Sequence record: MK327940.1
Source of the DNA: Escherichia phage vB_EcoM_G29
Reading direction: 5' to 3' (one strand)
DNA length: 64,000 nt
Part shown: positions 1-64,000 of the stretch, in pieces
Position numbering within the stretch: the stretch's first letter is position 1
How the letters are laid out: each line of letters begins with the position of its first letter
Program-made: the position numbers and the translations under genes
Notes under the pieces: model-generated
What the model saw: only the letters and a program-made list of their open reading frames with translations
What the model was told of the DNA's origin: nothing
Databases searched by the model: none

Positions 1-1338
<1,338 letters not shown>

Positions 1339-1366
1339 TATTAAAGCATATTAAAGAGGATTAAAA

Positions 1367-3346
1367 ATGACTTTATTATCTCCGGGCATTGAGCTCAAAG
1401 AAACTACGGTTCAAAGCACCGTGGTTAATAACTCTACTGGTACAGCAGCTTTGGCCGGTAAATTCCAGTGGGGTCCTGCTTTTCAGATTAAACAGGTTAC
1501 AAACGAAGTAGATTTAGTTAATACTTTTGGTCAACCTACAGCTGAAACTGCTGACTATTTTATGTCTGCAATGAATTTCTTACAATATGGAAATGATTTG
1601 CGAGTTGTGCGCGCTGTCGATAGAGATACCGCTAAAAACTCATCTCCGATTGCTGGTAATATTGAATACACAATTTCTACCCCAGGTAGTAACTACGCGG
1701 TTGGAGATAAAATCACGGTCAAATATGTTTCAGAAGATGTTGAAACAGAAGGTAAAATTACCGAAGTAGATGCTGATGGAAAAATTAAGAAAATTAATAT
1801 TCCTACTGCAAAAATTATTGCTAAAGCTAAAGAAGTTGGCGAATACCCAACATTAGGTTCTAACTGGACTGCAGAAATTTCTTCTTCATCTTCCGGTTTA
1901 GCTGCAGTAATAACTCTTGGAAAAATTATTACTGATTCCGGTATTTTATTAGCTGAAATCGAGAGCGCTGAAACTGCTATGACAGCAGTTGATTTTCAGG
2001 CAAATCTTGAAAAATATGGAATTCCAGGAGTAGTAGCTCTCTATCCAGGCGAATTAGGCGATAAAATTGAAATTGAAATCGTATCTAAAGCTGACTATGC
2101 GAAAGGCGCTTCTGCATTACTGCCAATTTATCCAGGTGGTGGTACTCGTGCATCTACTGCCAAGGCAGTATTTGGATATGGGCCGCAGACTGACTCACAG
2201 TACGCTATTATAGTTCGTCGAAATGATGCTATTGTTCAAAGCGTTGTTCTTTCAACTAAGCGTGGTGAAAAAGATATTTACGATAGTAACATCTATATTG
2301 ATGACTTTTTCGCAAAAGGTGGTTCAGAATATATTTTCGCAACTGCGCAAAACTGGCCAGAAGGCTTCTCTGGAATTTTAACTCTGTCTGGTGGATTATC
2401 ATCAAATGCTGAAGTAACAGCAGGAGATTTGATGGAAGCTTGGGACTTCTTTGCTGACCGCGAATCTGTTGACGTTCAGTTGTTTATTGCGGGTTCTTGT
2501 GCCGGTGAATCTCTTGAAACAGCATCTACTGTCCAAAAACATGTTGTTTCAATTGGTGATGCTCGTCAAGATTGCTTAGTATTGTGCTCACCTCCGCGTG
2601 AAACTGTAGTTGGAATTCCTGTAACTCGTGCAGTAGATAATTTAGTTAACTGGAGAACTGCAGCAGGTTCATACACTGATAATAACTTTAATATCAGTTC
2701 AACCTACGCAGCAATTGATGGTAACTACAAATATCAGTATGACAAATATAATGATGTGAATCGTTGGGTTCCATTAGCAGCTGATATTGCTGGTTTATGC
2801 GCAAGAACTGATAACGTATCTCAGACTTGGATGTCTCCAGCTGGTTATAATCGTGGCCAGATTCTTAACGTTATTAAACTTGCTATTGAAACTCGCCAAG
2901 CTCAGCGCGACCGTTTATACCAAGAAGCTATTAATCCAGTAACTGGTACAGGTGGCGATGGTTACGTATTGTATGGTGATAAAACAGCTACTTCTGTTCC
3001 TTCTCCATTTGATCGTATTAACGTTCGTCGTCTGTTTAATATGTTGAAAACGAATATCGGACGTAGTTCAAAATATCGTTTGTTCGAATTAAACAACGCG
3101 TTTACTCGTTCATCATTCCGCACAGAAACTGCCCAATACTTACAGGGAATTAAAGCTCTCGGTGGAATTTATGAATATCGTGTAGTTTGCGATACAACAA
3201 ATAACACTCCGTCAGTAATTGATAGAAATGAGTTTGTTGCAACATTCTACATTCAACCGGCTAGAAGCATTAACTACATTACCTTGAACTTCGTAGCAAC
3301 TGCTACTGGTGCAGATTTCGATGAGTTAACTGGTCTTGCTGGTTAA
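1367..3346 (+). CDS. 18: contractile tail sheath protein gp18 (659 aa)
   Basis: 659-aa ORF, same length as T4 gp18; ATG preceded by AGAGGA; late promoter upstream; position between 17 and 19. Confidence 0.95.
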   Translation: MTLLSPGIELKETTVQSTVVNNSTGTAALAGKFQWGPAFQIKQVTNEVDLVNTFGQPTAETADYFMSAMNFLQYGNDLRVVRAVDRDTAKNSSPIAGNIEYTISTPGSNYAVGDKITVKYVSEDVETEGKITEVDADGKIKKINIPTAKIIAKAKEVGEYPTLGSNWTAEISSSSSGLAAVITLGKIITDSGILLAEIESAETAMTAVDFQANLEKYGIPGVVALYPGELGDKIEIEIVSKADYAKGASALLPIYPGGGTRASTAKAVFGYGPQTDSQYAIIVRRNDAIVQSVVLSTKRGEKDIYDSNIYIDDFFAKGGSEYIFATAQNWPEGFSGILTLSGGLSSNAEVTAGDLMEAWDFFADRESVDVQLFIAGSCAGESLETASTVQKHVVSIGDARQDCLVLCSPPRETVVGIPVTRAVDNLVNWRTAAGSYTDNNFNISSTYAAIDGNYKYQYDKYNDVNRWVPLAADIAGLCARTDNVSQTWMSPAGYNRGQILNVIKLAIETRQAQRDRLYQEAINPVTGTGGDGYVLYGDKTATSVPSPFDRINVRRLFNMLKTNIGRSSKYRLFELNNAFTRSSFRTETAQYLQGIKALGGIYEYRVVCDTTNNTPSVIDRNEFVATFYIQPARSINYITLNFVATATGADFDELTGLAG

Positions 3347-3362
3347 TACGGTGCATTCTAAA

Positions 3363-3380
3363 GGCCTGTTTCGGCAGGCC
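3363..3380 (+). other. GC-rich stem-loop (ggcctg-tttcg-caggcc) downstream of gene 18
   Basis: Perfect 6-bp inverted repeat 17 nt after gene 18 stop; no U-tract, so likely an RNA-stability/processing hairpin rather than a strong terminator. Confidence 0.45.
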
Positions 3381-3440
3381 ATATAAATACACTATATCCT
3401 TAATTCTTTAATTCTATATGCCCTAGGTTAAACATAGGGA

Positions 3441-3448
3441 TATAAATA
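3441..3448 (+). promoter_or_regulatory. late promoter TATAAATA for gene 19 (second copy at 3382-3389)
   Basis: Exact TATAAATA 15 nt upstream of gene 19 ATG. Confidence 0.65.
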
Positions 3449-3462
3449 CTACAGAGGCTAAT

Positions 3463-3954
3463 ATGTTTGTAGATGATGTAACACGAGCGTTTGAATCTGG
3501 TGATTTTGCTCGACCTAACTTATTCCAAGTAGAAATTTCTTATCTTGGACAAAATTTTACATTCCAATGTAAAGCCACTGCTTTACCAGCTGGTATTGTA
3601 GAAAAAATTCCAGTCGGATTTATGAACCGTAAAATTAACGTAGCAGGCGATCGTACATTCGATGACTGGACTGTTACAGTAATGAACGATGAAGCTCATG
3701 ATGCTCGCCAGAAGTTTGTTGATTGGCAAAGCATTGCTGCTGGTCAAGGAAACGAAATTACTGGTGGAAAACCTGCAGAGTATAAAAAGAGCGCTATTGT
3801 TCGTCAATATGCTCGTGATGCTAAAACAGTAACAAAAGAAATTGAAATTAAAGGTCTGTGGCCTACTAACGTGGGTGAACTTCAATTAGATTGGGATTCA
3901 AACAATGAAATCCAAACCTTTGAAGTAACTCTTGCTCTCGATTATTGGGAATAA
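3463..3954 (+). CDS. 19: tail tube protein gp19 (163 aa)
   Basis: 163-aa ORF matching T4 gp19 length and order; two TATAAATA boxes upstream. Confidence 0.95.
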   Translation: MFVDDVTRAFESGDFARPNLFQVEISYLGQNFTFQCKATALPAGIVEKIPVGFMNRKINVAGDRTFDDWTVTVMNDEAHDARQKFVDWQSIAAGQGNEITGGKPAEYKKSAIVRQYARDAKTVTKEIEIKGLWPTNVGELQLDWDSNNEIQTFEVTLALDYWE

Positions 3955-3960
3955 AATGAA

Positions 3961-3976
3961 TGGGGAGAAATCCCCA
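3961..3976 (+). other. stem-loop with GAAA tetraloop downstream of gene 19
   Basis: tgggga-gaaa-tcccca inverted repeat 7 nt after stop. Confidence 0.45.
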
Positions 3977-3986
3977 TCCTGCTTAA

Positions 3987-5611
<1,625 letters not shown>

Positions 5612-5612
<1 letters not shown>

Positions 5613-5851
5613 TGGAAGGTTTAATTGAAGCTATTAAATCAAACGACCTCGTAGCCGCTCGTAAATTATTTGCTGAAGCCATGGCTGCAAGAACGACTGA
5701 TTTAATTAAAGAAGAAAAAATCGCTATCGCTCGTAATTTCTTAATCGAAGGTGAAGAACCTGATGACGAGGATGATGACGAAGACGAAGATAGTGATGAT
5801 AAAGACGACAAAAAAGACAAAGACTCTGACGAAGACGAGGATGATGAATAA
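5612..5851 (+). CDS. 67: prohead core protein gp67 (79 aa, poly-acidic C-terminus)
   Basis: Small ORF with D/E-rich tail, start overlaps gene 20 stop (TAATG); T4 order 20-67-68-21. Confidence 0.85.
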
Positions 5852-6276
5852 TGCTTCTGATCCCTGAAACTCATGAATTAGTTCTCGAGAATGTCGAAGC
5901 ACTTATTCCTGAAGCACAGGGTCGCTTTGACGAATTGTCTTCTGCTTTAAATAAAGACGATATAAATACAATTGTCGAGAATATGCTTGATGATGAAACT
6001 GATTTAGCGGTTGCATTAGCTTCTATTAATGAAAATATGCCGTTAAATGAATTTATCGTTAAACATGTTTCTGCCCGTGGTGAAATTACTCGCACTAAAG
6101 ATCGCAAAACCCGCGAACGTAATGCATTTCAAACTACCGGGTTGTCTAAAGCAAAACGTAGACAAATTGCTCGTAAAGCTACCAAAACGAAGATTGCCAA
6201 TCCAGCAGGTCAATCTCGTGCTCAGCGTAAGCGTAAAAAAGCTCTTAAACGCCGTAAAGCATTAGGATTAAGCTAA
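5851..6276 (+). CDS. 68: prohead core protein gp68 (141 aa)
   Basis: 141-aa ORF, start overlaps gp67 stop; basic C-terminus; position as in T4. Confidence 0.85.
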
Positions 6277-6914
6277 TGAATGAACCCCAATTACTAATTG
6301 AAACTTGGGGTCAACCTGGCGAAATTATTGATGGCGTACCAATGCTTGAATCTCATGATGGAAAAGACTTAGGTTTAAAACCGGGTTTATACATCGAAGG
6401 AATATTCATGCAAGCGGAAGTCGTCAATAGAAATAAACGTCTTTATCCAAAACGTATATTAGAAAAAGCGGTAAAAGACTATATTAATGAGCAAGTTTTA
6501 ACTAAACAAGCTCTCGGAGAATTAAATCATCCTCCACGCGCTAATGTTGACCCGATGCAAGCCGCTATCATTATAGAAGATATGTGGTGGAAAGGAAATG
6601 ACGTATACGGACGAGCTCGTGTTATTGAAGGTGACCACGGTCCTGGAGATAAATTAGCAGCTAATATTCGTGCCGGATGGATTCCAGGAGTTTCTTCTCG
6701 TGGATTAGGTTCATTGACTGACACAAATAAAGGTTATCGTATCGTAAACGAAGGATTCAAATTAACTGTAGGTGTTGATGCAGTATGGGGTCCAAGTGCT
6801 CCAGATGCATGGGTAACTCCTAAGGAAATTACCGAATCACAGACGGCGGAAGCCGATACAAGTGCCGATGACGCCTATATGGCTCTCGCAGAGGCCATGA
6901 AAAAAGCGTTATAA
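6276..6914 (+). CDS. 21: prohead core scaffold protein and protease gp21 (212 aa)
   Basis: 212-aa ORF, T4 gp21 length and position. Confidence 0.9.
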   Translation: MNEPQLLIETWGQPGEIIDGVPMLESHDGKDLGLKPGLYIEGIFMQAEVVNRNKRLYPKRILEKAVKDYINEQVLTKQALGELNHPPRANVDPMQAAIIIEDMWWKGNDVYGRARVIEGDHGPGDKLAANIRAGWIPGVSSRGLGSLTDTNKGYRIVNEGFKLTVGVDAVWGPSAPDAWVTPKEITESQTAEADTSADDAYMALAEAMKKAL

Positions 6915-6917
6915 ATA
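6910..6917 (+). promoter_or_regulatory. late promoter TATAAATA for gene 22
   Basis: Exact TATAAATA in the 21-22 intergenic region. Confidence 0.6.
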
Positions 6918-6944
6918 TTATTATCTAAACAACAGGACTACAAA

Positions 6945-7754
6945 ATGCTTAAAGAACAACTGATTGCCGAAGCGCAGAAAATTGATGCTTCCGTTGCTCT
7001 TGATAGTATTTTCGAATCAGTTAATATTTCTCCGGAAGCAAAAGAAACTTTCGGCACTGTATTCGAAGCTACCGTCAAGCAGCACGCCGTTAAATTAGCT
7101 GAATCTCATATCGCTAAAATTGCTGAAAAAGCAGAAGAAGAAGTAGAAAAAAATAAAGAAGAAGCAGAAGAAAAAGCTGAGAAGAAAATCGCTGAGCAAG
7201 CTTCTAAATTCCTTGACCATCTTGCAAAAGAATGGCTCACTGAAAATAAATTAGCAGTAGATAAAGGTATCAAAGCCGAACTGTTTGAATCCATGCTTGG
7301 TGGATTGAAAGAGCTCTTCGTTGAACACAACGTTGTTGTTCCAGAAGAATCAGTTGATGTTGTAGCTGAAATGGAAGAAGAACTGCAAGAACATAAAGAA
7401 GAATCAGCTCGTCTGTTCGAAGAACTCAATAAGCGTGACGCATATATCAATTATGTGCAGCGTGAAGTGGCATTGAGCGAAAGTACTAAAGATCTGACTG
7501 AGTCTCAAAAAGAAAAAGTCTCTGCTCTGGTCGAAGGTATGGATTATTCAGATGCATTCTCAAGTAAATTGAGTGCAATCGTAGAAATGGTGAAGAAATC
7601 TAATAAAGATGAAAGCACTATTACTGAGAGTATAAATACTCCTGATACTGAAGCAGCCGGACTGAATTTCGTCACTGAAGCTGTAGAAGATAAATCTGCA
7701 CAAGGTGCAGAAGATATTGTAAGTGTATATGCGAAAGTCGCATCTCGTTTCTAA
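6945..7754 (+). CDS. 22: major prohead scaffolding core protein gp22 (269 aa)
   Basis: 269-aa highly acidic coiled-coil-like ORF, T4 gp22 length and position; TATAAATA at 6910-6917. Confidence 0.9.
   Translation: MLKEQLIAEAQKIDASVALDSIFESVNISPEAKETFGTVFEATVKQHAVKLAESHIAKIAEKAEEEVEKNKEEAEEKAEKKIAEQASKFLDHLAKEWLTENKLAVDKGIKAELFESMLGGLKELFVEHNVVVPEESVDVVAEMEEELQEHKEESARLFEELNKRDAYINYVQREVALSESTKDLTESQKEKVSALVEGMDYSDAFSSKLSAIVEMVKKSNKDESTITESINTPDTEAAGLNFVTEAVEDKSAQGAEDIVSVYAKVASRF
7631..7638 (+). promoter_or_regulatory. candidate late promoter TATAAATA within 3' end of gene 22 (for gene 23)
   Basis: Exact TATAAATA about 135 nt upstream of gene 23 ATG. Confidence 0.4.
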
Positions 7755-7772
7755 TTTTAAAGGTTAACACAA

Positions 7773-9338
7773 ATGACTATCAAAACTAAAGCTGAACTTT
7801 TGAACAAATGGAAGCCATTACTGGAAGGTGAAGGTTTACCGGAAATTGCTAATAGCAAACAAGCGATTATCGCTAAAATCTTTGAAAACCAGGAAAAAGA
7901 TTTCCAGACAGCTCCGGAATATAAAGACGAAAAAATTGCTCAGGCATTCGGTTCTTTCTTAACAGAAGCTGAAATCGGTGGTGACCACGGTTACAATGCT
8001 ACCAACATCGCCGCAGGTCAGACTTCTGGCGCAGTAACTCAGATTGGCCCAGCTGTTATGGGTATGGTACGTCGTGCTATTCCTAACCTGATTGCTTTCG
8101 ATATTTGTGGTGTTCAGCCAATGAACAGCCCGACTGGCCAGGTATTCGCGCTGCGCGCAGTATATGGTAAAGATCCAATCGCTTCCGGCGCTAAAGAAGC
8201 ATTCCACCCAATGTATGGTCCAGATGCAATGTTCTCTGGTCAGGGTGCTGCTAAGAAATTCGCTGCTTTGAAAGCAAGTGATACTCTTGAAGTCGGAACT
8301 ATTTACACTCACTTCTTCCAGGAAACTGGTACAGTATATCTGCAAGCTACAGCAGCTAAACAAATTGATTCAGGCGCATCTGACGCAGACAAATTAGATG
8401 CTGAAATTAAGAAACAAATGGAAGCTGGTGTACTGGTAGAAATCGCTGAAGGTATGGCTACTTCTATCGCTGAACTTCAGGAAGGTTTCAACGGTTCTAC
8501 CGATAACCCATGGAATGAAATGGGCTTCCGTATCGATAAACAAGTTATCGAAGCTAAATCTCGTCAGCTGAAAGCTGCTTACTCTATTGAATTAGCACAA
8601 GACCTTCGCGCTGTTCACGGTATGGATGCTGATGCTGAACTGTCTGGTATTCTGGCTACCGAAATTATGCTGGAAATCAACCGCGAAGTTGTTGATTGGA
8701 TTAACTACTCCGCTCAGGTTGGTAAATCTGGTATGACCCTGACTCCGGGTTCTAAAGCTGGTGTATTTGACTTCCAGGACCCAATCGATATTCGTGGTGC
8801 TCGCTGGGCAGGTGAATCCTTTAAAGCTCTGTTGTTCCAGATTGACAAAGAAGCAGTTGAAATTGCTCGTCAGACTGGTCGCGGCGAAGGTAACTTCATT
8901 ATCGCTTCCCGTAACGTAGTTAACGTTCTGGCTTCAGTTGATACCGGCATTTCTTATGCTGCACAAGGTCTGGCTACTGGCTTTAACACTGATACTACCA
9001 AGTCAGTATTTGCTGGTGTTCTGGGTGGTAAATACCGTGTATATATCGACCAGTATGCTAAACAGGATTATTTCACCGTAGGTTATAAAGGTCCGAACGA
9101 AATGGATGCTGGTATTTACTATGCTCCATATGTAGCTCTGACTCCGCTGCGTGGTTCTGATCCGAAGAACTTCCAACCGGTAATGGGATTCAAAACTCGT
9201 TACGGTATCGGTATCAACCCATTTGCAGAATCCGCTGCTCAGGCTCCGGCTTCTCGCATCCAGAGCGGTATGCCTTCTATTCTGAATAGCCTTGGTAAAA
9301 ACGCTTACTTCCGCCGTGTATATGTTAAAGGTATCTAA
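7773..9338 (+). CDS. 23: major capsid protein gp23 (521 aa)
   Basis: 521-aa ORF equal to T4 gp23 precursor length; high-expression codon usage; strong terminator follows. Confidence 0.97.
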   Translation: MTIKTKAELLNKWKPLLEGEGLPEIANSKQAIIAKIFENQEKDFQTAPEYKDEKIAQAFGSFLTEAEIGGDHGYNATNIAAGQTSGAVTQIGPAVMGMVRRAIPNLIAFDICGVQPMNSPTGQVFALRAVYGKDPIASGAKEAFHPMYGPDAMFSGQGAAKKFAALKASDTLEVGTIYTHFFQETGTVYLQATAAKQIDSGASDADKLDAEIKKQMEAGVLVEIAEGMATSIAELQEGFNGSTDNPWNEMGFRIDKQVIEAKSRQLKAAYSIELAQDLRAVHGMDADAELSGILATEIMLEINREVVDWINYSAQVGKSGMTLTPGSKAGVFDFQDPIDIRGARWAGESFKALLFQIDKEAVEIARQTGRGEGNFIIASRNVVNVLASVDTGISYAAQGLATGFNTDTTKSVFAGVLGGKYRVYIDQYAKQDYFTVGYKGPNEMDAGIYYAPYVALTPLRGSDPKNFQPVMGFKTRYGIGINPFAESAAQAPASRIQSGMPSILNSLGKNAYFRRVYVKGI

Positions 9339-9353
9339 TCTTTGACGATTTAA

Positions 9354-9383
9354 GGGACCTTCGGGTCCCTTTAGTTGTTTTTA
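9354..9383 (+). terminator. intrinsic terminator after gene 23 (UUCG tetraloop hairpin + U-tract)
   Basis: gggacc-ttcg-ggtccc followed by tttagttgttttta. Confidence 0.75.
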
Positions 9384-9386
9384 TGG

Positions 9387-9394
9387 TATAAATA
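9387..9394 (+). promoter_or_regulatory. late promoter TATAAATA for gene 24
   Basis: Exact TATAAATA 28 nt upstream of gene 24 ATG, just after gene 23 terminator. Confidence 0.65.
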
Positions 9395-9421
9395 AATCAT
9401 ATAAACTGAAAGGAAAGCGCA

Positions 9422-10705
9422 ATGGCTAAAATCAACGAACTTCTGCGCGAATCAACCACAACGAATAGCAACTCAATCGGTCGCCCAAATCTCGTTGCTT
9501 TGACTCGCGCTACCACTAAATTAATATATTCTGACATTGTAGCAACGCAAAGAACTAATCAACCTGTTGCTGCTTTTTATGGTATCAAATACCTTAACCC
9601 GGATAACGAATTTACATTTAAAACTGGTGCTACTTACGCCGGCGAAGCTGGATATGTAGACCGAGAACAAATCACAGAATTAACAGAAGAGTCTAAATTA
9701 ACTCTCAATAAGGGCGATTTATTCAAATATAATAATATCGTTTATAAAGTATTAGAAGATACACCATTTGCTGATATTGAAGAAAGCGATTTAGAATTAG
9801 CTCTTCAGATTGCAATTGTTCTTTTAAAGGTTCGTCTATTTTCTGACGCAGCGTCAACAAGCAAATTTGAAAGCTCTGATAGTGAAATTGCGGATGCTAG
9901 ATTCCAGATTAATAAATGGCAAACCGCAGTTAAATCTCGTAAACTTAAAACTGGTATCACAGTTGAATTAGCACAAGATTTAGAAGCAAATGGATTCGAT
10001 GCTCCTAATTTCTTGGAAGATTTGCTTGCAACCGAAATGGCAGATGAAATCAATAAAGATATTCTGCAGTCTTTGATTACAGTGTCAAAACGCTATAAAG
10101 TTACAGGAATTACTGATACTGGATTCATCGATTTGAGTTATGCATCTGCACCTGAAGCTGGTCGTTCATTATACCGAATGGTATGTGAAATGGTTTCACA
10201 TATCCAGAAAGAATCAACTTATACAGCAACGTTCTGTGTTGCTTCAGCTCGTGCCGCTGCGATTCTTGCTGCATCAGGTTGGTTAAAACATAAACCAGAA
10301 GATGACAAATATCTTTCACAAAATGCCTACGGGTTCTTAGCTAATGGTTTACCGCTTTATTGCGATACCAACAGCCCATTAGATTATGTAATCGTTGGCG
10401 TAGTAGAAAATATCGGTGAAAAAGAAATTGTTGGATCAATTTTCTATGCTCCGTATACAGAAGGTCTTGACTTAGATGACCCTGAACATGTAGGTGCATT
10501 TAAAGTTGTAGTTGATCCAGAAAGTTTGCAGCCATCTATCGGTTTATTAGTTAGATATGCTTTATCTGCAAATCCTTACACTGTAGCAAAAGATGAAAAA
10601 GAAGCAAGAGTAATTGATGGTGGAGACATGGATAAAATGGCGGGTCGTTCAGATTTGTCTGTTTTATTAGGTGTTAAGCTACCAAAAATTATCATTGATG
10701 AATAA
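9422..10705 (+). CDS. 24: capsid vertex protein gp24 (427 aa)
   Basis: 427-aa ORF, gp23 paralog position and length as in T4. Confidence 0.95.
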   Translation: MAKINELLRESTTTNSNSIGRPNLVALTRATTKLIYSDIVATQRTNQPVAAFYGIKYLNPDNEFTFKTGATYAGEAGYVDREQITELTEESKLTLNKGDLFKYNNIVYKVLEDTPFADIEESDLELALQIAIVLLKVRLFSDAASTSKFESSDSEIADARFQINKWQTAVKSRKLKTGITVELAQDLEANGFDAPNFLEDLLATEMADEINKDILQSLITVSKRYKVTGITDTGFIDLSYASAPEAGRSLYRMVCEMVSHIQKESTYTATFCVASARAAAILAASGWLKHKPEDDKYLSQNAYGFLANGLPLYCDTNSPLDYVIVGVVENIGEKEIVGSIFYAPYTEGLDLDDPEHVGAFKVVVDPESLQPSIGLLVRYALSANPYTVAKDEKEARVIDGGDMDKMAGRSDLSVLLGVKLPKIIIDE

Positions 10706-10710
10706 AACAA

Positions 10711-10735
10711 AGGGACCTTTCGGTCCCTTTTTATT
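10711..10735. terminator. bidirectional intrinsic terminator between gene 24 and rnlB
   Basis: agggacc-tttc-ggtccct flanked by A-run upstream and T-run downstream. Confidence 0.7.
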
Positions 10736-11739
10736 TAACTTACCAATTCAATCCAAGCCGGACGAAGTACATCTTGTACCATTTTAACTAATTCCTTCTT
10801 AATCAAAGAAGGATTATCCGCTTGAGTTAGAGTAATACCTTCACGAGAAGTTTCTTCCAAAATATCTTGAACCGTTAGTCCCATCACCTTTCCAAAATCT
10901 TTTGGACCAATTTCACCAATTTTAGAAATAACGTTATTTACTCGGTTCAGTGTAACATAACAAGCTAAAATTCCCAGCAATTTATTATCAGCTTCTGACA
11001 ACTCAACTTTAGCTTTAATAGGCTTATCAGACTTTTTCTTTTCACTAAATTTAGAGTTCTTGCATTTGATGGCTACACGATTGCGATTAGGCAGCCAAGA
11101 AGGATAACAAGGTTTCAATACATATCCTTCAGCGGTAAATACTTCGCCTTTTGCTTCAGCATTCCAAACGCATTTATTTGCATCAACTAATCCAGCATGG
11201 TCTACCGTAAAATTATAATCCTGTACGACAGAATCTAAATCATTTGGCAATTTAATAAGTTCTTCAAATTTACCACGACCTAAAAGTGGAGCCATTTTAA
11301 ATTTAAATGTATTACAGAATGATTCCATCATATAATCATCGACATAAATTACATCACCACTTTCTGTAGTAACAATAATGTCAAATACATAAAAATCTTT
11401 ATCACCATAATCGACATTCTTCTGAATGCCAGGTCCGGCGAATTCACCAAAGACTTGATAAGATACAACCGCTGAAGTTTCCATAATATCTTGTACTGCT
11501 TTAATGGAATCAGCGTAATTCTTCAAAATAATTTCATACCCAAAGAAATCTTCAGCAGGAAGAATAGGACCAGTTCGTTTAGCACAAGTTACTTTATCAC
11601 GCTCAATAATCAATGAGAAATTTGTGCCGTGAATCTTTTCACGAGCTACCCATTCGCCGCCAGTCAATCCTAAACTGTAAAGTTTTTCAATAAATTTAGA
11701 GTTGTAATGATTTTCAAGACTGCTATACTTTTTAAACAT
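10735..11739 (-). CDS. rnlB: RNA ligase 2 (334 aa)
   Basis: 334-aa ORF immediately downstream of gene 24 on opposite strand, as T4 rnlB (24.1). Confidence 0.85.
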
Positions 11740-11748
11740 AATTAATCC

Positions 11749-12027
11749 TCAAAATGTAATTTCTAACCAATCACCATCACGCTGATCACTATTGACTTTA
11801 AAGCTAAATCCTTCTTTTCTCAGCCAATCACCAATTTCTTCAGTAATCAATTTATCGCGAGCAGTACAATAATAACTAAAATATGTTTTACCTTGTTCAG
11901 CTGCTTTATTAGCAAGTTCCGAAAAATCTTTAATAAAACACTCTAGCTTAAACTGTTTACTTTTAAGTGCTTTTTCACGTAATTGATTAGCAAAAGATTC
12001 ATTTTCATAAAGATCATACTGTTCCAT
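11749..12027 (-). CDS. hypothetical protein (positional equivalent of T4 24.2), 92 aa
   Basis: ORF with ATG start, in operon with rnlB. Confidence 0.6.
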   Translation of the reverse strand: MEQYDLYENESFANQLREKALKSKQFKLECFIKDFSELANKAAEQGKTYFSYYCTARDKLITEEIGDWLRKEGFSFKVNSDQRDGDWLEITF

Positions 12028-12229
12028 TTTTCACCTTTTTATTAATATGCCTTTTTCTATAGACAACTTTTTCTCGAGTTTCAAATTTATTCTTAGCAGT
12101 CATAGCTCGAGCCCATAATACAGCCACTTCTTTCGCCTGTAAGTTTAATTCACGAGCAATTTCAATGAATGACTTTCCAGACTCATGAAGAGTAAACACC
12201 ACAACCTCAGTTCTCATAATCAATCTCAT
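12014..12229 (-). CDS. small putative helix-turn-helix protein (positional equivalent of T4 24.3), 71 aa
   Basis: ORF; segment ESGKSFIEIARELNLQAKEV resembles an HTH motif. Confidence 0.55.
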   Translation of the reverse strand: MRLIMRTEVVVFTLHESGKSFIEIARELNLQAKEVAVLWARAMTAKNKFETREKVVYRKRHINKKVKNGTV

Positions 12230-12295
12230 GTTATCGAGTTGATGCCATTATATACATCATTTTCTGAGTATGTTTTGTGTGCTTTCAAAATGAAG

Positions 12296-12316
12296 AAAGG
12301 GGCCGAAGCCCCTTAT
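12296..12316 (-). terminator. intrinsic terminator after hoc
   Basis: Minus strand: aagggg-cuucg-gcccctt hairpin followed by U-rich tract, 3 nt after hoc stop. Confidence 0.6.
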
Positions 12317-12318
12317 GA

Positions 12319-13792
12319 TTATGGATAGGTATAGATGATACCAGTTTCTAAAGCAGTTTTATGAATGATGTATCCATTGCGTGATTCTTGAACATCAACT
12401 TCTGGATAGTCTTTCATCATCTTCTGAAGAGTGTAACGATGCAGGTAGTATTTACTATCTGGATCTTCAGTTTTCCAATCTTTACCTTCTTCGGTCATTT
12501 TTTGGATTTCATCCATAACCCACCAACCGCACCAGATATAAGCTGAAGTGCGATGTGGAAGAGGATGAACATAAGGCAATTCACCTTCTGGTTCCGGAGC
12601 AACTTTATCAGTTACCTGAACTTGGCCTGTTGCTTTAACTGTTTTACTATCATAGTCGGTTGCTGTAACGGTTGCAGTAACTTCAATAGTTTGACTTCCA
12701 ATAGATGATGTATCAACCGTGTATACATTAGTTGATTCTTCTACAGGAGAAGAATCTTTCTTCCATGAATATTCGATTTGTGCTTCTTCTGGAGCATCCG
12801 TAACATTAGCAGTAAATGTAGCCGAAGCATCTTGCTGAACGTTAATAGAAGGAGGAGTCAATGTAACCTGTGGATTCATTGTCTTCTTATTAACTGTTAA
12901 TGATACTTCATTAGAAGTAACTTCCTTTTCATTGTAATTTTCAGCCGTTACTTGGGCTACGCATTTAATTCTTTTTACTCCACTTGTAGTTGGAGTATAG
13001 TTAAATGTAGAGTTAGTTTCTCCACCAATTTGAGAATCATCTACATACCATTTATATGTAGCAGACGCTCCATCAGGTTGAGAAACCAAGGCAGCAGTAA
13101 ATTGAACTGGGGTTCCAATTACTCCAGCTGGAGGACTATCAGGAGTTACTGCCAAGGTAGTTGTCTGCGTCTTTTTATTAACAGTCAGTGACACTTCATT
13201 GGAAGTAACTTCCTTTGTATCATAATCTGTCGCGGTTACTTGAGCTACGCACTTAATTGTTTTAACTCCGCTTGCGTCAGGAGTGTAATTGAATGTAGTG
13301 CTAGTTGCTTCGCCCACAGGAGAACCGTCAACGTACCATTGATACGTAGCGTTTGCACCTGATGGCTGTGAAGCTAAGGCAGCCAACGTACCATTGATAC
13401 GTAGCGTTTGCACCTGATGGCTGTGAAGCTAAGGCAGCGGTAAATTCAATTGGAGTTCCAATCACTCCAGCATCAGGGCTACCAGGAGTTACTGCCAAAG
13501 TAGTTGTTTGTGTCTTATTTTGAACTGTGATAGTTGTACTAATTTCAGCTGTTTCAGGTTCAGATTCTGCAACTTGATTGGTTGCAACTACTTTAATAGT
13601 CTTTTGACCGGCAGGTCCTTTTAGTACATAACTAAAAGTTGCTGACGTTTCTTCCTGTGGAGCGTCGTCTACAGTCCAAGCATATGTAATAGGTCCATCT
13701 CCAGTTTGACCACTGGGTGTAGCAGTAAACTGCTGAGTCTGATCTATAACTCCAGTAGGTGTTTTAGGAGTTATATCAACTGTAAAAGCCAT
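12319..13792 (-). pseudogene. hoc: hoc (highly immunogenic outer capsid protein) disrupted by a 55-bp tandem duplication; split into track ORFs 13328-13792 and 12319-13413
   Basis: Tandem Ig-like repeats (TLAVTP...ATYQWYV) plus C-terminal capsid-binding region recalled from T4 Hoc; the peptide ALASQPSGANATYQWYV is encoded twice in different frames; the second ORF starts at GTG with no RBS. Confidence 0.85.
13329..13438. repeat. perfect 55-bp direct tandem duplication (2 copies: 13329-13383 and 13384-13438) inside hoc
   Basis: Both copies read caacgtaccattgatacgtagcgtttgcacctgatggctgtgaagctaaggcagc, identical base for base. Confidence 0.95.
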
Positions 13793-13801
13793 AAGTTATC
13801 C

Positions 13802-14482
13802 TTATTTTAATGTTACGAAAGAAGAATTACGTGTTTCACGAATTAGAACTGATCCGTCACGATTAATGTAGTAAATTAAGCTAAATAAAGTTTGGTGTGC
13901 CGACGCATGTTCAAAACTAGTTGGGTGAGATTTCCAATCTGGGGTTTCAGCAATCCATTGATAAATCCACCAAGGAACAGTGCAGAATCCTGGATTTTTT
14001 CCAATCAGCTGAAGATTCGGACTAAAGTTTTCCGGAAGAGTAAATACAGACGGCTTTTCAGATTCAATAATCTCAGCTACAGCCTGTTCGAATTTTTCTT
14101 CAACAAAAGGAGTATCTTCAATTAAAACAGTGGTATTTTCAGGAATTTTATCCGTTTCTACTACTTCAATTTTAATGTCAGATTTAACCGGAGAATCAAT
14201 CAGAAGTGCTGCCTCTGGATTGACTTCTTCATCGTCATATTTTAATCCGTCTGCGGCATCAGCAGCATCAATTAAGTCTTTAATAGATAACCCATCAGTC
14301 TCTGGCATAGGTTCACTAGCGAGCTTCTGGAGAGCTTCTTCAATATCATTAACGATATTATCAAAAGATTTATTCTTTTTGACCTTTATACCAAACTGTT
14401 CAGCATATTCAGCTAATTTAGCTTTAGCTTCTTTATTATCATCAAGAGCCTTCAGCTCTGCAATATAATCTTTATCTATCAT
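13802..14482 (-). CDS. inh: Inh, inhibitor of prohead protease gp21 (226 aa)
   Basis: 226-aa ORF matching T4 inh length and position next to hoc. Confidence 0.8.
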   Translation of the reverse strand: MIDKDYIAELKALDDNKEAKAKLAEYAEQFGIKVKKNKSFDNIVNDIEEALQKLASEPMPETDGLSIKDLIDAADAADGLKYDDEEVNPEAALLIDSPVKSDIKIEVVETDKIPENTTVLIEDTPFVEEKFEQAVAEIIESEKPSVFTLPENFSPNLQLIGKNPGFCTVPWWIYQWIAETPDWKSHPTSFEHASAHQTLFSLIYYINRDGSVLIRETRNSSFVTLK

Positions 14483-14495
14483 AATATTTCCTCAG

Positions 14496-14503
14496 TATAA
14501 ATA
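14496..14503 (+). promoter_or_regulatory. late promoter TATAAATA for uvsW
   Basis: Exact TATAAATA 30 nt upstream of uvsW ATG. Confidence 0.6.
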
Positions 14504-14532
14504 TAGATATATTTATTACATGGTATTTAGAC

Positions 14533-16044
14533 ATGACTGACATTAAAGTACATTTTTATGATTTTAGTCACGTGAGAATTGATTGCGAAGAAAGTACATT
14601 TCATGAACTCCGTGATTTCTTTAGCTTTGAAGCTGATGGGTATCGTTTTAATCCGAAGTACAAATATGGCCACTGGGATGGACGAATTCGTCTTTTAGAT
14701 TATAATCGCCTTCTTCCATTCGGTTTAGTCGGGCAAATTAAAAAGTTCTGCGATAACTTTGGCTATAAAGCCTGGATTGACCCACAGATTAACGAAAAAG
14801 AAGAATTATCAAGAAAAGATTTTGATGAATGGCTTTCTAAATTAGAAATCTATTCAGGAAATAAAAGAATTGAACCACACTGGTATCAAAAAGATGCAGT
14901 GTTCGAAGGATTAGTTAATCGTCGTAGAATTCTTAATCTTCCAACATCCGCTGGTAAATCTTTAATTCAAGCTTTGCTTGCGCGATATTATTTGGAAAAT
15001 TATGAAGGTAAAATTCTTATCATTGTTCCAACAACTGCTTTAACAACTCAGATGGCTGATGACTTTGTTGATTATCGTTTATTCAGTCATGCAATGATAA
15101 AGAAAATCGGTGGTGGAGCATCAAAAGATGATAAATATAAAAATGATGCACCAGTCGTTGTTGGTACATGGCAAACTGTAGTAAAACAACCGAAAGAATG
15201 GTTCTCACAGTTTGGAATGATGATGAATGATGAATGCCATCTTGCTACAGGAAAAAGTATTTCATCTATCATATCAGGTTTAAATAACTGCATGTTCAAA
15301 TTTGGTCTATCTGGTTCATTACGTGATGGCAAAGCCAATATCATGCAGTATGTTGGAATGTTTGGTGAAATATTTAAGCCAGTAACGACTTCTAAGTTAA
15401 TGGAAGATGGACAAGTAACTGAGCTAAAAATTAATAGTATTTTTCTTCGCTATCCCGATGAGTTCACTACTAAATTAAAGGGAAAAACTTATCAAGAAGA
15501 AATAAAAATTATTACGGGGCTTAGTAAAAGAAATAAATGGATCGCTAAATTGGCTATTAAGCTTGCACAAAAAGATGAAAACGCTTTTGTCATGTTTAAA
15601 CATGTATCACATGGTAAAGCTATTTTCGATTTAATTAAAAATGAATACGATAAAGTTTATTACGTATCAGGGGAAGTTGATACCGAAACCCGCAATATAA
15701 TGAAAACCTTAGCTGAAAATGGTAAAGGAATAATTATAGTAGCTAGTTATGGTGTATTTTCTACTGGTATTTCAGTTAAAAATCTGCATCACGTTGTTTT
15801 AGCGCACGGTGTTAAATCAAAAATCATTGTATTACAAACAATCGGTCGTGTATTACGTAAGCATGGTTCTAAAACAATCGCAACAGTCTGGGACCTCATA
15901 GATGACTGTGGTGTCAAGCCAAAATCTGCTAATACTAAAAAGAAATATGTTCACTTGAACTATCTTTTAAAACACGGCATTGATCGTATTCAGCGCTACG
16001 CAGATGAAAAATTTAATTACGTAATGAAAACAGTTAATTTATAA
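14533..16044 (+). CDS. uvsW: UvsW DNA/RNA-DNA helicase (503 aa)
   Basis: Walker A (PTSAGKS) and DECH box; T4 uvsW length and position; TATAAATA upstream. Confidence 0.95.
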   Translation: MTDIKVHFYDFSHVRIDCEESTFHELRDFFSFEADGYRFNPKYKYGHWDGRIRLLDYNRLLPFGLVGQIKKFCDNFGYKAWIDPQINEKEELSRKDFDEWLSKLEIYSGNKRIEPHWYQKDAVFEGLVNRRRILNLPTSAGKSLIQALLARYYLENYEGKILIIVPTTALTTQMADDFVDYRLFSHAMIKKIGGGASKDDKYKNDAPVVVGTWQTVVKQPKEWFSQFGMMMNDECHLATGKSISSIISGLNNCMFKFGLSGSLRDGKANIMQYVGMFGEIFKPVTTSKLMEDGQVTELKINSIFLRYPDEFTTKLKGKTYQEEIKIITGLSKRNKWIAKLAIKLAQKDENAFVMFKHVSHGKAIFDLIKNEYDKVYYVSGEVDTETRNIMKTLAENGKGIIIVASYGVFSTGISVKNLHHVVLAHGVKSKIIVLQTIGRVLRKHGSKTIATVWDLIDDCGVKPKSANTKKKYVHLNYLLKHGIDRIQRYADEKFNYVMKTVNL

Positions 16045-16058
16045 GGGCTTCGGCCCTT
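16043..16058 (+). other. UUCG-tetraloop hairpin between uvsW and uvsW.1
   Basis: aagggc-ttcg-gccctt overlapping the uvsW stop; no long U-tract. Confidence 0.45.
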
Positions 16059-16069
16059 TGGAGAAAAAG

Positions 16070-16300
16070 ATGTTACTAGAATTTAAACAATTTCTTTATG
16101 AAGCTTCTATTGATGAATTTATGGGTAAAATTGCCTCTTGTCAAACATTAGAAGGTTTAGAAGAACTTGAAGCTTATTATAAGAAAAGAGTTAAAGAAAC
16201 TGAATTAAAAGATACTGATGACATCTCAGTCAGAGATGCTTTGGCAGGAAAAAGAGCTGAATTAGAAGATTCAGACGATGAAGTAGAAGAAAGCTTTTAA
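16070..16300 (+). CDS. uvsW.1: UvsW.1 small protein (76 aa)
   Basis: Track ORF starts at TTG 16058; ATG at 16070 with GGAG 6 nt upstream gives 76 aa as in T4. Confidence 0.8.
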   Translation: MLLEFKQFLYEASIDEFMGKIASCQTLEGLEELEAYYKKRVKETELKDTDDISVRDALAGKRAELEDSDDEVEESF

Positions 16301-16302
16301 AT

Positions 16303-16332
16303 TAAAAAAGGCCCAACCAAAAAGGAAGGGCC
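16303..16332 (-). terminator. candidate minus-strand terminator after uvsY operon
   Basis: ggccc...gggcc stem with 13-nt loop followed on minus strand by a U6 run. Confidence 0.4.
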
Positions 16333-16355
16333 AAAACTATAGACTAAAGGTCACA

Positions 16356-16523
16356 CTATAGCAAAAGTTGCGTTTCATTTAATTGTTCTTCCGAACTTTC
16401 TGAAACTGGTAGTTCTTTAATGTAATTATAGCAAGGCCCAGGATGTACAGGACCTTTGTCTGTTTCAACAACCAATGCAGAATCGATTGGAGTTTTACAG
16501 ACAACACAAATCTTATCTGACAT
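16356..16523 (-). CDS. small Cys-rich protein, 55 aa (positional equivalent of T4 uvsY.-2); not in ORF track (<60 aa)
   Basis: ATG at 16523 preceded by GAGGAG; translates MSDKICVVCKTPIDS...CYNY with CxxC pair; terminator-like hairpin downstream. Confidence 0.6.
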   Translation of the reverse strand: MSDKICVVCKTPIDSALVVETDKGPVHPGPCYNYIKELPVSESSEEQLNETQLLL

Positions 16524-16551
16524 GATTGTCTCCTCTGAATTATATATCTAT

Positions 16552-16776
16552 TTATACAACTCTCATATGCATATCAATGCCCATATCTTTAGAATAAAAA
16601 TATTCATCAAGATATCCGGCAAATTTTCCTTTAATATAAAGAACATCTTCACCGCACGGGTGGTCGGCCAGGATACGAATATCCTGACGCTTAAGATTAT
16701 GCTTTTTCATTAAGAATTGAATTTCCGTTTCAAATTCTTCTTCATAATTAAAAGCATCATCAATGTTATATCTCAT
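16552..16776 (-). CDS. hypothetical protein, 74 aa (positional equivalent of T4 uvsY.-1)
   Basis: ORF whose start overlaps the uvsY stop. Confidence 0.65.
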   Translation of the reverse strand: MRYNIDDAFNYEEEFETEIQFLMKKHNLKRQDIRILADHPCGEDVLYIKGKFAGYLDEYFYSKDMGIDMHMRVV

Positions 16777-17189
16777 TATTTTCCAGCCTCAAATGCTCGC
16801 ATGTCTTGAATATGCTTAATAGCAAATCCACGTGATTTAATAGCATCAAGAGCTCCGCTACAGAAATCTAATAAAATCCCCCAATACTGTAACGAGGTAT
16901 CAACCTTTAAAACATCCTTATCAGCTGATAGAACTGTCTTCATTTCTGATTTCTCGTAACGATCCATACTAAATTCATCACCATCTCCTCGTCCCGAGTA
17001 GTAGTCTAATTTAGCTTTAAGAGCAACTTTTTTCTGTGCTTCAATTCTAAGCATTTCCTTTTTAATACTTGAATGCTTATTAAGCCATTTACTATATAAC
17101 ATCACATTATTAGCTGCTTCATACTGTAATTTAGTCGAATCTATAAACACATCTTTCTTCAATTCTTCTTGAAGATCTTCTAATCTCAT
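16776..17189 (-). CDS. uvsY: UvsY recombination mediator protein (137 aa)
   Basis: 137-aa ORF, T4 uvsY length; MotA-box middle promoter upstream. Confidence 0.95.
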   Translation of the reverse strand: MRLEDLQEELKKDVFIDSTKLQYEAANNVMLYSKWLNKHSSIKKEMLRIEAQKKVALKAKLDYYSGRGDGDEFSMDRYEKSEMKTVLSADKDVLKVDTSLQYWGILLDFCSGALDAIKSRGFAIKHIQDMRAFEAGK

Positions 17190-17229
17190 ATTGTTCTCTA
17201 TTCAATTGTTATTGGATGGACTTAGATTC

Positions 17230-17257
17230 ATTATACCACGTTTATACGTGAAGCATT
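17230..17257 (-). promoter_or_regulatory. MotA-dependent middle promoter upstream of uvsY
   Basis: Minus strand reads AATGCTTCA (MotA box) - 13 nt - TATAAT, about 40 nt upstream of uvsY ATG. Confidence 0.7.
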
Positions 17258-17654
17258 ATACTCTATTACTGGAAGCCAGTTGTAGTTTTATCTGCTCAAT
17301 ATCATCAGGGTTATCGATGACTGAAAAGCGTATTTCTACTATCAAAGTATAATCATCATAAACCGGTATTACATTAACTGCTAATTTATCAATACGTGGC
17401 TCATAGTTTCTTACTGCGCTTTCGATATTACGCTCAACCGTGTCAGCAGTAAGAGGAGTCATATTCTCAAAAAGTTGGTCAGATAAATCGCATCCAAATT
17501 CAGGGTCAAACGGTCTTGAACCTTTTCTTGTTGTAATAATTCCTAAAAGACTATTTTTAATTGACCTTAATCCAAGTGATCTTGAAACGTCTTTGTTCCA
17601 ATCCATTTTCATCTCTGGGTCAATATCAGAATAAAGCTTATTAATATTTGCCAT
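17256..17654 (-). CDS. 25: baseplate wedge protein gp25 (132 aa)
   Basis: 132-aa ORF, T4 gp25 length and order (25-26). Confidence 0.9.
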   Translation of the reverse strand: MANINKLYSDIDPEMKMDWNKDVSRSLGLRSIKNSLLGIITTRKGSRPFDPEFGCDLSDQLFENMTPLTADTVERNIESAVRNYEPRIDKLAVNVIPVYDDYTLIVEIRFSVIDNPDDIEQIKLQLASSNRV

Positions 17655-18280
17655 TACAATAGCTCAAAGAATTCTTTGAGTCCTCTTATTACATGAGCGT
17701 GAGTTTTTCCACACTCTGGACATTTAATTGGAACAGCCAAATAAACAGTAGGCTTTAAAAGCATATCTTTTATAGCTACAATATCTGACTCTGTGATGAT
17801 AGAATATAAATCTTCTAGTTCCTTTTCATTTAAGTCTTCAACTGGAATGCTTTCCCCGTTAGCATGAATCGTTTCTATACATGATACTATCATGTGGGCT
17901 ATATTTTTATCATCAAAAATTTTAGGGTATCGGAATTTAATTTTAATGTCACCCAGTGTATACCAAAGGTCTTCTGGTGCATCTATTTGTGTATGTAATA
18001 GATTTATATGGGTTGGTATTTCAGTTCCGCAGGTGCACTTCCAGGAGTTTTCGTGATTAACTTCTCCAAGAGAATGCGCCCATAAATGAATCAACAATAG
18101 TTCTGATTCTTGGCGATTTAAATCTTTTGCATTTGTGCAGTCTTTGATTAGCTTTTTAACAATTACTTCTACAGAACCATTATTTTTGGCAGTAATAAGT
18201 TCTAGATATTCTTTAAGAGTAAATGCGCGACAGTTGATTATTTTAGAACCAACTCTCACATCAAATTTGTATTCATACAT
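17654..18280 (-). CDS. 26: baseplate hub protein gp26 (208 aa)
   Basis: 208-aa ORF with Cys/His-rich segments; T4 order; late promoter upstream. Confidence 0.85.
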
Positions 18281-18301
18281 ATTTAGCTCCTTTATTTATC
18301 A

Positions 18302-18313
18302 TATTTATAAATA
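18302..18313. promoter_or_regulatory. overlapping divergent late promoters: TATAAATA on minus (18302-18309, gene 26) and plus (18306-18313, gene 51)
   Basis: Sequence tatttataaata reads TATAAATA on both strands in a 50-bp divergent intergenic region. Confidence 0.6.
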
Positions 18314-18330
18314 GAATAAAAGGAGCATCT

Positions 18331-19080
18331 ATGGCAAACATTATTCGTTGTAAATTACCAGATGGTGTTCATCGTTTTAAACCATTTACGGTAGAAGATT
18401 ATCGAGATTTTTTGTTAGTTCGAAACGATATAGAGCATCGGTCACCACAAGAACAAAAAGAAATAATTACTGATTTAATTGATGATTATTTTGGAGACTA
18501 TCCGAAGACTTGGCAACCATTTATATTTTTGCAGGTATTTGTAGGTTCAATAGGTAAAACTAAAGTACCAGTCACATTTGTATGTCCAAAATGTAAAAAA
18601 GAAAAGACAGTTCCATTTGAAATATATCAAAAAGAATTAAAGGAACCTATTTTTGATGTAGCTAATGTTAAAATTAAATTAAATTTTCCTTCTGAGTTTT
18701 ATGAAAATAAAGCAAAGATGATTACTGAAAATATTCATTCTGTTCAAGTAGATGAAATGTGGTATGATTGGAAGGAAATTAGTGAATCGAGTCAAATAGA
18801 ACTTGTTGACGCCATCGAGATAGAAACATTAGAAAAAATTCTCGATGCAATGAATCCTATTAATTTAACATTGCACATGTCGTGTTGTGATAAGTACATT
18901 AAAAAATACACTGATATAGTAGATGTGTTTAAGCTATTAGTTAATCCAGATGAGATATTTACTTTTTATCAAATTAATCACACGCTTGTAAAAAGTAATT
19001 ATAGCTTAAATTCAATAATGAAAATGATTCCTGCCGAGCGCGGATTCGTATTAAAACTGATTGAGAAGGATAAACAATAA
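18331..19080 (+). CDS. 51: baseplate hub assembly catalyst gp51 (249 aa)
   Basis: 249-aa ORF; T4 order 26/51/27; late promoter upstream. Confidence 0.85.
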
Positions 19081-20252
19081 TGAGTATGTTGCAACGCCCC
19101 GGATATCCAAATCTCAGCGTTAAATTATTTGAGAGTTATGACGCTTGGAGTAATAATAGATTTGTTGAATTAGCTGCTACTATTACCACATTAACTATGC
19201 GGGATTCTCTTTATGGTCGAAATGAAGGAATGCTACAATTTTATGATTCTAAAAATATCCATACAAAAATGGATGGAAATGAAATAATTCAGATTTCTGT
19301 AGCTAATGCAAACGATATTAATAATGTTAAAACAAGAATTTATGGATGTAAGCATTTTTCTGTATCTGTAGATTCAAAAGGTGATAACATCATTGCTATT
19401 GAATTGGGAACTATTCATTCTATAGAAAATCTTAAATTTGGTAGACCATTTTTCCCTGATGCAGGTGAATCTATAAAAGAAATGCTTGGTGTCATTTATC
19501 AAGACCGCACATTATTAACTCCAGCAATAAATGCTATAAATGCTTATGTTCCTGATATTCCATGGACTAGCACATTTGAAAACTATTTGTCATATGTAAG
19601 AGAAGTTGCTCTAGCGGTAGGAAGCGATAAGTTCGTATTTGTATGGCAAGACATCATGGGAGTTAACATGATGGACTATGATATGATGATAAATCAAGAA
19701 CCATATCCAATGATTGTAGGTGAGCCAACTTTAATAGGTCAATTCGTCCAAGAATTGAAATATCCATTAGCATATGATTTTGTTTGGTTGACTAAATCAA
19801 ACCCGCATAAACGTGATCCAATGAAAAATGCTACTATCTATGCTCATTCATTTTTAGATTCTTCATTACCAATGATTACTACAGGAAAGGGTGAAAACTC
19901 TATTGTAGTGTCAAGGTCAGGTGCTTATTCTGAAATGACTTATAGAAATGGATATGAAGAAGCTATTCGTCTTCAGACTATGGCGCAATATGACGGCTAT
20001 GCTAAATGTTCTACTGTCGGTAATTTTAACTTGACTCCTGGCGTTAAAATTATTTTTAATGATAGTAAAAACCAATTTAAAACAGAATTTTACGTTGATG
20101 AAGTTATTCACGAATTATCAAATAATAATTCCGTAACTCATCTATATATGTTCACTAATGCAACGAAACTGGAAACAATCGACCCAGTTAAGGTTAAAAA
20201 TGAATTTAAAACTGATACTACCACTGAAGAAAGTAGTTCTTCCGATAAGTAA
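19080..20252 (+). CDS. 27: baseplate hub protein gp27 (390 aa)
   Basis: 390-aa ORF, start overlaps gp51 stop; T4 gp27 length about 391. Confidence 0.9.
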
Positions 20253-20733
20253 TAAAGAAGTTTCTATTCCTAAGATGGGTCTTAAACATTATAACATTTT
20301 AAAAGATGTTAAAGGTCCTGATGAAAATTTAAAGCTTCTTATTGATTCTATTTGTCCAAATTTATCACCGGCAGAAGTTGATTTCGTTTCTATTCATTTA
20401 TTGGAATTTAATGGAAAGATTAAATCTCGTAAAGAAATAGATGGCTATACTTATGACATTAATGATGTTTATGTATGCCAAAGATTAGAATTTCAATACC
20501 AAGGAAATACATTTTATTTTAGACCTCCTGGAAAATTTGAACAATTTTTAACGGTGAGCGATATGTTATCTAAATGCTTGCTTAAGGTCAACGATGAAGT
20601 TAAAGAAATTAATTTTCTTGAGATGCCAGCATTCGTTTTAAAATGGGCAAATGATATTTTTACAACTTTAGCAATTCCTGGCCCTAATGGTCCAATAACT
20701 GGAATTGGCAATATTATTGGATTATTTGAATGA
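20200..20733 (+). CDS. 28: baseplate hub distal subunit gp28 (177 aa)
   Basis: ATG at 20200 (MNLKL...) inside the track ORF gives the 177-aa T4 length; overlaps gp27 3' end. Confidence 0.8.
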
Positions 20734-22502
20734 AAAAGCCACAAGAAATGCAAACGATGCGTAGAAAAGTTATTTCAGATAATAAACCAACACAGGAAGC
20801 GGCTAAATCCGCTTCCAATACTTTATCTGGACTTAATGACATTTCTACAAAATTGGATGATGCTCAAGCTGCTTCTGAATTAATAGCTCAAACCGTTGAA
20901 GAAAAATCGAATGAAATAATTGGAGCAATTGACAATGTAGAAAGCGCAGTGAGTGATACTACTGCTGGTTCTGAGTTAATTGCTGAAACTGTCGAAATTG
21001 GCAATAATATTAATAAAGAAATCGGTGAATCGCTCGGAAGTAAATTAGATAAATTAACGAGTTTACTCGAGCAAAAAATCCAGACAGCCGGAATTCAACA
21101 AACAGGAACTAGTTTAGCTACGGTTGAAAGCGCTATTCCTGTTAAAGTTGTTGAGGACGATACAGCTGAATCCGTGGGTCCTTTATTACCAGCTCCTGAA
21201 GCAGTTAATAATGATCCTGACGCTGATTTTTTCCCTGCCCCTCAACCAGTTGAACCTAAGCGAGAGTCACCGGAAGAAAAACAGAAAAAAGAAGCATTTA
21301 ATTTAAAATTATCTCAAGCTTTAGATAAATTAACAAAGACTGTTGATTTTGGATTTAAAAAATCCATTTCAATTACTGATAAAATATCAAGCATGCTATT
21401 TAAGTATACTGTCAGTGCTGCTATTGAAGCTGCTAAAATGGTTGCATTAATAATGGCTGTTGTTATTGGAATAGACCTACTGATGGTTCATTTTAAATAT
21501 TGGTCAGATAAATTTTCAAAAGCCTGGGATTTGTTTAGCACTGATTTTAAAACTTTTTCAAGCGAAACCGGAACTTGGGGTCCTTTATTACAGAGCATCT
21601 TTGAATCTATTGATGAAATTAAAAAGTTCTGGGAAGCGGGAGATTGGGGCGGTTTGACGGTAGCTATTGTAGAAGGGCTTGGAAAGGTTCTTTATAATTT
21701 AGGAGAACTTATTCAGCTTGGAATGGCTAAATTATCAGCAGCAATTCTTCGAGTTATTCCTGGTATGAAAGATACTGCTGACGAAGTAGAAGGAAGAGCA
21801 CTGGAAAATTTCCAAAATTCTACTGGAGCATCTCTCAATAAAGAAGACCAGGAAAAAGTTGCGAATTATCAAGATAAACGAATGAATGGAGACCTTGGTC
21901 CGATAGCAGAAGGACTAGACAAAATTGCGAACTGGAAAACTCGTGCATCTAACTGGATTCGTGGTGTTGATAATAAAGAAGCATTGACAACTGATGAAGA
22001 ACGCGCAGCAGAAGAAGAAAAATTAAAGCAGCTTTCACCAGAAGAAAGAAAAAATGCTTTAATGAAGGCTAATGAAGCCCGTGCCGCGATGATTCGTTTT
22101 GAAAAATATGCTGATTCAGCTGATATGAGTAAAGACTCAACGGTTAAATCAGTTGAAGCTGCCTATGAAGACCTTAAAAAACGAATGGATGACCCGGATT
22201 TAAATAATTCACCGGCAGTTAAAAAAGAACTTGCTGCTAGATTTTCTAAAATTGATGCTACTTATCAAGAGCTCAAGAAAAATCAGCCTAATGCCAAACC
22301 TCAAACTTCTGCTAAATCGCCAGAAGCAAAACAAGTCCAGGTAATAGAAAAGAACAAAGCACAGCAAGCTCCTATTCAACAAGCATCTCCTTCAATCAAT
22401 AATACTAATAATGTTATTAAGAAAAATACTGTCGTTCATAATATGACACCCGTAACGAGCACGACTGCTCCTGGTGTATTTGATGCGACTGGAGTTAATT
22501 AA
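20730..22502 (+). CDS. 29: baseplate hub / tail length determinator gp29 (590 aa)
   Basis: 590-aa ORF identical in length to T4 gp29. Confidence 0.9.
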   Translation: MKKPQEMQTMRRKVISDNKPTQEAAKSASNTLSGLNDISTKLDDAQAASELIAQTVEEKSNEIIGAIDNVESAVSDTTAGSELIAETVEIGNNINKEIGESLGSKLDKLTSLLEQKIQTAGIQQTGTSLATVESAIPVKVVEDDTAESVGPLLPAPEAVNNDPDADFFPAPQPVEPKRESPEEKQKKEAFNLKLSQALDKLTKTVDFGFKKSISITDKISSMLFKYTVSAAIEAAKMVALIMAVVIGIDLLMVHFKYWSDKFSKAWDLFSTDFKTFSSETGTWGPLLQSIFESIDEIKKFWEAGDWGGLTVAIVEGLGKVLYNLGELIQLGMAKLSAAILRVIPGMKDTADEVEGRALENFQNSTGASLNKEDQEKVANYQDKRMNGDLGPIAEGLDKIANWKTRASNWIRGVDNKEALTTDEERAAEEEKLKQLSPEERKNALMKANEARAAMIRFEKYADSADMSKDSTVKSVEAAYEDLKKRMDDPDLNNSPAVKKELAARFSKIDATYQELKKNQPNAKPQTSAKSPEAKQVQVIEKNKAQQAPIQQASPSINNTNNVIKKNTVVHNMTPVTSTTAPGVFDATGVN

Positions 22503-22510
22503 GGAATAAT

Positions 22511-23605
22511 ATGGCAATTGTTAAAGAAATAACTGCTGATTTAATTAAAAAGTCCGGTGAGAAAATTTCAGCCGGACAGAGTACTAAATCAGAAGTAGCA
22601 ACTAAAACATACACTGCCCAGTTTCCAACTGGGCGTGCTAGTGGTAATGACACTACAGGGGACTTCCAGGTAACAGATCTATATAAGAATGGATTATTAT
22701 TTACTGCATACAATATGTCATCTAGGGATTCTGGAAGTCTTAGAACGATGAGATCTAACTACTCTTCTTCATCTTCGAGTATTTTACGTACAGCCAGAAA
22801 CACTATCAGTAATACAGTATCAAAACTATCAAATGGACTAATATCAGATAATAATTCAGGAACAATAAGTAAAGTTCCTGTTGCAAATATTCTTTTACCT
22901 AGATCTAAATCTGACGTCGATACGTCATCACATAGATTTAATGATGTTCAAGATAGTCTTATTACAAAAGGTGGAGGTACTGCTACTGGTGTGCTAAGCA
23001 ATATGGCTTCAACCGCAGTATTTGGAGCGCTGGAAAGTATAACACAAGGTATAATGGCTGATAATAATGAACAGATTTATACGACAGCCAGAAGCATGTA
23101 CGGCGGTGCTGAAAATAGAACTAAAGTGTTCACTTGGGATTTGACTCCGCGCTCAACAGAAGATTTAATGGCTATTATTAATATCTATCAGTATTTTAAC
23201 TATTTTTCTTACGGTGAAACTGGTAAATCTCAATATGCTGCTGAAATAAAAGGATATCTAGATGAGTGGTACCGTTCTACTTTTATTGAGCCGTTAACTC
23301 CAGAAGATGCAGTTAAAAATAAGACGTTATTTGAGAAAATGACATCGAGTTTAACTAACGTTCTTGTAGTTTCAAACCCGACAATTTGGATGGTGAAAAA
23401 CTTTGGTGCAACATCTAAGTTTGATGGAAAAACGGAAATATTCGGTCCATGTCAAATCCAGAGTATCAGATTTGATAAAACACCTAATGGTAACTTTAAC
23501 GGATTAGCTATTGCTCCAAATCTCCCTAGTACATTTACTCTCGAGATTACTATGAGAGAAATTATCACGTTAAACCGTGCTTCTTTATATGCGGGGACTT
23601 TTTAA
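22511..23605 (+). CDS. 48: baseplate tail-tube cap gp48 (364 aa)
   Basis: 364-aa ORF, T4 gp48 length and order. Confidence 0.9.
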   Translation: MAIVKEITADLIKKSGEKISAGQSTKSEVATKTYTAQFPTGRASGNDTTGDFQVTDLYKNGLLFTAYNMSSRDSGSLRTMRSNYSSSSSSILRTARNTISNTVSKLSNGLISDNNSGTISKVPVANILLPRSKSDVDTSSHRFNDVQDSLITKGGGTATGVLSNMASTAVFGALESITQGIMADNNEQIYTTARSMYGGAENRTKVFTWDLTPRSTEDLMAIINIYQYFNYFSYGETGKSQYAAEIKGYLDEWYRSTFIEPLTPEDAVKNKTLFEKMTSSLTNVLVVSNPTIWMVKNFGATSKFDGKTEIFGPCQIQSIRFDKTPNGNFNGLAIAPNLPSTFTLEITMREIITLNRASLYAGTF

Positions 23606-24570
23606 TGTATTCTTTAGAGGAATTTAATAATCAAGCAATAAACGCAGATTTCCAACGTAATAATATGTTCAGCTGTGTTTTTGCTACAACTCCATCAACT
23701 AAAAGCTCTTCGTTGATAAGTTCAATTAGCAACTTTTCTTATAATAACTTGGGCCTAAATTCAGATTGGTTAGGATTAACTCAAGGCGATATTAATCAGG
23801 GAATTACTACGCTAATTACAGCTGGCACACAAAAACTGATAAGAAAATCAGGGGTTAGTAAATATCTTATTGGTGCCATGAGTCAACGTACAGTTCAAAG
23901 TTTATTAGGCTCATTTACAGTTGGTACATATTTAATTGACTTCTTTAACATGGCATATAACTCATCTGGATTGATGATATACTCTGTAAAAATGCCAGAG
24001 AATAGATTATCCTATGAAACTGACTGGAACTATAATTCTCCTAATATTCGTATAACTGGGAGAGAATTAGACCCTTTGGTTATTTCATTCAGAATGGATT
24101 CAGAAGCTTGTAACTATCGTGCAATGCAAGACTGGGTTAACGCTGTTCAAGACCCAGTAACTGGATTGCGTGCTTTGCCGCAAGATGTCGAGGCTGATAT
24201 TCAGGTTAATCTTCATTCTCGCAATGGATTACCACATACTGCGGTGATGTTCACTGGATGCATTCCAGTGTCCGTAAGCGCTCCTGAGTTATCATATGAT
24301 GGAGATAACCAAATAACTACATTTGATGTTACTTTTGCGTATAGAGTCATGCAGGCTGGAGCAGTTGATAGACAAGCTGCGCTTGAATGGCTTGAATCTG
24401 CTGCTATAAATGGTATTCAAAGCGTTCTCGGAAATAGTGGAGGTGTCACTGGACTATCTAATTCGCTTTCACGACTTAGTAGATTAGGGGGAACTGCAGG
24501 AAGCATTTCAAATATTAACACTATGACAGGAATTGTCAATTCGCAAAGTAAAATATTAGGAGCAATATAA
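23605..24570 (+). CDS. 54: baseplate tail-tube initiator gp54 (321 aa)
   Basis: 321-aa ORF overlapping gp48 stop; T4 gp54 length. Confidence 0.9.
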   Translation: MYSLEEFNNQAINADFQRNNMFSCVFATTPSTKSSSLISSISNFSYNNLGLNSDWLGLTQGDINQGITTLITAGTQKLIRKSGVSKYLIGAMSQRTVQSLLGSFTVGTYLIDFFNMAYNSSGLMIYSVKMPENRLSYETDWNYNSPNIRITGRELDPLVISFRMDSEACNYRAMQDWVNAVQDPVTGLRALPQDVEADIQVNLHSRNGLPHTAVMFTGCIPVSVSAPELSYDGDNQITTFDVTFAYRVMQAGAVDRQAALEWLESAAINGIQSVLGNSGGVTGLSNSLSRLSRLGGTAGSISNINTMTGIVNSQSKILGAI

Positions 24571-24574
24571 CAAT

Positions 24575-24600
24575 GGGGACCTTTCGGTCCCCATATTTTT
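24575..24600. terminator. bidirectional intrinsic terminator between gene 54 and alt.-3-position ORF
   Basis: ggggacc-tttc-ggtcccc followed by atattttt. Confidence 0.7.
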
Positions 24601-24889
24601 ATTTACGGAATGAAATGAAAGCAGCAACTGAAGCAACTAAACTGTCTTCAATATAAACTTCAATTTTTACCGGAGCTTCTGACTCAAATTTACCTGTTAC
24701 TACACCCTGAAAAATACTTTCAGTCTGTTCTGGCTTTGAAAAATTTTCAGAAGGAAAAATTCCGAACTTTTTATCTGTTCCAAAAATTTTGATAAATTCA
24801 TCGTAAACTGCTTCATTAAAAGCATTATCAGCAGGAATAACGCCTTCAACTACAAGTTCTTGACCTAAAAAGCGCAAAGAAGATTTCAT
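24599..24889 (-). CDS. hypothetical protein, 96 aa (positional equivalent of T4 alt.-3)
   Basis: ORF with own early promoter, bracketed by hairpin terminator. Confidence 0.65.
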   Translation of the reverse strand: MKSSLRFLGQELVVEGVIPADNAFNEAVYDEFIKIFGTDKKFGIFPSENFSKPEQTESIFQGVVTGKFESEAPVKIEVYIEDSLVASVAAFISFRK

Positions 24890-24896
24890 TTTGTGT

Positions 24897-24950
24897 TCCT
24901 CATGTTATGTCAGTAAGACTACTATAACACAACACGAGGGACTTGTAAAC
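24897..24950. repeat. 54-bp dispersed repeat copy 1 (early promoter plus leader); copy 2 at 40821-40874
   Basis: 53 of 54 nt identical (tcctcatgttatgtcagtaagactact[a/g]taacacaacacgagggacttgtaaac). Confidence 0.9.
24921..24950 (-). promoter_or_regulatory. early promoter (GTTTAC-N18-TATAGT) for the alt.-3-position ORF
   Basis: Minus strand GTTTAC overlapping the stop of the Alt paralog, TATAGT 18 nt downstream, leader with GAGG before ATG. Confidence 0.6.
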
Positions 24951-27007
24951 TACATCTTGAACTTTTTAGACATTCCGTTGATGTTAACCAAAGAAGCTAA
25001 GATTTGAGAAACTTCGTTTTCCTCTTCTTTTGATTCTTCTACAAGGAATTGATTAAATCCAGCCATTGGACGAACTTCACCAGTTTCCATTAGATGGTCG
25101 CCATCATATACTGATTCTTCTAATTGTTCAGAAGGAGGAACGATTGTACCTTCGATTAGATACTTGTTATAAGCAGTTTCTTTCATAAAGTAAGTACTTA
25201 CTTTATTAATCTTCAGTAAAATTCCACGTGGTAGAATAACTTCAGCTTCTGACGGAAATCCTGATAAATGACCCGGAACGATAACTTTGATTCGCTCAGC
25301 TCCTTTAATTACCATACCCACGCTAGTTTCAGCATCTTCATTAGCATATGTAGAATGACTACCCATATGCATCAAATCTTCTGCATCAACGGAACCTTCT
25401 CCTTCACCAGAAAATACTGCGCCGGAATCATCTAGAGCCATATAGTTTTTACCATGCTCACCGAAGATATTTGGTTTAAGCGATGTGGATACGAAGTTCT
25501 TGAAATAGAACATTTTATTTTCAATGTTATGACGCAAAGTTTTAAAGGTAACTTCTTGTCCACGGTAAAGTGTAGTTCCTGGAGGAAGAACTGAACCTTT
25601 AGCGAATGCAGAATCAAGCGTCTCAATATGTTTAATAGCTCGTTCCATATATTCTTCACGGGTAGAATCTGGTTTACCCAAAAGGAACGAGTTCATTTCA
25701 ACATATGAATCTGCACAATAATCTTCAATTACATCAGATTCAGCTTGAGTTAATCCTTTTGGAGTTACTTCAGTGCTTGCGTATTCATATGCCTGAGCAG
25801 CAGATTCATTAATCAATTTATAAATGCCATTCATGACAAATTGAATAATAGCTGTCTTTTCATCTGGCGTAGCTTTAGAACCTTTAACCAAATCATTGAT
25901 AATTTTCTTAATAACATCAAAGCTATTAGAAATATTAATATCAGCAAGATCGCTTAAAATTTTATCAGTCTTATAATCAAAGAATTCTTTATTCTTTAAA
26001 TATTCTTGAGAACCTTGATATGTTATATCGCTCTGTAACTTGATAGATGGATCACGTAAACGTGCATGGGCTAATGCAATATGATTTCGGAAGCTTTCGA
26101 GTTCATAATCACTAGATTTAAAACGAGAAGCGCTTCTCATACCGCCTATAGCTCCTTTGCTGAAGTTTGAACCAATTTGAATAACGCCAGAGTTCATTGG
26201 TCCTTCTGCTTTATACACCGGAACTTTAGATTCAAACTCTTGATATTTCTTAGCAGCGAAGCTATCACCCTGAAGTGAAGCATCAACAGTAGAATATTGA
26301 GCTTGTGCTGCTAATCGACGACTAATTTTAGTTTTCTGAATAACAGCTTGGTCCGTGCGCTTATCATTTTCTAAAGCAATAGAAGCAGCAACAGCAACAG
26401 CTTTAGGAACAGCATTACCTGTTTTAACATCTACATAAACATCACCAACCTTTGATTCAACTTTTGTGAATAACTCAGTTGAAATAGGAGGTACACCTGG
26501 AATGTCTTCTAAATTGGCATTTTTACGATAAACCATAATATATGCGTACTTTTTATCATAATCCCAGATTTCCTTTAAAAGAACATATCGACCTGCTCCT
26601 TTAGTACGTACTAAACGGTCAGCAATAACTTGCATTTGACGAGCAGCGCCATTTGTTTTACTCTTTAGTACGCGGAATAAGCATGCATCAATTTTATACT
26701 GTTTCATTGTTTGAAGAGCAGTATCAAAAACAGCGTTAATGACGCCAATTGGATTTCCACCCAAGTTTCTAAGTTTAACCAGTGATAATTTCTCGTTGAC
26801 ACCTATCATTACGATATGCATCATTTTATCGCCCGGCTTAACGTTTTTATTTGTATCACCTCCAGAGGTGTATGTACAAAATCTAAATCCAGGAAGCACG
26901 CTTTCTTCGCCGGCTTGAATAGCAAAAATTTGAGGTATTTTATGCTTAGGATTTAAGTTAACAACCGGCGCCGAAGCGCCGTCAAATAATTCTGTAATAA
27001 GTTCCAT
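24950..27007 (-). CDS. Alt-like ADP-ribosyltransferase paralog (685 aa)
   Basis: Shares the alt N-terminus (MELITELFD...CTYTSGGDTN...KIDAC...GRYVLLKE.WDYDKKYAY) and R / S-T-S / E-x-E ART motifs (LYRGQ, FVSTSL, SEAEVILPRG); central region divergent. Confidence 0.85.
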   Translation of the reverse strand: MELITELFDGASAPVVNLNPKHKIPQIFAIQAGEESVLPGFRFCTYTSGGDTNKNVKPGDKMMHIVMIGVNEKLSLVKLRNLGGNPIGVINAVFDTALQTMKQYKIDACLFRVLKSKTNGAARQMQVIADRLVRTKGAGRYVLLKEIWDYDKKYAYIMVYRKNANLEDIPGVPPISTELFTKVESKVGDVYVDVKTGNAVPKAVAVAASIALENDKRTDQAVIQKTKISRRLAAQAQYSTVDASLQGDSFAAKKYQEFESKVPVYKAEGPMNSGVIQIGSNFSKGAIGGMRSASRFKSSDYELESFRNHIALAHARLRDPSIKLQSDITYQGSQEYLKNKEFFDYKTDKILSDLADINISNSFDVIKKIINDLVKGSKATPDEKTAIIQFVMNGIYKLINESAAQAYEYASTEVTPKGLTQAESDVIEDYCADSYVEMNSFLLGKPDSTREEYMERAIKHIETLDSAFAKGSVLPPGTTLYRGQEVTFKTLRHNIENKMFYFKNFVSTSLKPNIFGEHGKNYMALDDSGAVFSGEGEGSVDAEDLMHMGSHSTYANEDAETSVGMVIKGAERIKVIVPGHLSGFPSEAEVILPRGILLKINKVSTYFMKETAYNKYLIEGTIVPPSEQLEESVYDGDHLMETGEVRPMAGFNQFLVEESKEEENEVSQILASLVNINGMSKKFKM

Positions 27008-27010
27008 GAT

Positions 27011-29062
27011 TTATCCTTGAACGAACTTGTAAGGCATGTTTGTAATATCTATGCAAGACGCAATAATTCCAAGAGATGATTCTACTTTCTGTTTAACATT
27101 TGATGAAACAAATGATGCAAAGTCAACTCTATCTTCTATATCACCTGTCATTGTAACTACTTCGCCGGTTTCCATTAAACGGTCACCGTCATAAATTACT
27201 GATTCGGTGAGTTCTTCGGTGGTCATAACTTCAGCTTGAATAAGCTTGTTGTTAGTTTTGACTGTTCCATCATTGTAAGATGCATCAGTTATTTTATTAA
27301 CTTTGACCATTAATCCACGTGGCAAAATGACTTCCATTTCATTTGAAGGCGCTAAACTTCCACCGGGTAAAACAACATTGACTTTATCAGCCCCAGTAAT
27401 AACCCATCCAATTCCGACTAAATTATCGCTAGAATTAACAAGCCCTTCATCATTTTTATCGATAGAAATGTTTAGACGCTTTTCATCTGGTAAAACACCA
27501 ACAGCTGAATCAGTCATCCAAGTACCAAAAATGTTTGGATATAATGATGTTGATACAAAATTTCTAAAATAAAAAACTCGATTTTTTACCATTGCTTCGT
27601 ATATTGAAGGTAACATTCGTTGTGAACGATACAAAGTAATACCTTTTGGTAATCGTTCACCATTTTTAAAGGCTGAATCTAAATTATCAATAGCTTTTTC
27701 TATGTCAGATGCTGTCAAAATACTTGTACGCTCATCTGGATTATATAATCCCAAAAGAGCATTATTTATGTCTACATATCCTGAACCTACGTATTCACGA
27801 ATTCCGCGTTTTTGTGCTGGTGTGTATTTAGATGAATCTTTATTTTCGACTATAGGATGTAATGACCATCCAGCTGTAAGAGCATATCCACGTAATTCTC
27901 TTCGAATAATCTTTGTTTTTATTGCATTCCAAGAATTTTGTACTAACTCATTTGCAGCATCTTGGTTTAAATGCGAATGTTTGTTAATATTTCTTTCAAA
28001 CCAAGCACCTTTATATTTTTCTAAAGTATTATCGACGATAGAAGCAATAGTTTCTAAAGTTTTTATTGAAGTAATAGATTCTTTTCGTAATTTTTCTAAA
28101 GCTTTATTTTTTATTTCTGCATTAATAATGGATTCTTTATCTTCAGGAATTATAGAAGCTTCTCTGAATGCCATCCCAGCTGTAACACTGCTAAGAGCAT
28201 TCTCTAGTGCAAATCCTGAAGTAGAAATTACCGTTAATTCATTAGAATCAGAAATTAAAGGCGCATCAGCGGGTTTATTTAATTCTGCTGCTGAAGCCTC
28301 AAATTTTTGAAACATCGGTGTTTCAAATCTAGAAGATTCCAATGACTGACTTTGTGCAATTGCTCTACGGGAAATTTTAACTTTAACGATTACAGCTTGG
28401 TCAGAACGTTTATCATTTTCTTGTGCAATAGATGCTGCAATTGCCTCATTTTTGGTTACTTGAGCTCCGGTATCTTTATTGATATAAACATCACCGACCT
28501 TCGATTCAACTTTAGTAAAGAGCTCGGTACTAATTTCCGGAACTCCTGGAATGTCTTCTAGTGATACATTTTTGCGATGTATAAGAATATATGCATACTT
28601 TTTATCATAATCCCAGAGTTCCTTAAGAAGGACGTATCTGCCACCTGAACGACTACGGATAAGTCTATCAGCAATAACTTGAATTTGTCGAGCTTGATCA
28701 GCGGTTTTAGACTTAAGAATACGAAGCATACAAGCATCAATTTTATACTGACGCATTGTTTGCATTGCAACAGTAAAAACTGAATTGATATAATTAATTG
28801 GGCTTGGACCAAGACCTTTTAATTTAGCAATTGAACCTTTAGCGGTTAATGTAAAAGGAACAATATGCATCATTTTATCGCCCATTTTTAAATCGCGATT
28901 AGTATCACCTCCAGATGTATAGGTACATAAACGAAAGCCTGGTTGTTCAATTGCATCATCAACATGAACTGAAAAAATTTGCGGTATTTTCTTCTTTGGA
29001 TTTAAGTTTGTAATCGGAAGAGTAGTATCTTCGTCAAATAATTCTGTAATAAGTTCCATCAT
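27011..29062 (-). CDS. alt: Alt ADP-ribosyltransferase, head-packaged (683 aa)
   Basis: 683-aa ORF adjacent to gene 30 as in T4; ART motifs LYRSQ, FVSTSL, NEMEVILPRG; late TATAAATA upstream. Confidence 0.9.
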   Translation of the reverse strand: MMELITELFDEDTTLPITNLNPKKKIPQIFSVHVDDAIEQPGFRLCTYTSGGDTNRDLKMGDKMMHIVPFTLTAKGSIAKLKGLGPSPINYINSVFTVAMQTMRQYKIDACMLRILKSKTADQARQIQVIADRLIRSRSGGRYVLLKELWDYDKKYAYILIHRKNVSLEDIPGVPEISTELFTKVESKVGDVYINKDTGAQVTKNEAIAASIAQENDKRSDQAVIVKVKISRRAIAQSQSLESSRFETPMFQKFEASAAELNKPADAPLISDSNELTVISTSGFALENALSSVTAGMAFREASIIPEDKESIINAEIKNKALEKLRKESITSIKTLETIASIVDNTLEKYKGAWFERNINKHSHLNQDAANELVQNSWNAIKTKIIRRELRGYALTAGWSLHPIVENKDSSKYTPAQKRGIREYVGSGYVDINNALLGLYNPDERTSILTASDIEKAIDNLDSAFKNGERLPKGITLYRSQRMLPSIYEAMVKNRVFYFRNFVSTSLYPNIFGTWMTDSAVGVLPDEKRLNISIDKNDEGLVNSSDNLVGIGWVITGADKVNVVLPGGSLAPSNEMEVILPRGLMVKVNKITDASYNDGTVKTNNKLIQAEVMTTEELTESVIYDGDRLMETGEVVTMTGDIEDRVDFASFVSSNVKQKVESSLGIIASCIDITNMPYKFVQG

Positions 29063-29082
29063 AGCCTCTCTAGTGTTTATTC

Positions 29083-29090
29083 TATTTATA
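29083..29090 (-). promoter_or_regulatory. late promoter TATAAATA for alt
   Basis: Minus-strand TATAAATA about 21 nt upstream of alt ATG. Confidence 0.55.
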
Positions 29091-29096
29091 AAATTA

Positions 29097-29112
29097 AAGG
29101 CCCGAAGGCCTT
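29097..29112 (-). terminator. hairpin terminator after ligase operon
   Basis: aaggcc-cgaa-ggcctt perfect stem ending at the stop of ORF 29112-29300. Confidence 0.5.
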
Positions 29113-29300
29113 TAGTAATCTAGTGGTAAGAGAGTACGATATATTTCAAACTTTGGTCCTTTTTCATAGGCATCAAATGTTTCTGTAAATTTATTATAAG
29201 CGTATGCATCTACAAATTCGAGAATGACTTGTGATACAGAAGTAGAAACATCTCCACCTTCTTTTTGAGCAATGACAATTGTTTCTAAGTAAGCTTTCAT
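29112..29300 (-). CDS. hypothetical small protein, 62 aa, translationally coupled to DNA ligase
   Basis: ATG overlaps gene 30 stop (ATGA); hairpin terminator directly downstream. Confidence 0.5.
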   Translation of the reverse strand: MKAYLETIVIAQKEGGDVSTSVSQVILEFVDAYAYNKFTETFDAYEKGPKFEIYRTLLPLDY

Positions 29301-30760
29301 AAACCAGTTACCTCATGAAAATCACCAAATACATCCTCGAATGTATTAGCTTTAGTTTTATCTTCACGTAAACGAATCGCAATCGGAAGAAATAATTTAA
29401 CGTAATCAGTGCGGCCATCAGATTTTAACCAACCGTTGCATTCGCACTCTAGAATTTTTCCAATATAATAATTTTGGTTTTCCATAATGCGAGTACGGTC
29501 AAGTTCATGCGATTTTACACCGGCTTTATCTTTTAAGCCTGAACCAGCATTTACCTTAATTTTTCCACACTCTGATTCAAGAATAAATCCACCCGCTTTA
29601 GTAGGGTCTTTACGGTGAGGATAAATTCCTACAATTTTTAAATCAACATCAATTACTTCTTTAAATTTATAGAGATTTTTTGAACGAGCATTTTCCCACA
29701 ATCCATCGGTATTTTTGAGAATAATACCTTCAAGACCTTGGTCAATATACTTTTTATAAATTACCTTAGCTTCATCTAGGTTATTTACTACCTGGTTTTC
29801 AATTAAAATTACTTTATCATAACCTGATGTCATTTGTTCTAGTTTAGAAAAACGTACATCATATTTCAAACGAAATGCAGGAAGACCGTATATTTCTACC
29901 AACGGGACATAATCCCAGACCTGAAACTTCATGCATTGAGCTTCTTTTTCAGAAATGGTTCCCTTTAAAGATTTATTGGCGATGCCATTAGATGCAGTAC
30001 GTGATTCAGCTACTTCGGCGAATTCTTTAGCTTTACTAATTTCAGGATAAGCATCAAAAAGAAAATCTAGGCCTTCTGGCTCCTTTTCAACTTGCTCATG
30101 GTATACCAATTCGCCATCAATTAACACACCTTCTGGATGAATCTGGCGAGCTTCTGTAGTCATTTTGATTAACTCTTCCTTAAGAAGATCTAATCCTAGA
30201 TATTCATTACCAGCTCGTGATAAAAGACGAACATCATCTAATTCATCACCTCTGACTTCAGCAAAACACCGAGCTCCATCAGCTTTTAACTGGGCAAAGG
30301 CTGGAAATTTGATATTCTTATTAATGCCTTTTTCATCATAAGAACTTGCAAGCATTTGAGGTTGTTCAGGAATTAAACCTGGCCAAACTTTGTTTGCAAT
30401 AGATACTGAAGCACCGCATTCAAGGTCTCGCATCATCACCCGACGCAAAACTTCAACATCATCTTTTTTACCGTCAGTAATATATCCAGTTAATTCCTCA
30501 ATTGCCGCATTTCCAGTCAATTTCCGAGTAGCTAACGTGAATTCAATGAAGTCAAGCATATCGGTAAGAGTCAACATTCCAAAACTCTGGGTAGCAATAC
30601 CCGGTTTAGGCCATTTCTTGATATAATACTGTAACCCACGAGAATAAGTCAGACGATATACTCGTTTAAGCAATTCATTATCTTTATTCTTTTCAAGAAT
30701 TGCTTGCTTCTGCTTAGTTGAACCAATAGATGCTATTTCGTTCAGAATTTTAAGAATCAT
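29297..30760 (-). CDS. 30: ATP-dependent DNA ligase gp30 (487 aa)
   Basis: 487-aa ORF with adenylation motif KADGAR; T4 gene 30 length and position. Confidence 0.95.
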   Translation of the reverse strand: MILKILNEIASIGSTKQKQAILEKNKDNELLKRVYRLTYSRGLQYYIKKWPKPGIATQSFGMLTLTDMLDFIEFTLATRKLTGNAAIEELTGYITDGKKDDVEVLRRVMMRDLECGASVSIANKVWPGLIPEQPQMLASSYDEKGINKNIKFPAFAQLKADGARCFAEVRGDELDDVRLLSRAGNEYLGLDLLKEELIKMTTEARQIHPEGVLIDGELVYHEQVEKEPEGLDFLFDAYPEISKAKEFAEVAESRTASNGIANKSLKGTISEKEAQCMKFQVWDYVPLVEIYGLPAFRLKYDVRFSKLEQMTSGYDKVILIENQVVNNLDEAKVIYKKYIDQGLEGIILKNTDGLWENARSKNLYKFKEVIDVDLKIVGIYPHRKDPTKAGGFILESECGKIKVNAGSGLKDKAGVKSHELDRTRIMENQNYYIGKILECECNGWLKSDGRTDYVKLFLPIAIRLREDKTKANTFEDVFGDFHEVTGL

Positions 30761-31026
30761 TGTTCATCCTTTAGAGTTTGGTTTACAGCTCTATTATAAA
30801 TCAATTCATCATTAAGCTCAGTCAAAGACCTGTGGTACGTGGTTCTAACTTTATTTCCTTGCATCCAGTGCTTGACGTAAATGAAACCTTGCTCTACACA
30901 TTTTTTAAAAATTCGTTCGTCTTTTTGAGCTCGGAATTCTGGATTGCATCTAAAAAATTGATTTACGTGACCGTAATCACGTGTAGTATTACCTTCATTT
31001 TCATAAATAGTATGAACAACAAACAT
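30757..31026 (-). CDS. hypothetical protein, 89 aa (positional equivalent of T4 30.1)
   Basis: ORF whose stop overlaps the ligase start. Confidence 0.65.
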   Translation of the reverse strand: MFVVHTIYENEGNTTRDYGHVNQFFRCNPEFRAQKDERIFKKCVEQGFIYVKHWMQGNKVRTTYHRSLTELNDELIYNRAVNQTLKDEQ

Positions 31027-31880
31027 TAGAATGCTCCTTGGAAAATATTATCACCACTACCACTAGTAAGTCTATTAAAATACCCTGCGTCGCCAGGCTT
31101 AATATAACTCCACGTATGGAATGGATGCATCTGATGTGAGTGTGTATAATATGGATGATATGGATTATAAGGATTAAATCCAGGAGTTCTCCAAGTAGTG
31201 TTCCAACGAAAAGAATCGTTTTTAATCATCTTCTCAATTACATCTTTTATAACTTTTTCACTATCAAAACTTTCTTTATTTTCCTTCGATGGAAAAAGCT
31301 TATTCTCTACATCATTCCATGTATAAACTCGCTGTGCAGTTTTTGGAATACTGTCACGTTCCCCTCGAGCCATCCAATAAACAGGAACATTTAATATTTC
31401 ACTCGCGTGATCGCAGTGGTGAGCGAGATCGTCAATATAACAAATTACGTTATATTTCTCTTTTGCCTTTTTGAACAACTCTTCTTTTGAAGAATCATGA
31501 CCACACATCAATACTTCTGAGAAGGCACCAGGAAAAAGAGCATTCAAATTAAATTGACGATTCAGCAGAGCGTCAATAGAATCACCCAATGCTGTAACAG
31601 CTACAAAATTATAATCTTCTTTTAATTTGTTAATTACACACAGGGCATCTTTATATGGAGACAAGTAACGAATAAAATCTGAACGATTGTATTTTTCAAT
31701 TAACTTGACGCCAAGTTCTTCATCACAATTAAAGAGTTTACCAGGAGAAATAAATTTCTCATCTTGGATCATTTTTAAAATATGTTCTAACGGAAGATTA
31801 TATTTCTGAGCAAAATAAGGAAGGCCTGATTGCCAGCTTAAACATACTCCATCAATATCAGTTAAAATAGTAGGCTTCAT
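31026..31880 (-). CDS. HAD-superfamily hydrolase-like protein, 284 aa (positional equivalent of T4 30.2)
   Basis: N-terminal motif ILTDIDGV (HAD motif I DxDG); His/Tyr/Pro-rich C-terminal tail. Confidence 0.7.
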   Translation of the reverse strand: MKPTILTDIDGVCLSWQSGLPYFAQKYNLPLEHILKMIQDEKFISPGKLFNCDEELGVKLIEKYNRSDFIRYLSPYKDALCVINKLKEDYNFVAVTALGDSIDALLNRQFNLNALFPGAFSEVLMCGHDSSKEELFKKAKEKYNVICYIDDLAHHCDHASEILNVPVYWMARGERDSIPKTAQRVYTWNDVENKLFPSKENKESFDSEKVIKDVIEKMIKNDSFRWNTTWRTPGFNPYNPYHPYYTHSHQMHPFHTWSYIKPGDAGYFNRLTSGSGDNIFQGAF

Positions 31881-32335
31881 AGAGAGTCTCTTAATAGGTT
31901 TAACACATCAATAAATTCAGCTTCGGTTAATATTGTATCATCTTTTGTTAGACCACTAGCCATGCTGTGCTTCAAAACTTTTCCTTTCGAGGCGTGTAAT
32001 GCATCACGAAAGCCCTTGTTTTGGATCGCTGCTTCAAAATATGCATTTGTGTATAATTCTTTCCATGCTGGGGAGTATCTTGAAAACGGAACTCCAAGCC
32101 AGAAGAGGGTCCCACGGTCCTGAGCTCTAGCATAAGACCTTCCAGCTTGTTGGGCGGCAAGCCCGGATAACCCAAATATACGACGTTGTTGTTCAGCATT
32201 TTTCACCTTGCATCCTTGGAGGAATCCTTCAAGACCTCCGAATTGAATACCATCCATGACGAAAGGCCATTGGGCGAAATTACTTAATGCACACGATGGC
32301 CATCTAAAATTGCTTCTAATCTCTAACTCAGACAT
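31877..32335 (-). CDS. NADAR (YbiA/DUF1768)-family protein, 152 aa (positional equivalent of T4 30.3)
   Basis: Signature LSNFAQWPFVMDGIQF...LEGFLQGCK resembles NADAR core (SNF..WP...DG..F.S.E..FQ..K); track start is TTG 32341, ATG at 32335 used. Confidence 0.7.
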   Translation of the reverse strand: MSELEIRSNFRWPSCALSNFAQWPFVMDGIQFGGLEGFLQGCKVKNAEQQRRIFGLSGLAAQQAGRSYARAQDRGTLFWLGVPFSRYSPAWKELYTNAYFEAAIQNKGFRDALHASKGKVLKHSMASGLTKDDTILTEAEFIDVLNLLRDSL

Positions 32336-32534
32336 TTTCAATACTTATAATTTCAACATCAGCCCAATGACCATAGCAAGGAAGACGAAATTCAACTGGC
32401 CAGTTAGGGTCCTTTTCTAATATAATAGACTTAACTTGTGGTTCTTCATGTTCATCAGTATATGGATTTTTATCTGTTACTTTATATGTGACCTTAATGT
32501 ACTGAATTCCAAAAATCTTATTAATTATATTCAT
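32328..32534 (-). CDS. hypothetical protein, 68 aa
   Basis: ORF with ATG start, operon-packed in 30.x block. Confidence 0.55.
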   Translation of the reverse strand: MNIINKIFGIQYIKVTYKVTDKNPYTDEHEEPQVKSIILEKDPNWPVEFRLPCYGHWADVEIISIENV

Positions 32535-32728
32535 ACTAATTCCTTTAATCCGTAGATAGGAGATAATTCATCGCCCATACGAAGGTCTTCATTTCCATCT
32601 ACCCAAGAAACAATATAAGCCTCTTTTATTTGAATACCACTCCATTTAAACGGAGGTAGAACCTTAGAAATTAATCCAGGTATACCAACTCCCTTTAATT
32701 CAACAGTTTGACCTAAAAAGAATTTCAT
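32531..32728 (-). CDS. hypothetical protein, 65 aa
   Basis: ORF with ATG start; stop overlaps next start. Confidence 0.55.
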   Translation of the reverse strand: MKFFLGQTVELKGVGIPGLISKVLPPFKWSGIQIKEAYIVSWVDGNEDLRMGDELSPIYGLKELV

Positions 32729-33015
32729 TAAAACCTCATCTGAAAACCGTGCGATTTAACATTACCGCCATTAATATCAGAACTATTAATTTCACGTGCA
32801 ATTGAGGGATCAATGTCAATTTCGCGATTGAGTTTAGTGATAGCTAAAGTATCGCGCCCATTTACAGTACGGAACTCTAAAGGGCAGACTACATTAACGT
32901 AGTTTTTAATCGATTCACTGGTAGGTTGCAAATGTGCAGGAAGGTCTTTAGGCGCCTTTGAGAAAACTACTTCGCAGAAGTTTTTACGGGTATCAAAATA
33001 AGTAGTCATAAACAT
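32728..33015 (-). CDS. hypothetical protein, 95 aa
   Basis: Track ORF extends to 33066 over a GC hairpin; ATG at 33015 with GAGG upstream preferred. Confidence 0.55.
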   Translation of the reverse strand: MFMTTYFDTRKNFCEVVFSKAPKDLPAHLQPTSESIKNYVNVVCPLEFRTVNGRDTLAITKLNREIDIDPSIAREINSSDINGGNVKSHGFQMRF

Positions 33016-33055
33016 AACATTTTCCTCAGTAAGGGGCCAAAGCCCCTCATTTATT

Positions 33056-33421
33056 TTAAATATCAAATTCGTTAAGAACTACATCAAAGATTGCTTCAAG
33101 ATGCTCAGGTTTAGCTCTGTTACTCAGAATATGACGAATCCAAGTTTTAACCAAAAGCTTGCGATTAACGCCATTCCAGCAAGGATGAGTCCCTAAATCG
33201 CGTTCACGGAAATCATCATCCAGAGCGATTTTAAAGTTGGAACCTTCCATCGTGATTGAAACCGTGATACCGTTTTCAAATCGCATATAAACGTAATTAG
33301 GAGTCATATACTGCTCAATTTCGCATACTGATCCATTTTGATGTTTCCAAAGGCAAATAGTATCAATAGAACCTGCAATACCATTAGAAACATATTTACG
33401 TTCAAAGTTGATGTAGTTCAT
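33056..33421 (-). CDS. hypothetical protein, 121 aa
   Basis: Track start is TTG 33433; ATG at 33421 with GGAG upstream; early promoter upstream. Confidence 0.6.
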   Translation of the reverse strand: MNYINFERKYVSNGIAGSIDTICLWKHQNGSVCEIEQYMTPNYVYMRFENGITVSITMEGSNFKIALDDDFRERDLGTHPCWNGVNRKLLVKTWIRHILSNRAKPEHLEAIFDVVLNEFDI

Positions 33422-33457
33422 TTTATTCTCCAAGATGTTTAATTGCGGTACAGGTAT

Positions 33458-33486
33458 ATAATATCATATCCTGTACCAAAGTAAAC
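33458..33486 (-). promoter_or_regulatory. early promoter (GTTTAC-N17-TATTAT)
   Basis: Minus-strand motif pair directly upstream of ORF 33056-33421. Confidence 0.5.
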
Positions 33487-33488
33487 AA

Positions 33489-33821
33489 TTATTTTACTAC
33501 TTTCCAATGCTGCATGTCAAGTTTACCAACTTTTTTCATCTTCTCAATTAAGCGTTCGGCACGTTGGCGAGCTGTAACATAATACCATTCACCTAATTCA
33601 TTTTGTTCAATTTTTCCAACGATTACTGTATTCAATTCATAAATCCAACCAGTAAAGAAATTATGAACTTGAATTGTAAAGGTGAAATCTGTTCCCATAC
33701 CTTCTGTTGTTTCTACTTCAATAATATCACCTTCAACTGCCATTAAGAACCACATAGTTTCATCATATTTACCATTGAAGCATTTAGTTTTAACTGCAGC
33801 GTTCAGATTAATCGTTTTCAT
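33489..33821 (-). CDS. hypothetical protein, 110 aa
   Basis: ORF with ATG start. Confidence 0.6.
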   Translation of the reverse strand: MKTINLNAAVKTKCFNGKYDETMWFLMAVEGDIIEVETTEGMGTDFTFTIQVHNFFTGWIYELNTVIVGKIEQNELGEWYYVTARQRAERLIEKMKKVGKLDMQHWKVVK

Positions 33822-33900
33822 TTTATTCTCCTTTGTTTGTGTAAGATAATACTATCACAAAGGAACCATACTGTAAACAACTTTATGCAATCTTTGGAAA

Positions 33901-33927
33901 ATAAAAAAGGACTCCCGAAGGAGTCCT
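33901..33927 (-). terminator. intrinsic terminator after small basic ORF
   Basis: Minus strand: aggactcc-uucg-ggagtcct followed by U6 run, 5 nt after stop. Confidence 0.7.
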
Positions 33928-33931
33928 CAAC

Positions 33932-34108
33932 TTATGCTTTCTGCTTACCAAAACGAGAAGCATCATCTCGAAGAACCGCACGTGCTCGGCGCATGATCTT
34001 CTCAACAGTTTGATTGATACGAGAGTTCGACCCACGCTTGTAGCCAGCGCGTTTAGAATCACCAACTTTCTTTTCAACTGCTTTCTTTGCTTTAGCTTGT
34101 TTTGCCAT
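33932..34108 (-). CDS. small highly basic protein, 58 aa (MAKQAKAKKAVEKK...)
   Basis: Lys/Arg-rich ORF; ATG at 34108 with AAGAGAA upstream; strong terminator directly downstream; track ORF extends to 34150. Confidence 0.55.
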   Translation of the reverse strand: MAKQAKAKKAVEKKVGDSKRAGYKRGSNSRINQTVEKIMRRARAVLRDDASRFGKQKA

Positions 34109-34506
34109 TATAAATTCTCTTTTAAATGAAAATGCAGGACTTATTGGCATTGCCTGCGCAAGCCCTCAAGGGGAACATAGGTTTTTTGATATTTAACGAC
34201 CAGGATAACCATAAACCCGTCATCATACCTTATAGCTCTTATCTGTTGCACACCGTTAGCTTAAAGGTTCCGGGTTCGATTTCTCGAGGATAAGATATAT
34301 ACTGATGGATATATAGGCCTTGAGGCGTACTCCCGATTGGCCATCACCTCGGGGTAGCATGCACTTGCCGCTATAAGAATAACATTCAAGAGGTACACCG
34401 TAAAACTGCCGGGGTCTTAAAACTATAATGATTCGCAAATCATTAATCAGACAGTTCGACGGCTCCTCGTTTTAACTTCACACTAAGGCAGTGAATCTCC
34501 AATAAA

Positions 34507-34755
34507 TTACTTCAGTGTTACCACAAAGTGACGAACTGCTTTTCGTGCAGCAGAAGCCAGAGGCTTAGCATATTTAAGTTCATCTTTTTCCTGAAGCTCA
34601 GCAGCTAATGCAGTTTGAGCAGGATTCAGATGTTTGAAATAACGCAGGATTTCAAGAGCTTCGGCTTCAACATCAATAGATGCGCCATAGTTTTCGTGAC
34701 CATTATTCCATGCGTTTCGTTGCAGTTCAAGAGCGTGTTGTAATTGTTTAATCAT
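34507..34755 (-). CDS. rIII: rIII lysis-inhibition accessory protein (82 aa)
   Basis: 82-aa ORF, T4 rIII length, directly downstream of gene 31. Confidence 0.85.
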   Translation of the reverse strand: MIKQLQHALELQRNAWNNGHENYGASIDVEAEALEILRYFKHLNPAQTALAAELQEKDELKYAKPLASAARKAVRHFVVTLK

Positions 34756-34902
34756 TTAAAAATTCTCGTTAGAGATTAAAACTCGGTAGTCACGTTCTTC
34801 TGAATTTCATCTTCTTTCGACAGATCTCTCAGTTGTAGACTACCACATAGAATTGTTCGGTTAACTTATTATTCCGACACCAAATTCATATTATTATTTA
34901 TA

Positions 34903-35238
34903 TCACTTATAAAGACACGGAATAGCTTTATAGTGACAGGTAACGAATTTTTGTTTAATTTCTTTTGGCTGCTTAAGACCCAGAGCTACAAAAGGGTGTG
35001 GAACGTTTCGAATTTGACCAACTGGAAGAGAAGTCAAATCACCAACTTCACAGAAACCTTCAGGAACATCAGGACCGACAGAGTGAACTACACACAGTTC
35101 AGGAACTTCACCTTGAACACGTTTACCGATAATAAGTCCTGATTCTGTAACTTCTTCATCACCGGCTTGTGCAGGTTCAGAAACTAAAATAACATATTCA
35201 CCGACAGCACGAATTGGTAGCTGTTGTACTTCAGACAT
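34903..35238 (-). CDS. 31: co-chaperonin gp31 (GroES functional analogue, 111 aa)
   Basis: 111-aa ORF, T4 gp31 length and position; MotA-box promoter upstream. Confidence 0.9.
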
Positions 35239-35268
35239 CGTTTTTCCTTTTTGTTAACAGATGAATTA

Positions 35269-35295
35269 ATAATAACAAATAATTCTTAAAGCATT
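35269..35295 (-). promoter_or_regulatory. MotA-dependent middle promoter upstream of gene 31
   Basis: Minus strand reads AATGCTTTA - 12 nt - TATTAT upstream of gene 31 ATG. Confidence 0.6.
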
Positions 35296-35603
35296 TATTT
35301 ACCAATAAATTGGAGCAAATGCTCAACTTTCATACCATTAACGGAAATCAATTTGTCAATAGAAAAACCTCGCCATGCACCAAGTTCAACATCAAATACT
35401 GGAATCATATCAGTAGATTCTTTCCGAGTAGATTCAGTCAATTTACCAGTTTGCATGGTTGGCATAAAGTCAGCATCGCGAGTACCTTTCATAACACGAA
35501 TAGTACCATCAGACTTTTCAAAAACTACGTTTGAAACACCCATGGACAATTTAGTTTTCAAAATTTCACGAATTGCTACTTTTTGTTCAGTCGTCAGTTT
35601 CAT
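35295..35603 (-). CDS. hypothetical protein, 102 aa (positional equivalent of T4 31.1)
   Basis: ORF with ATG start. Confidence 0.6.
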   Translation of the reverse strand: MKLTTEQKVAIREILKTKLSMGVSNVVFEKSDGTIRVMKGTRDADFMPTMQTGKLTESTRKESTDMIPVFDVELGAWRGFSIDKLISVNGMKVEHLLQFIGK

Positions 35604-35840
35604 TTATTTACCTATTACAGTTTTAATATGAGTTGTTCCACGTTCTTTAAGAGTGGAAAGTAATTTTTGGCATTTTTCTAAATCAGATTTCCAACTATGT
35701 GGTCTATCAATACAAACCCAGTTTGACTTATAATACTGCTTCCATTTAGAGAAAAAATACTTCTTATACTCTACAGCAAATGAAATGTTCTCGTTGGAAT
35801 AAGAACTAATTGCTGTGAGCTGTACCAAACGAAATTTCAT
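35604..35840 (-). CDS. hypothetical protein, 78 aa (positional equivalent of T4 31.2)
   Basis: ORF whose stop overlaps next start. Confidence 0.6.
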   Translation of the reverse strand: MKFRLVQLTAISSYSNENISFAVEYKKYFFSKWKQYYKSNWVCIDRPHSWKSDLEKCQKLLSTLKERGTTHIKTVIGK

Positions 35841-36421
35841 TATTCACCACAGAATTCGTTGATATTTTCCCAGTTTAACTTATTTAAGTTTTTCTTAGGA
35901 ACATTAAACACTTCAATACCTGCATTTCGCAGAATATCATCCCAGCCAGGTTTATTTTTATCGTATGTTTCACAATAAACCAGCTTTTTAATTCCAGATT
36001 GAGCTATTGCTTTTGCACAATCTGGGCAAGGAGAAAGTGTTACATACATAGTAGCACCTTCAATTGAAGAACCGTTTCGTGCAGCAAACAAAATCGCATT
36101 TAGTTCAGCATGAATTTCATTTTTAGACGACCATTCAGAGTGCGCGCTACGATGTTCTTTCGCCAATACAAAACGATCAGTTGAACCAAACGATACACAT
36201 TCAGGCTTATGACCTTGAATGATAGTATGTTTAGGCTTATTCAGCAACCAACCTTGCTCAGCAGCATAATCACAGCAGTTCACACCACCTGCAGGTGAAC
36301 CATTATATCCAGTAGAAATAATACGTCCATTCTTTTCAATTACTGCTCCTACTTTCCAGGAGCAACATTTTGATTCTTGTGATACTAAATATGCAATTTG
36401 AAGTACTGTACTCGCTTTCAT
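35840..36421 (-). CDS. cd: dCMP deaminase (193 aa)
   Basis: Zinc-binding cytidine/deoxycytidylate deaminase motifs HAELNAI and PCPDCA; T4 cd length. Confidence 0.95.
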   Translation of the reverse strand: MKASTVLQIAYLVSQESKCCSWKVGAVIEKNGRIISTGYNGSPAGGVNCCDYAAEQGWLLNKPKHTIIQGHKPECVSFGSTDRFVLAKEHRSAHSEWSSKNEIHAELNAILFAARNGSSIEGATMYVTLSPCPDCAKAIAQSGIKKLVYCETYDKNKPGWDDILRNAGIEVFNVPKKNLNKLNWENINEFCGE

Positions 36422-36756
36422 TTCATAATCACCAGATAAGCAGATTTAGCAGTTTCAACACGATAAATTTCGTGACGAAGTTTAGTTATACTTTTAATAA
36501 CAGAACTAATTATATTCTGCCCATCTTTAAAGCGGTTTTTCTTATCAATAAAAATTGCACCAGCCATCTTTTTGTGAAGCTCAACTGGATACTTCGTCAC
36601 AATAATAGCATCATACACAGAAGGATGAATACTATTCACTAGAGTATCGTTCATTAAAGTTATTCTAATGAACTGTGCTGTTTCAGAGTCAAGCGCTCTA
36701 TGATCGCCAGTATCATTTTCAAGACAATTATCAATTATATCAGTTAAATTCATCAT
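36418..36756 (-). CDS. hypothetical protein, 112 aa (cd.1-like)
   Basis: ORF overlapping the cd start. Confidence 0.6.
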   Translation of the reverse strand: MMNLTDIIDNCLENDTGDHRALDSETAQFIRITLMNDTLVNSIHPSVYDAIIVTKYPVELHKKMAGAIFIDKKNRFKDGQNIISSVIKSITKLRHEIYRVETAKSAYLVIMK

Positions 36757-36989
36757 AGTACGCCATACACCCTTTGTGCTTCAACTAATCCATCAAAATC
36801 CAATTTGAGATGTGTTATTTGGTCACCATCACCTGGATTCACAATTACTAATACCGAACGAGGAGTTTCGGTAATAACACGAACCGACGTTTCAGGAAAT
36901 CGTTCAGAAACCTTATTTACCAATTCTTGAGCAAATAGTTTAACTTTTTCTTGGAATTCTTTAACAGTAATTGGTTTTTCGCTTAGCAT
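36753..36989 (-). CDS. hypothetical protein, 78 aa (cd.2-like)
   Basis: ORF with ATG start, overlapping neighbours. Confidence 0.6.
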   Translation of the reverse strand: MLSEKPITVKEFQEKVKLFAQELVNKVSERFPETSVRVITETPRSVLVIVNPGDGDQITHLKLDFDGLVEAQRVYGVL

Positions 36990-37498
36990 GTTGATCCTAG
37001 CTCCTTACTTTCAACATTTTTAACTAATTTGACAGAAACTAATTCAGCATCTTGGGTAATCATTACCGGACCTTCTTCATGCTCTTCAAGATATTCTAGA
37101 GCTTTCTTTTTAGCTTCTTCCTTCGTATCAGTTTGAGCATAGATATAGAACATACAACCAGTAATACCTACTACTTTCCACTTAATTTCTTTATCAGTTT
37201 TAATTTCAAATTTACTTACAGAATCATCTTTTTGAACTTCTTCGAAAAAAGAATATTCTAACATATAAGCAATTGAAAATAACGGGCTAACTTTATAGGA
37301 TTCACCCATTACATCAACAGCTTTATACCAACAATCATCAATTTCACGTTTAATGCTAATAACATTTTTCGCAGGATCTATTTTTACTTTAAATGAATTT
37401 TCCCCAATAAACTGGGCAATTCGTTTATTAGCCCCCGCAAGTTTCATTAAAAATATCTTTATATCCAGCTTTAAAGCGATAAACCTTATCTTCTTCAA
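36983..37498 (-). CDS. hypothetical protein (cd.3-like); start ambiguous, possible frameshift relative to promoter-proximal ATG at 37511
   Basis: Track ORF starts at TTG 37498; the SD-preceded ATG at 37511 opens a 27-codon frame ending just after a C5 run (37432-37436); first in-frame ATG at 37447. Confidence 0.55.
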   Translation of the reverse strand: MKKIRFIALKLDIKIFLMKLAGANKRIAQFIGENSFKVKIDPAKNVISIKREIDDCWYKAVDVMGESYKVSPLFSIAYMLEYSFFEEVQKDDSVSKFEIKTDKEIKWKVVGITGCMFYIYAQTDTKEEAKKKALEYLEEHEEGPVMITQDAELVSVKLVKNVESKELGSTC

Positions 37499-37541
37499 AC
37501 CATTCGCTCATTTCAATTTCCTCATTTGTTTTGGTAGAGCT

Positions 37542-37571
37542 ATAATATCACAACTCTACCGTAAAGTAAAC
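37542..37571 (-). promoter_or_regulatory. early promoter (GTTTAC-N18-TATTAT) upstream of cd.3-like ORF
   Basis: Minus-strand motif pair followed by GAGG and ATG at 37511. Confidence 0.5.
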
Positions 37572-37573
37572 TA

Positions 37574-37849
37574 TTAAATTGCTTTGAATTCTGATGTCTG
37601 TGATTCAAAGCGAATGTCGCCTTTGATAACTAGCTCAGCATCAAGACCAAATACAACAATGATATGCGCGGAACCTGGATACAACGTAATGGCAATAGAA
37701 TCCACCTGGTCTGGAAGCAAAGCGTTCAATACATGAGTCACTTGAGCGTGGATTCGAAGTTCAGCTGCATTATCAAGCTTTTCAAACATGTTATTAGCGA
37801 TAATTTGGCTAAACACTACTTCTACGATTTTAGAGTAAGTCGGAAACAT
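37574..37849 (-). CDS. hypothetical protein, 91 aa (cd.4-like)
   Basis: Track start TTG 37879; ATG at 37849 with GAGGT upstream. Confidence 0.55.
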   Translation of the reverse strand: MFPTYSKIVEVVFSQIIANNMFEKLDNAAELRIHAQVTHVLNALLPDQVDSIAITLYPGSAHIIVVFGLDAELVIKGDIRFESQTSEFKAI

Positions 37850-37851
37850 AT

Positions 37852-38052
37852 TTACCTCACATAATTTTCTTCGAGCCAATCAATAACATCCAAAGCGTTA
37901 TCAAAAGTTGCGCCATCTACTTTGTCTTCTGTTTCATAATCAAGAACATCTAGGCCTACTCTTCCGTCAACAATAGGCCATAGACAAAATAGATATTTCT
38001 TTTCTTTTTCAATTTTATCACAAAGACGATAAATCTTTTCTAGGTTATTCAT
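37852..38052 (-). CDS. hypothetical protein, 66 aa
   Basis: ORF with ATG start. Confidence 0.5.
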   Translation of the reverse strand: MNNLEKIYRLCDKIEKEKKYLFCLWPIVDGRVGLDVLDYETEDKVDGATFDNALDVIDWLEENYVR

Positions 38053-38241
38053 ACGTTTTCCATGGTAAAGGCAGTTTAGTTTTCTTTACTGTTAGTTCAA
38101 CATCAGGATTCTTTTCTCTTAATTTAAGGCATTCCTCCCATGCTCTATTTTCACTAGTGAATACACAAAATTGCCCATTACTAGTACCGACTAAACCACT
38201 ATTTACAATAATAATAGCCCAAGTTTCATGATGCAAAGCCA

Positions 38242-38242
<1 letters not shown>
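38045..38242 (-). CDS. hypothetical protein, 65 aa, coupled to pseT
   Basis: ATG at 38242 overlaps pseT stop (TAATG); track ORF extends to 38272 into pseT. Confidence 0.5.
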
Positions 38243-39442
<1,200 letters not shown>

Positions 39443-39446
<4 letters not shown>

Positions 39447-39673
39447 TTATTTTTCTCAACCAATGATTGAATATAATCATGCAGGTCTTTAGATGCTTTA
39501 CCCCACTTATTTTGATATTCATTTTTGAGATTAGCGCGTGATTGAGCTAATAAAACATCATTAGTTGGAGGTAAAGATTCTAATCGTTGAATCTGTCGTC
39601 CATAAATCATTGCAGCCATCTCGGATTCATAAATTAATCCTTTTAGATGTTCAAATTGATACCATGAAATCAT
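39443..39673 (-). CDS. hypothetical protein, 76 aa
   Basis: ORF with ATG start. Confidence 0.55.
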
Positions 39674-39969
39674 TTACATTTATCCTCTTTTAGCTCTTGA
39701 CGATAATAACATATCATAGTTTTCTGGTCATGTACATATCGTTTTACATCATTAAGCCAAATACGAAATTCCTGAGAATCTTCAAATGGCATACCTACCC
39801 AAGCTTTACCATCAATAACTTTAACTTGCCAAGATAGTTTAGCTTCGTCATATGACTTTATTTGTACAGGCCAATTAGGATGAACTGTTTCTTTCTTTAC
39901 TTCTAGAGGCTTTGTCGAACAACCAGCTAGAAGACCAATAGATAATATTACTGCTGATAGTTTAATCAT
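39670..39969 (-). CDS. o-spanin-like outer-membrane lipoprotein, 99 aa
   Basis: Signal peptide with lipobox LLAGC; C-terminal Cys residues; start overlaps upstream ORF stop (ATGA). Confidence 0.7.
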   Translation of the reverse strand: MIKLSAVILSIGLLAGCSTKPLEVKKETVHPNWPVQIKSYDEAKLSWQVKVIDGKAWVGMPFEDSQEFRIWLNDVKRYVHDQKTMICYYRQELKEDKCK

Positions 39970-40319
39970 TTAGAAAGGTCCTGGATGTCTTCTGCGAACT
40001 TGTTGAAGGAGTTGTTGATTTGTTTTTCAACCAATCCTGGCTTATGAGCCACCACATCCGCCTTCTTTGCGTCTTTGCGCAGCTTTTCATTTTCACGCTC
40101 AATAGCAGCAATCGCCTCACGATTTTTATTATTCATCGCATCAATATAATTATACTGAATTCGCAAATTATTTAATGCTAAGGCGTTTTCATTGGCCGTT
40201 TTTGTAATTTCTACAACAGACGTTTCTAATCTTTCTACCTTATTTTTTAAAATAATAGATGTTCCGCCAAATGCTATTACAAGTAATAGCAATCCAGCTG
40301 TAAAATTACTTACATGCAT
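39966..40319 (-). CDS. i-spanin-like protein, 117 aa
   Basis: N-terminal transmembrane helix (GLLLLVIAFGGTSIIL) followed by charged coiled-coil-like region; adjacent to lipoprotein partner. Confidence 0.7.
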   Translation of the reverse strand: MHVSNFTAGLLLLVIAFGGTSIILKNKVERLETSVVEITKTANENALALNNLRIQYNYIDAMNNKNREAIAAIERENEKLRKDAKKADVVAHKPGLVEKQINNSFNKFAEDIQDLSK

Positions 40320-40816
40320 AAAGTTTTAATAACCTCTATAATATCGTCTTGAGAAAGACCGTTAATTAAAATATGATGTTCAGCTGGAGATTTAGAAATT
40401 TTAAAGCATGCCGCAACATCTTCTGCCATATCCGATGCGCTACGATTTGGATTACTAATTCCAAGACGATGTTTTCCCGTCAAAGGATTAACGATGATGT
40501 AGCATTTGCAATTATTGATATGAACATTAGGTTGAGTCTGATTAATAAACACTTCACAATCATATTTCGCAAGCTGATTTTCTAAAAAGACTTTCATCTC
40601 CTCAACCGCATCAGGAAGCATATCACGGGCTTGCTCAAGACGACGATTTCGATATTCTTTAATGGTCGTTTTCCGCTTGACTTGCTTAGCTAAATCTTTC
40701 TTAAGATCGGTGATATATCCAACTCGACGGTTTCCTTTAAATACAGAAATCCCATCTGTAGTATCACCGTATGCTTCAACGACCATTTCAGTAGTAATGA
40801 GCTGCAAATCCATCAT
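40310..40816 (-). CDS. alc: Alc, inhibitor of host transcription elongation on cytosine DNA (167-168 aa)
   Basis: ORF of T4 alc length between spanin ORFs and rnlA; early promoter upstream. Confidence 0.8.
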   Translation of the reverse strand: MMDLQLITTEMVVEAYGDTTDGISVFKGNRRVGYITDLKKDLAKQVKRKTTIKEYRNRRLEQARDMLPDAVEEMKVFLENQLAKYDCEVFINQTQPNVHINNCKCYIIVNPLTGKHRLGISNPNRSASDMAEDVAACFKISKSPAEHHILINGLSQDDIIEVIKTLCM

Positions 40817-40844
40817 AAAGTCCTCATGTTATGTCAGTAAGACT

Positions 40845-40874
40845 ACTGTAACACAACACGAGGGACTTGTAAAC
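40845..40874 (-). promoter_or_regulatory. early promoter (GTTTAC-N18-TACAGT) for alc
   Basis: 53/54-nt match to the promoter-leader at 24897-24950; GAGG before alc ATG. Confidence 0.55.
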
Positions 40875-40877
40875 AGC

Positions 40878-42465
<1,588 letters not shown>

Positions 42466-42492
42466 AATAAAATGGGCCTTGCGGCCCACTCC

Positions 42493-43671
42493 TTAAAAGT
42501 ATTTTTTAAAACTCATCATAACTTTATCATCAACATCATTATCAATCTGTGCAACAAGATAAGATGACAGTTCTACTTCTTGTGGCGCTGATTGAACATT
42601 ATCAGAATTAAGATATTCACGAATCCAAGGATATGGATGTTTAACCGGAGCATCGGTAATTGGGCATGGAAGACCGCACTGTTTCATACGAGATACAGTT
42701 AAGTAATCAATAAAGCTCCACATGCTATTTGTATTTAATCCAGGAACATCGCCATCTTTAAATAAATGAACTGCCCAATCTTTTTCTTGGCGGTTAACTT
42801 CCATGAAAATATCAACTGCTTCTTGTTCACACTCTTGAGCAATTTTAACCCATTGATCGCCATCAGTACCAGATTGAAGTTGACGAATAATATATTGTGT
42901 ACCTTTAAGATGAAGCTGCTCATCACGTGCAATGAACTTCATAATCTTGGCATTACCTTCCATGATTTCCATGTTTTTATGGAAGTTAAAGGTACACGCA
43001 AAGGATACATAAAAACGAATAGCTTCTAATGCATTAATAACGTGCAAACAGAGGTAAAGAGATTTCATTAGCTCACGCTTCCAATATGTCTCATGCTCAA
43101 TAGCATCTTCAATAACGTCTTCGTCTGCATTAATTTCTTTTTGGTATTCGATATCAGCTTTAGCGTTTTCCCAATAACGAGTTTTAATCAGAACATCATC
43201 ATAATAACGTCCAATGGATTCAGCACGTTTCATAATAGCTTCATCTAATACAATTTCATCAAATACCTTCGATGGATCAGTATAAAGATTTCGCATGATA
43301 TGAGTATATGAACGACTGTGAATAGTTTCACTAAAAGTCCATGTAGCAACCCATGTATCAAGGCTTGGGTCTGAAATTAATGACATAAGTACAGCAGATG
43401 GCGCGCGACCCTGAATGCTATCTAAAAGTGATTGATACTTCAAGTTGTTAGTAAAAATATTTTGCTGATACTGAGGAAGCTTATTAAACTGTGCAGCATC
43501 CATCATCAAGTTTACTTCTTCAGGACGCCAGAAAAATGATAATTGCTTTTCGGTTAAATCTTCAAAAACTTTATGACGTTGAATATCATAACGCGCAATA
43601 CCAAGACCTGAACCAAAAAACATAGGTTCTTTTAAAACATCAACTGGATTTGTATTAAAAACTGTGCTCAT
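42493..43671 (-). CDS. nrdB: ribonucleotide reductase small subunit NrdB, uninterrupted (392 aa)
   Basis: Continuous ORF with di-iron ligand motifs; no intron. Confidence 0.95.
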   Translation of the reverse strand: MSTVFNTNPVDVLKEPMFFGSGLGIARYDIQRHKVFEDLTEKQLSFFWRPEEVNLMMDAAQFNKLPQYQQNIFTNNLKYQSLLDSIQGRAPSAVLMSLISDPSLDTWVATWTFSETIHSRSYTHIMRNLYTDPSKVFDEIVLDEAIMKRAESIGRYYDDVLIKTRYWENAKADIEYQKEINADEDVIEDAIEHETYWKRELMKSLYLCLHVINALEAIRFYVSFACTFNFHKNMEIMEGNAKIMKFIARDEQLHLKGTQYIIRQLQSGTDGDQWVKIAQECEQEAVDIFMEVNRQEKDWAVHLFKDGDVPGLNTNSMWSFIDYLTVSRMKQCGLPCPITDAPVKHPYPWIREYLNSDNVQSAPQEVELSSYLVAQIDNDVDDKVMMSFKKYF

Positions 43672-43722
43672 AAATTTTCCGCTTAGTTAATAGTTGGTGA
43701 CTCGTCCGTGAGTCAAATTATA

Positions 43723-45987
43723 TCATAATTTACAGGATGAACAATCTTCAGCTTTTGGAGTTTCTATTTCATAATCATCAGTACCAGAACCGTCACGGGT
43801 ATTATGATAATAGAAATTTTTTCCGCCAAAATACCAGAAATACAAAAGGTCATCAATCATTATTGACATTGGAACCTTGCCTTTAGGGAAGATTTGGGGG
43901 TCATAGTATGTATTCGCCGAAGCTGATTGACAAACCCATTTCAGCATAATAGCTACCTGCGTAAGATAAGGTTTATTACCTTTCTTAGCTAATTTCCATG
44001 TATAATCATATAGGTCTATGTTATGTTCAATATTGGGCACGACTTGATTAAAGGAACCCTCTTTTGATTCTTTAACAGAGACTGGTCCACGTGGAGGCTC
44101 GATACCGTTTGTACTGTTAGAAACTTGGGAAGATGACTCACATGGCATAAGTGCTGATAGTGTGCTATTACGGATGCCAAAGAGCTTAAGGTCTTCCCGC
44201 AGCGACGACCAGTCACAAACGTATTTTGGAGCTGCGATTTGGTCAATCTTTTTATTGTACCAGTCGATAGGTAATTCGCCTCGAGACCAACGAGTGTCTG
44301 AATAATATTCGCAAGGTCCTTTTTCTTTGGCGAGCTTAATGGATGCTTTAATGAGTCCATACTGTAATCTCTCAAATAGTTCATGTGTTAAATCGTTAGC
44401 ATCTTCATAAGAAGCAAAGTTACTTGCCAGCCAAGCTGCATAGTTGGTAACACCTACACCGAGGTTACGACGCTTTTTAGCTTTTTCTGCTTCAGGAACT
44501 GGATATCCTTGGTAATCCAAAAGATTATCAAGAGCACGAACTTGAACTTCTGCCAATTCATTAATTTTATCTTGGTCTTGCCAGTCAAAATTATCTAGTA
44601 CGAATGCAGAGAGAGTACACAATCCAATTTCAGCATCAGGACTATTCACATCATTTGTTGGAATAGCAATTTCACAGCACAAGTTACTCTGACGAATAGG
44701 TGCCTTTTCACGAATAAACGGAGTATAGTTATTCGTATTATCAATGAACTGTACATAAATTCTTGCTGTTCCTGAACGTTCAGTCATGAGCAATTCAAAT
44801 AGTTCACGGGCTTTAATACGCTTTTTACGAATATTAGGGTCTTTTTCTGCTGCTTCGTATAATTCACGGAAACGGTCTTGGTCTTTAAAATAAGAATAAT
44901 AAAGCTCTCCACCCATTTCATGCGGACTGAACAAAGTAATGTAATCGTTCTTTCCGAATCGTTCCATCATCAAATCATTCAGTTGAACACCATAATCCAT
45001 ATGACGAATGCGGTTTTCTTCTACGCCTTTGTTATTTTTCAAAACGAGAAGATTTTCAACTTCCAAATGCCAAATAGGATAATAAGCAGTAGCAGCGCCG
45101 CCACGAATTCCACCCTGTGAACATGATTTAACTGCAGTCTGAAAATGTTTCCAAAAAGGAATAACACCAGTATGGCGTACTTCACCCATGCCAATCTTAG
45201 AACCTTCGGCACGAATCATACCAACGTTAATACCAATTCCAGCGCGTTTAGAGATATATTCAACAATCGAAGCGGAAGCCTTATTGATAGACTTCAGCGA
45301 ATCACCTGCCTCAATAACAACACATGAACTAAACTGTCGAGTCGGAGTACGACAACCAGCCATAATAGGAGTTGGTAATGAAATCTGTCGAGTAGATACT
45401 GCTTCATAAAAACGAATAACATGTTTTAATCTATCAACAGGTTCATCTTGATGCAATGCCATTCCAATAGTCATAAATGCAAACTGCGGAGTTTCATAAA
45501 TTTGACCAGTGGTTTTATCTTTAACGAGATATTTTTCTTTTAATTGCATCGCCCCGGAATAAGTAAATTCCATATCCCGTTCGTGCTTAATTTTTGATTC
45601 TAAAAATGTAATTTCTTCTGCTGAATATTTTGACAACAATTCAGGGTCATATTTACCTTCATTTACACAGTAAGAAATATGGTCAATAAATGAACGCGGT
45701 TCATACTGCCCATAAACATGCTTACGAAGAGCGAACATTAGACAACGTGCAGCTACATATTGATAATCAGGCTCTTCAACCGAAATAGAATTCGCAGCGG
45801 CCTTAATGACAATAGTCTGAATATCATCAGTTGTCATTCCATCACGGAGATAAGATTTAATATTTTCATATAATTCATAAGGATCTACTGATGTTCCCTC
45901 AGCTGCCCAAGATAAAACTTTAATAATTTTTTGTGGGTCAAAGCTCTGAGAAACACCACTACTTTTGATAACATTAATTAATTGCAT
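43723..45987 (-). CDS. nrdA: ribonucleotide reductase large subunit NrdA (754 aa)
   Basis: 754-aa ORF equal to T4 NrdA length; class I RNR active-site Cys/Glu context. Confidence 0.97.
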   Translation of the reverse strand: MQLINVIKSSGVSQSFDPQKIIKVLSWAAEGTSVDPYELYENIKSYLRDGMTTDDIQTIVIKAAANSISVEEPDYQYVAARCLMFALRKHVYGQYEPRSFIDHISYCVNEGKYDPELLSKYSAEEITFLESKIKHERDMEFTYSGAMQLKEKYLVKDKTTGQIYETPQFAFMTIGMALHQDEPVDRLKHVIRFYEAVSTRQISLPTPIMAGCRTPTRQFSSCVVIEAGDSLKSINKASASIVEYISKRAGIGINVGMIRAEGSKIGMGEVRHTGVIPFWKHFQTAVKSCSQGGIRGGAATAYYPIWHLEVENLLVLKNNKGVEENRIRHMDYGVQLNDLMMERFGKNDYITLFSPHEMGGELYYSYFKDQDRFRELYEAAEKDPNIRKKRIKARELFELLMTERSGTARIYVQFIDNTNNYTPFIREKAPIRQSNLCCEIAIPTNDVNSPDAEIGLCTLSAFVLDNFDWQDQDKINELAEVQVRALDNLLDYQGYPVPEAEKAKKRRNLGVGVTNYAAWLASNFASYEDANDLTHELFERLQYGLIKASIKLAKEKGPCEYYSDTRWSRGELPIDWYNKKIDQIAAPKYVCDWSSLREDLKLFGIRNSTLSALMPCESSSQVSNSTNGIEPPRGPVSVKESKEGSFNQVVPNIEHNIDLYDYTWKLAKKGNKPYLTQVAIMLKWVCQSASANTYYDPQIFPKGKVPMSIMIDDLLYFWYFGGKNFYYHNTRDGSGTDDYEIETPKAEDCSSCKL

Positions 45988-46304
45988 AAGTCCTCAACTT
46001 GAAAATCGTCTTTAAACAATCGGTTAACTATATGAGCTATTATATCACCATGACACGGCTTTGGTTTACATGTGCATCCTAGCCTCATTCCACGTAAAGG
46101 CTCTAAATGTGCTTTAGTTATTTCTCCGGATTTAATTCGACGTATAAAATCTTTTTTGAATAATTCAATGGCAGCCTCCCGGCTGCCAGCATCTTTACCG
46201 ACGTAATTTCCCCAAAATGTACCACGGTGAATATTAACATCAAAGTCGGATTTGTATTTATTCACTACCCGACATAGACGGCCCGCGCGGTGATAATTCG
46301 GCAT
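45978..46304 (-). CDS. small Cys/His-motif protein, 108 aa (nrdA.1-position)
   Basis: ORF with motif [12 protein letters not shown]; overlaps nrdA start. Confidence 0.6.
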
Positions 46305-46521
46305 ATTGTTTTTCCGTTAAAACAGTAATATCGTAGTAACAGTCAGAAGAAGTTTTAACTGTGGAAATTTTATTATCAAAATACTCACGAGTCATTTTAT
46401 GAGTATAATATTTTTTGCCATAAATGATAATAGGCTGATTTGGTCCTGGAACTTCTAGCTCACTTGGATTAGGAAGTGTAAAAAGAACTACACCAGAAGT
46501 ATCTTTAAATCGTAAAATCAT
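46258..46521 (-). CDS. hypothetical protein, 87 aa (nrdA.2-position)
   Basis: ORF overlapping the td stop (ATGA-type coupling) and the next ORF by 47 nt. Confidence 0.55.
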
Positions 46522-47378
46522 ATTGCCATTTTCCCTTTAATTGCTGGATGCGATTCATAATTTTCAAGGATAAAATCTTTCGGTTTCATGTATTCAGTTA
46601 ACCAGTAAAGCTGTGTTTCGGTGTCACAATTTCCAAACTCTATAGGCCAATCAATTTTAAGTTCACATAGTTCTTTAGGCTCACGACGTAAAATTTCTTT
46701 ACATTGCTCAGTATGATTCATATAGATGTGAGTATTACCACCAGAAAATATCAAATCTCCTGGGATAAGATTACACATCTTAGCCACAATATGCGTCAAG
46801 GCAGCGTACGAGGCAATGTTGAATGGCAATCCCAAGAAAACATCTACACTTCTTTGGTACCATTGTAAATCAAGATAACCATTACGCACATTAAACTGAT
46901 AGAACATATGACAGGGCGGTAATGCCATTTGATTGATTTCAGCTGGATTCCATGCTGAAACGATTTGACGTCGATCAGTTGGTAATTTTTTAATACGATC
47001 AATAGTTTCAACTAATTGATCCACACCGCCGAAATCACGCCATTGTTTACCGTATATAGGACCAAGTTCACCACTATGATATCCTAGGTCTTTAGCCTGG
47101 TTTTCATAGTTATCGTCCCAAATAGTTTTACCTTGAATAAGACTACCATGTGTGCGAAGACGTAAATCATTAACATTGGTAGAACCGGAAATAAACCATA
47201 GAAGCTCAGCAATGCATGCATTCCACGCAAGCTTCTTAGTTGTTACCGCAGGAAAACCTTTAGTTAAATCCCAACGTAATTTAGTACCGAACAAAGCAAT
47301 TGTTCCTGTGCCTGTTCGGTCATCGGTTTCATAGCCATTTTCAAAAATGTCTTTAATTAAATCTTGGTATTGTTTCAT
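46518..47378 (-). CDS. td: thymidylate synthase, uninterrupted (286 aa)
   Basis: Continuous 286-aa ORF with ThyA motifs (PPCH, DxxLGxPFN); no group I intron. Confidence 0.97.
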
Positions 47379-47423
47379 TTAGTACCTTATATAAATTATA
47401 ATACATTTTATGAAGCTAAATAA

Positions 47424-47771
47424 TCAATACGGTTTAGCATCAAATTTTCTCTCAATTTCAGGCGTGAAATATAATTCTTTACCGCGTTTGGAAAAGCGAC
47501 CAATAATATGATAATTATTCTCATCAAATGTGATATTACCAATATCCATAGCTTTCAACCAAATATCGATATTTCTATCCAGCTTTATGTCAAAATTCCA
47601 ATACGGAGAACTATTACCGAAAATACTGCAAGCGGATTCAGTGAAACAACTGCTATAAATCTTGTCTTTAGGAACTACTAATTGATAGACACCTTTAATA
47701 AACTGAGGACCCTGCCACTTTGGCTGTTTCGTGTCTTTTTCTAATAGAATAGGGTAATAATTAAAATTCAT
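47424..47771 (-). CDS. hypothetical protein, 115 aa, inserted between frd and td
   Basis: ORF with ATG start and GGCGGA upstream; occupies a position where frd and td are recalled to overlap in T4. Confidence 0.6.
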   Translation of the reverse strand: MNFNYYPILLEKDTKQPKWQGPQFIKGVYQLVVPKDKIYSSCFTESACSIFGNSSPYWNFDIKLDRNIDIWLKAMDIGNITFDENNYHIIGRFSKRGKELYFTPEIERKFDAKPY

Positions 47772-47790
47772 ATTTCCGCCACGCGTTATT

Positions 47791-48617
<827 letters not shown>

Positions 48618-48628
48618 ATTATCTCCTA

Positions 48629-48961
48629 TTAAAAAGGATCAGGAACATATCCGCTAGCTTTAATCATTTTAATTAACGTTAACATTCCTTTGTTAACTGC
48701 TCGTGAGATTTCATCAAAAACTTCATCACTAAAAAGTTCTAACACGCCCTTCTGAACTTTTAATTTACAGCCAACAATTTCGTCATCTCCTATAGTAAAT
48801 TCGCTTCCGCCAATTCCGCCGAAAAACTTAATTACGCCAGTTAACTGTCTTCCACGAGAATATGGGTCGTGTGATAAAGTAATATGAGTCACCCCGGGTA
48901 CAGTTTTAAATTGGCAGCGAATATTTACTTGTGAAATTCCAATTACATGAATGTCAGACAT
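48629..48961 (-). CDS. hypothetical protein, 110 aa (frd.2-like)
   Basis: ORF with ATG start. Confidence 0.6.
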   Translation of the reverse strand: MSDIHVIGISQVNIRCQFKTVPGVTHITLSHDPYSRGRQLTGVIKFFGGIGGSEFTIGDDEIVGCKLKVQKGVLELFSDEVFDEISRAVNKGMLTLIKMIKASGYVPDPF

Positions 48962-48971
48962 AATATTTTCC

Positions 48972-49214
48972 TCAAATAGACTTTTTCACAATTTTCCAAT
49001 CAGCTTTAAACTGATCGACGTCAGAGTGATAAATCCAAAATCCTGCGCTTTCACCGTCTTCATAAAGCGGACACCCATCACATTCATCTTCCCATCCCAT
49101 GCCACGTAAAAGGTGTTCAGCTTTTTCAACAAGTTCAGAATCTTTACCGATGATATTAAAATACCATTTACCTCTAACTTCTGAATCTTTGATACTCTGA
49201 CGTTGTAATCTCAT
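48972..49214 (-). CDS. hypothetical protein, 80 aa (frd.3-like)
   Basis: ORF with CDGC motif; early promoter upstream. Confidence 0.6.
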   Translation of the reverse strand: MRLQRQSIKDSEVRGKWYFNIIGKDSELVEKAEHLLRGMGWEDECDGCPLYEDGESAGFWIYHSDVDQFKADWKIVKKSI

Positions 49215-49323
49215 TTTATTCTCCTTAGCAAGCTTTAATCAAAAGATATAAACAGACCAACATAACTGCTGCCATAATATAAGGTGCGAACATTTTCTTT
49301 TCTCCATTAGTTTTGATAGGGTA

Positions 49324-49353
49324 ATAGTATCACACTACTACCCTTTTGTAAAC
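49324..49353 (-). promoter_or_regulatory. early promoter (GTTTAC-N18-TACTAT) upstream of frd.3-like ORF
   Basis: Minus-strand motif pair; GTTTAC overlaps stop of upstream ORF. Confidence 0.45.
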
Positions 49354-49718
49354 TACTTTTTGAAAGTTTTTCGCAAAAGTTCAATGATTTCATCTACATT
49401 GTTTTCGTCAACAATGCAGTGAATTTTTGTTACGCCAGAAACTATGTCTTCGGCTCCATCTTCTTCAGAAGTCGGTTCTTTATACTCGCGAAAACAATGA
49501 AATTCGTCTTCACAAACGTTAAAGTAAAAATGCTTTCCATTTGCGCATTCAATGTGTTTTATTACTCTAAATCCATCAACAAAGAAAGCTTCTTTAACTT
49601 CAAACCATCCACCATTTTCTTGAATAATTTTAACTATCGATGAATTAGAACGTGGGCGATAATTAATAAATGTATCAATAAGTCTTGGAACAAGCTCATA
49701 CTTTTTGCCAATATACAT
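49353..49718 (-). CDS. hypothetical protein, 121 aa
   Basis: ORF with ATG start; Cys/His-rich. Confidence 0.55.
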   Translation of the reverse strand: MYIGKKYELVPRLIDTFINYRPRSNSSIVKIIQENGGWFEVKEAFFVDGFRVIKHIECANGKHFYFNVCEDEFHCFREYKEPTSEEDGAEDIVSGVTKIHCIVDENNVDEIIELLRKTFKK

Positions 49719-49763
49719 TACGTTTTCCTCATTTTAACGGGGCTTGTAATAGCCCCTTGATAA

Positions 49764-49994
49764 TTATTGTTCAATCAATCCCATGTAAAATTCTGCGTCT
49801 TCAGAATCCATACCATCACAATATTCATTAGCCATAAAGCGGGTGAGGTCTTCAAGAGGACCTTCAATGACAATAGAAAAATTGCAATAATTGGGATCAT
49901 CGTGAATACTTGTGATACTAAGTTCAGGATAACGATTACGAATAATTTCTTCGATATATTCAAAATCAACGATGTCAATATCAACTTTAGCCAT
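49764..49994 (-). CDS. hypothetical acidic protein, 76 aa
   Basis: ATG at 49994 (MAKVDIDIV...) with GAGGAA upstream; track ORF extends to 50120 without RBS. Confidence 0.55.
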
Positions 49995-50037
49995 ATTATT
50001 TTCCTCTTTAATTATCAGCAGTATTGCCGATAGTTGT

Positions 50038-50067
50038 ATAGTACCATGGAAGGACAAGGATGTAAAC
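50038..50067 (-). promoter_or_regulatory. early promoter (GTTTAC-N18-TACTAT) downstream of gene 32 terminator
   Basis: Minus-strand motif pair upstream of ORF 49764-49994. Confidence 0.45.
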
Positions 50068-50091
50068 AGTTTTGTGAAAAAATTTTTGAAA

Positions 50092-50118
50092 TAAAAAAAG
50101 GGGACCTCTAGGGTCCCC
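50092..50118 (-). terminator. intrinsic terminator after gene 32
   Basis: Minus strand: ggggaccc-stem-loop followed by U8 run, 23 nt after gene 32 stop. Confidence 0.7.
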
Positions 50119-50140
50119 AATTAATTAGTAATATAATCTG

Positions 50141-51049
50141 TTAAAGGTCATTCAAAAGGTCATCTAGGTCCGTGTCATCAGCACTAGATGAACTGCCAGA
50201 GCTTGAGCTCATAAAATCATCTTCAGTTTTTGTTTTGAAGTCATCAACATTGAATGCATCCAAATCATCAGCAACTTTATCAGCTTTCTTAGCGGCAGTT
50301 GCAGCGGCACCACCCATTGCAGCAGTTCCCATAACTTGACTGAACTTAGTGCTCAGTTCTTCAAATGATTTGAATTTATCTTTAGAAGTCATTTCAGAAA
50401 GGTCAACCATTTGTTCGAACAGTTCTTTCTGGAAAGATTCATCGTCAATGTTTGGAATCGCAGATTGATTCAGGAATTTAGATTCGTCGTAGTTACTAAA
50501 ACCAGAAACTTGTTTAACTTTCAGTACAAAGTTAGCACCTTCCCACGGGCAAGTTACATCAACCGGAGTTTCACCCATTTCAACATCAACTGCAATCATT
50601 GCATTGATTTTATCCCAGATTTTCTTACCGAAACGATATTTAAATACTTTACCTTCGTTTTCTGGAGCAGCTGGGTCTTTTACAACAAGAATGTTAGCCC
50701 AGTAAGAAGTTTTACGTTTAACAAGACTGTACTCTTTATTGTCAGTGTTGTACAAATCATTTTTACTGATGTACTGACATACTGGACAAGAATCGTAATC
50801 ACCGTAGGTAGATGAGCATGTTTCGATATACCATTTACCATTTTTCTTGAAACCGTGATTTACAAGAAGTGCGAATGGTGCTTGTTCATCATTTTTAGAC
50901 GGAAGAAAACGAATTACTGCTTGGCCGTTACCCGCATTGTCGAGTTTCAGTTTCCACTCGCCTTTATCTTCAGAAGAAAAACCACCTTTATTTCCAGCCA
51001 GTTTAGCCATTTGCGCAGCGAGTTCAGCAGTAGATTTACGTTTAAACAT
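50141..51049 (-). CDS. 32: single-stranded DNA-binding protein gp32 (301-302 aa)
   Basis: ORF with zinc-binding region (HxCxxC context) and acidic Ser/Asp-rich C-terminus typical of gp32; operator leader upstream. Confidence 0.97.
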
Positions 51050-51140
51050 TTTTATTTCCTTTTTAATTTAATTAACAGTTGGTGCTATGACGATGTATGA
51101 CCTCATAGCTGGTCAGTGAGATAATTATAATCTTATTTAT
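51050..51140 (-). promoter_or_regulatory. gene 32 leader: autoregulatory translational operator (hairpin/pseudoknot region plus UUAAA repeats) and upstream promoter elements
   Basis: Leader reads ...gugcuaugacgauguaugaccucauag...uuaauuaaauuaaaaaggaaauaaaaAUG; inverted repeat cuauga/ucauag; minus-strand TATAAATA at 51123-51130 and TGCTTAT-12-TATAAT. Confidence 0.6.
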
Positions 51141-51149
51141 AATAAGCAA

Positions 51150-51803
51150 TTAATACTTGCAAGATTTCACAGTTTCAATGAAAACATTTTTAGCTTTCTG
51201 TGAATCAATATTTAAAATTTTTCTATAAGCCTTTAACTTTATAGAATAATTATTCCAGACTAAATTATCAGTCTGTTCATCATGTTTATCAATTATATTT
51301 AAAAACGAATCAAGCAAGATAAACGTTTCAAACGAAATTATATTCGATTGAAGTAGTTTAAAAATATAACTTGATTGAACTTTTGGATTATACTCAAAGA
51401 TTTCTTTAAAAGCAGAAACTTCAACTTTTTTACTAAAATAGTAAATATTGCGAATATCTTCTTCAAACTTAAATTTAATTTGCTTTAAGCGTCCGATATA
51501 TTCACGATAAAACACAAGTGCATCAGCGTCAGAGATGTCACCAATCCAAGCATCTTGGTTAGCAACCAAATTACTTATAAAAATTAAAGCAAGTTCCTTT
51601 AATTTATATTTTTCTGATAACTTCTGGAAAAAATACTTATCCCTTCGCTTTTGATAAGCGGCATCAGACACCCGCATGCACCAATTATACTTAATTACAT
51701 CATACTTTCCATTCATATGCTGTTTTATCATTAAGTATAATTTATAAACTGATTTACCATCAATGTATCTTTCACCACCAGCAGGCATGCGGAGTTTAAT
51801 CAT
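51150..51803 (-). CDS. 59: helicase loader gp59 (217 aa)
   Basis: 217-aa ORF, T4 gp59 length and position. Confidence 0.9.
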   Translation of the reverse strand: MIKLRMPAGGERYIDGKSVYKLYLMIKQHMNGKYDVIKYNWCMRVSDAAYQKRRDKYFFQKLSEKYKLKELALIFISNLVANQDAWIGDISDADALVFYREYIGRLKQIKFKFEEDIRNIYYFSKKVEVSAFKEIFEYNPKVQSSYIFKLLQSNIISFETFILLDSFLNIIDKHDEQTDNLVWNNYSIKLKAYRKILNIDSQKAKNVFIETVKSCKY

Positions 51804-52138
51804 AGTAGAAAATCTAATGTATTAGTTTTTTCACAACGAACAACAGAAGGACGTAAAAGATTTTCGTCAATAGCTTCTGACTGAATTTTTTCAATTATAC
51901 CCGAAGGAATAAATTTAGCAAATTGAGTTTCAGGAATAGAATTTTCTTCTAAGAATGCTGTTGTAGCTTCAAGATAACTCATTCCAAACTCTTCTACCAT
52001 TTTTTCAATAATAAATCCATTTTCTTGGCGGTCAAGAAGCTTTGCAATTTCATCCTTTTCTTTCTTAATTGAAAGTTCTTTTTCTGAAAGTCCGGTCTCA
52101 TCGACCGGACGAATATCATTTAGAGAAAACTGTGTCAT
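51800..52138 (-). CDS. 33: late transcription accessory protein gp33 (112 aa)
   Basis: Track start TTG 52147; ATG at 52138 gives the 112-aa T4 length; overlaps gp59 start. Confidence 0.85.
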   Translation of the reverse strand: MTQFSLNDIRPVDETGLSEKELSIKKEKDEIAKLLDRQENGFIIEKMVEEFGMSYLEATTAFLEENSIPETQFAKFIPSGIIEKIQSEAIDENLLRPSVVRCEKTNTLDFLL

Positions 52139-52385
52139 AAAGTTCAACTACCTCTTCAGTTTCAGCTTCAAACACATCACGATTATCTTTATGATACAAA
52201 GCTAACAGACGATTAAACATCTTACCATCAACGCCAAGTTCATCTTTGGCACGAATTCGAATATCTTTAATCAATTCATTATAACCAGAAATTTTCAGTT
52301 TATGATCAGATGCTTCTTTAATAAATTTAGCCAAGTCTTCGCCATGGATAGCTTCATCAAATTCAACCATTTCTTTTTTAGCCAT
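52116..52385 (-). CDS. dsbA: dsDNA-binding protein DsbA (89 aa)
   Basis: 89-aa ORF, T4 dsbA length and position between rnh and 33. Confidence 0.85.
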   Translation of the reverse strand: MAKKEMVEFDEAIHGEDLAKFIKEASDHKLKISGYNELIKDIRIRAKDELGVDGKMFNRLLALYHKDNRDVFEAETEEVVELYDTVFSK

Positions 52386-52393
52386 TATTCACC

Positions 52394-53311
52394 TCAAAAT
52401 TCATTAATGCTATTAGTTAATTTAGAAAGACCCGCTTTTACAAAATATGAATAAATTTTGCCGCGCGGTGGTAATTTATATGAATTATAGTAATTCACAA
52501 TGTTTGAAGCAATATTATCAGGAATATAATCAAAATCAATTAGAACTAAATTTTCTTTATAACGATTATATTCAGATTCTGTGAGAAGCACCTTAGCTTG
52601 CTCACGGTCATTAGCAATAGCTTCAACAATAGAGGTTTTCATTGAAGGAGTTCGTTCACCTTCAACTCTGGTAAACCAAAAGTCAGATCGTACTTTAACT
52701 GAAGCAACGTTATCCTTTTTGTCGCCTTTAAGGATTTTAGTCATACAGTCAATTTCAGCAGAACCGCTTTTAATTTTAACCCATTTCTTGTGCATCGGTG
52801 ACCATTGCTTAACATTTGGGTATTTGTGAAGTTGAGTAAAGTCACCATCCGACGAAATGATTAAAATCTTATGTCCTTCTAAAGAGAACTTTTTAACAAG
52901 AACAGCGATATGATCATCTGCTTCATACTTATCAATATCCATAACGATGTATGGCATATAAGCTTTCAATTCATCTATAACTTTATGACTGGATTCAAAA
53001 TAACCTTCCCAGTCCCAAGTAGATTCTTCTCGTGCTTTTCCACGGTTTTTCTTATAATAATAAGCGAAATCACGACGCCAGTATCCAGATTTCGCATTAT
53101 CAATACACAATACAATTTTAGTGTATCCAAGAGTTTTTGCTTTTTTAACATTGAACTTAATTGAGTTCAATATCAAATGACGAACCATTGATAAATTAAT
53201 TTTTTCTTTATCTGGGAAGTTTACCAGAGCAGTTGAAAGCGCAATCTGACTAAAGTCAATTAAGCAAATTCCTTCTTTGTAATCTTCATCCAGCATCATT
53301 TCTAAATCCAT
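52394..53311 (-). CDS. rnh: RNase H / 5'-3' exonuclease (305 aa)
   Basis: Track start TTG 53326; ATG at 53311 (MDLEMMLDE...) gives 305 aa; FEN-family acidic residues. Confidence 0.9.
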   Translation of the reverse strand: MDLEMMLDEDYKEGICLIDFSQIALSTALVNFPDKEKINLSMVRHLILNSIKFNVKKAKTLGYTKIVLCIDNAKSGYWRRDFAYYYKKNRGKAREESTWDWEGYFESSHKVIDELKAYMPYIVMDIDKYEADDHIAVLVKKFSLEGHKILIISSDGDFTQLHKYPNVKQWSPMHKKWVKIKSGSAEIDCMTKILKGDKKDNVASVKVRSDFWFTRVEGERTPSMKTSIVEAIANDREQAKVLLTESEYNRYKENLVLIDFDYIPDNIASNIVNYYNSYKLPPRGKIYSYFVKAGLSKLTNSINEF

Positions 53312-53340
53312 ATGAACCTCGTTCAATTAGTGAGATTTCT

Positions 53341-53370
53341 ATTATATACTATCTAAATCTTAAAGTAAAC
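53341..53370 (-). promoter_or_regulatory. early promoter (GTTTAC-N18-TATAAT) for rnh
   Basis: Minus-strand motif pair about 30 nt upstream of rnh ATG. Confidence 0.55.
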
Positions 53371-53373
53371 AGG

Positions 53374-53381
53374 TATAAATA
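53374..53381 (+). promoter_or_regulatory. late promoter TATAAATA for gene 34
   Basis: Exact TATAAATA 35 nt upstream of gene 34 ATG. Confidence 0.65.
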
Positions 53382-53415
53382 CTTATTATTGAAAACACAA
53401 TAGGAGCCCGGGAGA

Positions 53416-56400
53416 ATGGCCGAGATTAAAAGAAAGTTCAGAGCAGAAGATGGTCTGGACGCAGGTGGCGATAAAATAATCAACGTAGCTTTAGCTGACC
53501 GTACCGTAGGAACTGACGGTGTTAACGTTGATTACTTAATTCAAGAAAACACAGTTCAGCAATATGATCCAACTCGTGGATATTTAAAAGATTTTGTAAT
53601 CATTTATAATAATCGTTTTTGGGCAGCAACGGATAATATTCCAAAACCTGCTGGAAATTTTAATAGAATTCGTTGGAAAGCATTACGTACTGATGCCGTA
53701 TATACAACCGTATCATCTGGACCATATCAATTAAAATCCGGAGAAGCAATTTCAGTAGATACATCAGTTGGCAATGACATTGAGTTTACTTTACCACCTT
53801 CTCCGCTTGATGGAGAAACCGTAATAATTCAAGATATCGGTGGAAAACCTGGCATAAATCAGGTTAAAATAAATTCTTCAAATCAGAGTATTGTCAATTT
53901 TAGAGGTGAACAGGTACGTTCAGTTTTAATGACTCATCCAAAGTCACAGATGATATTCATTTTTAATAATCGTTTGTGGCAAATGTATGTTGCTGATTAT
54001 AGCAGAGAAGCTGCGATTGTTACTCCATCGACTGCGTATCAAGCACAATCTAATGATTTTATCGTACGTAGATTTACTTCTGCTGCACCAATTAATGTTA
54101 AACTTCCGAGATTTGCTAATCATGGCGATATTATTAATTTCGTTGATTTAGATAAACTGAATCCACTTTATCATACAATTGTTACTACATACGATGAAAC
54201 GACTTCAGTACAAGAAGTTGGAACTCATTCCATTGAAGGCCGTACATCGATTGACGGTTTCTTGATGTTTGACGATAATGAGAAATTGTGGAGATTGTTT
54301 GACGGGGATAGTAAAGCACGTTTACGCATTATAACAACTAATTCAAATATTCGTCCAAATGAAGAAGTCATGGTATTTGGCGCGAATAATGGAACAACCC
54401 AAACAATTGAACTTCAGCTTCCGACTGATATTTCTGTTGGTGATACTGTTAAAATTTCCATGAATTACATGAGAAAAGGACAAACAGTTAAAATCAAAGC
54501 TGCTGGTGAAGATAAAATTGCTTCTTCAGTTCAATTGCTGCAATTCCCAAAACGTTCAGAATATCCGCCTGAAGCTGAATGGGTAACAGTTCAAGAATTA
54601 GTTTTTAATGGTGAAACTAATTATGTACCAGTTTTGCAACTTGCTTATATAGAAGATTCTGATGGAAAATACTGGGTTGTACAGCAAAACGTTCCAACAG
54701 TTGAAAGAGTCGATTCTTTAAATAATTCTACTAGAGCAAGATTAGGCGTAATTGCTTTAGCTACACAAGCTCAAGCAAATGCTGATTTAGAAAATTCTCC
54801 ACAAAAAGAATTAGCAATTACTCCAGAAACGTTAGCTAATCGTACTGCTACTGAAACTCGCAGAGGTATTGCAAGAATAGCAACTACTGCTCAAGTAAAT
54901 CAGAACACCACATTCTCTTTTGCAGATGACCTTATCATCACTCCTAAAAAGCTGAATGAAAGAACTGCTACAGAAACTCGTAGAGGTGTTGCTGAAATTG
55001 CTACGCAGCAAGAAACTAATACAGGTACTGATGATACTACAATCATCACTCCTAAAAAGCTTCAAGCTCGTCAAGGTTCTGAATCATTATCTGGTATTGT
55101 AACTTTTGTATCTACCGCAGGAGCTACTCCAGCTTCTAGTCGTGAATTAAATGGTACGAATGTTTATAATAAAAACACTAATAATTTAGTTGTTTCACCT
55201 AAAGCTTTGGATCAGTATAAAGCTACTCCAACGCAACAAGGCGCAGTAATTTTAGCAGTTGAAAGTGAAGTAATTGCTGGACAAAGCCAAGAAGGATGGG
55301 CAAATGCGGTTGTAACGCCAGAAACGTTACATAAAAAGACATCAACTGATGGAAGAATTGGTTTAATTGAAATTGCTACGCAAAGTGAAGTTAATACAGG
55401 AACTGACTATACTCGTGCAGTCACTCCTAAAACTTTAAATGACCGTAGAGCAACTGAAAGTTTAAGTGGTATAGCTGAAATTGCTACGCAAGTTGAATTC
55501 GACGCAGGCGTCGACGATACTCGTATCTCTACACCATTAAAAATTAAAACCAGATTTAATAGTACTGATCGTACTTCTGTTGTTGCTCTATCTGGATTAG
55601 TTGAATCAGGAACTCTCTGGGACCATTATACCCTTAATATTCTTGAAGCAAATGAGACACAGCGTGGTACACTTCGTGTAGCTACACAAGTTGAAGCTGC
55701 TGCAGGAACATTAGATAATGTTTTAATAACTCCTAAAAAGCTTTTAGGTACTAAATCTACCGAATCGCAAGAAGGTGTTATTAAAGTTGCAACTCAGTCT
55801 GAAACTGTGACTGGAACGTCAGCAAATACTGCTGTATCTCCAAAAAATTTAAAATGGATTGTGCAGAGTGAACCAACTTGGGCAGCAACTACTCTGATAA
55901 GAGGGTTTGTTAAAACTTCTTCTGGTTCATTAACGTTTGTTGGTAATGATACGGTAGGTTCAACACAGCCATTAGAATCATATGAGAAAAATGGTTATGC
56001 AGTATCACCATATGAATTAAATCGCGTATTAGCAAATTATTTGCCGTTAAAAGCAAAAGCTGCTGACGCAAATTTATTAGATGGTCTAGATTCATCTCAG
56101 TTCATTCGTAGGGATATTGCCCAGACAGTTAATGGTTCACTAACCTTAACCAAACAAACGAACCTGAGTGCCCCTCTTGTATCATCTAGTACTGCTACGT
56201 TTGGTGGATCAGTTTCAGCAAATAGTACACTAACTATTTCTAATACTGGAACGGCAACTCAATTAATTTTTGAGAAAGGACCTCAAACTGGAACAAACCC
56301 GACTCAAACAATGACTGTAAAAGTGTGGGGAAATCAATTTAGTGGGGAGTCAGACACAACACGTTCTACTGTATTTGAAGTTAGTGATGAAACTTCTAGT

Positions 56401-57285
56401 CATTTTTATTCTCAGCGTAATAAAGCTGGTAATATAACATTTAATATCAACGGTACAGTAACACCGATAAATGTGAATGCTTCAGGAACATTGAATGCGA
56501 ATGGCGTTGCTACATTTGGTAATTCAGTCACTGCAACTGGTGAAATTATTTCTCGAAGCGCAAATGCTTTCCGTGCTATTAATGGAAATTATGGTTTCAT
56601 TATTCGTAATGACGGGTCAGTAACGAATTTTATGCTTACTGCATCAGGCAATCAAACTGGTGGATTTAATGGATTACGTCCATTGTCCATTAATAATCAA
56701 TCTGGGCAGGTCACAATTGGTGAAAGCTTGATCATTGCTAAAGGTGCTACTATAAATTCAGGTGGTTTAACTGTTAACTCGAGAATTCGTTCTCAAGGTG
56801 TTAAAACATCTGATTTATATACCCGTGCGCCGACATCTGATACTGTAGGATTCTGGTCAATCGATATTAATGATTCAGCCACTTATAACCAGTTCCCGGG
56901 TTATTTTAAAATGGTTGAAAAAACTAATGAAGTTACTGGACTTCCATACTTAGAACGTGGCGAAGAAGTTAAATCTCCTGGTACATTGACTCAGTTTGGT
57001 AACACACTTGATTCACTTTACCAAGATTGGATTACTTATCCAACGACTCCAGAAGCACGTACCACTCGCTGGACACGTACATGGCAAAAAACTAAAAACT
57101 CTTGGTCAAGTTTTGTTCAGGTATTTGATGGAGGTAACCCTCCTCAACCTTCGGATATAGGAGCAATTCCATCTGATAATGGAATAATAGGTAATCTTAC
57201 TATTCGTGATTTCTTACGAATTGGTAATGTTCGCATTATTCCTGACCCAGTGAATAAAACTGTTAAATTTGAATGGGTTGAATAA
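53416..57285 (+). CDS. 34: long tail fibre proximal subunit gp34 (1289 aa)
   Basis: 1289-aa ORF equal to T4 gp34; internal repeated TPKKL...ATQ modules; late promoter upstream. Confidence 0.95.
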   Translation: MAEIKRKFRAEDGLDAGGDKIINVALADRTVGTDGVNVDYLIQENTVQQYDPTRGYLKDFVIIYNNRFWAATDNIPKPAGNFNRIRWKALRTDAVYTTVSSGPYQLKSGEAISVDTSVGNDIEFTLPPSPLDGETVIIQDIGGKPGINQVKINSSNQSIVNFRGEQVRSVLMTHPKSQMIFIFNNRLWQMYVADYSREAAIVTPSTAYQAQSNDFIVRRFTSAAPINVKLPRFANHGDIINFVDLDKLNPLYHTIVTTYDETTSVQEVGTHSIEGRTSIDGFLMFDDNEKLWRLFDGDSKARLRIITTNSNIRPNEEVMVFGANNGTTQTIELQLPTDISVGDTVKISMNYMRKGQTVKIKAAGEDKIASSVQLLQFPKRSEYPPEAEWVTVQELVFNGETNYVPVLQLAYIEDSDGKYWVVQQNVPTVERVDSLNNSTRARLGVIALATQAQANADLENSPQKELAITPETLANRTATETRRGIARIATTAQVNQNTTFSFADDLIITPKKLNERTATETRRGVAEIATQQETNTGTDDTTIITPKKLQARQGSESLSGIVTFVSTAGATPASSRELNGTNVYNKNTNNLVVSPKALDQYKATPTQQGAVILAVESEVIAGQSQEGWANAVVTPETLHKKTSTDGRIGLIEIATQSEVNTGTDYTRAVTPKTLNDRRATESLSGIAEIATQVEFDAGVDDTRISTPLKIKTRFNSTDRTSVVALSGLVESGTLWDHYTLNILEANETQRGTLRVATQVEAAAGTLDNVLITPKKLLGTKSTESQEGVIKVATQSETVTGTSANTAVSPKNLKWIVQSEPTWAATTLIRGFVKTSSGSLTFVGNDTVGSTQPLESYEKNGYAVSPYELNRVLANYLPLKAKAADANLLDGLDSSQFIRRDIAQTVNGSLTLTKQTNLSAPLVSSSTATFGGSVSANSTLTISNTGTATQLIFEKGPQTGTNPTQTMTVKVWGNQFSGESDTTRSTVFEVSDETSSHFYSQRNKAGNITFNINGTVTPINVNASGTLNANGVATFGNSVTATGEIISRSANAFRAINGNYGFIIRNDGSVTNFMLTASGNQTGGFNGLRPLSINNQSGQVTIGESLIIAKGATINSGGLTVNSRIRSQGVKTSDLYTRAPTSDTVGFWSIDINDSATYNQFPGYFKMVEKTNEVTGLPYLERGEEVKSPGTLTQFGNTLDSLYQDWITYPTTPEARTTRWTRTWQKTKNSWSSFVQVFDGGNPPQPSDIGAIPSDNGIIGNLTIRDFLRIGNVRIIPDPVNKTVKFEWVE

Positions 57286-57293
57286 GAGGTATT

Positions 57294-58409
57294 ATGGAAA
57301 AATTTATGGCAGAGTTTGGACAAGGATATGTCCAAACGCCATTTTTATCGGAAAGCAATTCAGTAAGATATAAAATAAGCATAGCGGGCTCTTGCCCGCT
57401 TTCTACTGCAGGGCCATATGTTAAATTTCAGGATAATCCCGTTGGAAATCAAACATTTAGTGCAGGTCTTCATTTAAGAGTTTTTGACCCTTCTACGGGA
57501 GCATTAGTTGATAGTAAGTCATATGCTTTTTCTGCTTCAAACAATACAACATCTGCCGCTTTTGTCAGTTTCATGAATTCTTTGTCAAACAATAGACTTG
57601 TTGCTATATTAACTAGCGGAAAGGTTAATTTTCCTCCTGAAGTGGTATCTTGGTTAAGGGGAGCAGGAACTTCAGTTTTTCCATCAGATTCAGTATTGTC
57701 AAGATTTGACGTATCATATGCTGCTTTTTATACTTCTTCTAAAAGAGCTATTGCATTAGAGCATGTTAAACTAAGTAATAGAAAAAGCACAGATGATTAT
57801 CAAACTATTTTAGATGTTGTATTTGATAGTTTAGAAGACGTCGGAGCGACAGGATTTCCAAAAAGAACTTATGAAAGTGTCGAGCAATTCATGTCAGCAG
57901 TTGGTGGAACTAATAACGAAATTGCGCGATTGCCAACTTCAGCTGCTATAAGTAAACTTTCTGACTATAATTTAATTCCTGGTGATGTTCTTTATCTTAA
58001 AGCACAGTTATATGCTGATGCTGATTTACTTGATCTTGGAACTACAAACATATCCATTCGTTTTTATGATGCATCAAATGGATATATTTCCTCTACCCAA
58101 GCTGAGTTTACTGGGCAAGCTGGGTCATGGGAATTAAAGGAAGATTATGTAGTTGTTCCTGAAAATGCAGTCGGATTTACTATATATGCGCAGAGAACTG
58201 CTCAAGCTGGTCAAGGCGGAATGAGGAATTTAAGCTTTTCTGAAGTATCAAGAAATGGCGGCATTTCAAAACCTGCCGAATTTGGCGTCAACGGTATTCG
58301 CGTTAATTATGTCTGTGAATCGGCTTCACCTCCAGATATAATGGTACTTCCTACACAAGCCTCTTCTAAAACTGGCAAAGTGTTTGGACAGGAATTTAGA
58401 GAAGTTTAA
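57294..58409 (+). CDS. 35: long tail fibre hinge protein gp35 (371 aa)
   Basis: 371-aa ORF, T4 gp35 position and near-identical length. Confidence 0.9.
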   Translation: MEKFMAEFGQGYVQTPFLSESNSVRYKISIAGSCPLSTAGPYVKFQDNPVGNQTFSAGLHLRVFDPSTGALVDSKSYAFSASNNTTSAAFVSFMNSLSNNRLVAILTSGKVNFPPEVVSWLRGAGTSVFPSDSVLSRFDVSYAAFYTSSKRAIALEHVKLSNRKSTDDYQTILDVVFDSLEDVGATGFPKRTYESVEQFMSAVGGTNNEIARLPTSAAISKLSDYNLIPGDVLYLKAQLYADADLLDLGTTNISIRFYDASNGYISSTQAEFTGQAGSWELKEDYVVVPENAVGFTIYAQRTAQAGQGGMRNLSFSEVSRNGGISKPAEFGVNGIRVNYVCESASPPDIMVLPTQASSKTGKVFGQEFREV

Positions 58410-58414
58410 ACTGA

Positions 58415-58438
58415 GGGAGCCTTCGGGTTCCCTTTTTC
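58415..58438 (+). terminator. intrinsic terminator after gene 35
   Basis: gggagcc-ttcg-ggttccc followed by tttttc. Confidence 0.7.
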
Positions 58439-58440
58439 TT

Positions 58441-58448
58441 TATAAATA
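58441..58448 (+). promoter_or_regulatory. late promoter TATAAATA for genes 36-37
   Basis: Exact TATAAATA 24 nt upstream of gene 36 ATG, after terminator hairpin. Confidence 0.65.
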
Positions 58449-58471
58449 ATATTAAAATAAAGGGGCATATA

Positions 58472-59122
58472 ATGGCTGATTTAAAAGTAGGTTCAACTGT
58501 AGGTGGATCTGTCATTTGGCATCAAGGAAATTTTCCATTGAATTCAGCCGGTGACGATGTACTCTACAAATCATTTAAAATATATTCAGAATATAATAAA
58601 CCACAGGCAGCTGATAACGATTTCGTTTCTAAAGCTAATGGTGGTACTTACACCGGTCCAATTACTATTAATTACGGGGTAAATAGTTATCTTCAATTAA
58701 GTAATAATGAAACCCCCATTCGAATTCGTTCTGGTGGCGGTACCGGTAATACTCTTGTAGTTGGCGGCTCTTCCGGCGGTATTAGTTTTAGACCTGCAGG
58801 TAGTGAAATCACTACTGGACAAATTACTATTACACCAGAAGGTTTGACAACATTTACCAGGGCTGTAACGGCTCCATCGGTAACTGTTACATCTACTCCT
58901 TCCGCAGCATCTGATGTTACTCGCAAAGATTATGTTGATGGAGCAATAAATACTGTTACAGCAAATGCAAACTCTAGGGTATTACGCTCTGGAGACACTA
59001 TGACAGGAAATTTAACTGCGCCAAACCTTTTTTCACAGAATCCTGCATCTCAACCTTCACACGTTCCACGATTTGACCAAATCGTAATTAAGGATTCTGT
59101 TCAAGATTTCGGCTATTATTAA
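58472..59122 (+). CDS. 36: long tail fibre distal connector gp36 (216 aa)
   Basis: 216-aa ORF following a terminator and late promoter; T4 order 34-35-36-37. Confidence 0.9.
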
Positions 59123-59130
59123 GAGGACTT

Positions 59131-62097
59131 ATGGCTACTTTAAAACAAATACAATTTAAAAGAAGCAAAACTGCAGGTCAACGTCCTGCAGCTTCAGTAT
59201 TAGCCGAAGGTGAATTGGCTATAAACTTAAAAGATAAAACAATTTTCACAAAAGATGACTCAGGTAGTGTTATAGAATTAGGTTTAAAATATGGAGGAAC
59301 TATAAATGGATCTTTAGAGGTTACAGAAAATATAACTGGAACTTTAATTGGAAATTCTAGTACAGCTACTAAATTGCAAACACCTAGGAAAATTAATGGT
59401 ATATCTTTTGATGGATCAAAGGACATTACACTAACTCCATCTGATATAAATGTAAATAGTACAACGTTTATAAAAAATAACGGCGAATTACCTGTTGATG
59501 CTAATTTAGATGAGTATGGGCCTGTTGAAGAATATCTTGGAGTTTGGTCGAAAGCAACTTCAACCAACGCTCAACCAGCAAATAAATTTCCAGAAGAAAA
59601 TGCTGTAGGTGTTCTAGAAGTATTTGTGGCCGGTCAATTTGCTGGTACTCAGAGATATACAACTAGATACGGAAATGTTTATATTCGTTCCTTGACTGCT
59701 ACATGGAACGGAGTAAACGGTCCGTGGAGTGCGTGGCGAAATATTCAATCTGGTACTCGTCCACTGTCAACAACGATTGATCTTAATGATCTAGGAGGCG
59801 CTGAACACCTTGGTTTGTGGCGAAATAGTTCAAATTCCATTGCTACCTTTGACAGAAATTTCCCAGAAGAAGGATCGTCCGCTCAAGGACTTTTAGAAGT
59901 ATATGAAGGTGGAAACTATTCTCGCACACAGAGATATACGACCAGATTTGGTGTTGTTTATACTCGTTGTCTTGCTGCTGCGTGGGATGCTTCTGCGCCT
60001 AAATGGGGACCTTGGCAACAAGTCGGTAATGTCACACCGGCGACTTTCTATGACGGAGATCTGAATGATTTTAAAACTCCTGGGTTATATAATATTTTAG
60101 GCACTGATGCCGTTATTAACTGTCCTACCGGTGAAGGTTTGCCGACTGTTATTGTTGGTTTGCTGGAAGTTAAACAGCGTGCTTCTGGCGGTGCTATTTT
60201 CCAAAAATTTACTACTGCCGGAACGGGTGCAACTACTCGCGATCGTATTTTTGAGCGTGCATATACTGGTGGTGTGTGGGGTGCATGGAACGAAGTATAT
60301 ACATCTTATTCTCTGCCAATTACTTTGGGTATGGGTGGTATTAAAACTCAATTAGCGGAGCTAGACTGGCAAACCTTTGATTTTGTTCCTGGTAGTATGT
60401 TTAGTGTTCCTTTGAACAAAATAAAGAACATGCCAGCAAATATGGATTGGGGTGCGATTGACGGAAACTTGGTTATGTTTTCTGTCGGTCCTAGCGAACA
60501 CACTAGCACAGGGCGTACTGTTCAGGTTTGGCGTGGTACTGTATCCCAGACAAACTACCGTTATTTTGTCGTTCGTGTGTTCGGTAATTCTGGAAATAGA
60601 ACTTGCACAGTTCGCCGTGTTGTTCTTGAAGACGGATCACATACTTGGACTGCTAAACAAGATTTTAATGGCGCAGTTAATTTTAACTCTACTGTTAACC
60701 TTAATAACACTACCACATTTAAAACAGAAGTTAAATTTCGCGCATTGAATGCGTTCCGCCTGTATGGCGGAAAATTTGGTACATTTTTCCGTAATGATGG
60801 AGAGAGTCTTTATATTCTTTCCACCGACGAAGATGATCAAGATGGAAACTTTAACACAAATAGACCTTTCCGTTATGAATTAAGAACTGGTGATGTTACT
60901 TTGGGTGGTATTAGTGGTGCTAACGTTTTAAAATTAAAACGTGATTCTCTCACCGCATTTTTTGGTGGTGATATTAACATGAAAGGCTTGATGACTTTTG
61001 ACGCCGGACGTTTAGGATCACGAGATTATTTTAAATTTAACCATTGGGGTGATAGCAATAACGCTCGTGATAACATTATTCAGTTAGAAGATAGCAAAGG
61101 CGTTCATTTTTCCACTGAACGTACTTTAGCGACTGGTGCAATTAAGACTAAATTTTTTGGTGAAGTTGAATCCGAAGGTAGATTGATTATTAAACGTCCG
61201 GGTGATTCTATTGTATTATCAACAACTGCTAGTAATTCTTTGCATATTCGCGGTGATATAGACGGGACTGGTAACTGGTATATTGGTAAAGGTGGTGCTG
61301 ATAATGGATTAGCGTTCTATAGTTATGCTACTAATGCTGGTGTATACATTACAAACGCAGGAGATATCTCGCTAAGTCCAAAGGGTGCCGAAATGGCTCA
61401 GGTCAATAACGTTCGATTATATGTTCATGGTGAACGTTGGACTGCTAGTCAACCAGGTGATTGGGGTAGTCAGTGGCAAGTGGAAGCGCCAATATTCGTC
61501 GATCATGGTTATGTTGGACCAGATAGCTATTATCCAATTATTAAAGGAAGAAGTGTAATCACCAATCAAGGGTTTGTAACTGCCGTCGATCTTGGTATTC
61601 GTCGTGTCAATAACAATTGGGGACAAGCAATTATTCGTGTTGGATCTGCGGAGGCATCGCCAGCGGCTGGACACCCTAACGCGATATTTGAATTTCATTA
61701 CGACGGTACTTTCTATTCTCCTGGTAATGGTAACTTTAACGATGTGTATATTCGTTCCGATGGTCGACTTAAGATCAATAAAGAAGAGTTAGAAAACGGA
61801 GCACTTGAAAAAGTATGCCGACTGAAAGTTTATACATACGATAAGGTTAAGTCTATTAAAGATCGTAGTGTTATTAAACGTGAAGTTGGTATTATTGCTC
61901 AGGATCTTGAAAAAGAATTATCAGAAGCTGTATCTAAAGTTGAAGTTGATGGATCTGATGTTCTGACAATTTCTAACTCCGCTGTAAATGCTCTTTTAAT
62001 TAAGGCTATCCAAGAAATGAGCGAAGAAATTAAAGAATTAAAAACGCCTTTCTTCACTAAAATTGCTCGCAAAATTAGTAATTATTTTAAATTCTAA
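59131..62097 (+). CDS. 37: long tail fibre distal subunit gp37 (988 aa) with C-terminal intramolecular chaperone-like domain
   Basis: N-terminus shared with gp34/gp36 fibre motifs; C-terminal 112 aa after IRS|DGRLK has the hallmark of auto-cleaving chaperone domains. Confidence 0.9.
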
Positions 62098-62102
62098 CAA
62101 CA

Positions 62103-62120
62103 AGGGGCTTTGCCCCTTTG
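62103..62120 (+). other. hairpin between genes 37 and 38
   Basis: aggggc-tttg-cccctt directly before the gene 38 RBS. Confidence 0.45.
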
Positions 62121-62129
62121 GAGAAAATT

Positions 62130-62930
62130 ATGGCAGTAGTTGGTGTTCCCGGTTGGATTGGAAGTTCATCCGTAAATGAAACAGGACAACGATGGATGAG
62201 TCAAGCAGCTGGTCAATTAAGATTGGGTGTTCCTTGCTGGATGAGCCAATTCGCCGGACGCTCAAGAGAGATTATTCATACTGTAAGTGCTAATCATAAT
62301 TTTAATGGTCAGTGGTTCCGTGATAGATGCTTTGAAGCTGGCGGTGCACCCATTGTATTCAATATTGTTGGTGATATCGTTTCTTATTCTAAAGATGTGC
62401 CACTTTTCTTTATGTATGGGGATACGCCTAATGAATATGTTGTTCTTAATATTCATGGTGGTGTTCATATGTGGGGTCGTGGTGGTAATGGTGGATACAC
62501 TCACTCAGGAGGCGACGGTAACGGTACACAAGGCGGTCATGTTATTCAAAATGATATCGGTGGACGGCTTCGTATTTGGAACTACGGTGTTATAGCTGCT
62601 GGTGGTGGCGGTGGTGGTGGTATTGCATATCGTCCACACTCAGGGGCAAACTGGCAAGATATCGGTGGCGGTGGTGGTCGACCTTTCGGTGGCGCTGGCG
62701 GCGGCGGTTATTCCGGTGGTGCTGCTTCGTATGAAGGTCCGGGTGGTGGTTATGACTATGGTAACGCACACTCCGGCGCTGGTGGTAATGCTGGTGCTTC
62801 TGGTCAGAATGCATGGTCTGACGGCGGTAAAGTTCTTAAAGTTGGTGTTGGTGGTGCGTCTGGTCATGCAGTGTTTGGATCTTCTCCAACTTGGGGTGCT
62901 GTTGGAACAATTTACGGACCAAGAGTATAA
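62130..62930 (+). CDS. 38: T2-type receptor-recognising adhesin gp38 (266 aa)
   Basis: Track start TTG 62118; ATG at 62130 with GGAG upstream; glycine-rich motifs (GGGGGGG, GGGGG, GGAGGGG) separated by variable segments. Confidence 0.85.
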
Positions 62931-62960
62931 TTTGAATAAATATCCTTAAAAGGAGGGTCT

Positions 62961-63617
62961 ATGGCAGCACCTAGAATATCATTTTCGCCCTCTGATATTC
63001 TGTTGGGTGTTCTAGATCGCTTGTTCAAAGATAATGCTACCGGGAAAGTTCTTGCTTCCCGGGTAGCTGTCGTAATTCTTTTGTTTATAATGGCGATTGT
63101 TTGGTATAGGGGAGATAGTTTCTTTGAGTACTATAAGCAATCAAAGTATGAAACATATAGTGAAATTATTGAAAAGGAAAGAAATGCACGCTTTGAATCT
63201 GTCGCCCTGGAACAACTCCAGATAGTTCACATATCATCTGAGGCAGACTTTAGTGCGGTGTATTCTTTCCGCCCTAAAAACTTAAACTATTTTGTTGATA
63301 TTATAGCATATGAAGGAAAATTACCTTCAACAATAAGTGAAAAATCACTTGGAGGATATCCTGTTGATAAAACTATGGATGAATATACAGTTCATTTAAA
63401 TGGACGTCATTATTATTCCAACTCAAAATTTGCTTTTTTACCAACTAAAAAGCCTACTCCCGAAATAAACTACATGTACAGTTGTCCATATTTTAATTTG
63501 GATAATATCTATGCTGGAACAATAACTATGTACTGGTATAGAAATGATCATATAAGTAATGACCGCCTTGAATCAATATGTGCTCAGGCGGCCAGAATAT
63601 TAGGAAGGGCTAAATAA
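62961..63617 (+). CDS. t: holin T (218 aa)
   Basis: 218-aa ORF with single N-terminal TM segment and large periplasmic domain; T4 t length and position. Confidence 0.95.
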   Translation: MAAPRISFSPSDILLGVLDRLFKDNATGKVLASRVAVVILLFIMAIVWYRGDSFFEYYKQSKYETYSEIIEKERNARFESVALEQLQIVHISSEADFSAVYSFRPKNLNYFVDIIAYEGKLPSTISEKSLGGYPVDKTMDEYTVHLNGRHYYSNSKFAFLPTKKPTPEINYMYSCPYFNLDNIYAGTITMYWYRNDHISNDRLESICAQAARILGRAK

Positions 63618-63890
63618 TTATTTGTTCGTATACATCTCTAGATATCGATATACACTCTCAAACCCCTCGTTGAATTCGTCGATGAGGGTTTTCTTATCTT
63701 CTTGGGTTAATTCAGAAACAATTTTACGGAATAAATTCTGATTTAATTTTCTACCTTCATGCGTTACTCCAATCTCATTCAGAAATGCAATAAAATTAGC
63801 ACGATTTTCAACAATATCTTCTCTGGAAAATTTAATCAAAATAGATGCAACAGTAATAATTTCACGAACTGTATCAATGTTTTTATTCAT
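63618..63890 (-). CDS. asiA: anti-sigma-70 factor AsiA (90 aa)
   Basis: 90-aa ORF, T4 AsiA length, convergent with t; early promoter upstream. Confidence 0.9.
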   Translation of the reverse strand: MNKNIDTVREIITVASILIKFSREDIVENRANFIAFLNEIGVTHEGRKLNQNLFRKIVSELTQEDKKTLIDEFNEGFESVYRYLEMYTNK

Positions 63891-63902
63891 TAACTATACC
63901 AC

Positions 63903-64000
63903 TCAATTAGTTGACTTTGTTATAATATCATCAGACACTTGATTTGTAAACTGGTCTGTGTTATTTTCTTCAAAAATTTTTTCTACGAATTCCTTGAACG
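63903..64000 (-). CDS. 3' end of an upstream early ORF (5' end outside window; possibly arn by T4 gene order)
   Basis: Open frame on minus strand running off the window edge, stop at 63903-63905. Confidence 0.4.
   Translation of the reverse strand, partial: FKEFVEKIFEENNTDQFTNQVSDDIITKSTN
63922..63951 (-). promoter_or_regulatory. early promoter (GTTTAC-N18-TATTAT) for asiA
   Basis: Minus-strand motif pair about 30 nt upstream of asiA ATG. Confidence 0.5.

Follow-up and report, generated by a model that had tools for sequence, protein, structure and literature searches.

We analyzed a stretch of 64,000 nt from the genome of Escherichia phage vB_EcoM_G29 (MK327940.1; the strain is called G29 and the whole stretch the window hereafter) and found that a small early gene is interrupted by one additional G within a short run of Gs. 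We consider it probable (about 0.8), based on comparisons with related genomes, that this locus represents a strain-specific frameshift allele of an accessory gene, in which the extra base is real and the interrupted frame is not the product of programmed recoding. The lesion was directly observed in two genomes, G29 and G4500, and its occurrence is restricted to the clone that they form.

Organization of the frameshifted locus

The initial annotation of this locus had described several elements on the minus strand: an early promoter and a GAGG Shine-Dalgarno sequence preceding an ATG at 37511, a 27-codon frame ending immediately after a G5 run, and a 171-codon ORF in another frame whose only possible starts were a TTG or a later ATG, neither of them with a good ribosome-binding site. 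We recovered all of these elements (Table 1). The promoter is composed of GTTTAC (37571-37566), an 18-nt spacer and TATTAT (37547-37542), with an extended TG before the -10 element, and it was also detected by a generic sigma-70 scan. The 27-codon ORF encodes MSEWFEEDKVYRFKAGYKDIFNETCGG and terminates with two successive stop codons, TAA TAA (37430-37425), located immediately 3' of the G5 run when read on the minus strand (C5 on the plus strand). Residues 1-26 of this short ORF exactly match the N-terminus of the intact orthologues. The long ORF (37498..36983, minus strand; 171 codons from the TTG) lies in the +1 frame relative to the ORF starting at ATG 37511. Its TTG is found at a distance of 21 nt from the GAGG, and we did not find a usable Shine-Dalgarno sequence in the minus-strand sequence at either TTG 37498 or the in-frame ATG 37447. 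The remainder of the gene is annotated in GenBank as a CDS of 154 aa starting from this fortuitous ATG 37447 (QBO64539.1 in G29 and QBO65911.1 in G4500). When one G was computationally deleted from the run, the two frames fused into a single ORF of 175 aa, as the initial annotation had anticipated.

Table 1. Coordinates of the features of the frameshifted locus and of its neighbors in the window.
Feature	Position	Strand	Remarks
Early promoter, sigma-70 type	37542..37571	-	Same as the T4 cd.3-cd.2 intergenic sequence; consensus scan
Shine-Dalgarno GAGG	37520..37523	-	8 nt 5' of ATG 37511; serves cd.2 in T4
Remnant ORF, 27 codons	37428..37511	-	Ancestral codons 1-26, frameshifted Gly and TAA TAA
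G5 run, site of the one-base insertion	37432..37436	-	G4 in all orthologues; alignment and indel census
Out-of-frame remainder, ancestral codons 27-175	36983..37447	-	Same as the DalCa ORF after removal of one G
True cd.3 homologue, DUF7355 / PHROG 1695	37574..37879	-	Upstream neighbor
cd.2 homologue, DUF7320	36753..36989	-	ATG overlapping the stop codon of the interrupted gene; own AAGGAG

Position and identity of the interrupted gene

The promoter and the Shine-Dalgarno sequence of the window are identical, base for base, to the intergenic region between cd.3 and cd.2 of T4, and the T4 record presents an annotated early promoter, Pe133295, between these two genes. Judging from this identity, the match of the promoter to the consensus is not fortuitous, and the promoter is already known from T4. 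In the T4 genome (NC_000866 133262-133333), only 72 bp separate cd.3 from cd.2 and the interrupted gene is absent. Our alignment revealed that the homology between the window and T4 ends just 3' of the Shine-Dalgarno sequence. This break, together with the T4-identical promoter and Shine-Dalgarno sequence, indicates that the ORF constitutes a cassette located between the ribosome-binding site of T4 cd.2 and cd.2 itself. The 175-aa gene (window 36983-37523) has the layout of a presence/absence cassette placed precisely between these two elements: the cassette captures the T4 promoter and Shine-Dalgarno sequence, and cd.2 gains a new AAGGAG within the 3' end of the cassette. The annotations of AR1 and Sf25 also place a gene between cd.3 and cd.2, named respectively 'ar1_225' and 'similar to Shfl2 gp218'.

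Like the cd.1-cd.5 genes of the hyperplastic region of T4, the interrupted gene is a small early ORF with a T4-type early promoter and a variable presence among T-even phages, and it is likewise without an assigned function. It differs from them in that it corresponds to none of the named T4 genes and that its relatives in PHROG 3710 were only found in Tequatrovirus. Within the same cluster, another small difference was observed at position 38215, in the cd.5 region (38045..38272, minus strand), where G4498 presents one T fewer than the window; OMNI12 and DalCa are free of indels at this position, and cd.5 is annotated as shortened to 177 nt in both G4498 and WilhelmHis, which belong to the same species. 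Based on the alignment of the window with G4498, OMNI12 and DalCa, this difference could be another lineage-specific indel of the cluster.

The initial annotation had labelled the interrupted ORF as cd.3-like, and this label proved to be wrong. The DUF7355 domain matches the upstream ORF of 91/101 aa (1.8e-32) and not the 175-aa ORF, and T4, AR1 and Sf25 all place cd.3 upstream, while the ORF downstream of the 175-aa gene is matched by DUF7320/Cd.2. In its intact form, the gene codes for a protein of 175 aa that falls in PHROG 3710, which is, according to our searches, an orphan family confined to Tequatrovirus. We found nothing significant for the intact protein in sequence searches of Pfam, NCBIfam or PDB. 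Only relatives with at least 87% identity, or fragments, were obtained from a set of 5.8 billion proteins (word-indexed search) and from 1.84 billion representatives (exhaustive phmmer search). The single-sequence AlphaFold model of the intact protein is unusable (pLDDT of 41), and the alignment of the family is too shallow to obtain a better one (97% column identity).

Three records of the BASEL collection label the gene 'putative homing endonuclease' (L004 1610-2137, L016 286-828 and L020 883-1140). We found no support for this assignment: GIY-YIG, HNH, LAGLIDADG and His-Cys box domains were all absent from the Pfam and NCBIfam results with E-values up to 1, and we found no relative among PDB sequences. 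A weak match was observed with the GoF-like family PHROG 2980 (E = 0.0046; residues 21-94). Comparison with T4 GoF using hhalign yielded a probability of 0.7%, with residues 2-42 aligned with residues 2-43 of GoF at 29% identity; position for position, the alignment reads F-E..K.Y.FK...F...N..A...G..FK (window about 37386-37508). If this likeness were real, the frameshift would fall within the shared motif, but hhalign gives it no statistical support.

Comparison with orthologues

The orthologous locus was searched in a phage collection from which G29 itself was missing. A query of 671 nt matched 491 Tequatrovirus-type records, with the gene being present in about 300 of them and absent from about 190. 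When the search was conducted with the 71-nt junction, a single record (G4500) matched at 100%, and the other 296 of the 297 records matched over 70 nt. Because G29 is not part of the collection, this best match represents a sister isolate. Relative to DalCa and AR1, a single difference was found over 220 aligned nucleotides: one G, with five Gs in the window and four in the others. The exact 70-mer containing G4 was identified in 110 records, and 300 of the 302 matches obtained using tblastn with the 175-aa query presented a coverage of at least 80%. G4 was present in all the orthologues that we sampled (13/13), among them copies from uncultivated contigs and the most divergent copies (about 95% amino acid identity), and those that are full-length consist of an ORF of 175 or 176 aa starting from the promoter-proximal ATG. 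Exact-pattern scans of IMG/VR, JGI metagenomes and GTDB genomes detected the G5 pattern in 0 contigs, and the G4 pattern was found in three IMG/VR contigs and three metagenome contigs. The presence of G4 and of one ORF in every orthologue examined indicates that neither a two-frame arrangement nor a slippery site is conserved. The initial annotation had stated that its reading would be contradicted by orthologues with the same two-frame organization and an independent start for the long ORF; this comparison uncovered the opposite, one ORF with G4.

The intact ORF evolves under purifying selection in the relatives of G29: we measured a pN/pS of 0.14 over 10 orthologues for the whole ORF, with too few changes in the first 27 codons for these to be considered alone. 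The PHROG 3710 profile aligns from the first residue of the intact protein which, together with the low pN/pS, indicates that the gene functions as a single-frame ORF. Once one G is removed, the ORF of the window is identical to the ORF of DalCa and WilhelmHis over all its nucleotides (528/528). This identity with DalCa suggests that the change is recent and was not followed by secondary decay. On the evidence of these comparisons, the single-frame gene is the ancestral form, and its division into two frames results from a very recent lesion specific to one clone.

Other disrupted versions of the gene were identified. One IMG/VR contig (L005 3082-3360) presents a nonsense codon (Q93*), and the copy of PaulHMueller (L020 883-1140) has experienced an in-frame deletion of 270 nt that leaves 85 aa. 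Further short members of the protein family (P0003, P0015 and P0016) were found among the truncated proteins. The absence of the gene from T4 and from about 190 of the 491 records, together with these independent nonsense and deletion alleles, indicates that the gene is dispensable. The independent truncations observed in other lineages suggest that a gene useful under certain conditions has been lost repeatedly.

Origin and consequences of the additional G

Spontaneous frameshifts of one nucleotide are known to arise in mononucleotide runs by Streisinger slippage, as classically described for the rII and lysozyme genes of T4. The allele of G29 resembles these cases: a base was added within a run of identical bases of a T-even gene, which introduces a premature stop and leaves the rest of the gene out of frame, and the G5 allele likely survives because the gene is dispensable. 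It differs from them in that the phage was isolated from nature and is not a mutant obtained in the laboratory, and in that the run is short (G4 to G5), with slippage being here the presumed mechanism. In the ancestral state, the cassette would have been transcribed from the T4-type early promoter and translated from an ATG equivalent to 37511. One G would then have been added to the G4 run at codons 26-27 in the G29/G4500 clone, presumably by replication slippage. Translation from the strong start would stop after 27 codons at TAA TAA, and the remaining 149 codons would be out of frame and devoid of a proper initiation signal. Because the out-of-frame remainder has no such signal, we infer that the gene is most likely inactivated, and its dispensability would account for the frameshift being tolerated by the phage. 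The event appears to be of a known type: a +1 frameshift of an ordinary kind, specific to one clone, in an early orphan gene that the phage can do without.

The initial annotation had left three explanations open: a homopolymer sequencing error, a genuine frameshift, or a slippery run allowing programmed frameshifting or transcriptional slippage. The genuine frameshift is the best supported of the three, the slippery element does not withstand the comparison with orthologues, and the sequencing error is possible but disfavored. Under this last explanation, the run of the phage would truly be G4, and both deposited assemblies would contain the same homopolymer miscall. Several observations are compatible with such an error, besides the fact that the difference sits in a homopolymer. 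The G5 allele is limited to two records of a single study in which some phages were sequenced on PacBio RSII, at least one artefact of assembly, although of a different kind, is apparent in the G29 record (a 55-nt duplication in hoc, described below), and the absence of secondary decay in the ORF is also expected of an artefact. According to the original study, the two phages originate from the same pig manure source and were isolated on different E. coli hosts (DSM 103247 for G29 and DSM 103262 for G4500); the Illumina pipeline relied on SPAdes with k = 55, and the coverage, listed per phage in the supplement, was respectively 91.7x and 497.8x (Korf et al. 2019, PMC6563267). Over window positions 12100-49999, G29 and G4500 are identical in every stretch compared, except for two junctions bounded by 55-nt repeats. 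The length of these repeats equals the k of SPAdes, and this signature makes it likely that both assemblies were produced from Illumina reads, the study naming PacBio and Illumina without assigning them phage by phage.

The same base was thus called in two genomes that were separately prepared, sequenced and assembled, at 92x and 498x, and two sister phages of the same study, G4498 and KAW1E185, were called with G4. The 154-aa product, which is exclusive to the G5 allele, is annotated in both G29 and G4500; no match to it was found in the Logan assemblies derived from read runs. Indel errors in 5-nt runs are rare in Illumina consensus sequences. We conducted a census of all small indels separating the 64-kb window from G4498, OMNI12 and DalCa, and position 37432 was the sole isolated 1-nt homopolymer indel distinguishing the window from all three relatives; the remaining small indels either compensate one another within clusters located in divergent patches or occur in a single relative. 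The window therefore contains no further homopolymer indel of its own, despite many A/T runs of 5-7 nt. The occurrence of G5 in two genomes, the likely use of Illumina and the uniqueness of this indel in 64 kb make a real allele likelier than an error, even though G29 and G4500 are not fully independent, having been obtained by the same laboratory from the same sample and probably sequenced in the same pool. Overall, we consider a miscall shared by both assemblies to be unlikely.

The G5 run could alternatively serve a function, as a site of programmed +1 frameshifting, a transcriptional slippage site or an on/off contingency tract. A +1 movement of tRNA-Gly from one GGG to the next, which overlaps it, would restore the exact wild-type protein, the stop is found one to two codons past the slip codon, and the short frame is driven by a strong promoter and Shine-Dalgarno sequence. 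These properties are reminiscent of the +1 frameshift of prfB (RF2), in that the shift restoring the protein is +1, the slippery codon could re-pair perfectly (here from GGG to GGG) and a stop is found a short distance downstream. In contrast to prfB, however, the layout of G29 is absent from the orthologues, which all present G4 and one ORF, and the stop is neither adjacent to the slip codon nor positioned in its A site. No SD-like element was found in the sequence 5' of the G run at the spacing required in prfB, and folding of the downstream sequence revealed no stimulatory RNA structure relative to shuffled sequences (z = -0.70). With no conservation, no stimulator and no structure, we rejected the assignment of this locus to the prfB-type class of programmed frameshifts. 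The run also resembles poly-G/poly-C contingency tracts in being an early coding G/C homopolymer whose length sets the reading frame, but these tracts typically contain 8 or more nucleotides, whereas the run contains 4-5 nt here and is an invariant G4 in about 300 genomes. Transcriptional slippage and phase variation are known at runs of about 8-9 nt, and five Gs are far below this length. Since the run measures 5 nt in G29 against 4 nt in the relatives, with no variation of its length in any lineage except the G29/G4500 clone, we also rejected a slippage or phase-variable tract. A function in recoding or phase variation appears extremely improbable.

It is also conceivable that ribosomes finishing the 27-codon ORF restart at ATG 37447 and produce an active, N-truncated protein of 154 aa (MKLAG followed by residues 27-175). 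This ATG is in frame only with G5 and lies 17 nt upstream of the stop, within back-scanning range, and the 85-aa version of PaulHMueller (residues 105-175 with the first 14) suggests that the C-terminal module might be useful independently. However, ATG 37447 has no Shine-Dalgarno sequence and is not conserved, and the 26 residues that would be lost are near-invariant among orthologues and fall within the region matched by the PHROG profile, which makes reinitiation highly unlikely. More generally, it is very doubtful that the G5 allele is down-tuned rather than dead, with a low level of +1 slippage yielding the 175-aa protein or reinitiation at 37447 yielding the 154-aa protein. The frameshift allele of an accessory gene accordingly remains our preferred reading of the locus.

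The two junctions that distinguish G29 from G4500 have consequences for other genes. The head-decoration gene hoc is split in G29 into two ORFs (12319..13413 and 13328..13792, minus strand) by an exact tandem duplication of 55 nt (13329-13383 being identical to 13384-13438), and it is intact in G4500 (1419 nt), where this duplication is absent. The hoc fragment specific to G29 is annotated in one protein record only (QBO64502.1). Since the length of the duplication equals the k of the depositors' SPAdes assembly, it most likely represents an untrimmed overlap between contig ends, that is, an assembly artefact. Conversely, the alt-like gene of G4500 contains 177 extra nucleotides (59 codons) bounded by an exact 55-nt repeat (MK327945.1 123907-124138; window 27962-28016). 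The alt-like CDS (window 27011..29062, minus strand) measures 2226 nt in G4500, relative to 2052 nt in the window and 2049-2055 nt in G4498 and OMNI12, and the extra sequence of G4500 is probably an artefact of graph resolution at k = 55.

The biological weight of this allele is small, as it is one further case in which a dispensable orphan gene is probably inactivated in a particular strain, and its main value lies in the curation of annotations and assemblies. The CDS of 154 aa annotated in both G29 and G4500 corresponds to what is left of a gene after a frameshift, and its annotation should indicate that the gene is disrupted. Two names also call for correction, since this gene differs from cd.3 and we found no support for the label 'putative homing endonuclease' used in some records. 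In the G29 record, the 55-nt duplication, most likely left by an untrimmed overlap, would falsely split hoc. For Tequatrovirus, the repeated loss of this gene, by frameshift, nonsense codon and deletion as well as by its absence from T4, marks an accessory function that would be needed conditionally, and host defense systems might be relevant to it.

Follow-up and report, generated by a model that had tools for sequence, protein, structure and literature searches.

In the T4 reference genome (NC_000866), the td intron carries I-TevI and the nrdB intron a defective I-TevIII, while nrdB.1 and mobE lie between nrdA and nrdB, segG between genes 32 and 59, segE between inh and uvsW, and segD between genes 23 and 24. 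We asked whether these loci are truly unoccupied in a 64,000-nucleotide stretch of Escherichia phage vB_EcoM_G29 (MK327940.1; the whole stretch is called the window below), what their state says about the lineage of the phage, and whether the sites could serve as homing targets. We conclude that the phage is very probably a T2-like Tequatrovirus in which six loci are unoccupied and in which the td, nrdB, and gene 32 sites would be competent for homing.

Gene content and unoccupied loci

We examined each locus for uninterrupted genes and for the length of the intergenic spacer. The nrdB gene (class Ia ribonucleotide reductase small subunit; 42493..43671, minus strand) is a single uninterrupted ORF of 392 aa (PF00268, E 6e-37). 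A spacer of 51 bp (43672..43722, minus strand) separates it from the large-subunit gene nrdA (43723..45987, minus strand), which is also uninterrupted (754 aa; Pfam PF02867, PF00317 and PF03477), whereas the T4 equivalent of this spacer measures 700 bp and holds nrdB.1 and mobE. Two small genes that T4 also has, nrdA.1 (DUF4326) and nrdA.2 (DUF5496), occupy 45978..46521 (minus strand) and are followed by the thymidylate synthase gene td (46518..47378, minus strand), a single uninterrupted ORF of 286 aa with a divergent mosaic allele. Td matched the Pfam profile PF00303 end to end (profile 1-266/266, E 7e-96). The uninterrupted td and nrdB reported in the preliminary description were thus reproduced by the ORFs, the GenBank annotation, and Pfam.

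The other spacers are equally short. Genes 32 (50141-51049) and 59 (51150-51803), both placed by ORF and GenBank annotation, are separated by 100 bp (51050..51149, minus strand) where segG sits in T4. The divergent genes inh (13802-14482, minus strand) and uvsW (14533-16044, plus strand), placed by ORF and annotation, are separated by 50 bp (14483..14532), and the T4 counterpart of this spacer holds segE. The measured values of 51, 100, and 50 bp agree with those given earlier (51, about 100, and 50 bp). The spacer between genes 23 and 24, whose T4 counterpart holds segD, is 83 bp long (9339..9421, from the GenBank annotation shifted by +122); this further empty locus was missing from the preliminary description.

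Alignment to T4 by blastn showed that the window is collinear with T4, the flanking genes being common to both in the same order at 90-97% nucleotide identity, and that six T4 elements are precisely missing. These are the nrdB intron (T4 138458-139055, a 598-bp insert), nrdB.1 and mobE (T4 139720-140419), the td intron (about T4 143544-144564, a 1017-bp insert), segG (T4 147919-148541), segE (T4 112045-112679), and segD (T4 106522-107310, with about 60 bp in its place). Neither td nor nrdB contains a group I intron insert: both are single ORFs from which the 1017-bp and 598-bp inserts of T4 are exactly missing. No intron or endonuclease sequence was found in the window on this alignment.

We searched for homing endonucleases by two further routes. 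A tblastn search of the window with all 15 T4 homing-endonuclease proteins (a set without full-length RB3 I-TevIII) found none (best E 0.32, versus 6e-97 for the denA control). GIY-YIG and HNH profiles built from T4 proteins found no GIY-YIG ORF (best E 0.08) and no HNH ORF (best E 1.3, versus 2.7e-64 for T4 mobE) among the six-frame ORFs of the window. Applied to the syntenic T4 stretch, the same profiles recovered segD, segE, I-TevI, segG, and mobE, all with E below 1e-29, the four GIY-YIG genes scoring from 1e-29 to 1e-42. With tblastn, profiles, and T4 alignment all empty, the claim that mobE-, segG-, and segE-like genes and T4-type (GIY-YIG and HNH) homing endonucleases are absent from the window stood. 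A single gene resembles the GIY-YIG type: denA (42055-42489), which encodes endonuclease II, not a homing enzyme, and matches T4 denA with 100% identity.

For other homing-endonuclease families (LAGLIDADG, PD-(D/E)XK, and EDxHD), a Pfam and PHROGs scan of the ORFs that have no T4 counterpart found no nuclease domain. All other genes of the window are 85-97% identical in nucleotide sequence to annotated T4 genes other than homing endonucleases. The Rfam model RF00028 (Intron_gpI) gave no match in the window at E up to 1, with a weak control: both T4 introns were missed at the gathering threshold, and the E-value mode found the T4 nrdB intron only (35.7 bits) and never the td intron.

Could introns or insertions have been collapsed or trimmed during assembly or annotation? 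The window is identical to MK327945.1 (vB_EcoM_G4500; Tequatrovirus gee9062 in the GenBank taxonomy) save for two indels, each involving 55-bp repeats, which points to some assembly noise elsewhere in the window. However, the td-nrdB region shows no difference from MK327945.1 (100% identity over 6.5 kb) and aligns in one unbroken piece, at 97-99.8% identity, with dozens of independently sequenced phages; its ORFs are intact and full length, and T2 and RB32 have the same layout. We therefore give an artefact a negligible probability. The whole G4500 genome (168,363 bp) likewise had no match to the 15 T4 homing endonucleases (tblastn at E up to 0.01, profiles at E up to 0.1).

Relationship to T2 and distribution of the elements

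The layout of the window is that of T2 (AP018813.1), which has the same gene order and sizes: an nrdB of 392 aa, an uninterrupted td of 861 nt, and a 51-bp nrdA-nrdB spacer that differs from that of the window at four positions. The 32-59 spacer of T2 is 99 bp long, one indel apart from the 100 bp of the window. Between td and frd, both phages also have an ORF of 115 aa (47424..47771, minus strand, in the window), which belongs to phrog_1928, has no Pfam match, and is not a nuclease; it is found in RB32 as well but not in T4, whose frd and td overlap. Nucleotide identity to T2 is 93.6% for nrdB and 97.2% for gene 32, and window nrdB is 90% identical to spliced T4 nrdB. The gp38 of the window is a T2-type tail-fibre adhesin (PF05268, E 5e-66, plus PF21721) and not a T4-type assembly chaperone. 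T2 lacks the 110-aa DUF7247 ORF that the window has between frd and frd.1.

The preliminary description had assigned the phage to a T2/T6-like or other non-T4 lineage. The T2 layout and the T2-type gp38 support the first part of this assignment, but T6 (NC_054907) has a td intron with I-TevI; because of that intron, the intron-less td is a T2-like and not a T6-like trait.

Does the intron-less state mark a lineage at all? WilhelmHis matches the window at 97% identity across 6.5 kb but has an nrdB intron with a full-length endonuclease, and G8, with a td that is 96.7% identical, has a td intron; the state does not mark a lineage as had been proposed. We surveyed about 500-510 Tequatrovirus-level records. 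The td intron was present in 197 of them at 80% or more coverage and the nrdB intron in 118; nrdB.1/mobE gave any match in 143 records and the full region in 20, and segG, segE, and segD were found in 142, 159, and 55 records, respectively, so that each element occurs at a frequency of about 10-40%. RB32, RB18, and other intron-less Tequatrovirus phages resemble the window in having uninterrupted td and nrdB, the 51-bp spacer, and no segG. That introns and homing endonucleases are scattered sporadically among T-even phages has been on record since the late 1980s, and T4, with 15 homing-endonuclease genes, is a recognised outlier (PMC2988022). Empty loci are the norm among Tequatrovirus and T4 is the exception, as was already known. 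Because the elements occur sporadically and are horizontally acquired, their presence or absence is a poor lineage marker.

Candidate homing sites in nrdB, gene 32, and td

The unoccupied intron insertion point of nrdB falls between 42995 and 42996 (minus strand), in flanks nearly identical to the T4 exon junction: from -40 to +30, 3 of 70 positions differ from T4 (-35, -8, and +20), and the bases at the I-TevIII cut positions (-14/-16; PMC1865063) are the same. Introns with I-TevI and I-TevIII had been ascribed to T4; both are present in NC_000866, but T4 I-TevIII is a defective remnant (PMC1865063). When T4 is crossed with T2, it is MobE that mobilises the nrdB intron, MobE-dependent nicks in T2 nrdB map to nt 122-126, and codon 42 is AAG in all phages without mobE (PMC2790892). 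Window nrdB has this T2-type sequence: codon 42 (43546..43548, minus strand) is AAG as in T2, versus CGG in T4, and nt 91 to 128 are identical to T2, with two synonymous changes downstream. At gene 32, T2 serves as the recipient when crossed with T4, and the progeny inherit segG at high frequency (PMC2988022). The nrdB and gene 32 loci resemble the targets of T2 and would be expected to be usable for homing; their near-identity to T2, including the AAG codon, agrees at the sequence level with the earlier suggestion that the empty loci are homing targets.

The susceptibility of td has to be argued separately because window td is not the T2 allele. It shares 77.0% identity with spliced T4 td and 77.6% with the T2 gene, and these two are 95.8% identical to each other; about 119 td records are at least 90% identical to the window allele. 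RB32 has a further mosaic td, with 80.6% identity to window td and 86.6% to T4 td. The equivalent of the 38-bp I-TevI homing site (-27..+11) lies at 46819..46856 (minus strand), with the intron insertion point between 46829 and 46830. I-TevI needs the C and the G of a CNNNG motif at a fixed distance (PMC5009752). The predicted cleavage motif of the window is CAAAG (46852-46856, minus strand; CAACG in T4), which retains C1 and G5 and lies at the T4 spacing from the insertion point (-27/-23). Ten of the 38 positions differ from T4, among them position 4 of the motif and positions 1-4 of the adjoining spacer (CAAAG AAGTG in the window versus CAACG CTCAG in T4). Over the 21 bp that are in contact with the DNA-binding domain, a hand count gave 6 differences from T4 and 5 from T2. 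Work on T4 x T2 crosses counts T2 td among the targets of I-TevI (PMC2790892), and we regard the window td site as a candidate target. Recognition-like sequence can thus be traced at both exon junctions, with 3/70 differences from T4 in nrdB and 10/38 in td, where CNNNG is retained.

Alternatively, the td allele may be refractory to I-TevI, with a recoded motif and spacer and insertion-site changes that keep it intron-free by resisting invasion. None of the 10 differences from T4 alters the encoded protein, as recoding would have it. Many CNNNG variants are poor substrates, and some are cleaved very poorly (CAAGG, 1.6% survival; PMC5009752). The RB32 td substrate, which has CAAAG plus AAGTGT in common with the window and three further spacer changes, had reduced activity in Tev-mTALEN assays (PMC4065259). 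However, C1 and G5 are kept, and the AAA triplet arises by one A/T-rich substitution; substitutions of this class are reported to have near wild-type activity in the same type of assay (PMC4065259). The site is no more divergent than the rest of td (10/38 versus 188/823, Fisher p = 0.69) and so shows no sign of targeted recoding. The exact 121-bp site is intron-free in every record listed (about 90 at 99% or more, those sampled being uninterrupted), but such records are uninformative because insertion of the intron necessarily destroys the intact site. Intron-bearing phages of the same allele class, described below, also argue against resistance, and we consider it unlikely. The wider proposal, that the allele (about 120 sequenced phages) is partly refractory on account of CAAAG and the changed spacer and became frequent through selection against intron invasion, also seems to us unlikely; if true, the td allele would be a natural target-site escape in the life cycle of homing endonucleases.

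We favour unoccupied loci that could still be invaded. Td and NrdB are made from ordinary continuous messages, with nothing special operating, and the td, nrdB, and gene 32 sites retain sequences similar to known recognition sites. Because of this resemblance, the endonucleases of an element-bearing phage would be expected to cut or nick the window genome in a mixed infection, and repair templated by the donor would next introduce the element and a short stretch of adjoining donor sequence.

Probable footprints of td intron homing in relatives

Phage vB_EcoM_G8 (MK373787.1) shares its td allele with the window (96.7% identity across the 861 coding nt), but its td holds a 1016-nt intron with I-TevI that window td does not have. 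The differences between the two alleles are concentrated near the insertion site, where G8 has T4/T2-type sequence from about -45 to +3. According to GenBank, G8 and G4500 come from the same source, manure in Germany. In HY03, the switch to T4/T2-type sequence occurs 2-5 nt upstream of the cleavage motif. Within the td allele class of the window, the intron is present in G8, the Pu-Krd-SF phages, and HY03, with minimal conversion tracts. Judging from these tracts, this allele class appears to have been invaded by the intron, although ordinary recombination, and not endonuclease-initiated repair, might also account for the mosaics of G8 and HY03.

The same comparison bears on whether the loci are secondarily empty, ancestral elements having been lost precisely, for example via a spliced-RNA copy or recombination with an intron-less phage. 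Life-cycle models of homing endonucleases predict gain, decay, and loss (PMC5009752), and decayed relatives exist, such as td introns that cover only 24-32% of the T4 intron and the truncated I-TevIII of T4. However, the td flanks of the window lack the T4-type co-conversion tract seen in the same allele of G8, the spacers are near-identical to those of T2 without a remnant, and tblastn found no endonuclease fragment in the window or the G4500 genome. Such losses are therefore improbable. All phages have conserved flanks at nrdB, and there loss may have been followed by tract replacement.

In isolation, an empty set of loci matters little beyond illustrating the unoccupied state cleanly. Together with G8, the window may show the natural states of td before and after homing, with a conversion tract of about 48 bp, and the two phages could serve as a teaching example or as recipient and donor in homing experiments. 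Once homing had taken place, window td would be expected to resemble that of G8.

Organization of td, nrdB and the T4 insertion points

The preliminary description held that td and nrdB are both uninterrupted. The ORF list places nrdB (392 aa) at 42493-43671, nrdA (754 aa) at 43723-45987 and td (286 aa) at 46518-47378, all on the minus strand. Pfam profiles match td (Thymidylat_synt, profile positions 1-266 of 266) and nrdB (Ribonuc_red_sm) over their full length, confirming that each gene is a single continuous ORF. The nrdA and nrdB coordinates leave a spacer of 51 bp; 100 bp lie between gene 32 (50141-51049) and gene 59 (51150-51803) and 50 bp between inh (13802-14482) and uvsW (14533-16044), in agreement with the sizes first proposed.

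The syntenic stretch of the T4 record (NC_000866) carries segD between genes 23 and 24, segE between inh and uvsW, segG between genes 32 and 59, nrdB.1 and mobE between nrdA and nrdB, a two-exon nrdB with a defective I-TevIII and a two-exon td with I-TevI. The window and T4 are collinear at 84-98% identity (blastn), and the alignment breaks exactly at these elements. The nrdB intron (T4 138458-139055), nrdB.1 and mobE (139720-140419), the td intron (~143544-144564), segG (147919-148541), segE (112045-112679) and segD (106522-107310) are all without counterpart in the window, confirming the expected difference from T4. Hypervariability at the 3' end of td made a global alignment of td to the T4 locus unreliable, and we replaced it by splicing the T4 exons by hand at the known junction. 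The spliced T4 td has the length of the window td; the spliced nrdB encodes 388 aa, versus 392 aa in the window.

We searched the window for homing endonucleases with the 15 T4 homing-endonuclease proteins. The best tblastn match had E = 0.32, versus 6e-97 for the denA control. GIY-YIG and HNH profiles built from T4 gave no match below E = 0.08 among 878 six-frame ORFs of the window, and the same profiles, run on the syntenic T4 stretch, recovered five genes with E no higher than 1e-29. Introns were searched with the Rfam group I model RF00028. At its gathering threshold this model misses both known T4 introns, and we rejected it as a detector; run in E-value mode, it detects the T4 nrdB intron alone (35.7 bits, gathering threshold 50) and never the td intron. 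Its lack of a match in the window is thus a weak test, and Rfam negatives for ORF-containing phage introns should not be trusted.

Over 42000-48500 the window is 100% identical (megablast) to Escherichia phage vB_EcoM_G4500 (MK327945.1; Straboviridae, Tequatrovirus gee9062; manure, Germany), and dozens of further Tequatrovirus genomes match this interval in one piece at 97-99.8% identity. The full G4500 genome has no match to any of the 15 T4 homing endonucleases. In its record nrdD is annotated as one continuous gene and the topoisomerase large subunit as one 605-aa ORF, whereas in T4 mobA lies between genes 39 and 60.

All 64 kb correspond to this record (positions ~96001-160122) except for two indels, both outside the td and nrdB finding. 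At 13329-13438 the window has a perfect 55-bp tandem duplication, which splits hoc into overlapping ORFs (12319-13413 and 13328-13792); the record has a single 472-aa PKD/Ig-domain protein. Either a genuine frameshift variant or an error of assembly could account for the duplication; assemblers often use k-mers of 55. At ~27962-28016, within ORF 27011-29062, the window is without 177 bp (59 codons, in frame) that are flanked by identical 55-mers in the record. The upstream alt paralog measures 683 aa in the window versus 741 aa in the record.

Window segments absent from T4

The window also holds sequence that T4 lacks: 36989-37508, 39145-39439, 47382-47785, 48389-48904, a second alt paralog and T2-type tail-fibre tip genes. 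Pfam and PHROGs searches found no nuclease domain in the ORFs of these segments. We considered five small ORFs as unrecognised endonucleases and rejected them, as they have no nuclease domain and match only function-unassigned PHROG or DUF families. None of the five has a T4 counterpart. They include a 154-aa ORF in the cd.2/cd.3 region (36983-37447, phrog_3710) and a 101-aa ORF adjoining pseT (39141-39446, phrog_2364). Between frd and frd.1 lie an 81-aa ORF that T4 lacks (48372-48617, phrog_3183) and a 110-aa ORF that both T4 and T2 lack (48629-48961, DUF7247/phrog_3566). The fifth, of 115 aa (47424-47771, phrog_1928, no Pfam match), separates td from frd, two genes that overlap in T4. T2, RB32, G8 and ESh24 have this ORF too, and in the RB32 record a 9-bp repeat flanks it, hinting at an insertion. 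The searches of the window with T4 proteins and with GIY-YIG and HNH profiles, and the domain searches of the ORFs that T4 lacks, were all negative, in agreement with the initial view that the window has no homing-endonuclease genes.

Two full-length genes for Alt-like ADP-ribosyltransferases (PF03496) lie in tandem at 24950-27007 and 27011-29062. T4, on the contrary, has one alt and the short remnants alt.-1 and alt.-2, which its record describes as an old partial duplication.

td, nrdB and gene 32 as possible homing targets

The window td shares 77% identity with the td of T4 and with that of T2, against 95.8% between those two. The susceptibility of the window td to I-TevI therefore needed separate treatment. 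Its neighbours are 93-97% identical, a contrast that marks td as a mosaic hotspot. Divergence is extreme at the 3' end (46518-46660, td nt 721-861), where 44 of the 60 positions of nt 721-780 differ from T4; ESh24, HY03 and RB32 each have another version of this end.

In the 38-bp I-TevI site (46819-46856, minus strand), 10 positions differ from T4, all without effect on the encoded protein. Its cleavage motif reads CAAAG (CAACG in T4), and the next four bases differ too. Recoding of the site under selection would be one explanation. However, the site is no richer in mismatches than the gene as a whole (Fisher p = 0.69). We thus see no sign of selection for recoding and rejected this explanation.

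The C and G of the motif, the critical positions for I-TevI (PMC5009752), are kept. In Tev-mTALEN assays, single substitutions and A/T-rich triplets were reported to be cleaved well, and the natural td-derived substrates, with 53-87% identity to T4, were active apart from that of RB32, whose activity was reduced (PMC4065259). RB32 and the window have the motif and the first six spacer bases in common, but RB32 carries three extra changes; its td, only partly the same sequence, is no proxy for the window td and its result cannot be transferred. Nothing relevant on I-TevI activity on CAAAG turned up in a literature search. We infer that the window td, a third allele, would be susceptible, and I-TevI would probably cut it at a useful rate.

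Related td genes carry possible traces of homing. In phage G8 (MK373787.1), td carries the 1016-nt intron with I-TevI. Of its 861 coding positions, only 28 differ from the window td, and roughly half of these 28 fall within T4/T2-type sequence that spans ~-45 to +3 relative to the insertion site. HY03 switches to T4/T2-type sequence 2-5 nt upstream of the cleavage motif, and ESh24, AV121, U5, fPS-2 and others show similar patterns. Such footprints would be expected if a break at -23/-25 had been repaired with an intron-bearing donor as template; ordinary recombination could, formally, produce these tracts as well.

MobE-dependent nicks in T2 map to nrdB nt 122-126, at codon 42, which is AAG in all mobE-lacking phages (PMC2790892). 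The window codon is AAG (CGG in T4) and nt 91-128 are identical to T2. Of 70 positions flanking the nrdB insertion site, 3 differ from T4, and these do not include -14/-16, where RB3 I-TevIII cleaves (PMC1865063). WilhelmHis, which matches the window at 97% identity over 6.5 kb, has the nrdB intron with a full-length endonuclease. The I-TevIII of T4 is itself defunct; in crosses of T4 with T2 the nrdB intron is carried along with MobE (PMC1865063; PMC2790892). SegG cuts within gene 32, and T2 serves as recipient in the crosses with T4 that show high-frequency inheritance of segG (PMC2988022). The window gene 32 is 97.2% identical to that of T2, and its 59-32 spacer is that of T2 except for one base.

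Taken together, the initial interpretation, with these loci as putative naive homing targets, was essentially right, apart from its treatment of I-TevIII, its grouping with T6 and its use of the absences as a lineage marker; td is a predicted rather than a demonstrated target.

The unoccupied state among related phages

About 500-510 phage-collection records match the td-nrdB region at the Tequatrovirus level. Of these, 197 contain the T4 td intron at 80% coverage or more, 118 the nrdB intron, 143 nrdB.1/mobE (20 of them the full region), 142 segG, 159 segE and 55 segD. No element is thus found in more than a minority of the records. Nor are the elements lineage markers. Unoccupied sites very probably explain the window; the feature is an ordinary one, and the literature already describes it well.

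Endonuclease load varies even among near-identical phages, as two relatives at 97% identity with other insertions in this region illustrate: in UFV-AREG1 (NC_031030.2) a homing endonuclease separates the two parts of a split nrdA, and vB_Eco_NR1 (LR990704.1) has extra genes near td and frd.

The phage had been called T2/T6-like. T6 (NC_054907), unlike the window, carries the td intron with its endonuclease, and the term is therefore right only for T2. RB32 has the td-nrdB layout of the window. T2 (AP018813) shares that layout: its NrdB has 392 aa, its spacer measures 51 bp, and a 115-aa ORF separates its td from frd. In addition, gp38 of the window is the T2-type adhesin.

Follow-up and report, generated by a model that had tools for sequence, protein, structure and literature searches.

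The long tail fibres of T2 and T6 end in an adhesin that is encoded separately from the fibre shaft: gp37 undergoes C-terminal cleavage and carries gp38 as its cap (PMC3157838), and the processing is documented, according to the account in PMC3157838, in the work of Drexler et al. (1986). The glycine-rich and hypervariable layout of gp38 was described by Trojet et al. (PMC3157838). T6-like adhesins recognise Tsx (PMC3157838), Ox2 binds the loops of OmpA, and the phylogeny of Gp38 has been reported to predict the receptor (PMC12032242). In the S16 structure, gp38 forms a polyglycine-II (PGII) sandwich, and three conserved Trp prongs enter pockets on the base of gp37 (PMC6851490). The S16 gp37 chaperone autocleaves at DLNVS^SDRRIKK and thereby exposes the docking surface, and a motif identical to that of the phage described here, DVYIR^SDGRLKI, has been discussed for the fPS phages (PMC7917993). 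T5 pb1, which is cut between Thr1263 and Ser1264 and has Lys1269 at +5, provides the Ser/Lys mechanism; its serine departs with the chaperone, as it likewise does in the K1F endosialidase (PMC4690869). Relatives have been known since 1986-87 to have this type of adhesin and to process gp37 at the C-terminus, the S16 gp37-gp38 structure dates from 2018, and modular shuffling of gp38 has already been described. The tail-fibre tip considered here is itself already known, its sequence being in GenBank and its biology published.

The window analysed is a stretch of 64,000 nucleotides from Escherichia phage vB_EcoM_G29 (MK327940.1), in which g37 (59131-62097), g38 (62130-62930) and t (62961-63617) follow one another, the product of t being a holin (Pfam Phage_holin_T, E=8.9e-118). 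Positions 61400-63000 share 100% nucleotide identity with the Tequatrovirus Escherichia phages vB_EcoM_G4500 (MK327945) and vB_EcoM_G9062 (MK373779 / NC_054920), both from the collection of Korf et al. 2019 (PMC6563267). The gp38 of these two phages is also 100% identical to that of the window, and no difference from either was detected in the region examined. A further close relative is Ox2, whose gene 37/38 record (X05675) shows 95.3% nucleotide identity.

On the plus strand, g38 reads from an ATG at 62130 to 62930 and encodes 266 amino acids; the earlier note had described a protein of this length with glycine-rich motifs, and all of these motifs are present. The automatic open reading frame call extends the gene to a TTG at 62118 (270 aa), and the public annotation and Ox2 gp38 use the ATG. 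The N-terminal attachment domain (aa 1-42, 62130..62255) matches Gp38_N (PF21721) with 69 bits and E=3.2e-19, above the curated cut-off, and contains Trp9, Trp22 and Trp37, all three invariant in six gp38 sequences (the window, Ox2, M1, T6, T2 and S16). A linker and the first part of the central beta-helix follow (aa 43-109, 62256..62456) and are identical to T6 gp38. The C-terminal specificity domain, which runs to the stop codon (aa 110-266, 62457..62930), is built of glycine-rich motifs that alternate with hypervariable segments, and it closes with the conserved IYGPRV. The GP38 family (PF05268) matches aa 47-266 over its entire profile (positions 1-218 of 218; 223 bits, E=5.2e-66, above the curated cut-off). 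Glycine accounts for 36% of residues 110-266, and the motifs comprise GGGGGGG at 158-164, GGGGG at 179-183, an 11-residue motif at 187-197 and GPGGGYDYG at 203-211. When gp38 was aligned with that of T2, T6, Ox2, M1 and S16, glycine clusters at 116-121, 132-136, 158-163, 179-190, 205-207, 216-225 and 241-245 proved invariant; the stretches separating them vary, and the end is conserved as ...W..VG.I.G... Among solved structures, the matches by sequence are to 9V85_A (1.1e-61) and S16 gp38 (6F45_D, 1.9e-43), and the public annotation reads 'tail fiber protein; host specificity / putative tail fibre adhesin Gp38'. Together, the two Pfam families, the 9V85 and 6F45 matches and the conserved Trp residues support the assignment of gp38 as a predicted glycine-rich adhesin of the T2/T6/Ox2 type and not a T4-type chaperone, in agreement with the initial proposal of a T2/K3/Ox2-type protein unlike T4 gp38.

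Ox2 gp38 is identical to that of the window at 256 of 266 positions (96%), and the ten substitutions fall into two groups. Six of them (L52V, G53S, D55N, S72G, T80V and L83I) render the N-terminal part identical to T6, with which gp38 aa 1-116 are shared without change and to which nucleotides 62042-62435 are 100% identical (AP018814). The other four (K174N, R193G, A224S and V257A) lie in the specificity domain, which is 97.5% identical to Ox2 and, unlike the upstream part, only 42-70% identical to T6 at the nucleotide level. Judged from these comparisons, the locus is a mosaic in which the end of g37 and g38 codons 1-~102 are 100% T6-like and the specificity domain is 96-99% Ox2-like.

With a specificity domain 97.5% identical to the one in Ox2, a classic OmpA-dependent phage, the phage most likely uses OmpA as its receptor. 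The assignment is probable and not certain, since the domain carries the four substitutions relative to Ox2, and in this family receptor use may shift or widen with only a few changes (PMC3157838). The adhesin architecture could be as described and the receptor nevertheless not be OmpA, or not OmpA alone, with OmpC, OmpF, Tsx or LPS taking its place or sharing it. Consistent with this, the four substitutions lie in or adjoin variable segments. The specificity of gp38 is reported to widen with a small number of point changes in HVS2/HVS3, an example being PST, which recognises Tsx, OmpA and LPS (PMC3157838), and OmpF and LPS serve as receptors for the fPS phages, whose gp37 end is the same (PMC7917993). 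We nonetheless consider this departure from OmpA unlikely, if worth keeping in view: besides the near-identity to Ox2, about 40 sequenced phages carry the specificity domain at 95% identity or more, AV119, which depends on OmpA, retains 82.7% identity there, and the reported value of Gp38 phylogeny as a receptor predictor argues in the same direction. That K174N, R193G, A224S and V257A alter the OmpA loop variants recognised, or the outer-membrane protein used, is a tentative and quite improbable suggestion; if it were true, this natural T6/Ox2 chimera would offer a ready case for mapping the receptor determinants of gp38.

The probable OmpA-directed adhesin is encoded directly downstream of gp37, whose open reading frame (59131..62097, plus strand) specifies 988 amino acids in the open reading frame list, the length given at the outset. 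In NC_054920 the protein is annotated as 'long tail fiber protein distal subunit'; over its full length it is 90% identical to T6 gp37, and its last 251 residues are identical to Ox2 gp37 at 240 positions (96%). A blastp comparison of gp37 against itself gave no off-diagonal matches; a tandem repeat in gp37 was revealed by direct local alignment. The predicted mature part, the distal half-fibre subunit, spans aa 1-875 (59131..61755) and would end in ...NDVYIR875.

The remaining 113 of the 988 residues, at the extreme C-terminus of this distal long-tail-fibre subunit (aa 876-988, 61756..62097 with the stop codon), match Peptidase_S74 (PF13884) over aa 876-934 with 41.9 bits against a cut-off of 22 (E=1.2e-10). 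The alignment of this domain with its S16 counterpart extends over all 113 residues. A profile built from five gp37 C-termini retrieved S16 gp37 (6F45_A) from the PDB at 1.2e-42, a top match that is circular since S16 itself is included in the profile, together with two independent matches, to the fibre protein 8JOV (8JOV_1, 4.5e-7) and to MYRF (7DC3_A, 8.9e-7). With the single gp37 C-terminus as query, only 6F45_A (E=0.00097) and 8JOV were found, weakly, and no chain of the K1F endosialidase or of T5 pb1 came up in the PDB, even with the five-sequence profile. The above-threshold family match and the profile matches to solved members support the prediction of a Peptidase_S74-type intramolecular chaperone at the gp37 C-terminus; such a domain had been anticipated in the earlier note, as had the helical segments near the end of the protein, which lie at aa 920-930 and aa 953-970.

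The cleavage motif, 10 residues starting at aa 872, contains Ser876 (codon 61756-61758) and Lys881. All six gp37 sequences compared (the window, Ox2, M1, T6, T2 and S16) share Ser876, Asp877, Arg879 and Lys881, and Ser876 aligns with the second Ser of the S16 cleavage motif. The +5 spacing of Ser876 and Lys881 corresponds to that of T5 pb1 Ser1264 and Lys1269, a correspondence of motif spacing and not of direct alignment. These conserved residues, with the S16 alignment and the T5 spacing, point to an autoproteolytic site at Arg875/Ser876 (61753..61758, plus strand). The original suggestion had been a cut after Ser876, releasing 112 residues from position 61759, where the Asp877 codon begins; the region of the site holds, and the bond has been moved to the other side of the serine because S16 gp37, T5 pb1 and the K1F endosialidase are all cut before the conserved serine. 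Cleavage at Arg875|Ser876 with release of 113 residues is most likely, although the exact bond is not beyond doubt.

The same domain might instead be a non-cleaving remnant that is kept on the mature fibre, a reading with which the Pfam match, covering only aa 876-934 of the 113-residue domain, would agree. It is very unlikely, given that neither the Ser/Lys pair nor the adjacent Asp and Arg vary, that all 113 residues align with an S16 domain reported to autocleave (PMC7917993), that T2/T6 gp37 is on record as being processed at its C-terminus (Drexler et al. 1986, as related in PMC3157838) and that gp38 docking requires an exposed gp37 end (PMC7917993, PMC6851490). Hardly credible at all is a T4-type tip, in which gp38 would be only a folding/assembly chaperone absent from the virion and gp37 would bind the receptor: some public records label close gp38 homologues 'distal long tail fiber assembly catalyst' or 'long tail fiber assembly chaperone', names that look carried over from T4, but T4 gp38 is unrelated in sequence (PMC3157838, PMC6851490), the three docking Trp residues and the glycine-rich/hypervariable layout speak for an adhesin, and this architecture was rejected on the family matches of gp38, all of them to adhesins (PF05268 and PF21721), on its matches to the solved adhesins 9V85 and 6F45_D, on the finding of no solved T4 gp37 structure at E<=0.1 when full-length gp37 was compared with the PDB, and on the predicted removable S74 domain of gp37.

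The presumably cleavable gp37 and its adhesin are probably expressed together. A motif search located the T4-type late-promoter motif TATAAATA at 58441..58448 on the plus strand, upstream of g36, from where it probably drives a single g36-g37-g38 transcript. No further copy was found between this position and g38, so that a late promoter directly upstream of g38 was discarded as a candidate, and from 53001 onwards the only other copy is at 53374, upstream of g34. The 32-nt spacer between g37 and g38 contains a hairpin (AAGGGGC-TTT-GCCCCTT, 62102..62118, plus strand; RNA fold -11.0 kcal/mol), 3' of which lies a GGAG ribosome-binding site at 62120-62123. The hairpin was also considered as an intrinsic terminator between the two genes; the terminator scan gave no call, because the hairpin is without a T-run.

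With high probability, the region codes for the tip by which the long tail fibre of a T-even phage (Tequatrovirus) binds its receptor, a tip of the T2/T6/Ox2 type, and the following processing and docking scheme is proposed for its formation. Synthesised as a 988-residue precursor, gp37 would carry in Ser876-Phe988 a Peptidase_S74-type chaperone of 113 residues that aids the folding of three chains into the distal fibre. The chaperone would then cut itself off at Arg875|Ser876, with Lys881 activating Ser876, and its departure would bare the flat ...DVYIR end of the trimer. A single 266-residue gp38 may dock on this end through its helical N-terminal domain, by means of Trp9, Trp22 and Trp37, which would give a gp37:gp38 stoichiometry of 3:1 and incorporate gp38 into the virion. 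The gene order, the family assignments, the conserved catalytic and docking residues and the identities to known phages come from the sequence itself; cleavage and stoichiometry are extrapolated from homologues, and the presence of gp38 on the virion and its binding to an outer-membrane receptor from Ox2, T2, T6, S16 and PP01. The C-terminal glycine-rich motifs of gp38 are predicted to fold into a polyglycine-II sandwich whose variable loops would touch the outer-membrane protein, most likely OmpA. From a practical perspective, the value of these assignments lies in annotation: an Ox2-type, probably OmpA-directed gp38 on a gp37 with a predicted self-cleaving chaperone is useful information for the choice of phages for cocktails and for predicting routes of resistance, such as the loss of ompA.

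Compared with the described systems, the locus resembles that of Ox2 (X05675, Henning laboratory, 1987) in the order g37-g38-t, in a gp38 of 266 residues and in the same 10-residue gp37 cleavage motif, and it resembles T6 in a gp37 with a 113-residue chaperone domain. As in S16 (PDB 6F45, Dunne et al. 2018), gp37 ends in an S-D-x-R-[IL]-K chaperone, the S16 one being autocleaving, and gp38 combines a Trp-pronged N-terminal domain, a beta-helix and a polyglycine-II sandwich, here assigned by sequence match. S16 differs in that its gp38 shares only 48% identity and its gp37 C-terminus 26-31%, the gp37 stretch immediately preceding the last five residues is of unrelated sequence, and the host and the variable loops are not the same. 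The S74 domains of the K1F endosialidase, T5 pb1 and MYRF are likewise C-terminal, with a Ser and a Lys at +5, and are released after trimer folding; the sequence similarity to them is only distant (MYRF 8.9e-7, by profile), and, in contrast to these systems, the release proposed here would uncover a docking site for a separate adhesin and not the receptor site itself.

At the end of the window lie the long-tail-fibre genes of a T4-like phage in one block, with every listed gene from g34 to t on the plus strand: g34 (53416-57285, 1289 aa), g35 (57294-58409, 371 aa), g36 (58472-59122, 216 aa), g37 (59131-62097, 988 aa), g38 (62130-62930, 266 aa), and the holin gene t (62961-63617, 218 aa; Pfam Phage_holin_T, E=8.9e-118), followed by asiA on the opposite strand. 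RefSeq labels g37 'long tail fiber protein distal subunit' and g38 'tail fiber protein; host specificity / putative tail fibre adhesin Gp38'. Labels vary among related records: several adhesin-type gp38 genes are called 'assembly catalyst' or 'chaperone', ZCEC14 has a 'DnaB-like helicase' listed in the matching stretch where other records have holin, and the T6 record AP018814 names the gene at the asiA position 'DNA polymerase'.

T4-type late-promoter motifs (TATAAATA) occur at 53374, ahead of g34, and at 58441, ahead of g36; since a motif search found none immediately ahead of g38, this gene is probably co-transcribed with g36-g37. The 58441 motif directly follows a terminator-like hairpin (58413-58434; a putative terminator in NC_054920), and the two elements separate the g34-g35 unit from the g36-g37-g38 unit. 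Between g37 and g38, the 32-nt spacer contains a 7-bp hairpin (AAGGGGC-TTT-GCCCCTT, 62102-62118, -11 kcal/mol) just 5' of the g38 ribosome-binding site. This hairpin lacks a T-run and drew no call in the terminator scan; it could contribute to RNA stability or to translational coupling.

The 988-residue length of gp37 was confirmed, as were the two segments previously quoted from its C-terminus (residues 920-930 and 953-970) and a cleavage motif that starts at residue 872 and includes Ser876 (codon 61756-61758) and Lys881. The earlier note had proposed an intramolecular chaperone here, and Pfam places Peptidase_S74 ('Chaperone of endosialidase') on residues 876-934 (41.9 bits, cut-off 22). When gp37 is aligned with its counterparts from phages Ox2, M1, T6, T2, and S16, Ser876, Asp877, Arg879, and Lys881 are invariant, and the remaining chaperone domain is conserved up to its end. 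A profile of five gp37 C-termini matched the S16 gp37 construct 6F45_A at 1.2e-42, a circular result given that S16 is itself a profile member; matches independent of the members were obtained to a phage fibre (8JOV, 4.5e-7) and to the autoprocessing domain of MYRF, a human transcription factor (7DC3, 8.9e-7). On these sequence grounds (Pfam, invariant residues, and profile matches), membership of the gp37 C-terminus in the Peptidase_S74 family is secure. Counted from the serine, the domain spans 113 residues in the window and T6, 112 in S16, and 99 in T2. For T2, experiments demonstrated that gp37 is processed at its C-terminus (Drexler, Riede and Henning 1986), and Trojet et al. (PMC3157838) summarize this processing for T2 and T6.

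The cut had been drawn after Ser876, with 61759, the Asp877 codon, as the start coordinate, a placement for which the phi29 appendage is the sole case: there the serine is modelled as the last mature residue, in weak density (PMC4690869). Homologues point one residue earlier. S16 gp37 is cut between both serines, DLNVS^SDRRIKK (PMC7917993); in T5 pb1 the scissile bond is Thr1263-Ser1264, with Lys1269 activating Ser1264, which departs with the chaperone; the K1F endosialidase behaves likewise (PMC4690869). By analogy with S16, T5 pb1, and K1F, the best prediction is a cut at Arg875|Ser876, which would leave 875 residues in mature gp37 and release the last 113.

Other modules were observed within gp37. 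Tandem domains of ~90 aa, R1 (aa 116-205) and R2 (aa 206-298; together window 59476-60024), share the pattern ...FPEE...G.LEV...TQRYTTR.G.VY.R.L.A.W...W (local alignment score 166; shuffle mean 28; z=26); a weaker third copy at ~aa 341-389 is marginal (z~2.8), and Pfam gave no match in the repeat segment. A Gp34_trimer domain (aa 519-581, window 60685-60873, Pfam E=4.2e-11) lies mid-protein, and aa 463-602 match solved T4 gp34 fragments (4UXE, 5NXF) and Mu tail-fibre protein S (5YVQ); this fibre module is therefore common to the proximal and distal half-fibres.

For gp38, the expected 266 residues are read from the ATG at 62130, which is preceded by GGAG (62120-62123) and shared with Ox2 and RefSeq; these favour it over a 270-aa ORF from TTG 62118, a mechanical extension. 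A T4 arrangement was rejected, as gp38 has no T4-type gp38 match; a PDB search with full-length gp37 (E<=0.1) found no solved T4 gp37 structure. The proposed T2-type glycine-rich adhesin is instead supported by Gp38_N (PF21721, residues 1-42) and GP38 (PF05268, residues 47-266, entire 218-position model, E=5.2e-66), by sequence matches to a solved GFP-gp38 fusion (9V85, 1.1e-61) and S16 gp38 (6F45_D, 1.9e-43), and by W9, W22, and W37, invariant across the same six phages; in S16, three conserved tryptophans fit three equivalent pockets of the gp37 base (PMC6851490). All four quoted glycine motifs are present (158-164, 179-183, 187-197, 203-211), and invariant glycine clusters (116-121, 132-136, 158-163, 179-190, 205-207, 216-225, 241-245) alternate with stretches that vary, as had been claimed. 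Glycine makes up 36% of residues 110-266, and its codons raise local G+C to 52%, versus ~36% nearby.

Windowed nucleotide identity reveals a sharp mosaic produced by recombination. The gp37 tip and chaperone start (61542-61841) are 96-100% identical to Ox2/M1 and 71-83% to T6; the g37 end, spacer, and g38 codons 1-~102 (62042-62435) are 76-97% and 99-100% identical, respectively; the remainder of g38 (62436-62908) returns to 96-99% and 42-70%. One switch, from Ox2/M1-like to T6-like, falls inside the chaperone domain (~61850-62040); the other, between the second and third segments, lies just ahead of the first glycine-rich motif and marks the attachment/specificity module boundary. Residues 1-116 of gp38 are identical to T6, whose residue is carried at 6/6 N-terminal differences from Ox2. 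The predicted adhesin joins a T6-type N-terminal part to an Ox2-type specificity domain.

Identity to Ox2 reaches 256/266 residues in gp38, 240/251 at the end of gp37, and 97.5% in the specificity domain (gp38 aa 110-266), which is at least 95% identical in ~40 sequenced coliphages and Shigella phages. Ox2 belongs to the classic OmpA-dependent phages, and the receptor is reportedly predictable from gp38 phylogeny (PMC12032242); OmpA is therefore the likely receptor. The domain differs from Ox2 at four positions (K174N, R193G, A224S, V257A), and within this family specificity can widen through small changes (PMC3157838).

Overall, the analysis confirms the earlier observation and supports its interpretation, except that the predicted cut site moves by one residue. 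Window 61400-63000 is 100% identical to vB_EcoM_G4500 (MK327945) and vB_EcoM_G9062 (MK373779 / NC_054920), Escherichia phages of the genus Tequatrovirus from manure in Germany, and 95.3% identical to GenBank X05675 (1987), 'Bacteriophage Ox2 gene 38 for receptor-recognizing protein and flanking regions'; a 95% identical Tequatrovirus, OR584013, was deposited as 'Pseudomonas phage PsgM02F'. Sequence and family of the region are already known, as are its mechanism and the structure of relatives. Its cleavage motif is that discussed for the fPS phages in PMC7917993, its gp38 layout follows the pattern of glycine-rich motifs and hypervariable segments of Trojet et al. (PMC3157838), for which the polyglycine-II sandwich of S16 gp38 provides a structural explanation (PMC6851490), and its mosaic is consistent with the modular shuffling already described at this locus (PMC3157838), being no new type of event.
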